From positions 1 through 31,859 of the forward strand of contig DASCPX010000119.1 in NCBI GenBank assembly GCA_036012755.1: a stretch of 31,859 nt of DNA, in the 5' to 3' direction. The DNA is from Myxococcota bacterium (GTDB lineage: Bacteria; Myxococcota_A; UBA796; CAJQPC01). The position numbers and the translations under genes were made by a program. The notes beneath the pieces are model-generated. The model ran no database searches. It was given only the letters and a program-made list of their open reading frames with translations, and was not told the DNA's origin. Each line of letters opens with the position of its first letter. The first letter of the stretch is position 1. This document shows positions 1-31,859 of the stretch, one piece after another.

Positions 1-90
1 AAGGGCGGCGGCTCCAAGGGCGGCGGCTCCAAGGGCGGCGGCTCCAAGGGCGGCGGCTCCAAGGGCGGCGGCTCCAAGGGTGGTGGCTCC
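1..90 (+). repeat. 15-bp tandem repeat AAGGGCGGCGGCTCC x5 perfect plus 1 synonymous variant (truncated by window edge)
   Basis: Seen directly; sixth unit is AAGGGTGGTGGCTCC. Confidence 0.95.
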
Positions 91-144
91 AAGGGTGGCG
101 CAAAGGCCGGCGGCAAGCCGAGCAGCCCCAAGAGCGGGCGGTAG
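1..144 (+). CDS. 3' end of upstream CIS-locus gene; low-complexity tail (KGGGS)6-KGGAKAGGKPSSPKSGR*
   Basis: Frame 1 is open from base 1 to TAG at 142-144, 3 nt before the next ATG (148), as expected in an operon. The protein's identity is not visible. Confidence 0.7.
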   Translation, partial: KGGGSKGGGSKGGGSKGGGSKGGGSKGGGSKGGAKAGGKPSSPKSGR

Positions 145-147
145 GCC

Positions 148-1194
148 ATGTCGGGTTCCAACCGCTCCAGCGCTGCTGGATTCGAAGTCACTGTCGGCGG
201 CAAGACGTACAAGCAGGCTGCCGACCCGGGAACGAAGGGCGTTCAGCGCCTCACGATCGAAGACCACGTCGACATGGTCGACATGCTCACCCTTCGAATG
301 GGAGGCACGGAAGGCCAGGCCACCTGGGACTGGAGCATCGGCGACGATGTGACGGCCAAGATCGGTGAAGGAAGCAAGGAGCTCTTCAAGGGTCAGATCG
401 TCGCGATCGAGCCCAGCTACCAGGTCGAGGGCATCAGCCAGTGCAACATTCGCTGCCTCGACCCGATGCACAAGCTCGGGCGAGGTCGGATGACCCGCTT
501 CTTCGAGGACAAGAAGGACTCCGACGTCGTCTCCAAGGTCGCCGCCGCCGCTGGCGTGCCGGTGGGGACCTGCGAGGCCAGCGAAGAGACCCACCCCTAC
601 ATCCTGCAGCGCAACGAGAGCAACGTCGCGTTCCTGAAGCGGCTCGCCGCGCGGAACAACTACCTGCTGCGCATGGAGGACGGAAGCCTGGTCTTCAAGA
701 AGGCCCAGTTCTCGGGTTCGGTGTTCACCCTGGAGATGGGTGACAACCTGCGGAGCCTGCGTCTGTCCTTCAACACGGTGGACCAGGTCCAGAAGGTCGT
801 GGTCCGCGGCTGGGACATCATGACGAAGGAGCCCATCGTCGGCGAGGCCGACAGCGGCAAGGTCGACAAGATCGGCACCGGCGAGCTCGGCTGCGACATG
901 GCGAGCCAGTTTGGCGACTCCACGGCCTACGTCACCGACGTCCCGGTCTTCTCCCAGGGCGCCGCCAACCTCATCGCGAAGGTCGAGATGAACCGCCTCG
1001 CCCGGCAGTTCGCGCGAGGCAGCGCGACCATCCAGGGCGATGACAGCGTGCGCGCCGGGAACATGATCTCGATCGCCGGACTTCAGACAGGCGTCAACGG
1101 CGACTACTACGTGCTCGCGAGCCGGCACATCATCAGCAACCGCACGGGCTACTCGACCGAGTTCACCTTCTGCGGGACCTCCTACGGGGCCTGA
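148..1194 (+). CDS. Phage late control D / gp27-like baseplate hub of a contractile injection system (N-terminal half of VgrG/Afp8)
   Basis: 348 aa with motifs LFKGQIVAIEP, CLDPMHKLGRGR, DSDVVSKVA, QRNESNVAFLKRLAARN, VVVRGWD, GDDSVRAG, GDYYVLASRH, GYSTEF. No gp5 OB/beta-helix part. Lies next to gp25 and baseplate genes. Confidence 0.88.
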   Translation: MSGSNRSSAAGFEVTVGGKTYKQAADPGTKGVQRLTIEDHVDMVDMLTLRMGGTEGQATWDWSIGDDVTAKIGEGSKELFKGQIVAIEPSYQVEGISQCNIRCLDPMHKLGRGRMTRFFEDKKDSDVVSKVAAAAGVPVGTCEASEETHPYILQRNESNVAFLKRLAARNNYLLRMEDGSLVFKKAQFSGSVFTLEMGDNLRSLRLSFNTVDQVQKVVVRGWDIMTKEPIVGEADSGKVDKIGTGELGCDMASQFGDSTAYVTDVPVFSQGAANLIAKVEMNRLARQFARGSATIQGDDSVRAGNMISIAGLQTGVNGDYYVLASRHIISNRTGYSTEFTFCGTSYGA

Positions 1195-1206
1195 GTCTGC
1201 AGCCGC

Positions 1207-1276
1207 CGGGTCGGCCCTCGCTGATCCGACCCGCCGTCCTGTAGAATCTGCCACCGTTCGGCCGGGCACGGCCGAA
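1207..1276 (+). promoter_or_regulatory. Hairpin, TAGAAT -10-like hexamer, and GNRA-loop hairpin between hub and gp25
   Basis: CGGGTCGG(1207-1214)/CCGACCCG(1226-1233); TAGAAT 1242-1247; TTCGGCCG-GGCA-CGGCCGAA 1257-1276. Function inferred. Confidence 0.45.
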
Positions 1277-1294
1277 GCTCGTGTGGAGCGGAAG

Positions 1295-1687
1295 ATGTCG
1301 AAGCGCAAGGACTACCTGGGCACCGGATGGGCGTTCCCGTTCGGGTTCGCGTCCAGCACCGGCGGCGTCGAGATGTCCTCTGCCGAGGAGAACATCCGCC
1401 AGTGCATCGGCGTCATCCTCTCTACCCGACCCGGAGAGCGGCAGATGCTGCCCAAGTTCGGCTGTCGGCTGCACGAGTTGCTCTTTGCTCCGAACACTCG
1501 CGCGACCAGCGCCCTGATTGCTCACCACATTCGCGAAGCGTTGACGCGCTGGGAGCCGCGCATCGAGGTCATCGATGTCCGCGCCGAGCCTGAGCAGAAC
1601 GGCTCCGTGAACGTCGAGGTCGAGTACGTGATCCGGGCAACCAACGCCCGGCACGTGGCGAGCCACGTCATGTCCAGCACGCGCTGA
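1295..1687 (+). CDS. GPW/gp25 family baseplate protein (Afp9-like sheath initiator)
   Basis: LGTGWAFPF, IRQCIGVILSTRPGERQMLPKFGC, ALTRWEPRIEV. GGAG at 1285-1288 favours ATG 1295. Confidence 0.93.
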   Translation: MSKRKDYLGTGWAFPFGFASSTGGVEMSSAEENIRQCIGVILSTRPGERQMLPKFGCRLHELLFAPNTRATSALIAHHIREALTRWEPRIEVIDVRAEPEQNGSVNVEVEYVIRATNARHVASHVMSSTR

Positions 1688-1698
1688 AGGCGGAGACG

Positions 1699-4600
1699 AT
1701 GCCGATCACCCCTCCGAATCTCGACGACCGTCGCTACGAGGACATCGTGGCCGAGGCCCGGTCCTTGATCCCCCAGTACTGCCCGGAGTGGACGAACCTC
1801 AACGACGCCGACCCCGGAATGACCCTCGTCCAGCTCTTCGCCTGGATGACGGAGATGACGATCTACCGGCTCAACCGGGTCCCGGACAAGACCTACATCC
1901 ACTTCCTGAACTTCATCGGCGAGGAGCGCAAGCCCGCTCGTCCCGCCGTCACGCCGTTGACCTTCCTTCTTCGCGCCGACCGCCCTGTCGAGGTTCCGGC
2001 GTTCACGCGCACGGCGACTCGCCAGCGCGAGGGCCACCCGGCGCTGGACTTCCTGACGTCGCAGGGGCTCACCGTCCACGACGCGACCATCACCCGGCTG
2101 ATGTCCGTGCGTGGTGGTCAGCGTCCGGCGGTCCGGGAGCTTCCCTTCACCTACCTCGAGGACCACTCGACAGCCCTGACCTTCGCCGGCGGCGCGGGCA
2201 TCCCCGTCTTCGACGTCGACCCCATGGCATTTGGCCAGGATGCCTACACGCCTCACCAGTTCCTGTACGTCGGCCACGACGACTTCCGGCTCATGGACTT
2301 CGAACCGGAGGAGGGCCAGCGCCTCGGGCGGCTCCGCATCCGCCGAGCGGGCAAGAGCGATCCGCTGTCCATCGTGAACTTCTTCGTCTGGGAGTACCCG
2401 ACCGACCGTGGCTGGGTCCGCATCCAGAGCGACCGCGAGGCCAAGGACCAGCTCGGCATGCCCGAGCTGGCGCTGATGACCGCCCTGCCGAAGATCCGCC
2501 CCGTGGAGTCCTTTGGTGTCGGCGAGCACGTCTTCGCCAAGCCAGCCTCCGTCGCGGACCAGAAGTGGTGGATCCGGGGGCGCCTCGACTACGAGGCCTG
2601 GCTCGCCGCGCGCATGGAGGGTCTGCCCGACCCCGACAACCCCAGCTCCCAGGACCCCGGGGACCTCGAGGTCACCTGGCACGACGATCGCGGTGGCCAG
2701 GTCCGCCCGCTGAACAACTGGGACGTCCGCCCTGCCGGTCGGGCCCTCGAGTTCTTCCTGCAGGACCTTCCGCCGGTTCGTGGTGGCTGGTCGATCCGCT
2801 TCGCCATGGTCGACCGCAGCCTGCCCGCCGGCCGCACCGGCTACTTCCCGACCTATCGCTGGTACTACCGTCGAGGCGATCTCTGGGAGGAGGTGCCAGA
2901 GGAGCAGGTCCGCGTGGACGGCACCGAGATGGTCATCACCGGCCCGCTCACCGACATGGCCACGGACGGCTACAACCTGCGGGCGGAGCGCATCCAGACC
3001 GTCTTCTTGCGGGGCTTCATCCCCGACCTCGAGCTGGACCTCTCATGGCTCCGTCCCGTCGAGCTCCACATGCTGGCTGGCGAGGAGCCGAAGCGCGCCA
3101 CCGTGCTGGCGAACGACGAGGGCCCCTGGTCGCCTTGGCAGGTCAACGCAGCCGTGCAGCCGACGATCGGCCGGAAGTGGTTCATCGGCTCCGACCTCTT
3201 CGAGAACCGCCGCCAGGCAGAGGTGCTTGTCGAGATCGAGATCGGCTTCGACATGAACGGAGAAGAGGTCGCCGAGCCCGCCGACGACTACCTCCTGCAG
3301 ATGACCTACCGCGCAGAGGACAACTGGCGCGTGGTCTTCTCCCCCGACAAGCTCTACACCGGCTTCACCTTCGCGAAGATCGACGAAGAAGGCGCCAAGA
3401 AGGCCGGTCGTCGACGGGTCCGGATCGTCATCGACCCCCCCGAGCAGCTCAAGGGGCTCGCCCGCCACACCGTCGGAGACATCGAGACCACCTGGCTTCG
3501 CCTGGAGCTCATCAAGTCGAACCTGACCGGAGTGGACAAGAAGAAGAACAGCCACCCCATCGTCCCGCGCATCCACAAGGTCAGCCTCGGCGTCAACAAG
3601 ACGCTCGGTGATGGCACCTACGAGCAGCCGATGCCGCACCCGCTGATGGCGCAGGTGGACCACCGCGAGCACAACCGGCGCCTCTCTCGCTGCGTGACCC
3701 GGGCCGCCGGACGCCTCTCCGAGGTCCATCCCTACTTCCCCTTCGTCGATCTCGACCAGGATGGGCTGTCGCTCTATATGCAGTTCGACAAGCCCCTCCC
3801 GCGGGGTGAACGCCACGCCATCCACTTCCGCTGTCGTGGCGAGGCCTTCCTGCCAGAGGGTGTAGGCGTCGACTGGGAGATCCTTGAGCGCCGCCAGCAC
3901 GGGCGCACTGCGTGGCGTCGCCTCGTATCCAGCCGAACCGCGGACGAAGACGCCGTGGATGTCTACAAGCTGGAGCGCACGGGAGAGCTCGAGTTCGCCC
4001 TGCCGGACATTCCGCCCGTGCCAGAGGACGGCTTCTGGCTGCGCGCCCGGGTGGCGATGCCCGCCGGAATGGAGGCCGACCAGCTGCCGGCCTTCCCGCC
4101 GATCACGCACCTGATGCTCAACACCGTCGACGTGGTCAATCTCGAGACCATCACCCAGGAGCGCTTCAGCGGGCTCGGGGTACCGAACCAGGTCCTCGAG
4201 CTGCGCGAGCACCCCATCTTCATCCACCCCGGCGAGCGCGACCAGCAGGCCTTCCGGCGCCCGGAGCTCTTCACCGACGCGGCGGTCACGGTCGAGTACG
4301 CGGACGGGACTCGGGAGCCCTGGTACAGGGTCGAGGATCTGTTGACGGCCGCCAAGGACGACCCTGTCTACACGGTGGACTCGGTCGACGGCACCTTGCA
4401 CTTCGGCAACGGGATCCGGGGCCGCATGCTGCCGGTCGGCACCAACAACATCCTCATCGATGTCTACCGGCGGGTCCCCGGGGCTGTCGGCAACGTGGGC
4501 GCCGGAGAGGTGACCGTCTGTGACGGCTTCGCCGACCGGGTCAAGGTCGTGAACCTGCTCCCTGCCACCGGCGGGCGCGACGCGGAGACCATCGACGAGA

Positions 4601-5235
4601 TCATCCGCCGGGCCCCGTCCCTGCTCACGTCCCGCGACCGGGCGGTCACGCGCCAGGACTTCGAGATCATCGCGATGGAGGCCAGCGGCGAGGTCGCCCG
4701 TGCTGCCTGTCCAGGCACGATGGGGCGCGACGGCACCGTCCAGGTCGTCATCCTCCCCCACCGTCGAGAGGGTGAGATCACTCCGGATCCCTTCCTCTCG
4801 AGCGGACTCCGCGACCACGTCGAGCGCTACCTGACCCGGCGCTGTCTCATCAACATCGAGCCCAAGGTGCGCCTCGCGACGTTCTTGCCGATCGACGTCA
4901 GCGTCACGCTTCGGCTGCGCCCGAACGCCAACCAGCTCGTGGTGCGCGAGGACGCCGAGTGGTGGGTCGAGTCCTTCCTCGATCCATACGACGGAGGCAT
5001 CGACGGCGAGGGCTGGCCCTTCGGCGGCACGCTCTACGCCCAGGACTTCGCGCGCATGGTCTCGGACATCTACGAGGTCCGCCACGTCGTCGATGTCCAG
5101 CTCTACGACGTCTCGGCCAACGTCCGGGGTCCTGCGGGCTGGGAGGAGGGCGAGGGGACCAAGGAGCTGCCTCTCGATCACCATGACCTCTTCGTCATCC
5201 GCCGTGTCCGCATCAAGAGCGAGGAAGGCGCTTGA
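1699..5235 (+). CDS. Baseplate wedge/assembly protein (gp6/J, Afp11-like), 1178 aa
   Basis: N-terminal PNLDDRRYEDIVAEARSLIPQYCPEWTNLNDADPGMTLVQLFAW; C-terminal LHFGNGIRG, PATGGRDAET, RDRAVTRQDFE, GWPFGGTLY. Confidence 0.93.
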   Translation: MPITPPNLDDRRYEDIVAEARSLIPQYCPEWTNLNDADPGMTLVQLFAWMTEMTIYRLNRVPDKTYIHFLNFIGEERKPARPAVTPLTFLLRADRPVEVPAFTRTATRQREGHPALDFLTSQGLTVHDATITRLMSVRGGQRPAVRELPFTYLEDHSTALTFAGGAGIPVFDVDPMAFGQDAYTPHQFLYVGHDDFRLMDFEPEEGQRLGRLRIRRAGKSDPLSIVNFFVWEYPTDRGWVRIQSDREAKDQLGMPELALMTALPKIRPVESFGVGEHVFAKPASVADQKWWIRGRLDYEAWLAARMEGLPDPDNPSSQDPGDLEVTWHDDRGGQVRPLNNWDVRPAGRALEFFLQDLPPVRGGWSIRFAMVDRSLPAGRTGYFPTYRWYYRRGDLWEEVPEEQVRVDGTEMVITGPLTDMATDGYNLRAERIQTVFLRGFIPDLELDLSWLRPVELHMLAGEEPKRATVLANDEGPWSPWQVNAAVQPTIGRKWFIGSDLFENRRQAEVLVEIEIGFDMNGEEVAEPADDYLLQMTYRAEDNWRVVFSPDKLYTGFTFAKIDEEGAKKAGRRRVRIVIDPPEQLKGLARHTVGDIETTWLRLELIKSNLTGVDKKKNSHPIVPRIHKVSLGVNKTLGDGTYEQPMPHPLMAQVDHREHNRRLSRCVTRAAGRLSEVHPYFPFVDLDQDGLSLYMQFDKPLPRGERHAIHFRCRGEAFLPEGVGVDWEILERRQHGRTAWRRLVSSRTADEDAVDVYKLERTGELEFALPDIPPVPEDGFWLRARVAMPAGMEADQLPAFPPITHLMLNTVDVVNLETITQERFSGLGVPNQVLELREHPIFIHPGERDQQAFRRPELFTDAAVTVEYADGTREPWYRVEDLLTAAKDDPVYTVDSVDGTLHFGNGIRGRMLPVGTNNILIDVYRRVPGAVGNVGAGEVTVCDGFADRVKVVNLLPATGGRDAETIDEIIRRAPSLLTSRDRAVTRQDFEIIAMEASGEVARAACPGTMGRDGTVQVVILPHRREGEITPDPFLSSGLRDHVERYLTRRCLINIEPKVRLATFLPIDVSVTLRLRPNANQLVVREDAEWWVESFLDPYDGGIDGEGWPFGGTLYAQDFARMVSDIYEVRHVVDVQLYDVSANVRGPAGWEEGEGTKELPLDHHDLFVIRRVRIKSEEGA

Positions 5236-6329
5236 ACGGGCCCCAGCTGCCGGTCCCCTCTGGCAAGGCCCTCCCGGCCGTGCCGGGGGACTTCCTCCAC
5301 GTCGAGACCGTGGTGAAGGTCGGGTACCCGGCGCGCCACGCCCGGACCTACCTGCGCCGGAACCTGGGCAATCGCATCCAGATCCAGCTGGTCGAGGCCA
5401 AGCGCGGCGAAAAGGTCGGCCACGTGAGGGCAGCGCAGATCAACCCCGCCGCCGGCGGAGATCCGGTCTTCATCAGGGCCATGCGCTGCCTCCCCGATGG
5501 GTCGCCGGCGAGCTTGTTCATCCCGGATGACCTCGTCGACATCAAGGCAGAGCTGATCACGGTCGACGGACGTCCTCCCCCTCCGCTCGATCCGGGAGAC
5601 GAGGTCGTCCTCCACGTCCCGGTCAGGAGCTACCTGCGGTTCTTGCCGGGCGCCTTCCAGGGCGGTATGCCGACCCGCCGCCGCGACATCGTCAAGGCCG
5701 ACGAGGTCAGCGCGCGGCGCTGGAGCCACCAGGACGAGGTCACCGCGACCGAGGTCCGCGGGGTGGACACCGACACCATGCGGCGGCTGCTGTTCATCTT
5801 CCAGCACCAGATGACCACGGTGCTCGATCGGATCACCGAGATCCCCTCGCTCACGGACCCGCTGACATGCGATCCCAGGTTCCTGTCCTGGATCGCGAGC
5901 TGGGTCGGCTTCACCCTGGACGAGGGCCTCCCGCTGCACCAGCAGCGCGAGCTCGTCCGTCGCGCGATCCGGCTCTACCGGACTCGCGGGACGCGGGGTG
6001 GGCTCGAGGAGATGATCAAGGTCCTCACGGCTGCCCCGGTCAGCGTCTCGCCCAGGGAGAAGCCCCAGCCTTTCGTGCTCGGGGCGGCGACCCTCGCCGG
6101 TGGCGGCACTCCCAGCGAGCGCTACCTCAACGACGAGCCCCCCGCCCACTACCTCTACCGGGCAGAGCGGGCCGCAATCAACTTCTTTGCCCTGGTGCTG
6201 GAGCGGCGCGACCGCTTCGACCAGCGCTTCCGCCAGCGGGGGCCCGGTGTGCTCAAGCGCATCGCCCAGGTCGTGACCAACGAGCGGCCCGCCCACGTCA
6301 CCTTCACCATCCGCTTCGACGAGGAGTGA
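5232..6329 (+). CDS. Phage tail protein I-like baseplate subunit with ~130-aa N-terminal extension
   Basis: YLRFLPGAFQ, DPLTCDPRFLSWIASWVG, RRAIRLYRTRGTRGGL, terminal RPAHV. TTG start overlaps the upstream TGA. Confidence 0.87.
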   Translation: MNGPQLPVPSGKALPAVPGDFLHVETVVKVGYPARHARTYLRRNLGNRIQIQLVEAKRGEKVGHVRAAQINPAAGGDPVFIRAMRCLPDGSPASLFIPDDLVDIKAELITVDGRPPPPLDPGDEVVLHVPVRSYLRFLPGAFQGGMPTRRRDIVKADEVSARRWSHQDEVTATEVRGVDTDTMRRLLFIFQHQMTTVLDRITEIPSLTDPLTCDPRFLSWIASWVGFTLDEGLPLHQQRELVRRAIRLYRTRGTRGGLEEMIKVLTAAPVSVSPREKPQPFVLGAATLAGGGTPSERYLNDEPPAHYLYRAERAAINFFALVLERRDRFDQRFRQRGPGVLKRIAQVVTNERPAHVTFTIRFDEE

Positions 6330-6330
6330 G

Positions 6331-7269
6331 ATGAGCGCCGAATTCTCCGTGCTGTCCCGCCTGAACCCCTTCGAGGGGCTCTGTCTCACCAGCCGCGACC
6401 TGCTCGATGAGCAGACCTACCACCGCAAGAGCCTCCATCGGCACACGCTGTACCTGCACGGCCACGGCATCGTGCAGGGGCTGCAGGTCGAACTCGAGAA
6501 GCGCAAGACCAAGTACGTCGCCATCCTCCAGGCTGGCTACGGCATCACGCGCCTGGGTCAGGGGGTGGCCCTGACCGAGCCCGGAGCGGTCCCGCTCGAG
6601 GTCCCCAAGAAGGACGGCGAGTACATGCTCTGGCTCTTCCACGTCGAGGGGCCGGACGACGAGAGTCAGCGCCCGGTGTTCGACACCACGGAGACTCGCG
6701 AGACTCGCATCCGCGAGTTCTGCGCTCCGCGTCTGCACGCGGCGGAAGAGGACTACCCCGACGCCGTCGCGCTCACCCGCGTGAACGTGCGCCTCGGACG
6801 CATGGTCCAGGTGCTGTTGCCCGTCCCGCGTGCCGGACGCCAGGTCCGCGCGGCGGAGTCCTACCTCAAGCCCAGACTCATCGAGTTCATCCACTTCAAC
6901 AAGAAGGTGATGACCAACCTCTTCCGCACGGCGCTCCTCAAGGAGCTCGACCTGGCGGTGCTGAACTTCAGCTCGTCCCTCGTCTCGAGCGAGTTCATGC
7001 TCATCGAGGAGGGCACCAGCGACCGCGTGCTGTACCGGACGGCGGGGAGCCTGATCGGCTACGCCCACGAGTACTACAACGCCCTGCCCACGACGACGGC
7101 CCGGGTCACGAAGTTCACCGCCTTCGTCCGCCGTGTGCACGCCGAGCTTCCGGGCGATGACCAGGGCGACGAGGTCTGGCTGAAGTGGTTCGACAAGTTC
7201 GAGCGCCTGCTCCAGCCCCTGGGGAAGATCAGCGACGAGCTCGAGAAGACTGTCGAAGCTCAGCGCTGA
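6331..7269 (+). CDS. CIS baseplate-attached protein: Afp13/TssK-type N-terminal domain plus helical C-terminal domain
   Basis: RLNPFEGLCLTSRDLLDEQTYHR...HGHGIVQGLQV...AGYGITRLGQ matches the eCIS fibre-base pattern (F.G..L...D...EQ.YH...HG.GIV.GL.V). Starts 1 nt after the previous stop. Confidence 0.7.
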   Translation: MSAEFSVLSRLNPFEGLCLTSRDLLDEQTYHRKSLHRHTLYLHGHGIVQGLQVELEKRKTKYVAILQAGYGITRLGQGVALTEPGAVPLEVPKKDGEYMLWLFHVEGPDDESQRPVFDTTETRETRIREFCAPRLHAAEEDYPDAVALTRVNVRLGRMVQVLLPVPRAGRQVRAAESYLKPRLIEFIHFNKKVMTNLFRTALLKELDLAVLNFSSSLVSSEFMLIEEGTSDRVLYRTAGSLIGYAHEYYNALPTTTARVTKFTAFVRRVHAELPGDDQGDEVWLKWFDKFERLLQPLGKISDELEKTVEAQR

Positions 7270-7319
7270 GACCCTCCGGACCAGCCACCGTGTAGGACTT
7301 CCCCGCATCGGAGGTCTAC

Positions 7320-7769
7320 GTGCGCGCGTTCACCCTGGTAGAGCTGATGATCACCGTCGCCATCATCGGCATCCTCGCGGCGATCGCGATCCCGAACTTC
7401 ATGGAGATGCAGTACCGCGCCAAGCGGCAGGAGGTCTGGCTCAACGTCGACGGCATCGCCACGGCGCAGACGGCCTACGAGGCGGCCAACGACGAGTACG
7501 TCGACAACTGCGCCTCGAACCCGGCCGCGCCGCTGGGCAAGTACACCAAGGTCTGGCGCGAGGGGGACGCCGAGTGGACGGAGCTCGGCTGGCGCCCTGA
7601 CGGCGCCATGCGCTGTACCTGTTCGGCGAACGTGTTCGGCGGCGGTGACTGGTTCCGGGTCGACGGCGTCTGCGACGTGGACGACGACAACGACTTCTAC
7701 ACCCTGCGTTGGTACAGCGACCGCGCGTCGAGCCCAGGCTGGTTGATCCTGGATCCGAACACCTGCTGA
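7320..7769 (+). CDS. Type IV pilin / prepilin-type N-terminal methylation domain protein
   Basis: MRA|FTLVELMITVAIIGILAAIAIPNF; GGAGG upstream of GTG; several Cys in the head domain. Confidence 0.9.
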   Translation: MRAFTLVELMITVAIIGILAAIAIPNFMEMQYRAKRQEVWLNVDGIATAQTAYEAANDEYVDNCASNPAAPLGKYTKVWREGDAEWTELGWRPDGAMRCTCSANVFGGGDWFRVDGVCDVDDDNDFYTLRWYSDRASSPGWLILDPNTC

Positions 7770-8143
7770 AGTCCGCACTCCGCGATCATGGCCCCAGTCT
7801 CCGGGTGCTGGATCGTCACGGAGCCCCCCGGGCCGGTCTCGACGCGATCCAGCATTGCCGGGCACGCCTGCTCAGCCAGGACCGGGTCGTCGACTCCGAC
7901 CCAACTGGACTGCGGGGTCCCGACCCAGGTCCCGTTCACCTCCTTCAGGTTCTGCCAGGGGAGCACGTCCGCGTACCTCTCTGCGTGTTCGGGCGTCGGC
8001 TCGGTCCGTGTGCCCAGGCGGTACAGGCCAAGGACCAGGAGGCCCCCGATCCCCACGATCGCCGCGATGGTCAGGGTGTTCTTCGTCTTGGCCTTCGCGC
8101 GCTCGTCACGTCGTGCGCGCCGCTCGATGTCGTATGGGTCCAT
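7697..8143 (-). CDS. Hypothetical single-pass membrane protein
   Basis: Basic N-terminus, TM segment TLTIAAIVGIGGLLVLGLY, genome-like codon usage. 3' end overlaps the pilin gene by 73 nt. Confidence 0.7.
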   Translation of the reverse strand: MDPYDIERRARRDERAKAKTKNTLTIAAIVGIGGLLVLGLYRLGTRTEPTPEHAERYADVLPWQNLKEVNGTWVGTPQSSWVGVDDPVLAEQACPAMLDRVETGPGGSVTIQHPETGAMIAECGLQQVFGSRINQPGLDARSLYQRRV

Positions 8144-8166
8144 GAGGGTCCATTACACTCTCTGCG
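8144..8166. promoter_or_regulatory. 23-nt divergent spacer with -10 element (probable leaderless, bidirectional promoter)
   Basis: TACACT 8154-8159, 7 nt before ATG 8167. Opposite strand has the weaker TAATGG sharing the TA, 6 nt before ATG 8143. No SD. Confidence 0.55.
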
Positions 8167-9075
8167 ATGCAGCCTCAAGGTCCCCAAGCCCAGACCATCC
8201 AGGTTCGGGTCCAGGTGATCGACGTCCGGTCGCAGACCCTCGACCTGATCCTGCCGACTTACCTCCCTGCGCGAGACCTGACCCAGCGTGTGGCGCGGGA
8301 CGCGGGGCTGGAGGCTTTCTGGGCGGACGGACGGCGACGGCTGTACTGGCTTCGCGCCCGCGGTCGCCTCATGAAGGACGAAGAGCGGCTGATGGACCTC
8401 GGCGTCGTCCCGAACGAGCTGATCCACCTCCTGCCGGAGCCCCCCGCCGGCTCCGGGGTCGTCGAGCAGCATCCCGAGTACCCGGAGAGCCTCGGCTACG
8501 CGGCCAGAGGCTCTCTCGCCCTGATCGGCTCGGTCATTGGTGTGCTGCTGTGGACGGTCGGCTGGGGCATCGCGCTCAGCATCGACAGGGGGCTGCTGAC
8601 GACGACGCTCCCGGGCCTTGGTCTTGGCCTGTTGTGCACTTCCCTGGCGCGCCACATCTTCGGCGGCGACGGCTGGCGCGCTCGGGTGGCTGCCCTCGGC
8701 ATGGCGCTGGCCGTGCTCACGGTGGCGCTCGCGATGCTCGCTCCCGTGCTGCTCGGCGAGGACCCGGCGCTGGTCTTCAGTCAGTCCGTGCCTGGGCTGG
8801 TCACGGCGCTCGCTGGGGTGCTGTTCGCCTGGCTCGCCTGGTGGGGTGCGGTGGAGCCACTGCAGAGGCTCGACAGGCCCGACGAGGTGCAGGCAGAGGT
8901 CGCGGCGGTCGTGGCCTGCGGCATCTGTGGGCAGGGGGTGGAGCCCCACGTGCGCATGGACTGCGCCTATGCCTGTGGAAAGGTCTTCCACGTCGGCTGC
9001 CACGAGGCGAGGAAGGCAGTCTTCCGCGGAGATCAGAAGACCTGCGAGGTCTGCGGGGCCCAGGTTCGGGGCTGA
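8167..9075 (+). CDS. EsaB/YukD-like ubiquitin-fold domain + 4 TM helices + C4HC3 (RING/PHD-like) zinc finger
   Basis: IQVRVQVIDVRSQTLDLILPTYLPARDL...RGRLMKDEERLMDLGVVPNELIHL fits a beta-grasp pattern; four hydrophobic segments; C-x2-C-x11-C-x3-C-x4-H-x2-C-x14-C-x2-C. Confidence 0.75.
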   Translation: MQPQGPQAQTIQVRVQVIDVRSQTLDLILPTYLPARDLTQRVARDAGLEAFWADGRRRLYWLRARGRLMKDEERLMDLGVVPNELIHLLPEPPAGSGVVEQHPEYPESLGYAARGSLALIGSVIGVLLWTVGWGIALSIDRGLLTTTLPGLGLGLLCTSLARHIFGGDGWRARVAALGMALAVLTVALAMLAPVLLGEDPALVFSQSVPGLVTALAGVLFAWLAWWGAVEPLQRLDRPDEVQAEVAAVVACGICGQGVEPHVRMDCAYACGKVFHVGCHEARKAVFRGDQKTCEVCGAQVRG

Positions 9076-9139
9076 GTCGCGCCCTCGTTGAGAACATCTC
9101 GAAACCACCGCGAGATGTGCCGATGCGTACGGTCTCTAC

Positions 9140-9529
9140 GTGCTTCTCTCCCTCTTGTTCTCGTGCGCGCCCGAGGGCTACGACTCCGACCCGGTGGTGC
9201 TGGATGTCTCGGTCGTCGAGGTCTACGCCGGGCAGGGCACCTACTTCGCTCACGAGTGGGTGGATCTCCACGTCATCGTGGCCAACCACAGCGACTTCCC
9301 GGGAGAGGTGCTCGTAGACGCCGACCTCGACGGGGCACACATCTACAGCAAGCGCACCACGATCATCGAGCCTCACAGCGAGGTCGACATCCGGCTCCGA
9401 AGCAAGAGCGCCGGGTTCTCTGATGGGGCCTTCGAGGTCAAGGTGACCGTCGTGGGCGAGGGCGAGTCCGATCTCGACGTGAGCAACAACACCGGGCTCA
9501 GCCAGCCGCTGGTCTTCCTGGACGACTGA
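9140..9529 (+). CDS. Small lipoprotein with CARDB/Ig-like domain
   Basis: MLLSLLFSC lipobox; beta-rich body ending GESDLDVSNNT; TACGGT 6 nt before the GTG. Confidence 0.7.
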   Translation: MLLSLLFSCAPEGYDSDPVVLDVSVVEVYAGQGTYFAHEWVDLHVIVANHSDFPGEVLVDADLDGAHIYSKRTTIIEPHSEVDIRLRSKSAGFSDGAFEVKVTVVGEGESDLDVSNNTGLSQPLVFLDD

Positions 9530-9544
9530 CCCCCAGCCTGTACG

Positions 9545-9850
9545 TCAGACCGCGGCCAGCAGGCGCCGTGGCGTGTTGATCGGGGGCTGTTCGCTCCTGG
9601 CGCGGCAGGCGAGCGCGTCGATGTAGCGGCCGCGCCGGAGGTGGATCTCGTCAGCCAGTGCCCCGCCAGGAGCCCACTCGGGGCACTGCTGGTTCACGAA
9701 GCGGATCTCTGTGCGAGCGATGTTGTTGCGGCCTTCGGTGAGCGCCCGGCGAGCCCGGAGCCAGGACCGGATGGCGCTGGTCTCGTCGAGGGTCGCGGGC
9801 ACCGTGAGACCCAGCAGGGTCGCGACGACCAGAATCCGCTCGCTCGTCAT
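9545..9850 (-). CDS. Hypothetical protein, hydrophobic N-terminus plus TPR-like helices
   Basis: GGAG 6 nt before ATG 9850; ARRALTEG...PEWAPGGALADEIHLRRGRY resembles a TPR. Confidence 0.55.
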   Translation of the reverse strand: MTSERILVVATLLGLTVPATLDETSAIRSWLRARRALTEGRNNIARTEIRFVNQQCPEWAPGGALADEIHLRRGRYIDALACRARSEQPPINTPRRLLAAV

Positions 9851-9971
9851 GGCCAGCTCCATTCGGCCCTCACGTCGGCCCCGAGGTAGCGGACCTTGAG
9901 GTGATGTTGGGGGCATCCCGATGGACTGCCCCGGAAGGACGCGGTCGCTCTGGGGGTTATAGAATCGCACG

Positions 9972-10532
9972 ATGGCCGGTTTCTTGCTCCTGTTGTCGCT
10001 GGCCTTCGCCGGCACCCGAGAAGAAGGTGAGCTGGACCGGCTCGTCGACGAGATGATCCAGTTCAGCGAGCGCCAGGCATGGCCAGGTGTCGAGCGCACC
10101 TACGACAAGATCATGGGCATCGACGGCGTCGACGTCCCGCGCGACGTGCACCGCTCGGCTGCCCACGCTGCGCGGGCGACCGGTGACATGGCCGCGGTCG
10201 TCGAGCGCCTCGGCCGGGCCCAGAGCGTCACTCGGACCGACGAGGACCAGGCCTGGCTGAACTCGATCAGCGAGGCCTACAGCAACGTCGAGCTTCGCAC
10301 CGTGCCTCCCCGGGGCGTGGAGCTCGTCGTGGTGGAGATGCCCTTCGAGCCAGACGCCCGCCTCGCCTTGGAGCGAGCGGTCACCTCGCTGGACGAGGAA
10401 GGTGAGTTCGTCGGCATGCTGCCCGTCGGTGACTACGAGCTGGCCGGCAAGCCCTTCCAGGTGGTCGCCGGCTACACGGCTCACGTCGAGCTCTCGAGCA
10501 AGGAGCTGAAGACGGAGAAGAAGGACAAGTAG
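9972..10532 (+). CDS. Secreted hypothetical protein (helical/TPR-like plus small beta domain)
   Basis: Signal MAGFLLLLSLAFA; TAGAAT 9960-9965 lies 6 nt before the ATG; typical codon usage. Confidence 0.75.
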   Translation: MAGFLLLLSLAFAGTREEGELDRLVDEMIQFSERQAWPGVERTYDKIMGIDGVDVPRDVHRSAAHAARATGDMAAVVERLGRAQSVTRTDEDQAWLNSISEAYSNVELRTVPPRGVELVVVEMPFEPDARLALERAVTSLDEEGEFVGMLPVGDYELAGKPFQVVAGYTAHVELSSKELKTEKKDK

Positions 10533-10540
10533 CGAGGTTC

Positions 10541-10556
10541 CGGCACGCTCCTTGCG
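10541..10556 (+). promoter_or_regulatory. Sigma54 (-24/-12) promoter upstream of ompA-family gene
   Basis: CGGCACG-CTCC-TTGCG matches TGGCACG-N4-TTGC with exact GG-N10-GC spacing, in an intergenic position. Confidence 0.7.
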
Positions 10557-10633
10557 GATCGCGCCGATTGCGGGGCCTCGAGCCCGGGGGTAACTTCGCG
10601 CCGCCGGATGGCACCTCCGGCGCGGAGCCCAAG

Positions 10634-12112
10634 ATGTCTCTCATCCTGCTCGCCACATTGCTCTCGAGCGACGCCGAGGCCCAGCAGGGCCGCGACGAGT
10701 TCGGCATCACCCTGTCGCTTGCGGGCGGGTGGTACGAGATCGACGACAACGAGAACCTGGGGTCCACCTGGGCTCTGAACCCCCGCATCGGGTACAGCCT
10801 CACGCGTCGGGTCATCGTCGAAGCCCAGACCGGCTACCACCAGGGCAAGACCTCGGCCTTCAACAACCGCTATGACGCCTTCACGCCGCGGCTGGACCTG
10901 CTGCTGGTGTTGACCCCCGAGTCCCGACTCCAGCCCTTCCTCGCGGCGGGCGGCGGCGCTGCCTACGTCCGGGTCAGCCGCGACCCGAACACTTGGTCCA
11001 CCGAGCCGATTCAAGGAACGGCCATCGGGAACTACAAGAACCCCGACACCGACACCCTCGTGAACGCCGGGCCCGGCATGATGATCAAGCTGGCCGGCGC
11101 GATGTCGCTGCGCTTCGACGCTCGGTGGATGATGACCATCGGCACAGAGCCACACGGCGCCAACGACCAGGACGTCTTCAACAACTGGGAGCTGACCGGC
11201 GGCTTCATGTTCCGTGCAGCCGAGCGCGGTCGGGATCGCGACCTCGACGGCATCCTCGACAAGGTCGACGAGTGCCCGGACGATCCCGAGGACTGGGACA
11301 CCTTCGAAGACCCCGACGGCTGCCCCGACTTCGACAACGACCAGGACGGCGTCCTCGATGTCGACGACGACTGCCCCCTCGATCCCGAGGACATGGACGG
11401 CTACGGCGACGAAGACGGCTGCCCAGAGGACGACAACGACCTCGACGGCATCGTGGACTGGGAAGACGAGTGCCCAGAAGACCGCGAGGACATGGACGGC
11501 TTCCGCGACGGGGACGGCTGCCCGGAGAACGACAACGATCGCGATGGCATCTGGGACCTCAACGACCGCTGCCCGAACCACCCAGAGGACATGGACGGCT
11601 GGGAGGACGAGGACGGCTGCGACGACACCGACAACGACTCAGACGGCATCGCGGACGTCGTGGATGCCTGCGCCAACGTGGCAGAGACCTACAACGGCTT
11701 CGAGGACTCCGACGGGTGCCCCGACGAGCTCCCGCCAGAAGTCGTCAGGTTCACCGGTGTCATTCGCGGCATCAACTTCGAGGTCGACAAGGCCAAGATC
11801 ACGGTCGGTTCCTACTTCATCCTCGACGAGGCCTCGGACGTGCTCATCCGGCACCCGGACCTGCGGCTGGAGATCCAGGGCCACACCGACAGCGACGGCT
11901 CGGACGAGTACAACTTCGACCTCTCCGATCGTCGGGCCGAGGCCGTCGTGCGCTACATGACCGGGAAGGGGGTCGACCCCTCACGCCTGACCTGGATGGG
12001 CTACGGCGAGAGCCGCCCGCTCATCCCCAACGACGACGAGGAGTCCAAGGCGGTCAACCGCCGCGTCGAGTTCCACATCGTCGAGCCGGAGCCCCTCACG
12101 GCGGACCAGTAG
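10634..12112 (+). CDS. OmpA family protein: OM beta-barrel + thrombospondin type-3-like repeats + OmpA C-terminal peptidoglycan-binding domain
   Basis: Signal MSLILLATLLSSDAEA; LQPFLAAGGG barrel strands; EIQGHTDSDG, LSDRRAEAV, GYGESRP, NRRVEF. GGAG before ATG 10634. Confidence 0.93.
   Translation: MSLILLATLLSSDAEAQQGRDEFGITLSLAGGWYEIDDNENLGSTWALNPRIGYSLTRRVIVEAQTGYHQGKTSAFNNRYDAFTPRLDLLLVLTPESRLQPFLAAGGGAAYVRVSRDPNTWSTEPIQGTAIGNYKNPDTDTLVNAGPGMMIKLAGAMSLRFDARWMMTIGTEPHGANDQDVFNNWELTGGFMFRAAERGRDRDLDGILDKVDECPDDPEDWDTFEDPDGCPDFDNDQDGVLDVDDDCPLDPEDMDGYGDEDGCPEDDNDLDGIVDWEDECPEDREDMDGFRDGDGCPENDNDRDGIWDLNDRCPNHPEDMDGWEDEDGCDDTDNDSDGIADVVDACANVAETYNGFEDSDGCPDELPPEVVRFTGVIRGINFEVDKAKITVGSYFILDEASDVLIRHPDLRLEIQGHTDSDGSDEYNFDLSDRRAEAVVRYMTGKGVDPSRLTWMGYGESRPLIPNDDEESKAVNRRVEFHIVEPEPLTADQ
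11234..11728 (+). repeat. Five 99-bp (33-aa) Asp-rich TSP3-like Ca-binding repeats
   Basis: D.D.DGI.D..D.CP...ED.DG..D.DGCP repeated five times. Confidence 0.9.
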
Positions 12113-13041
12113 ACTCAGAATCGCCTCGTTGAAGCAGCCGTGGTCCGAGGTCGCGACGATGACCTGCCAGTCGGAGTCGAGGTCTTCGAGGGCGTCCGTG
12201 AAGTTGAAGAAGTTGGCCGCGAGGTTGGCGGCGTCATCCGTCATCGAGCACGACCGGTCGACGTAGACGAAGACGTCGCTCGTCTCGAAGGGTCCCTGGT
12301 AGAAGACGTCCTCGCCGGAGAAGGGAGGGACCCCCTCGCTCACCATGTGCGCCTGGCCCTGGACGGCGACGGCGTCGTGAGAGACGTTCAGGAAGCCTGT
12401 GTAGGGGCCCTCCGCGACCGGTGTGAGCCCGACGGTGACCTCTGCGGTCTCTCGTCCGGAGCGAGCGTCAGCGGGAGGGTGGGGGCCCAGACCAGGGTGA
12501 AGCCGTCACCGACGATCTGGATGTCCGAGACCGTCAGGTCGGCCTCTCCGGTGGAGGTCGGGGTGAAGGTCTGCTCCGTCGTGCAGTCGAGCGTGATGTC
12601 GCCCATGTCGATCTCGACGGGGTCGATCTCCAGCGCCGGCTGGGTGCCCTGGCCCTCGAGCGGCACGCTGACCCTCCTTGCGTCGGGATCGTTGGAGTCG
12701 ATGTAGAGCTCCGCCAGGTTCTCCACGCCGTGCGGCGTGAAGTAGATGGGGACCTCGAGTGCGTCGCCGGGCTCCAGGCCGAAGGGCTCGAACTCGAGCC
12801 AGAAGGCTGACGTCCCCGTCATGGTCATCGCCTCCACCGACAGCGTGTCTTCGCCGTGGTTGGTGATGGTGAGGCTGTCCTCGGCGACCTCGCCGGTGCC
12901 GAGCGCGTCGAACACGATCTGCTCCGGCCACACGCCGAGCTCGGGATCCCCACGTCTCCCGGTGCCATCGTCTGGACCGATGATCTGTTGTTCCGAGCAG
13001 GCGAACAGGGCGAAGACGAGCATGGAACCCTCGTGGTTCAT
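12113..13041 (-). pseudogene. Lipoprotein with two choice-of-anchor-D/ASH Ig domains and the start of a vWA domain; frameshifted and truncated
   Basis: LVFALFAC lipobox; ITNHGEDTL, IDSNDPD...VPLEGQG. Frame change at GAGAGA (~12448-12453) joins to the frame with VDRSCSM (DxSxS), which runs into the antisense of ompA after FNEAIL. Confidence 0.75.
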
Positions 13042-13080
13042 GGCTCGCACGATATGAAACGTCCCGGTTCCGGGGCGATA

Positions 13081-13800
13081 TCAGCCGGGGCTCAGAGCGG
13101 TTTCGTGGCGCACCCACCCACCGGGCTCGAGGCGCTCGTGCGGGTGGTAGCGGGCCTTGTAGTTCACCTGTGGGCAGTCCTTCACGTACAGCCCGAGGTA
13201 GTACCAGCGGAAGCCGCGGCTCTTCAGCCACCGGATCTCGGCGAGGACCGAGAAGACCCCCAGGCTTCGGCGGCCCTCGTCGGGATCGAAGTAGAAGTAG
13301 ACCGACGAGGCGTCTCGCCGGCCCAGATCGATCAGGCCCACCCCGACGAGCTTGTCGCCGACGAAGTAGCGCGTCTCGACCGTGTTGGCGCAGGTGACGA
13401 TGAGCCAGTTGCGGTAGTGGTTCGCGGAGGTCGGCCGCTCCGAGAGGCCACGGGACAGCTTGTGCTTGTTGAAGAGGTCGAGGTGCTCGGCGTCGACCCG
13501 AGGGGGGCCGGCGACGATGCGGACGTCCCCGTTGCGCTTCCAGGCCCGACGCTGGCTGCGGCTGGGCACGAACTCCCCGATGGGCACCCGGATGCCCTTG
13601 CACTCCGTGCAGCTGGGGCAGGATGGTCGGTACAGCGTGCGCCCCACCCGTCGATCCGCCGTCGAGAGCAGCGCGTCGAAGTGCGCCGGGTCGATGGCCC
13701 GCTGGTACCAGCGCAGGGGCAGCACCGCTTCCCGGCCCTTCAGGTAGGGGCAGGGGTGGGGGGTCTGGTCGACCGGGATGCCCTGGGGCGGATGGTTCAT
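13081..13800 (-). CDS. bpt: Arginyltransferase-family Asp/Glu leucyltransferase (Bpt/Ate)
   Basis: HPCPYL, RRVGRTLYRPSCPSCTEC, FVPSRSQRR, SSVYFYFDPD, SLGVFSVL, YYLGLYV, VNYKARY. ATGA overlap with the upstream gene. Confidence 0.9.
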   Translation of the reverse strand: MNHPPQGIPVDQTPHPCPYLKGREAVLPLRWYQRAIDPAHFDALLSTADRRVGRTLYRPSCPSCTECKGIRVPIGEFVPSRSQRRAWKRNGDVRIVAGPPRVDAEHLDLFNKHKLSRGLSERPTSANHYRNWLIVTCANTVETRYFVGDKLVGVGLIDLGRRDASSVYFYFDPDEGRRSLGVFSVLAEIRWLKSRGFRWYYLGLYVKDCPQVNYKARYHPHERLEPGGWVRHETALSPG

Positions 13801-14636
13801 AGAGGGTGGACGTCGCCCTCTCGAGCGACGTGCAGGCCGGCCTCGCGCACCGTCTCGGAGGCGACGGAGGTTGGATCGAGGATCGGGTTGGTGTGGTTGA
13901 GGTGGATGAGGTGGATCTTGTCGCGCTCTGCTGTGGCCAGCGGCGCGAAGCGCTCGATGGACTCGACGACGAAGGGGTGGGGGATCTGTTTCATGTCGCG
14001 ACCGGGGAGCTCGTTCCCGTCGAAGAAGGTCCCATCCAACATTGCCACGTCGACGCGCGTGATCCAGTCCACGATTGGGGTCTCCCACTTTTCCCACTTG
14101 TCGATGTCAGGCAGGTAGAGGAGCTTGCGGCTCGGCCCCTCCACGAAGAAGCCGACCGTCTCCGAGTACTCGTCCCGGTGGGGGACCGCGACGGGCGTCA
14201 CGCTCAGGGTCTCGCTGAGCCGCACGGGCACCCCGTCTTCGAGGGGCTGGACGAGGATGTTTCGGTTGTCGACGAGCTGGTCCCAGGGCCCGTTGTCGGA
14301 GAGGAAGGCGCGCATTCGCGGCATCGCCCAGACTGCGACGGCGGAGGCGCCCATGGCCTCGCGTCCGAGGTGCATCAAGCCCGTGTAGTGTCCGATGTGG
14401 GCGTGGGTCAGGAAGATGCCGGCGAGCGTTCCCTCCAGCGACTCCAGCTGGCGGGGGAGATCCGGCGTCGCGTCGAGGAGCCAGTGCTTGCCTGCCTCGA
14501 CGAGGCCGAGGGAACTCACCTTGTGCCCCGCACCCTCCCAGGCTGCCTGGCAGCAGGTCTTCTCGCAGCCTGCCTGGGGGTGGCCTGCGTCCTGGGCGAT
14601 CCCGAGGACAACCGCGGTCGTGGTCAGCGGAATCAC
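13797..14636 (-). CDS. MBL-fold metallo-hydrolase, PqqB-like
   Basis: LGIAQDAGHPQAGC, LLDATPD, FLTHAHIGHYTGL, VPHRDEYSETVG, LYLPDIDKW, IHLNHTNP. No pqq cluster nearby. Confidence 0.85.
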   Translation of the reverse strand: MIPLTTTAVVLGIAQDAGHPQAGCEKTCCQAAWEGAGHKVSSLGLVEAGKHWLLDATPDLPRQLESLEGTLAGIFLTHAHIGHYTGLMHLGREAMGASAVAVWAMPRMRAFLSDNGPWDQLVDNRNILVQPLEDGVPVRLSETLSVTPVAVPHRDEYSETVGFFVEGPSRKLLYLPDIDKWEKWETPIVDWITRVDVAMLDGTFFDGNELPGRDMKQIPHPFVVESIERFAPLATAERDKIHLIHLNHTNPILDPTSVASETVREAGLHVAREGDVHPL

Positions 14637-14659
14637 GGGTGGAACGATACCTTGGGCCC
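14637..14659. promoter_or_regulatory. 23-nt bidirectional leaderless promoter
   Basis: Top strand TACCTT 14648-14653, 6 nt before GTG 14660; bottom strand TATCGT 14649-14644, 7 nt before GTG 14636. The hexamers share a TA. Confidence 0.65.
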
Positions 14660-15538
14660 GTGATCGCCTTCCTCCTCGCCTGTGCGGACCCCGCGCCCGT
14701 CGACATCGCCTGGCCAGAGGATGGCTGCGCCAGCGTGCACGTGCCGGCCTTCGGGAGCGCGGGACCGGTCGTGCCGGAGGAGTTCCGCATCCAGCACGAC
14801 GGCGACGAGCTGCGCGTCCGCGTCCTGAGACCGGCCGGCTCCTCTTGCTGGCCGGCGTTGGTGCTCGTGCCACCTGGCTTCGCAGAGGGCCTTCCCCAGC
14901 TCGACGAGCCCACCGCGAACAGCCTCGCCGCCGCCGGCCTCGTCGTCGTGGCCTTCGATCCGAGCGGTCGCGGGATGTCCTCTGGTGAAGAGGACTACGG
15001 CGGTCCAGTGCAGCAGGACGACCTCGCGGCGGTGCTGGCCTGGACGGCCTCGCTGGAGGTGGTCGATCCCGCTCGCGTGGCCGTCGTGAGCCGCTCGCTG
15101 GGCATCGCGATGGCCGCCGGCGCGCTGGCCCGACACGACGTCGCGCCCTTCGGCCTGGTGGACATCGAGGGGCCGGCCGTCTTGCCAGACAACCTCGACT
15201 ACGCCCCGGAGCAGGCCCGCGAGACCCTCGAGTCCGTCTCGGAGGGCAGCGAGTGGTGGGCCGAGCGCAGCCCTCACCTCAACCTCGGCGCCCACGATGG
15301 TCTCTACCGTCGCATCCAGGCTCTCGAGGACCACGCCCTCGGCTCCTTCCTCGGCCACGCACAGGCGCTGTTGAACACCGCGGTGGACTCCGCCGCGGGC
15401 ACGGATCTCAACGGCCTCGAGCGTGATTACTGGACCTACGACGACGTCGAGGCTGACGCCCTGGACGGTCGCGTCAAGCACGACGACCGCCGGGCGCTGG
15501 ACCTCGTCCTGAGCCTCTACGACGAACAAGGAGCATGA
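14660..15538 (+). CDS. Alpha/beta-hydrolase lipoprotein (CocE/S15-like N-terminus)
   Basis: MIAFLLAC; PALVLVPPG, FDPSGRGMSSG, nucleophile elbow VSRSLG. Confidence 0.8.
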   Translation: MIAFLLACADPAPVDIAWPEDGCASVHVPAFGSAGPVVPEEFRIQHDGDELRVRVLRPAGSSCWPALVLVPPGFAEGLPQLDEPTANSLAAAGLVVVAFDPSGRGMSSGEEDYGGPVQQDDLAAVLAWTASLEVVDPARVAVVSRSLGIAMAAGALARHDVAPFGLVDIEGPAVLPDNLDYAPEQARETLESVSEGSEWWAERSPHLNLGAHDGLYRRIQALEDHALGSFLGHAQALLNTAVDSAAGTDLNGLERDYWTYDDVEADALDGRVKHDDRRALDLVLSLYDEQGA

Positions 15539-15966
15539 CCATGCGAACCATGGGTCTCGCGATGACGCTCGCGGCGCTCGCCGCCTGCACTGGCGGTGAT
15601 GGAGACGGCGACCCCGTGCTCCCCGCCACGCTGGTGATCGACTACAGCTGGGCGGGCTTCGACAACCTCCCCGAAGAAAACTGCGCCAGCGCCTGGGTCG
15701 ACACGCTCTACATAGAGTTGGAGCACGCGGAGGGGGACTACAACCTCCGGCAGGTCGCCTGCGACAACGACCCGGTCGAGATCCCCGATCTGCGAGCTGG
15801 CGCCTGGACGATCGAGGTCCGCACCGTGCAGTACACGGACGAGGCGGCCTCGAGCTACGGGCAGTCCGACCTCTTCGACATCGAGCTCCCGGGTGGCGAG
15901 ACCACCGAGCTCGACGTGCCGATCGAGTGCCAGGACAACGGCCACACATGTGACCGGACCGACTAG
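15535..15966 (+). CDS. Hypothetical lipoprotein
   Basis: LAALAAC lipobox; ATGA overlap; acidic beta-rich body with Cys pairs. Confidence 0.8.
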   Translation: MTMRTMGLAMTLAALAACTGGDGDGDPVLPATLVIDYSWAGFDNLPEENCASAWVDTLYIELEHAEGDYNLRQVACDNDPVEIPDLRAGAWTIEVRTVQYTDEAASSYGQSDLFDIELPGGETTELDVPIECQDNGHTCDRTD

Positions 15967-15989
15967 CGCGCTTAGAAGAGCCAGAGCCC

Positions 15990-16814
15990 ATGCTCCAACT
16001 CGCCGGAATCGCTGTCGACGCCACCTCCATCGGAGGACTGGAGACCTGCATCCAGCTCCCGGGCCTGAAGCTCTGCCTGGACATCGGGCGCTGTCCGGCG
16101 AACGCGGTCCACAAGGACCACGTGCTCATCACCCACGGGCACGTCGATCACATCGGGGGCATCTGCTACCACGCCGCGACCCGCGGCCTGATGGGGCTGA
16201 CCCCCCCGACCTACGTCGTCGGCCACGAGAACGTGAGGGCGCTCGGCTCGCTGTTCAACGCCTACCGGCGCCTGGATCGGAGCCGCATGGCCCACGAGAT
16301 CGTGGCGCTGGGCCCTGGCGAGGAGTACCGCCTGCCCAAGGGCCACCTCGTGCGTCCCTTCCGGAGCCTCCACCGCGTGCCCTGCCAGGGCTACGGCCTG
16401 TGGTCCACCAAGCGCAAGCTCAAGGCCGAGTACCACGGGCTCCCGGGCCACCGGATCCGCGACTTGAGGCTGGGCGGCACAGAGGTCACCAACGAGATCC
16501 TCACGCCAGAGCTGGCCTTCACCGGGGACACGCTCATCGATGTCGTCGAGGCGGAGGAGGTCGTGCGCACCGCGCGGCTGCTCATCATGGAGGTCACCTT
16601 CCTCGATGACCGGGTCAGCGTGGAGCAGTGCCGGGAAAAGGGCCACATCCACATCGACGAGGTCGCCGAGCGCGCCGACCTCTTCGAGAACGAGGCCATC
16701 CTCTTCACCCACTTCTCTGCGCGCTACCGCGCCTGGGAGATCCGAGAGGCCCTCGCCAAGCGTCTCCCGGCGTCGCTCGCGGAGCGGGTCACTCCCCTGC
16801 TGGGTGAGCCCTGA
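15990..16814 (+). CDS. rnz: Ribonuclease Z, short TM-type (Thermotoga/plant TRZ1-like)
   Basis: SIGGLETC, DIGRCP, THGHVDHIGG, KLKAEY.GL.G..I, AFTGDT, MEVTF, GHIH, THFSARY. Confidence 0.82.
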   Translation: MLQLAGIAVDATSIGGLETCIQLPGLKLCLDIGRCPANAVHKDHVLITHGHVDHIGGICYHAATRGLMGLTPPTYVVGHENVRALGSLFNAYRRLDRSRMAHEIVALGPGEEYRLPKGHLVRPFRSLHRVPCQGYGLWSTKRKLKAEYHGLPGHRIRDLRLGGTEVTNEILTPELAFTGDTLIDVVEAEEVVRTARLLIMEVTFLDDRVSVEQCREKGHIHIDEVAERADLFENEAILFTHFSARYRAWEIREALAKRLPASLAERVTPLLGEP

Positions 16815-16865
16815 GGGGCCAGCCGGTGGGCCCCCGAGCGGGTTAGTGGAACCGCCGGAGGGCTG

Positions 16866-18548
16866 ATGTTCCGCGACTTCCTCATCCTTGGCGGCGCCGG
16901 TCTGGTCGGCACGCAGGTTGTCCGTCACATCGTGAAGACCTTCGACGCTCATCGCATCGTCGTGGGCTCGCTCTTCGAGAAGGAGGCGACCGCCGCCTGC
17001 CAGCGCTTCGAGCGGGAGTTCGGGACCGGGGTCAGCTTCGTGCCGGAGTGGGGGGACCTCTTCCTTCCCCACAGGCTCGCGGGCACGCGTCGGGTAGACC
17101 TCCTCTCGGATCGGGCAACCCGAAACCAGCTGCTGGACGCCCTCTACGGAGAATTCGACGCTGCCTATCGGGGCAACCAGCTCGTTCGGCTCGTGCGACG
17201 CCATCGGCCAGAGGTCATCGTCGACTGCGTCAACACGGCGACGGGGCTGAGCTACCAGGACATCTTCGACGGGGCGGCGAAGGTGCGCGAGCGCATCGGG
17301 ACAGAGGGCTTCGCCTCTGCCCACACCGGGGACCTGGAGACCTTCCTGTTGTCCCAGTCCGTGCCGCAGCTGATCCGGCACGTGCGCTTCGTCCACCGGG
17401 CGACCATCGAGTACCAGACCAAGGTCTACCTGAAGGTCGGCACCACCGGCACCGGCGGCATGGGGATGAACATCCCCTACACCCACTCAGAGGACAGCCC
17501 CTCTCGCAAGCTGCTCGCAAAGACGGAGGTCGCCTTCGGCCACACGGGGCTGTTGTTCCTCCTGGCTCGGACCCCCGGGGCGCCGATCGTGAAGGAGGTC
17601 AAGCCCGCCGCGATGATCGGCTACAAGGCCGTCCAGGTGAAGACCGTGCGTGACAAGCACGGCAACTCCTCGCTCTTCGCCGTGAAGCGGGAGGCGGTCT
17701 CCACGGGCTCCACCTTGGAGCTCAGGCAGTCGGAGGAGTCCTACGAGAAGACCGGCGCCCTCTCCGTCGCCATCGTGGACACCGGCGAAAACGGCCTCTT
17801 CACCCGCGGCGAGTTCGAGGCCATCACCGCGCTCGGCCAGATGGAGTACGTCACGCCAGAGGAGATCGCCCGCATCGTCGTCCGCGAGCTCCGCGGGGCC
17901 ACCACGGGCCGGGACGTCATCTCCGCCCTCGACGGAGCCGTGCTCGACCCCAGCTACAAGGCCGGTCTCGTGCGCAACGTCGCCTTGCGCGACCTCCGGC
18001 AGGTCGAGAAGGCCTCGCTCGAGGACGGCACCGGCGTGCCCAGCATCGCGCTGGGTCGGCTCGGTCCACCGGCCCTGTCGAAGCTGCTCTTCGAGGCGGG
18101 CCTGCTGCGTCGCGTCTACGACTCCATGCAAGCCATCAGCGAGGCTCGCCCGAGAGAGATGTGCAAGGCCCTCGAGGCAGTCCTCGCCGACCTCAAGTAC
18201 GACGTGCTCCCGCCCTCCATCGGCGTCCCGGTGCTGCTGAGCGACGGCCAGACGCTGATGCGCGGCCCCCGCATCAACGTGCCCGAGATCCTCGGTCACG
18301 GCACCTCGGTCGAGGTGGGCATGGGCGACCTCGACGCCTGGGCCGCCAAGGGCTGGGTGGACCTGCGCGAGGCGAACATGAGGGTCTGGCAACAGCGCGT
18401 CAGCCGCATGCTCCAGGCTCGCCGCGACCTCCGCGCAGAGGGCAGCGCCGCCGCCACCCTGGAGAGCTACATGAGCCACCGCTTCGAGATCGGCGAGGTG
18501 GTCGCCTGGATCTTCAACAACGAGATGGGTGGGTACCGGATCAAGTAG
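16866..18548 (+). CDS. Uncharacterised Rossmann-fold (SDR-like) protein, 560 aa
   Basis: LILGGAGLVG nucleotide-binding motif; IVDCVNTATG; KVGTTGTGGMGMNIPYTHSE. Confidence 0.7.
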   Translation: MFRDFLILGGAGLVGTQVVRHIVKTFDAHRIVVGSLFEKEATAACQRFEREFGTGVSFVPEWGDLFLPHRLAGTRRVDLLSDRATRNQLLDALYGEFDAAYRGNQLVRLVRRHRPEVIVDCVNTATGLSYQDIFDGAAKVRERIGTEGFASAHTGDLETFLLSQSVPQLIRHVRFVHRATIEYQTKVYLKVGTTGTGGMGMNIPYTHSEDSPSRKLLAKTEVAFGHTGLLFLLARTPGAPIVKEVKPAAMIGYKAVQVKTVRDKHGNSSLFAVKREAVSTGSTLELRQSEESYEKTGALSVAIVDTGENGLFTRGEFEAITALGQMEYVTPEEIARIVVRELRGATTGRDVISALDGAVLDPSYKAGLVRNVALRDLRQVEKASLEDGTGVPSIALGRLGPPALSKLLFEAGLLRRVYDSMQAISEARPREMCKALEAVLADLKYDVLPPSIGVPVLLSDGQTLMRGPRINVPEILGHGTSVEVGMGDLDAWAAKGWVDLREANMRVWQQRVSRMLQARRDLRAEGSAAATLESYMSHRFEIGEVVAWIFNNEMGGYRIK

Positions 18549-18605
18549 GTCTGGTCGCCCTGCCGGCCCTGTTCCTGTTCCTCTTCGGCGCCTGCTTGGG
18601 GGCGC

Positions 18606-20390
18606 TCAGACGTAGAAGCCAGCGATCTCCGCGGCGTAGCGCTCGCCGACCACGTTGCGCTTCAGCTTCATCGTGGGGGTCAGCTCGCCTGACTCGACGC
18701 TGAACTCGGTCGCGAGCACCTTGATCTTCTTGATGGTCTGGTAGCGGGCGACCTTGACGTTGCAGCGCGTATCCAGCTGGGACTCGAGGTACTCGAGCAC
18801 CTTGGGGTGAGCCGCCAGTTCGGCCAGGTCGCCCTCGATGCCCAGCTTGCTCCTCAGCACGGGGAGGGCCTCTGGGTCCAGGGTCAACAAGGCACACAGA
18901 TAGGGTTGGCGATCGCCCACGACCACGGCCTGACCCACCCCGACGATGGTCTTCAGGTAGCTCTCGAGCTCGATGGGGGCGACGTTCTTGCCGCCCGAGG
19001 TGATGATCAGGTCCTTCTTGCGCCCCGTGATGCGCAGGTAGCCGTCATCGTCCAGCGAGCCCAGGTCGCCGCTGTGGAGCCAACCCTGGGTATCCAGCAG
19101 CTCGGCGGTTTTGTCGGGCATGTGCAGGTAGGCCCGAGTCATGTTCTCTCCGCGCATCAGCACCTCGCCGTCGTCGGCGATGCGGATCTCCACCCCAGGA
19201 AGGGCCTTGCCCACGGTCCCGAAGCGAGGCCTGCCAGCCTCCGGGCAGGTGGCGACGCCGGTGGTCTCCGACATGCCGTAGCCCTCGTAGACCGTGATGC
19301 CGAGGGAGGCGAAGAAATCCAGGGTCTCGAGCCCGATGGGGGCCGCGCCAGTCGCCGCCGCCGCCAGGTCCTGCAGGCCCAGGGCCTCCTTCACCTTCGA
19401 GATGACCAGCTTGTTGGCCCAGCGTCGAGAGAAGGTGTCGACGGGCTCACCCGTCTCGCACTCCTGCTTGAATGCCGCCAGCTCGGTCCTCAGGGCCCAT
19501 CCGGTGAGCCAGCCCTTGACGCCAGTCTGTGCCGAGAGCTTCCCCTCGAGCACCGCCTGGAACTTCTCCCACACGCGAGGGACGCCCAGGAAGATCGTCG
19601 GCTTGACGCTGACCAGGTAGTCCTTGATCTGTGTCAGATCCGGGCAGAAGAACACCATGCCTCCCGTCGAGAGCTGCATGAGGTTCGTGAACACCTGCTC
19701 AGCGACGTGACACAGAGGCAAGTAGCATACGACACGGTAGGACTCGGCGAACTCGGCGAGATCGGGGAAACGGCTGACCACACCCTCGCCGCACATCAGC
19801 ATGCCCCGGTGGTCCAGGGTCACGGCCTTGGGCACGCCGGTCGTGCCAGAGGTGTAGATCAAGAGCGCCACCTCTGTGTCGGTCATCGCCTCCAGGCGGG
19901 CGTCAAGCTCCGCGTCGTCCTGTTCCCGCCCCAGGGCTCGCAGCCCTTCCAGGGTCCTGAGCTCGCGGTCCAGATCGTTCAAGGTCAGGATCTCGTCCAG
20001 TTCGAACAGGCCCTGGGCCTGGCCCTGGCGGAACTTCTCCAGGTGGTCCTCTTCGCCGACGAAGGCCAGTCGCGAGCGGGAGTGGGACACGATGTAGGCC
20101 ATCTGCTCGGCAGTGTTCGTCACGTAGATGGGCGCCGGGATGCCCCTGGCCGCCATGATGCCGAACTGGGCGATCACCCACTGGGACTGGTTGTTGCCGA
20201 CGATGGCCACGCAGTCACCCGGCTCGTGTCCCAGGGCGATGAGGCCCTTTGCCGTCTCACGGACGGCGGTCCAGTACCCGGACCAGGTGATGGGGGCCCA
20301 GTCGTCGCCTACCCGATCGTGCAGGCTCGGGGTGTCGGGTCTCTCTCGGGCCCAGCGGGCGATGCGGTGTACCAGGGTGTCGTTGCGCAT
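18606..20390 (-). CDS. fadD: Long-chain fatty acid--CoA ligase (AMP-dependent synthetase)
   Basis: YTSGTTGVPK, YLPLCHVAE, EGYGMSET, GWLHSGDLG, GRKKDLIITSGGKNVAP, ELTPTMKLKR. Confidence 0.92.
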   Translation of the reverse strand: MRNDTLVHRIARWARERPDTPSLHDRVGDDWAPITWSGYWTAVRETAKGLIALGHEPGDCVAIVGNNQSQWVIAQFGIMAARGIPAPIYVTNTAEQMAYIVSHSRSRLAFVGEEDHLEKFRQGQAQGLFELDEILTLNDLDRELRTLEGLRALGREQDDAELDARLEAMTDTEVALLIYTSGTTGVPKAVTLDHRGMLMCGEGVVSRFPDLAEFAESYRVVCYLPLCHVAEQVFTNLMQLSTGGMVFFCPDLTQIKDYLVSVKPTIFLGVPRVWEKFQAVLEGKLSAQTGVKGWLTGWALRTELAAFKQECETGEPVDTFSRRWANKLVISKVKEALGLQDLAAAATGAAPIGLETLDFFASLGITVYEGYGMSETTGVATCPEAGRPRFGTVGKALPGVEIRIADDGEVLMRGENMTRAYLHMPDKTAELLDTQGWLHSGDLGSLDDDGYLRITGRKKDLIITSGGKNVAPIELESYLKTIVGVGQAVVVGDRQPYLCALLTLDPEALPVLRSKLGIEGDLAELAAHPKVLEYLESQLDTRCNVKVARYQTIKKIKVLATEFSVESGELTPTMKLKRNVVGERYAAEIAGFYV

Positions 20391-20414
20391 GCCGGGCTTC
20401 TATCCCAAGTGGGG

Positions 20415-20987
20415 TCAGAGCGGCGCCAGGACCACCACCCCAAAAGCGACCACCGTGTTCTCTCCCGCATTGCTGTAGCTGTGGTTCTGGTCCCCTCGGA
20501 AGGCGCAGACGTCTCCAGCGTTCAGCTCGAAGCGCTCGCCGTGGGCGTGGAGGTGCAGGCTCCCCCTCTCGCAGAAGAGGTACTCCCGCGTCCCGGGACG
20601 GTGCGGCGCGCCGGTGAAGCGGCCTTCGCGGGGGATCTCCATGCGCAGGATCTCCATCCCCGCGATGTGATCCGGCAGCAGCCGGGAGACCCTCGCCACC
20701 CCGCCCGGTCCCTTCCGATCCTCGGGAAGGGTCCCCGCCGGGAACATCCGCCCGAGCGCCTGGGGAGCGCTCAAGATCTCTTCGATGCTGACCTGAAGGG
20801 CCGAGGCGATCCTGGCCAGGACCGCCAGCGTGGGGTTCCCTCCGCCCGCCTCCAGGTTGGCGATGGTAGAGCGAGGCACCTCGCAGAGCCGGCTCAGGCC
20901 AGCTTGCGTGAGGTTGCGACGCTCGCGCAGGTAGCGGAGGTTCTTCGACAGGTTCTTCGACAGGTCTTCCAGTGGGGCCGTGTGCAT
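20415..20987 (-). CDS. XRE-family HTH regulator with cupin sensor domain
   Basis: NLRYLRERRNLTQAGLS...STIANLEAGGGNPTL; cupin PHRPGTREY...GDVCAFRGDQNHSYSN. Confidence 0.9.
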   Translation of the reverse strand: MHTAPLEDLSKNLSKNLRYLRERRNLTQAGLSRLCEVPRSTIANLEAGGGNPTLAVLARIASALQVSIEEILSAPQALGRMFPAGTLPEDRKGPGGVARVSRLLPDHIAGMEILRMEIPREGRFTGAPHRPGTREYLFCERGSLHLHAHGERFELNAGDVCAFRGDQNHSYSNAGENTVVAFGVVVLAPL

Positions 20988-21091
20988 GTCCGCTCGTTGG
21001 AGTTATGTCCGCTGAAGGACTGTCGTGTTGATGAAGGGACTGGCACTCTCTATACCAGATCGCGACAACCGAACAGCACGGAGAACCAGAC

Positions 21092-21685
21092 ATGAGCACC
21101 CTCGTCACCCGATCCGCTCCCGACTTCACCGCCACGGCCGTGATGCCCGACAACACCTTCGCCGAGCTCAGCCTCGCCGATCAGAAGGGTCGCTACACGG
21201 TGCTCTTCTTCTACCCGCTGGACTTCACCTTCGTCTGCCCCTCGGAGATCCTCGCCTTCGACCGCGAGCTGGCCGCCTTCAAGGCTCGCGACTGCGACGT
21301 GATCGGTGTCTCCATCGACTCCCAGTTCTCCCACTTCGCCTGGCGCAACACCTCGGTCAACGACGGCGGCATCGGCCAGATCGGCTTCCCGCTGGTGGCT
21401 GACCTCGACAAGCAGATCGCCCGCAACTACGGCGTCCTCCTGAACGACTCGGTGGCGCTGCGGGGCCTCTTCCTCATCGACCGTGACGGCATCGTCCGCC
21501 ACGCCCTCGTCAACGACCTCCCCCTCGGGCGCAACGTGGCGGAGGTCCTGCGGATCGTCGACGCGCTGCAGTACACAGAGGCCCACGGCGAGGTCTGCCC
21601 GGCCAACTGGAAGACCGGCGAAGACGCCATGACGCCGACGGCCGATGGTGTCGCCACCTACCTGGCTTCCCACGCCGCTTCTTGA
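21092..21685 (+). CDS. ahpC: 2-Cys peroxiredoxin (AhpC/Prx1)
   Basis: FYPLDFTFVCPSE and GEVCPANW; GGAG SD. Confidence 0.95.
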   Translation: MSTLVTRSAPDFTATAVMPDNTFAELSLADQKGRYTVLFFYPLDFTFVCPSEILAFDRELAAFKARDCDVIGVSIDSQFSHFAWRNTSVNDGGIGQIGFPLVADLDKQIARNYGVLLNDSVALRGLFLIDRDGIVRHALVNDLPLGRNVAEVLRIVDALQYTEAHGEVCPANWKTGEDAMTPTADGVATYLASHAAS

Positions 21686-21740
21686 GGGAGACCGGCGTGA
21701 TTCGGCTGCCCGCGCTCCCCTACGCCATCGACGCGCTGGA

Positions 21741-22550
21741 GTGACCATCGACACGCTGATCGGCCCGGTCGGTGTGGTCGCGGCCATCGCGCTGTTCCTC
21801 GTGGCCGGTGCGGTGCATCCGAGACGCACCCCCGCCGTGGACCGCAGCGAGCTGCAGCTCAACCTGCTGACCGGTGGCGGGATGTTCCTGCTTCGTGTCG
21901 GTCTGCTCGCCCTGATCGCCGGACCCGTCGATGCCCTTGGCGGTGGGCTCCTCGATCTGTCGGCAGTCCGCTGGCCTGCCCTCCAGGCGCTCCTGGTCTT
22001 CCTCGTGCTCGACCTCGGCCGCTACTGGCTCCACCGGCTCGACCACCGCGTGCCGTGGCTCTGGACCTTTCACCGGGTCCACCACTCGACCGAACACCTC
22101 GACGCCACCGCCGGGCTGCGAATGCACGCGGTGGACATCGCCCAGCTCACGCTGTTGCCCGTGGTGCTCTTGTCCCTGCTGCTGGACGTGTCTTCGTTCC
22201 ACCCGGCGGTGCTACCCGGGGTGCTGCTGGTCGGCGCTGTCTTCGACGCCTTCGAGCACTCCAACCTCGCCATGGACATGACCAGGCCGCACAACAGCGC
22301 CTGGAACATGGTCTTCAACAACCCCCACTTCCACAGCTGGCACCACACCAGAGACGGCTCCCGGTGCGACGGCAACTACGGCCAGGCCTTGACGATCTGG
22401 GACCGGCTCTTCGGCAGCGACGTCACCGGGCCGGAGCCGCCGGAGGCCCTTGGACTGGAAGGGGACCAGGCCCTCGAGCACGGCGTGCTCGCGATGCAGC
22501 TGCTCAGAACACGTCAGCAGGCGGACGCCACAGAGCGTGGACCAGCATGA
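21741..22550 (+). CDS. Sterol desaturase / fatty acid hydroxylase family protein (start uncertain)
   Basis: His boxes YWLHRLDH, FHRVHHS, FHSWHH; NYG...IWDRLFG. Confidence 0.88.
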   Translation: MTIDTLIGPVGVVAAIALFLVAGAVHPRRTPAVDRSELQLNLLTGGGMFLLRVGLLALIAGPVDALGGGLLDLSAVRWPALQALLVFLVLDLGRYWLHRLDHRVPWLWTFHRVHHSTEHLDATAGLRMHAVDIAQLTLLPVVLLSLLLDVSSFHPAVLPGVLLVGAVFDAFEHSNLAMDMTRPHNSAWNMVFNNPHFHSWHHTRDGSRCDGNYGQALTIWDRLFGSDVTGPEPPEALGLEGDQALEHGVLAMQLLRTRQQADATERGPA

Positions 22551-23550
22551 CCAGGAGGGCGAGGAGCAACAACGCGCAGGCCTGGTGGAGCAGGGCGAGG
22601 CCCGTCGGGACCTGACCCAGCAGGGTGGCGATCCCGAGGGCGACCTGGACCAGCGCCACCAGCCCGGTCGCGGCGAAGAGGCGGCGAGGCCGGCGGGACA
22701 GGCCGGCGCTGCGTGAGCGCAGCCAACACAGGCCGATCCAGGCCAGGGTCAGCAGACCGGCCGAGCGGTGGAGGAACTGCACGGCGCCTGGGCTGCTCAG
22801 GGGACCAGCGGGGCCCGGGAAGCCCGGCGGCAGGATGCCCCCGGCCATCAGCGGGAAGGTGTTGTACACGAGCCCCGCGTCGAGCCCCGCGACCAGGGCC
22901 CCGAGCAGCAAGGTCAGCGAGCAGAGCGCCAGGGCGACCAGGGCCGAGTGTGCCAGCGGCAAGGCCGGACCTCGCCCGGGCCTGGCGATCCCCAGCGCCG
23001 TCCACATCAGCGCACAGAACAACAGCGCGGCCAGGCCGAGGTGCACGGCGAGACGGAAGTGGCTGACCTCCGGGCGGTCCACCAGCCCGCTTCGGACCAT
23101 CCACCACCCGACGAGGCCCTGCAGCCCACCCAGCGCGAGCAGGCCGAGGAAGACCGGGAGGCGCCGGGGAGCGATGGCGCCGCGCACGGTGAAGACGACC
23201 AGTGGAATGACGAAGGCCAGGCCCAGGATGCGACCCAGCGCTCGGTGGAGGTACTCCAGCCAGAAGATCGAGCGGTAGCCGTCGAGGTCCATGTCGGAGT
23301 TGACGAGGAGGAACTCGGGGCTGCTCCGGTAGGCCGCGAAGGCCTCTTCCCAGCCAGCGGCGCTCAGGGGCGGCAGGACGCCCGTCACCGGTCGCCAGTC
23401 CACCATCGACAGGCCGGAGTGGGAGAGCCGGGTCCAGCCCCCTAGCGCGACCATCGCGAAGACCAGGAGCGCCACCACGAGCAGCCAGGCGGCCACTCCG
23501 CGATCCTCGGACGAGGCGGTCCGAACGGTGGGCTCAGCTGACAGCAACAT
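22504..23550 (-). CDS. ctaA: Heme A synthase (COX15/CtaA type 2)
   Basis: GGWTRLSHSGLSM, WLEYLHRALGR, GWWMVRSGL, VSHFRLAVH, AGLDAG, QFLHR, LLHQ. Confidence 0.92.
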   Translation of the reverse strand: MLLSAEPTVRTASSEDRGVAAWLLVVALLVFAMVALGGWTRLSHSGLSMVDWRPVTGVLPPLSAAGWEEAFAAYRSSPEFLLVNSDMDLDGYRSIFWLEYLHRALGRILGLAFVIPLVVFTVRGAIAPRRLPVFLGLLALGGLQGLVGWWMVRSGLVDRPEVSHFRLAVHLGLAALLFCALMWTALGIARPGRGPALPLAHSALVALALCSLTLLLGALVAGLDAGLVYNTFPLMAGGILPPGFPGPAGPLSSPGAVQFLHRSAGLLTLAWIGLCWLRSRSAGLSRRPRRLFAATGLVALVQVALGIATLLGQVPTGLALLHQACALLLLALLVMLVHALWRPPADVF

Positions 23551-24433
23551 CCACCAGCATCGAGGCGAAGAGCGCCAGGAGGTAGAGGTTCGAGATGAGG
23601 AAGAACCTGCGGTCCACCGAGACGTCGCGTGCCCGGAGGACACCGACGCAGCGCCACAGGAAGGCCAGCCCGAAGACCAGGGCCGCGCAGGCGTAGAGTC
23701 CGCCCAGGTAGCCCATGAAGAAGGGCGCGAGGCTGACCGGGACCAGCAGCGCGGTGTACGCCAGCATCCGCCAGCGGGTGGGCTGGTCGCCGACGACGTT
23801 GGGCATCATCGGGAACCCGGCGGCGGCGTACTCGTCCTTGCGGTAGAGCGCGATTGCCCAGAAGTGGGGCGGAGTCCAGAAGAAGATGATGAGGAAGAGG
23901 CAGAGGCCGCCCCAGCCGATGCTGCCGGTGAGCGCCGCCTCTGCGATCAGGGGCGTCGTGGCTCCGGCCGCGCCTCCGATGACGATGTTCTGCGGTGTCC
24001 GCGGCTTGAGCCACAAGGTGTAGACGAGCACGTAGAACAGGATGCTGCCGACACCGACCGCTGCGGCAACCCACCCCCCGATCGCCCAGAGCGCTACGGT
24101 CGAGGCCACGGAGAGGAACAGGCCGAAGCCCAGCGCGTGTCCGGGCGCGATGGAGGCGACGGGCAGGGGACGCCCTCGAGTTCGGGCCATCCTGGCGTCC
24201 GAGTCCCGCTCGACGTAGGCGTTCAGGACGCTGCAGGCCGCTCCGGCCAGGGCCGTGCCCGAGAGGACCTTCACGCTCAGCCAGAAGCCGGGCCACCCCG
24301 CCGGGTGCATCGCGAAGACCGGCAGCCCGGTGAACAAGACCAGGGCGAGCACCTTCGGTCGCGTCATCTGCCAGTAGATCCAGGCGACCTCTCGCAACGA
24401 GCGACCCGCGACCGCGACGCTGGCGATGGTCAT
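23534..24433 (-). CDS. ctaB: Protoheme IX farnesyltransferase (heme O synthase)
   Basis: ERDSDARMARTRGRPL, YTLWLKPRTPQNIVIGGAAG, FWTPPHFWAIA. GGAGG before ATG 24433. Confidence 0.95.
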   Translation of the reverse strand: MTIASVAVAGRSLREVAWIYWQMTRPKVLALVLFTGLPVFAMHPAGWPGFWLSVKVLSGTALAGAACSVLNAYVERDSDARMARTRGRPLPVASIAPGHALGFGLFLSVASTVALWAIGGWVAAAVGVGSILFYVLVYTLWLKPRTPQNIVIGGAAGATTPLIAEAALTGSIGWGGLCLFLIIFFWTPPHFWAIALYRKDEYAAAGFPMMPNVVGDQPTRWRMLAYTALLVPVSLAPFFMGYLGGLYACAALVFGLAFLWRCVGVLRARDVSVDRRFFLISNLYLLALFASMLVDVAVS

Positions 24434-24652
24434 GGGGCCTCCAGTCACCTCGCGCTCCTAGCACATGCGCGGATCGGGACCACCAAGAAAACGGGTGGCC
24501 CTTCAAGGGGATATCATGCCGGAGGCCCGTCGCGAAGCCGTTTCCGTTGTGGATGGACGCAGGACGCGCGTTCAGGGTGATCCTATTCCAGACAGTCGTC
24601 CGTGAAGCCCGCCAGTCTCGGGAGGCGAGAGTGTGCCGAACGGGCACGCTGC

Positions 24653-25969
24653 TCAGGCGTCGATTCTCTTCAACACGCTGTAGAGCTTGTGCCTGGAGAT
24701 CCCCAGGGCCTTGGCGCACTGCGCCTTGTTCCCCTGGAAGCGCTCCAGGGTCTGGCGCACCAGCTCCGCCTCCGCCTCGGCGAGGGTCATCGTGCGCGCG
24801 GCCGGGACCGGACGTCGAGCCTCGGAGGGCAGGTCCTCTACCTGGATCATCGGGTGGGTCCCCTGAAGGACGGCGTGCTCGAGGGTGTTCTTGAGCTGCC
24901 GCACGTTCCCGGGCCACCGGGCGGTCTGCAAGACCTCCATGGCCTTCTCGGAGATGCCGCGGATGCAGTCGCAGTGGCGGTTGCAGAAGCTGGTCAGGAA
25001 CCACTCCGCCAGCTCCGGGATGTCCTCGAGCCGCTCGGCGAGCTCCGGGACCTCTACCCTGACGGCCTGGAGCCGGAAGCGAAGGTCCTCGCGCAGGGTC
25101 CCCTCTGCGACGGCCTGGTCCAGGTCCCGAGAGGTGGTGGCGACCACGCGGACGTCCACGGCCTGGCCCTCGAGCGAGCCCAGCGGGCGCACCTCGCGCT
25201 CCTCCAGGAAGCGCCGCAGCTTCGCCTGGACCGGCAGGGGCATCTCGGTGAAGTCCTCGAGGTGCAGAGTGCCGCCACGGGCCGCGCGGATCAGGCCGGT
25301 CCTTGCTCTCCCGCTGCCGCCGAAGGCGCCGCTCTCGCACCCGAAGAGCTCCAGCTCGGCGATGTCGAGGGGGAGGCTGGCGCAGTCGACCACGACGTAG
25401 GGCCCCTTGGACCCGCTCGCCTCGTGGATGGCGCGGGCGACGAGGCTCTTGCCCACTCCCGTGTCTCCGGTGACCAGCACGTGGCTGTGGCCGCCCGCCG
25501 CCAGGCGCACACGCTGCAGCAGCAGCTCCATGGCCGGCGAGGAGCCGACCAGGCCAAAGCGCCGCACCGGCCGGGCCTGGTTGCTGCGACGGCTGCAGTC
25601 GAGCCGAGACCCCCGCACGTAGGACCGGGCGTAGGCGGTGACGCGCGCCAGCTCGAGGTCTCTCAGGGCCCTCTGCAGCTCCGGCGCCGGTGGACCCACG
25701 AGCTCGATGGCCGCGCCCTCGAAGGACTTGGTGGCGACCATCAGCTCCTCGAGCGGGATCCCCCAGCGGCGTGCGTTTGTCCCGCTGGACTCCAGCACGT
25801 GGTCCTGGGCATCGCCTCTGTGCAGCTCGCGGAGCTCCTGGCCGAAGACCTCCTGGAACTGGCTGCGCGACAGGCGATCGGAGCTCCGGCAGAGCAGGAA
25901 CGCGCGATACCAGGACTCGAGGAGGACCTCGCCCTCGCCGAGTAGAGTCTGGAGGAGGCCTTCGTTCAC
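24653..25969 (-). CDS. Sigma54-activator-like (bEBP) AAA+ / Fis-HTH regulator with helical RsbRD_N/globin-like N-domain; degenerate motifs
   Basis: Walker A GDTGVGKS, WPGNVRQLKN, GNKAQCAKALGISRHKLY. GAFTGA reads GAFGGS; Walker B reads LHLEDF. AGGAG before GTG 25969. Confidence 0.85.
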   Translation of the reverse strand: MNEGLLQTLLGEGEVLLESWYRAFLLCRSSDRLSRSQFQEVFGQELRELHRGDAQDHVLESSGTNARRWGIPLEELMVATKSFEGAAIELVGPPAPELQRALRDLELARVTAYARSYVRGSRLDCSRRSNQARPVRRFGLVGSSPAMELLLQRVRLAAGGHSHVLVTGDTGVGKSLVARAIHEASGSKGPYVVVDCASLPLDIAELELFGCESGAFGGSGRARTGLIRAARGGTLHLEDFTEMPLPVQAKLRRFLEEREVRPLGSLEGQAVDVRVVATTSRDLDQAVAEGTLREDLRFRLQAVRVEVPELAERLEDIPELAEWFLTSFCNRHCDCIRGISEKAMEVLQTARWPGNVRQLKNTLEHAVLQGTHPMIQVEDLPSEARRPVPAARTMTLAEAEAELVRQTLERFQGNKAQCAKALGISRHKLYSVLKRIDA

Positions 25970-25996
25970 GAGTCTCCTACTAACTCGGAGGTAGTC

Positions 25997-26554
25997 CTGG
26001 TCCCCGTCCTCGTCGCCGTCGTCGGCTGTGGAGCCACCCCGCCCCCGGTCCTGGGGGAGCTGCCCGCCTTCGAGCTCGTCGACGAACATGGTGGGCTCGT
26101 GCGCGCCACGGACCTGCGCGGACGCGTGCTCGTGGTGGACTTCATCTTCACCCGCTGCACCCTGAGCTGCCCGGCGATCACGAGCCACATGGCCGAGCTC
26201 GCCGGCCTGACCGCAGACGCCCCGGGGGTGCCCATCGACATGGTCAGCATCACCGTCGATCCCCAGCACGACACCCCAGAGGTCCTGTCCGAGTTCTCCT
26301 CCAGCTGGAGCATCCCGGATGAACGCTGGCACCTGCTCACCGGCACCACAGAGCAGATCGACGAGGTCTCCGCCGGCATGCTGCAGGCCCTGACCCGCGG
26401 AGACGGGCCGGCGCCCGATGTCACGCACTCCCAGCGCTTCGTTCTCGTCGACGCGGAGGGACGACTGCGCGCGATGCCGAGCGCATCCGCCGAGGAGCTC
26501 GACCCGCTGGCGGAGCAGGCCCTGTTGTTGTCCCGGACGGGGAGCAGGCAGTAG
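25997..26554 (+). CDS. SCO1/SenC family copper chaperone lipoprotein (probable CTG start)
   Basis: FIFTRCTLSCP, SITVDPQHDTPE, THSQRFVLVD. The frame extends upstream of GTG 26099 through LPAFELVDEHG and lipobox VVGC. Confidence 0.85.
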   Translation: MVPVLVAVVGCGATPPPVLGELPAFELVDEHGGLVRATDLRGRVLVVDFIFTRCTLSCPAITSHMAELAGLTADAPGVPIDMVSITVDPQHDTPEVLSEFSSSWSIPDERWHLLTGTTEQIDEVSAGMLQALTRGDGPAPDVTHSQRFVLVDAEGRLRAMPSASAEELDPLAEQALLLSRTGSRQ

Positions 26555-26590
26555 ATCGCGACCGGCGCGGACTGCGGTAGGGTCCCGCCC

Positions 26591-26797
26591 ATGCTGAGCC
26601 AGGGTGTCGAGCTCATGGCCGTGGGGATGACCACGGTGTTCGCCTTCCTGCTGTTGCTCGTGGGGCTCATGTACATCTCTGCGGCCGTGTTCGCCCGCTG
26701 GCCGGATGACGAGCCGCCCGATCCCGAGGCACCGGACGAAGACCTGGTGGCCATCGCCATCGCCCTGGCGGCCATCCAGCACAAGAGGGACCAATGA
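26591..26797 (+). CDS. oadG: Na+-translocating oxaloacetate decarboxylase gamma subunit
   Basis: GVELMAVGMTTVFAFLLLLV...AIAIALAAIQH; TAGGGT 7 nt before the ATG; precedes oadA/oadB. Confidence 0.88.
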   Translation: MLSQGVELMAVGMTTVFAFLLLLVGLMYISAAVFARWPDDEPPDPEAPDEDLVAIAIALAAIQHKRDQ

Positions 26798-28569
26798 AGC
26801 GCGTCAGCGTGATGACCACCGCCTTTCGGGACGGCTTTCAGTCCTGCGTGGGCGCTCGAGTGCTCACCGATGACTTCCTCCCTGCGGTGGAGGCGGCCCT
26901 CGCGGCGGGCTTCACCCACTTCGAAGCGGGAGGAGGGGCCCGCTACCAGGTGCCCTACCTCTACTGCAACGAAGACGCCTTCGACATGATGGACCGCTTC
27001 CGCGCCACCGTCGGCCCGGAAGCCAACCTCCAGACCCTGGCCCGCGGCGTGAATGTGGTCGGCCTGGACTCCCAGAGCTCCGACATCATCGACCTGCACG
27101 CGAAGATGTTCGCGAAGCACGGCATGACGACCATCCGGAACTTCGACGCCCTCAACGACGTGCGCAACCTGGCCTTCAGCGGGCGTTGCATCGCCGAGGC
27201 CGGGCTGAAGCACGAGGTCGTCGTCGCGATGATGGCCCTGCCGCCGGGCACCGACGGAGCTCACACACCCGAGTTCTACCTGAAGGTCGTCCACGACCTC
27301 CTCGAAGACGGCGTGCCCTTCAGCTCCGTCTGCTTCAAGGACGCATCGGGCACCGCGACCCCCTCGACGATCTACGAGACCATCCGCCTCGCCCGAAGGC
27401 GCCTCCCCGAGGGCACGCACATCCGCGTCCACACCCACGAGACCGCCGGCTGCTCGGTGATGCAGTACAAGGCGGCACTGGATGCTGGCGCCGACGGCAT
27501 CGATCTGTCCCTGGCGCCATGCTCGGGGGGCACGGCGCAGCCCGACGCCGTGGTCATGTGGCACGCCCTGCGCGGCACTGACTACGACCTTGGCTTCGAC
27601 ATCGACAAGGTCTTGGAGGCGGAAGAGGTCTTCAAGGACTGCATGAAGGACTACTTCATGCCCCCCGAGGCCTCCGCGGTGGAGCCGATCATCCCCTTCT
27701 CCCCGATGCCGGGTGGGGCCCTGACCGCCAACACCCAGATGATGCGGGACAACAACATGCTCGACCGCTACCCGGCGGTCATCCGCGCGATGAAGGAGGT
27801 CGTCGGCCGCGGCGGCTTCGGCACCTCGGTCACGCCCGTCTCGCAGTTCTACTTCCAGCAGGCCTTCAACAACGCCGTGATCGGGCCCTGGAAGCGCATC
27901 GCCGATGGCTACGGCAAGATGGTGCTCGGCTATTTCGGACGCACACCGCAGCCTCCCGACCCGGAGATCGTCGCGCTGGCCGCCGAGCAGCTCCAGCTCG
28001 AGCCCACCACCCGGGACCCGCGGGAGATCAACGACGAGGACCCCGCCAAGGGCGTCCCTGCCGCCACGGAGCGGCTGAAGGCCCACGGACTGCCGATCAG
28101 CGACGAGAGCGTCTTCATCTCCGCCAGCCTCAAGGACAAGGGCATCGCCTTCCTCAAGGGCGAGGCCACCATCGGCGTCCGCAAGAAGTCCAAGGAGGCC
28201 AGGGCGGACACGGCCCCCGCCGACCGGTACTCCGTGAGCGTCGGCGGCCGCAGCTTCGAGGTGCGCCTGGAGGGAGGCCGCGCCATCGTCGGTGGCAGGT
28301 CATACGACTACCGCGTCGAGGCTGGCGGGTCCGACGAGAGCGCGACGCCGACGGCTGGAAGCCCCGTCAACGCGGAGATGCCCGGCAAGATCGTGGACTT
28401 GAAGGTGGGCGTGGGCGACTCGGTCTCGGAGGGGCAGGCCCTGTTGGTCATGGAGGCCCTGAAGATGGAGCTGGACGTCGCCGCTCCCCGGGCTGGCACG
28501 GTGGCGAGCATCGCGGTGACAAAGGGCCAACAGGTGGCCGCGGGCGATCTGTTGGTCAGCCTGTCTTGA
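26794..28569 (+). CDS. oadA: Oxaloacetate decarboxylase alpha subunit (carboxyltransferase + biotin carrier)
   Basis: [31 protein letters not shown], biotin motif MEALKME. Confidence 0.9.
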
Positions 28570-29699
28570 GCAGCTTCGGCGAGCTCTGGGAGGCGACCGG
28601 CGTCGCCAACATCACCCTGGGTCAGTTCGTCATGATCGCCGTCGGTCTGCTGCTCATCTGGCTCGCGATCAAGAAGGAGTTCGAGCCGCTGTTGCTGTTG
28701 CCCATCGGCTTCGGCGGCATCCTGGCGAACATCCCGATCGCGGAGATCTCCGGCGAAGACGGCTTCCTGGGCATCATCTACGACGCAGGGGTCTCCAACG
28801 GGCTCTTCCCCCTGCTCATCTTCATGGGTGTCGGGGCGCTCACCGACTTCTCCTCGCTCCTGGCCAACCCGCGCACGGCGGTGCTCGGGGCGGCCGCCCA
28901 GTTCGGCATCTTCACCACCCTGCTGGGAGCGCTGGCGCTGTCCGAGTACACGGGCTTCGTCGACTTCTCCCTGAAGGACGCAGCTGCCATCGGCATCATC
29001 GGAGGAGCGGACGGGCCCACCGCGATCTTCCTCGCCAGCCGGCTGTCCCCGGACCTGCTGGGGGCCATCGCCGTGGCGGCCTACTCCTACATGGCGCTGG
29101 TGCCGATCATCCAGCCGCCGATCATGAGGCTGCTGACGACCGAAGAGGAGCGCCGCCTGCCCATGAAGCAGCTGCGGCCGGTGAAGAAGGTCGAGCGCAT
29201 CGTCTTCCCCCTGGCGGTGTTGGGCCTGTGCATCCTGCTGTTGCCCGACGCGACCCCGCTCATCGGGGCGCTGATGTTCGGCAACCTGCTCAGCGAGTCC
29301 GGGGTGGTCGACCGCCTGGCGGGGGCGGCGAAGAACGAGCTGATCAACATCGTCACCATCCTGCTCGGGCTGGCGGTGGGCTCGAAGCTGGCGGCGGACC
29401 ACTTCCTGGGCGCGGAGACGCTGGGCATCCTGGCGCTGGGGTTGGTGGCCTTCGCGATCGGGACGGCTTCAGGGGTCATCCTCGCCAAGATCATGAACAA
29501 GCTCAGCAAGGACCCCATCAACCCCCTCATCGGCGCCGCGGGCGTGTCGGCGGTCCCGATGGCGGCTCGGGTGGTGAACAAGGTCGGGCAGGAGGCCAAC
29601 CCCAGCAACTACCTGCTGATGCACGCGATGGGTCCGAACGTGGCGGGGGTGATCGGCTCCGCGGTGGCGGCAGGCGTGCTGTTGGCCCTGGCCGGCTAG
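28566..29699 (+). CDS. oadB: Na+-translocating decarboxylase beta subunit
   Basis: [62 protein letters not shown] start overlapping TGA. Confidence 0.95.
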
Positions 29700-29764
29700 C
29701 GTCGCGCTACCCCCCGGCCAGTTTTTGGTCGCCCCTCTCGATAGACCTCCCGAGAGGTACACAG

Positions 29765-30097
29765 ATGAACGATCAACTCGCCCGCACCATCCTGACCGAC
29801 CTGTCCGAGGGTCGAGTCCCACTCACCGTCGAGCCGCTCCCGCCTGGGAGCGTCTGCAATCGCATCGAGGTCGTACGGGCCCTGAACCGGGCCTTGCGCG
29901 GCTTCGGACGTCGAACCCAGGATCCCTCGCTGCCCACCAACACCGGACGGCGCTGGACCGGGGAGGAGGAGGGCCGTCTCGAGGCCGCGTTCACCGCTGG
30001 CGAAGACCCGAAGGCCATCGCCAAGGAGCTCGGGCGCACGGTGGGGAGCATCCGCTCGCGTCTCGAGCACCTGGGCTTGTTGGACGAGTCGGCCTGA
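29765..30097 (+). CDS. Small hypothetical protein with C-terminal Myb/HTH-like motif
   Basis: PTNTGRRWTGEEEGRL...F..G...IAKELGRTVGSIRSRLEHLG; GAGG SD. Confidence 0.75.
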   Translation: MNDQLARTILTDLSEGRVPLTVEPLPPGSVCNRIEVVRALNRALRGFGRRTQDPSLPTNTGRRWTGEEEGRLEAAFTAGEDPKAIAKELGRTVGSIRSRLEHLGLLDESA

Positions 30098-30105
30098 CCG
30101 GGGGC

Positions 30106-30339
30106 CTACGCGGCCGGTTGCGTCGGGCGGACCGCGACCACGTCGTGGGGATCGACTTGGCGCAGGTCCCGCACATCCAGGGTCAGGAGGGCGCGGGCGC
30201 CCCCGCCGACGGTGACGAACTCCACCTCGTAGGTGCGTTCGTCGTATGCCTCCACCACTGCGCCGAGGTCGCCGCGGGCGAGCCCGTGGTCCGGGAGGTC
30301 CCGGACGAGGACGACGGGTTCCAGGGCGTCGAAGGTCAA
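30106..30339 (-). CDS. DUF4926 domain protein (putative antitoxin/immunity)
   Basis: VVLVRDLPDHGLARGDLGAVVE...YEVEF...G. TTG start overlaps the upstream TGA. Confidence 0.82.
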   Translation of the reverse strand: MTFDALEPVVLVRDLPDHGLARGDLGAVVEAYDERTYEVEFVTVGGGARALLTLDVRDLRQVDPHDVVAVRPTQPAA

Positions 30340-30530
30340 GAGGATGGTCCGGGGTAGAGGGTCACCAGGCGCGGCGCATCTTCGCCGTGCTCCAGGATCC
30401 AGATTGACACGACCGAGGCTTCGATGCAGCCGGGCCGAGGAGGGGGCCCTCGATGCGGTACTTGCGGCCGAAGGGGTTGCCACCGGCCGGGTCCGCGTCC
30501 AACCTGGTCCCCAGGAGAGCCTTCAAGACC
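30336..30530 (-). pseudogene. DUF6883-like remnant, N-terminally truncated and frameshifted
   Basis: NPFGRKYRIEGPLLGP in one frame and VVSIWILEHGEDAPRLVTLYP in another, with the shift at ~30430. Confidence 0.65.
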
Positions 30531-30551
30531 CAACGCAGCGTTCTGAATTGG

Positions 30552-30915
30552 ATGGCACTCGGCCTGTTGGGCCTTGTGGGTTGCCCCACCGCCCAGCCCA
30601 CGCCCGACCCACTCGCCGCTACGTCAGGGACCATCGAGTGGCGGATTCTGCGGATTGACGAGCGGGGGAGAGCTTCACTGCGACGCCGACCTGGCGGACG
30701 ACGCAACCGCCCTGCCGGGTGACGTCGCTGGGGCTTTCGAAAGCGTGTCGGTACACCCGGAGACCGTCCTAAGCGGCTGCGGAATCACACTCGATCAGGG
30801 GCTCAGCTGTTGGGGTGACTTGGTACGAACGCCTGCGAATGCCGACCTGCGGTGGGCAGAGTAGCGTCGAGGGTGAGCGCTACTCAGCCAAAAGGGCGTG
30901 CCTGACTTCGGAGCG
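30552..30915 (+). pseudogene. Relic of an RCC1/BLIP-II-like repeat lipoprotein
   Basis: MALGLLGLVGC lipobox in one frame; FCGLTSGGELHC and GCGITLDQGLSCWG in another; early stop at 30864. Confidence 0.5.
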
Positions 30916-31252
30916 CTGAACGCCGGCGCGGCATGATCGACTGAGGCTCGTCGGGCCGGCCCTCCGCGCTGAGCAGCGTGTCGAAGCAGTCCTCGGGAGG
31001 GCTGCGGCGGAAAGGGCGAGGGTGGCCGTCTCAAGCGGCTCTTCCTCCCCGGACCCGCAATGGCCCGACAGGGCCGCAGGGGCAATCCAGGGCGTGCGAC
31101 AAGGTCTGACAGAGACCACTCCCCGGCCCAGCAGTCCTCTGCCTCGTTAGGAGAAGAGCGGCGAGCCCAAGTTAAGGGGCCGCGAGCAGGTCGGCTGGTG
31201 GCCTGGACGAGACGCGGCGCCGGTCACAGGTTGTTCCGGACACCCTGGCCGG

Positions 31253-31859
31253 GTATCCCTCCGGCGAACCCAGGCCCGGCGGTTCAGGCGCGCTGGGATA
31301 GGCGCCGTGCCCGCCATGCAGCGGGCTCCAGCTCCAGGACGCGGTTGGCGGGCCAGGCGTTCAGCTGGGGCAGGACGTCGGTCAGGTACAGCCAGGGGTC
31401 GATGGCGTTGACCATGCAGGTACCAATCAAGGAGAACCAGGTCGCTGCGGTCTGCGCGCCTCCCTCGGAGCCCGCGAACATCCAGTTCTTTCGGCCAACG
31501 ACGGGTTGTCGAAGCAGCAACTCGCTGAGGTTGTTGTGCGCGGGGATGGCGCCGTTGTCGATGAACACGACCAGAGTGTCCCACTGGCGTAGTACGTAGT
31601 TCGCGGCCTTGGCCAGCGGCGAATTTGGGGGTTCGCTCAGGGTCAGCGCCTGACACCAAGCGCGGAATGCCTGAAGAATCGGCCAGGTCGTGGCCCTTCG
31701 TTCACGCGCCCGGTCGGCTGCAGACAACTCTCGGAAGCGCCGCTCCATCTGGAAGACCTCGCGGATGGTCTCCAGGGCGTGATGGACGTGGCGGGGGTCG
31801 GTGTCGCGTGCCTCCCAGAACTTGCGGCGGGCGTGGGCCCAGCAGCCGGCTCGAACCAC
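31253..31859 (-). mobile_element. IS66-family element, right part with probable terminal inverted repeat
   Basis: GTATCCCTCCGGCGAACCC at 31253 resembles IS66 GTAAGCGTCC..GAACC ends, 31 nt past the transposase stop. Confidence 0.75.
31284..31859 (-). CDS. tnpC: IS66 transposase TnpC, C-terminal part (5' end outside window)
   Basis: AGCWAHARRKF, LAKAANY, NNLSE, GRKNWMFAGSEGG, SLIGTC...DPWLYLTDVL. Confidence 0.92.
   Translation of the reverse strand: MVRAGCWAHARRKFWEARDTDPRHVHHALETIREVFQMERRFRELSAADRARERRATTWPILQAFRAWCQALTLSEPPNSPLAKAANYVLRQWDTLVVFIDNGAIPAHNNLSELLLRQPVVGRKNWMFAGSEGGAQTAATWFSLIGTCMVNAIDPWLYLTDVLPQLNAWPANRVLELEPAAWRARRLSQRA

Follow-up and report, generated by a model that had tools for sequence, protein, structure and literature searches.

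A ubiquitin-like domain fused to a membrane-anchored RING-like finger at the end of a Myxococcota CIS operon

Results

The CIS operon and its last gene

The window analysed here is a stretch of 31,859 nucleotides from a Myxococcota bacterium, which opens, on the forward strand, with baseplate genes of a contractile injection system (CIS), a machine related to phage tails. Pfam matches identified a GPD baseplate hub (148..1194), a gp25 baseplate wedge (1283..1687), a Baseplate J-like protein of 1178 aa with a large insertion (1699..5235) and a Tail_P2_I baseplate wedge protein (5232..6329). These are followed by U312 (6331..7269), a 312-aa baseplate-anchored protein recognised by synteny and profile, which has an eBAP/crown-like N-terminus and no fibre, and is 77% conserved end to end. 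The operon's last gene (8167..9075) encodes P0001, in which a ubiquitin-like (Ubl) domain, four transmembrane (TM) helices and a C4HC3 RING-like finger are fused. U312 normally lies just upstream of P0001, and is a candidate partner for it; in the window, the two are separated by a genus-level insertion (7320..8143) that synteny places outside the conserved operon, and which accounts for the 900 bp originally noted between the CIS and P0001. Its two open reading frames are a pilin-like gene (7320-7769, forward strand) and a 148-aa gene on the opposite strand (7697-8143), the start of which is only 23 bases from that of P0001; the insertion splits the operon. Elsewhere in the window, positions 10568-12112 encode an OmpA-family protein with a beta-barrel and TSP3 repeats, found near the fusion gene in only about 10 of 81 loci, and the ORF running from 31284 to the end (within 30574-31859) resembles by eye an IS66-type transposase.

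The upstream half of the operon in the source genome, comprising sheath, tube, Pvc16 and AAA genes, is on contig C87; away from this main operon, contig C5 (C5:1-3159) holds two tandem gp5 spike genes with a PAAR-like gene. Tandem gp5 spike pairs recur across the order. The full operon order was read in four relatives as Pvc16, sheath, tube, a 121-aa protein, second sheath, second tube, a long protein, CIS_tube-LysM, GPD hub, gp25, baseplate J, Tail_P2_I, U312 and P0001, with AAA-like and DUF4157-like genes (named by eye) diverging upstream. P0001 was the only scanned operon protein with a TM-grade hydrophobic segment, the scan having covered 13 of the 14 operon genes of genome G036 (the LysM-tube gene was not separately scanned) and five genes of G003.

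This arrangement is conserved. U312 was directly upstream of the P0001 gene in 58 of 80 homologous loci, and across an insert of <3 kb in a further five; gp25 was directly upstream in four, another CIS gene was nearby in three, and the contig ended in two. The remaining eight had no CIS gene within the fetched stretch, showing that the fusion gene is able to leave the operon, although these lineages (family f7) keep the CIS elsewhere. In four loci (L048, L077, L078 and L087), gp25 and the fusion gene have been relocated together outside the main CIS operon.

Domain architecture of P0001

P0001 is a 302-aa ORF (8167-9075, forward strand) without an internal stop, and its AlphaFold model (mean pLDDT 89, pTM 0.62) folds residues 10-90 as a beta-grasp, which is followed by four long helices and by a finger of strand-strand-helix build. 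The search returned 324 relatives, and P0001 was aligned with 118 of the 120 listed (119 rows). The original prediction of a Ubl domain, four TM helices and an eight-ligand finger within a single protein agrees with the ORF, the alignment and the model. The family is slow-evolving, and was single copy in 56 of 61 relatives' genomes.

The N-terminal domain (8188..8451, forward strand; residues 8-95) is a YukD-like beta-grasp Ubl, as assigned by Pfam, fold search and hhalign. Pfam YukD (PF08817) matched 119/119 aligned members, many of which already carry this annotation, with a best value of 2e-9; P0001 itself scored 6.5e-4, below the curated cut-off. Searching with the structural model matched residues 9-94 to ubiquitin-like folds (Z about 10), in line with the YukD/EsaB-like beta-grasp anticipated from the sequence, and the top Foldseek match was EccD (E 1.5e-5, at a low whole-chain TM-score). 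All these fold-search matches fell on the Ubl and none informs the finger, just as the database names of relatives, "EsaB/YukD family", reflect the Ubl alone. This domain is the most conserved part of the family, with 51 of 85 columns at 90% or above, a pattern which, alongside the absence of E1 described below, fits a binding surface. The domain was originally said to lack a terminal GG, which is correct, with the nuance that its relic tail, LLPEPPAG(95), lines up with the xxAG ending found on free bacterial Ubls, including FLYETAAG in the Ubl of family f9 and LQPEITAG in the non-CIS Ubl of genome G324. G95 was kept in 110 of 119 close members and, by eye, in approximately 17 of 27 distant ones.

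Four TM helices (residues 111-139, 143-164, 172-195 and 208-224; 8497..8838, forward strand) follow in the model. The TM2-TM3 loop is rich in basic residues, with 2.7 K/R against 0.2 D/E per sequence across the alignment, and the other two loops are not, which supports the predicted N-in/C-in topology. Hence the charge bias favours the earlier proposal that an even number of helices places both the Ubl and the finger in the cytoplasm.

The finger (8917..9054, forward strand), a C4HC3 zinc finger of the RING/PHD cross-brace type identified from motif, alignment and profiles, has the pattern C-x2-C-x11-C-x3-C-x4-H-x2-C-x14-C-x2-C exactly where it was first placed, and its eight predicted Zn ligands (C251, C254, C266, C270, H275, C278, C293 and C296) are invariant in 119/119 aligned homologues. 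C4HC3 was also retained in 24 of the 27 distant full-length relatives in a 50%-cluster library; of the other three, two have apparently frameshifted tails and one (P0133) a RING-H2-like motif. Profile comparisons do not separate the two fold classes: among 56 sequences searched at E<=1, where most matches were weak, zf-RING_2 matched 55, PHD 53 and Prok-RING_1 five. The best PDB match was the Pygopus PHD over the N-terminal half, and the RING EL5 over the whole finger; the model places a ten-residue helix after the sixth ligand, and several relatives end the finger with CPxC. PHD fingers have an aromatic residue two positions before the seventh ligand, which is missing from P0001 and its relatives, where position 291 is R/S/K/N. 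The features through which RINGs bind E2s, namely an Ile, a helix Trp, the Pro of CP-x-C and a following Arg, are only partly present, as Ile253 is conserved, the Trp is absent, and the Pro and following Arg are absent from the core clade. We call the finger RING-like because of the E1/E2 ancestry set out below, and because C4HC3 is the ligand order described for prokaryotic RINGs (PMC11354881).

Distribution and co-occurrence with the CIS

P0001 relatives come mostly from metagenome-assembled genomes labelled Myxococcota or Deltaproteobacteria, with labels that often conflict; the host group is one that we take to be the GTDB class and order UBA796. A class-wide search (E<=1e-15) found the fusion in 138 of the order's 152 genomes but in none of 28 others, and in a phylum sample of 251 genomes it matched 30 order genomes, with one weak match outside (G084). 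Across the relatives' genomes, U312 was present in 55 of 61, and the five without P0001 also lacked U312 and baseplate J, with four lacking the hub. Fourteen order genomes lack the fusion: U312 had no match in 11 of them and only a distant one, from another CIS lineage, in two, while one exception (G305, in 1850 contigs) had a close U312 and a sheath. The fusion gene has thus largely been lost together with the CIS, in what amounts to a handful of losses, as kin genomes are not independent. This bears out the co-occurrence with CIS genes that the original prediction had made a check on itself. A chance adjacency of the P0001 gene to the CIS was rejected. Two order genomes without the typical CIS have a divergent one, which ends in a degenerate Ubl-TM-finger fusion in G180 (L192:5918-6781) and in a weakly similar TM ORF in G300 (L267:2334-2945).

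A split cassette in two sister families

In G084, the weak match lies 2.7 kb past the U312 homologue of a different CIS. In two other families of the class, f8 and f9, eBAP is followed in this slot by four genes, for E1, a 4TM-finger protein, a free YukD-like Ubl and E2, and these operons also contain sheath, tube and hub genes. The E1 matches ThiF at 1e-35 to 1e-42, the E2 matches UQ_con above its cut-off and has HPN and Cys, and catalytic Cys motifs are intact. The order E1-TM-finger-Ubl-E2 was found in 14 of 15 f8 genomes and in 2/2 f9 genomes (in G137, over two contigs), whereas the remaining f8 genome (G377) had neither an E2 nor an eBAP match; 16 metagenome loci, which overlap the f8/f9 genomes, show the same pattern where they are long enough. 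In these 16 genomes the cassette lay directly behind eBAP in ten, across a 6.6-kb insert in one and at a contig end in two; it was apart from the CIS, within the fetched stretch, in the other three, which counts against the cassette-CIS link. A JAB motif occurs 1.7 kb downstream of the cassette, in f9 only. Hence the E1 and E2 genes that had been sought alongside P0001 share its slot in the sister families.

Both halves of P0001 are homologous to proteins of this cassette. Using hhalign, residues 120-302 matched the free TM-finger (P=96.8, E=2.5e-10) and residues 6-96 the free Ubl (P=93.7, E=1.9e-7). In bit scores, the CIS-linked Ubls of f9 come nearest to the fused Ubl (24-27 bits), followed by non-CIS Ubls (10-14 bits) and that of f8 (6-7 bits), the last being a loose end, as f8 is the sister lineage on the tree described below. 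All eight ligand positions are Cys or His in the f9 finger, whereas the f8 finger has lost ligands 2, 5 and 6, such that its first Zn site has decayed and its second is kept. A Lys within the first 12 residues was found in 19 of 52 free TM-finger proteins, and no conserved acceptor lysine stands out.

Several further features of these loci were seen. The free Ubl of f8 (L188:8644-8934 and 13 other f8 genomes) is 93-99% identical between genomes, a degree of conservation like that of ubiquitin, and ends EHIPA, with no Gly; CBASS conjugation tolerates an Ala at the C-terminus (PMC10449767). The Ubl of G084 has an extension after AAG, which a JAB could in principle trim. In f9 (L187:3338-5628 and L236:1484-3773), the cassette is followed by an opposite-strand FHA-TM-lytic transglycosylase-like gene, named by eye, and the JAB-motif gene. 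Other Myxococcota CIS operons (L194-L205) have FHA and vWA-TM-FHA genes directly after eBAP, placing another membrane-linked module in that slot.

Loss of the conjugating enzymes and origin of the fusion

Cognate enzymes are almost absent where the fusion is found. A cognate E2 profile, which replaced Pfam searches for which no control matched (UQ_con and Prok-E2_A), recovered its positive controls in 14/15 f8 and 2/2 f9 genomes, and gave one weak match among the 152 order genomes; across 301 phylum genomes, it matched eight f8/f9 genomes, and weakly once more. Among the 61 relatives' genomes, UQ_con matched none (with no positive control matched) and Prok-E2_B two. Cognate E1 (E<=1e-30) was found in one of the 152 order genomes, and overall in the same 16 f8/f9 genomes plus G324 and G371, where it belongs to stand-alone, non-CIS operons of Ubl, E1, JAB, membrane protein and E2 (L263:7937-13752 and L264:1402-6601), with a Ubl ending QPEITAG and a short extension. 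The source genome had no E2, and its sole E1-like match was MoeB-type (28%), adjoining the genome's housekeeping JAB. Taking a cognate E1 and E2 in the genome as the mark of an active RING E3, this pair occurs in f8 and f9, and in at most one of 152 genomes of the fused order. Similarly, a conjugatable Ubl would end in a free Gly or Ala, or come with a peptidase that uncovers one, whereas that of P0001 is N-terminal and runs on into the TM part, and no JAB gene was found in its operon. The originally suggested membrane E3-like component of a ubiquitin-type system is therefore upheld as ancestry, from the split cassette of the sister families, but probably not as a present activity, the cognate E1/E2 not having been found in 151 of the order's 152 genomes.

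For the C-terminal region of baseplate J, a tree of 41 rows (rooted on other Myxococcota CIS; locus L195, which gave no usable segment, was left out) returned the topology (f9,(f8,fused)), with support of 100/98 and 97/93; the position of G180, on a very long branch, was disregarded. As the fused form nests within the split ones, the split arrangement is ancestral, and the fusion appears to have arisen once. We are accordingly confident that P0001 originated when the free Ubl was joined to the N-terminal end of the 4TM-RING from its own cassette, with loss of E1 and E2.

Discussion

The P0001 gene is real and conserved, and from its sequence and context we infer a function as a CIS membrane component descended from a ubiquitin-like ligase cassette. 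Membership of the CIS is very probable, which upholds the CIS link in the adaptor role originally offered as an alternative, while the adaptor role itself is a candidate. The two original alternatives, ligase-like component and CIS adaptor, prove to be parts of a single history. We assign a probability of about one half to the more specific reading, that P0001 is the docking or trigger protein of the CIS. A membrane-anchored Ubl and finger that remain under strong selection without conjugating enzymes point to a binding platform, for which the adjacent baseplate is the natural ligand; P0001 appears to have lost ligase activity and to work in this manner. The free Ubl gene of a CIS-linked cassette of E1, RING E3, Ubl and E2 was very probably fused onto the cassette's 4TM-RING gene, with E1 and E2 being lost, and P0001 would now be non-catalytic. 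Its four helices would anchor it in the inner membrane, where the cytoplasmic Ubl and finger would bind the baseplate, most likely through U312 or a wedge protein, and this binding would dock the CIS at the membrane and permit firing. Two precedents are consistent with such a role: the gene for the membrane protein CisA sits just downstream of baseplate genes, and firing requires CisA (PMC12237407), and YukD is a non-conjugated assembly factor (PMC12637312). The likeness of U312 to a docking subunit comes from one weak match, to the tCIS crown protein 7b5h (E=0.018), and from the reported resemblance of eBAP3 and Tail_P2_I to TssK/TssG (PMC12923769). P0001 has no periplasmic or outer-membrane part, and so could not by itself form a T6SS-like channel.

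The ancestral function of the cassette is a more tentative matter. It is possible, though doubtful, that the eukaryote-style E1-E2-RING cascade conjugated the Ubl to a CIS membrane protein or to the baseplate, licensing docking and firing, and that the fusion hard-wired the conjugated state, making E1 and E2 dispensable. A bolder step would be that the cascade attached the Ubl to the TM-RING itself, such that the fusion copies this product. It is the lack of a conserved acceptor lysine in the free TM-finger that keeps our confidence in the replacement of conjugation by fusion low.

Other roles at the same position deserve weighing against docking. Synteny and co-occurrence would fit equally well were P0001 an accessory for baseplate assembly or quality control at the membrane, cargo loading or the timing of release; lambdoid tail assembly uses a Ubl (TAPI) and a JAB protein (PMC1779556), and spike genes at a second locus mean that assembly must be coordinated. 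Yet a chaperone would need no four TM helices, and P0001 occupies the position of the membrane adaptor CisA (PMC12237407), making these roles unlikely. The finger and Ubl might instead link the CIS to a downstream kinase/FHA module, with stress sensing switching the CIS on. By motif inspection, 18 of 81 loci have an FHA-like gene downstream of the fusion, and 12 have one resembling a Ser/Thr kinase; the slot after eBAP in other Myxococcota CIS holds FHA-domain genes. But the window and most loci lack this module, whereas 138 of 152 genomes carry the fusion, and such a signalling adaptor seems decidedly unlikely.

The evidence on conjugation bears on whether P0001 could still be an active membrane E3 served by an E2 that escaped detection, or a pro-protein from which cleavage after G95 would free a conjugatable Ubl. 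The intact ligands in prokaryotic RING order, the retained Ile253 and G95, and the JAB-MoeB pair in the source genome are what such an enzyme or precursor might be expected to leave. They have to be set against the near absence of cognate E1 and E2, the separate non-CIS operon that accounts for the single order genome with a cognate E1, the missing E2-binding residues of the finger and the proline-rich tail of the Ubl, which make this highly improbable. Less credible still is that the CIS injects P0001 as cargo into eukaryotic cells to mimic ubiquitin/RING, as eukaryote-like folds in a CIS operon could suggest; its four TM helices, its single copy, its slow evolution and its descent from a bacterial cassette all point to a resident component rather than a variable cargo.

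If docking through P0001 is correct, it is a candidate explanation of the way in which a diderm CIS without a fibre or a recognisable T6SS membrane complex reaches a membrane. To our knowledge, bacterial operons of E1, E2, RING E3 and Ubl have been predicted for years with no known substrates, and those bacterial Ubl systems that have been tested (CBASS, Bil and Bub) were described without a RING E3. The fixed position of the cassette in a CIS operon, at its baseplate end, cuts the substrate candidates to a dozen co-encoded proteins, from which the fusion singles out one, the TM-RING itself. As the sister families keep the full enzyme kit at the same spot, there is a hint that protein tagging controls the CIS; were this true, ubiquitin-like control of an injection machine, and then its replacement by a fusion, would both be visible in genomes.

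The kinds of component are known, as tri-ligase Ubl systems and CIS membrane adaptors, and it is their union that is new within the literature searched. We found no paper on a CIS-linked E1/E2/RING cassette or a Ubl-RING fusion, although Burroughs 2011/2012 or their supplements may list such operons. Within the 12 of 15 supplementary files covered of a published census, neither UQ_con nor YukD appears among the 22,287 domain hits that supplementary file 4 gives for eCIS operons (PMC8213781), and hence the CIS-Ubl link is not in the standard catalogue.

Prokaryotic tri-ligase Ubl systems were reportedly set out by Burroughs, Iyer and Aravind. Such systems, comprising E1, E2, RING E3, JAB and Ubl, are already described (PMC7159879), and their part list is that of the f8/f9 cassette; the C4HC3 order and the loss of one Zn site in some prokaryotic RINGs, comparable to the f8 finger, are likewise on record (PMC11354881, PMC7159879). 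The difference is that the f8/f9 cassette ends a CIS operon, whereas the links described in those accounts are to FtsH ternary and Pup systems, and that in the fused order the Ubl is joined to the TM-RING and E1/E2 are gone. Ubl chemistry also acts on phage-tail proteins in Bil and in lambdoid TAPI/TAPK (PMC11601596, PMC1779556); however, Bil is described as attacking foreign tails with no E3, while here the Ubl kit, accompanied by a RING partner, belongs to a tail-derived operon of the cell itself.

Non-conjugated Ubls serve as assembly modules in EccD and YukD/EsaB, EccD being a Ubl joined by a linker to a TM bundle (PMC12637312, PMC1779556), but with about 12 TMs and no finger, in contrast to the four TMs and finger of P0001. 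An identity as a T7SS EccD/EsaB was rejected, given the four TMs, the absence of T7SS genes from the loci and the recurrent CIS neighbours. Streptomyces CisA (SCO4242), like P0001, is a membrane protein encoded just downstream of CIS baseplate genes, is needed for contraction and is a predicted binder of Cis11 (PMC12237407). It differs in being a bitopic protein of a monoderm that combines an external domain with a cytoplasmic part that is disordered, whereas P0001 has four TMs, a Ubl and a Zn finger. The tCIS is anchored to the thylakoid by a TM helix of Cis13 itself (PMC8894136), whereas P0001 is a separate membrane protein. The role proposed for P0001 resembles the docking of the T6SS through TssK and TssL/TssM, as a link between baseplate and membrane, but with P0001 as the one membrane protein that the TM scan found in its operon.
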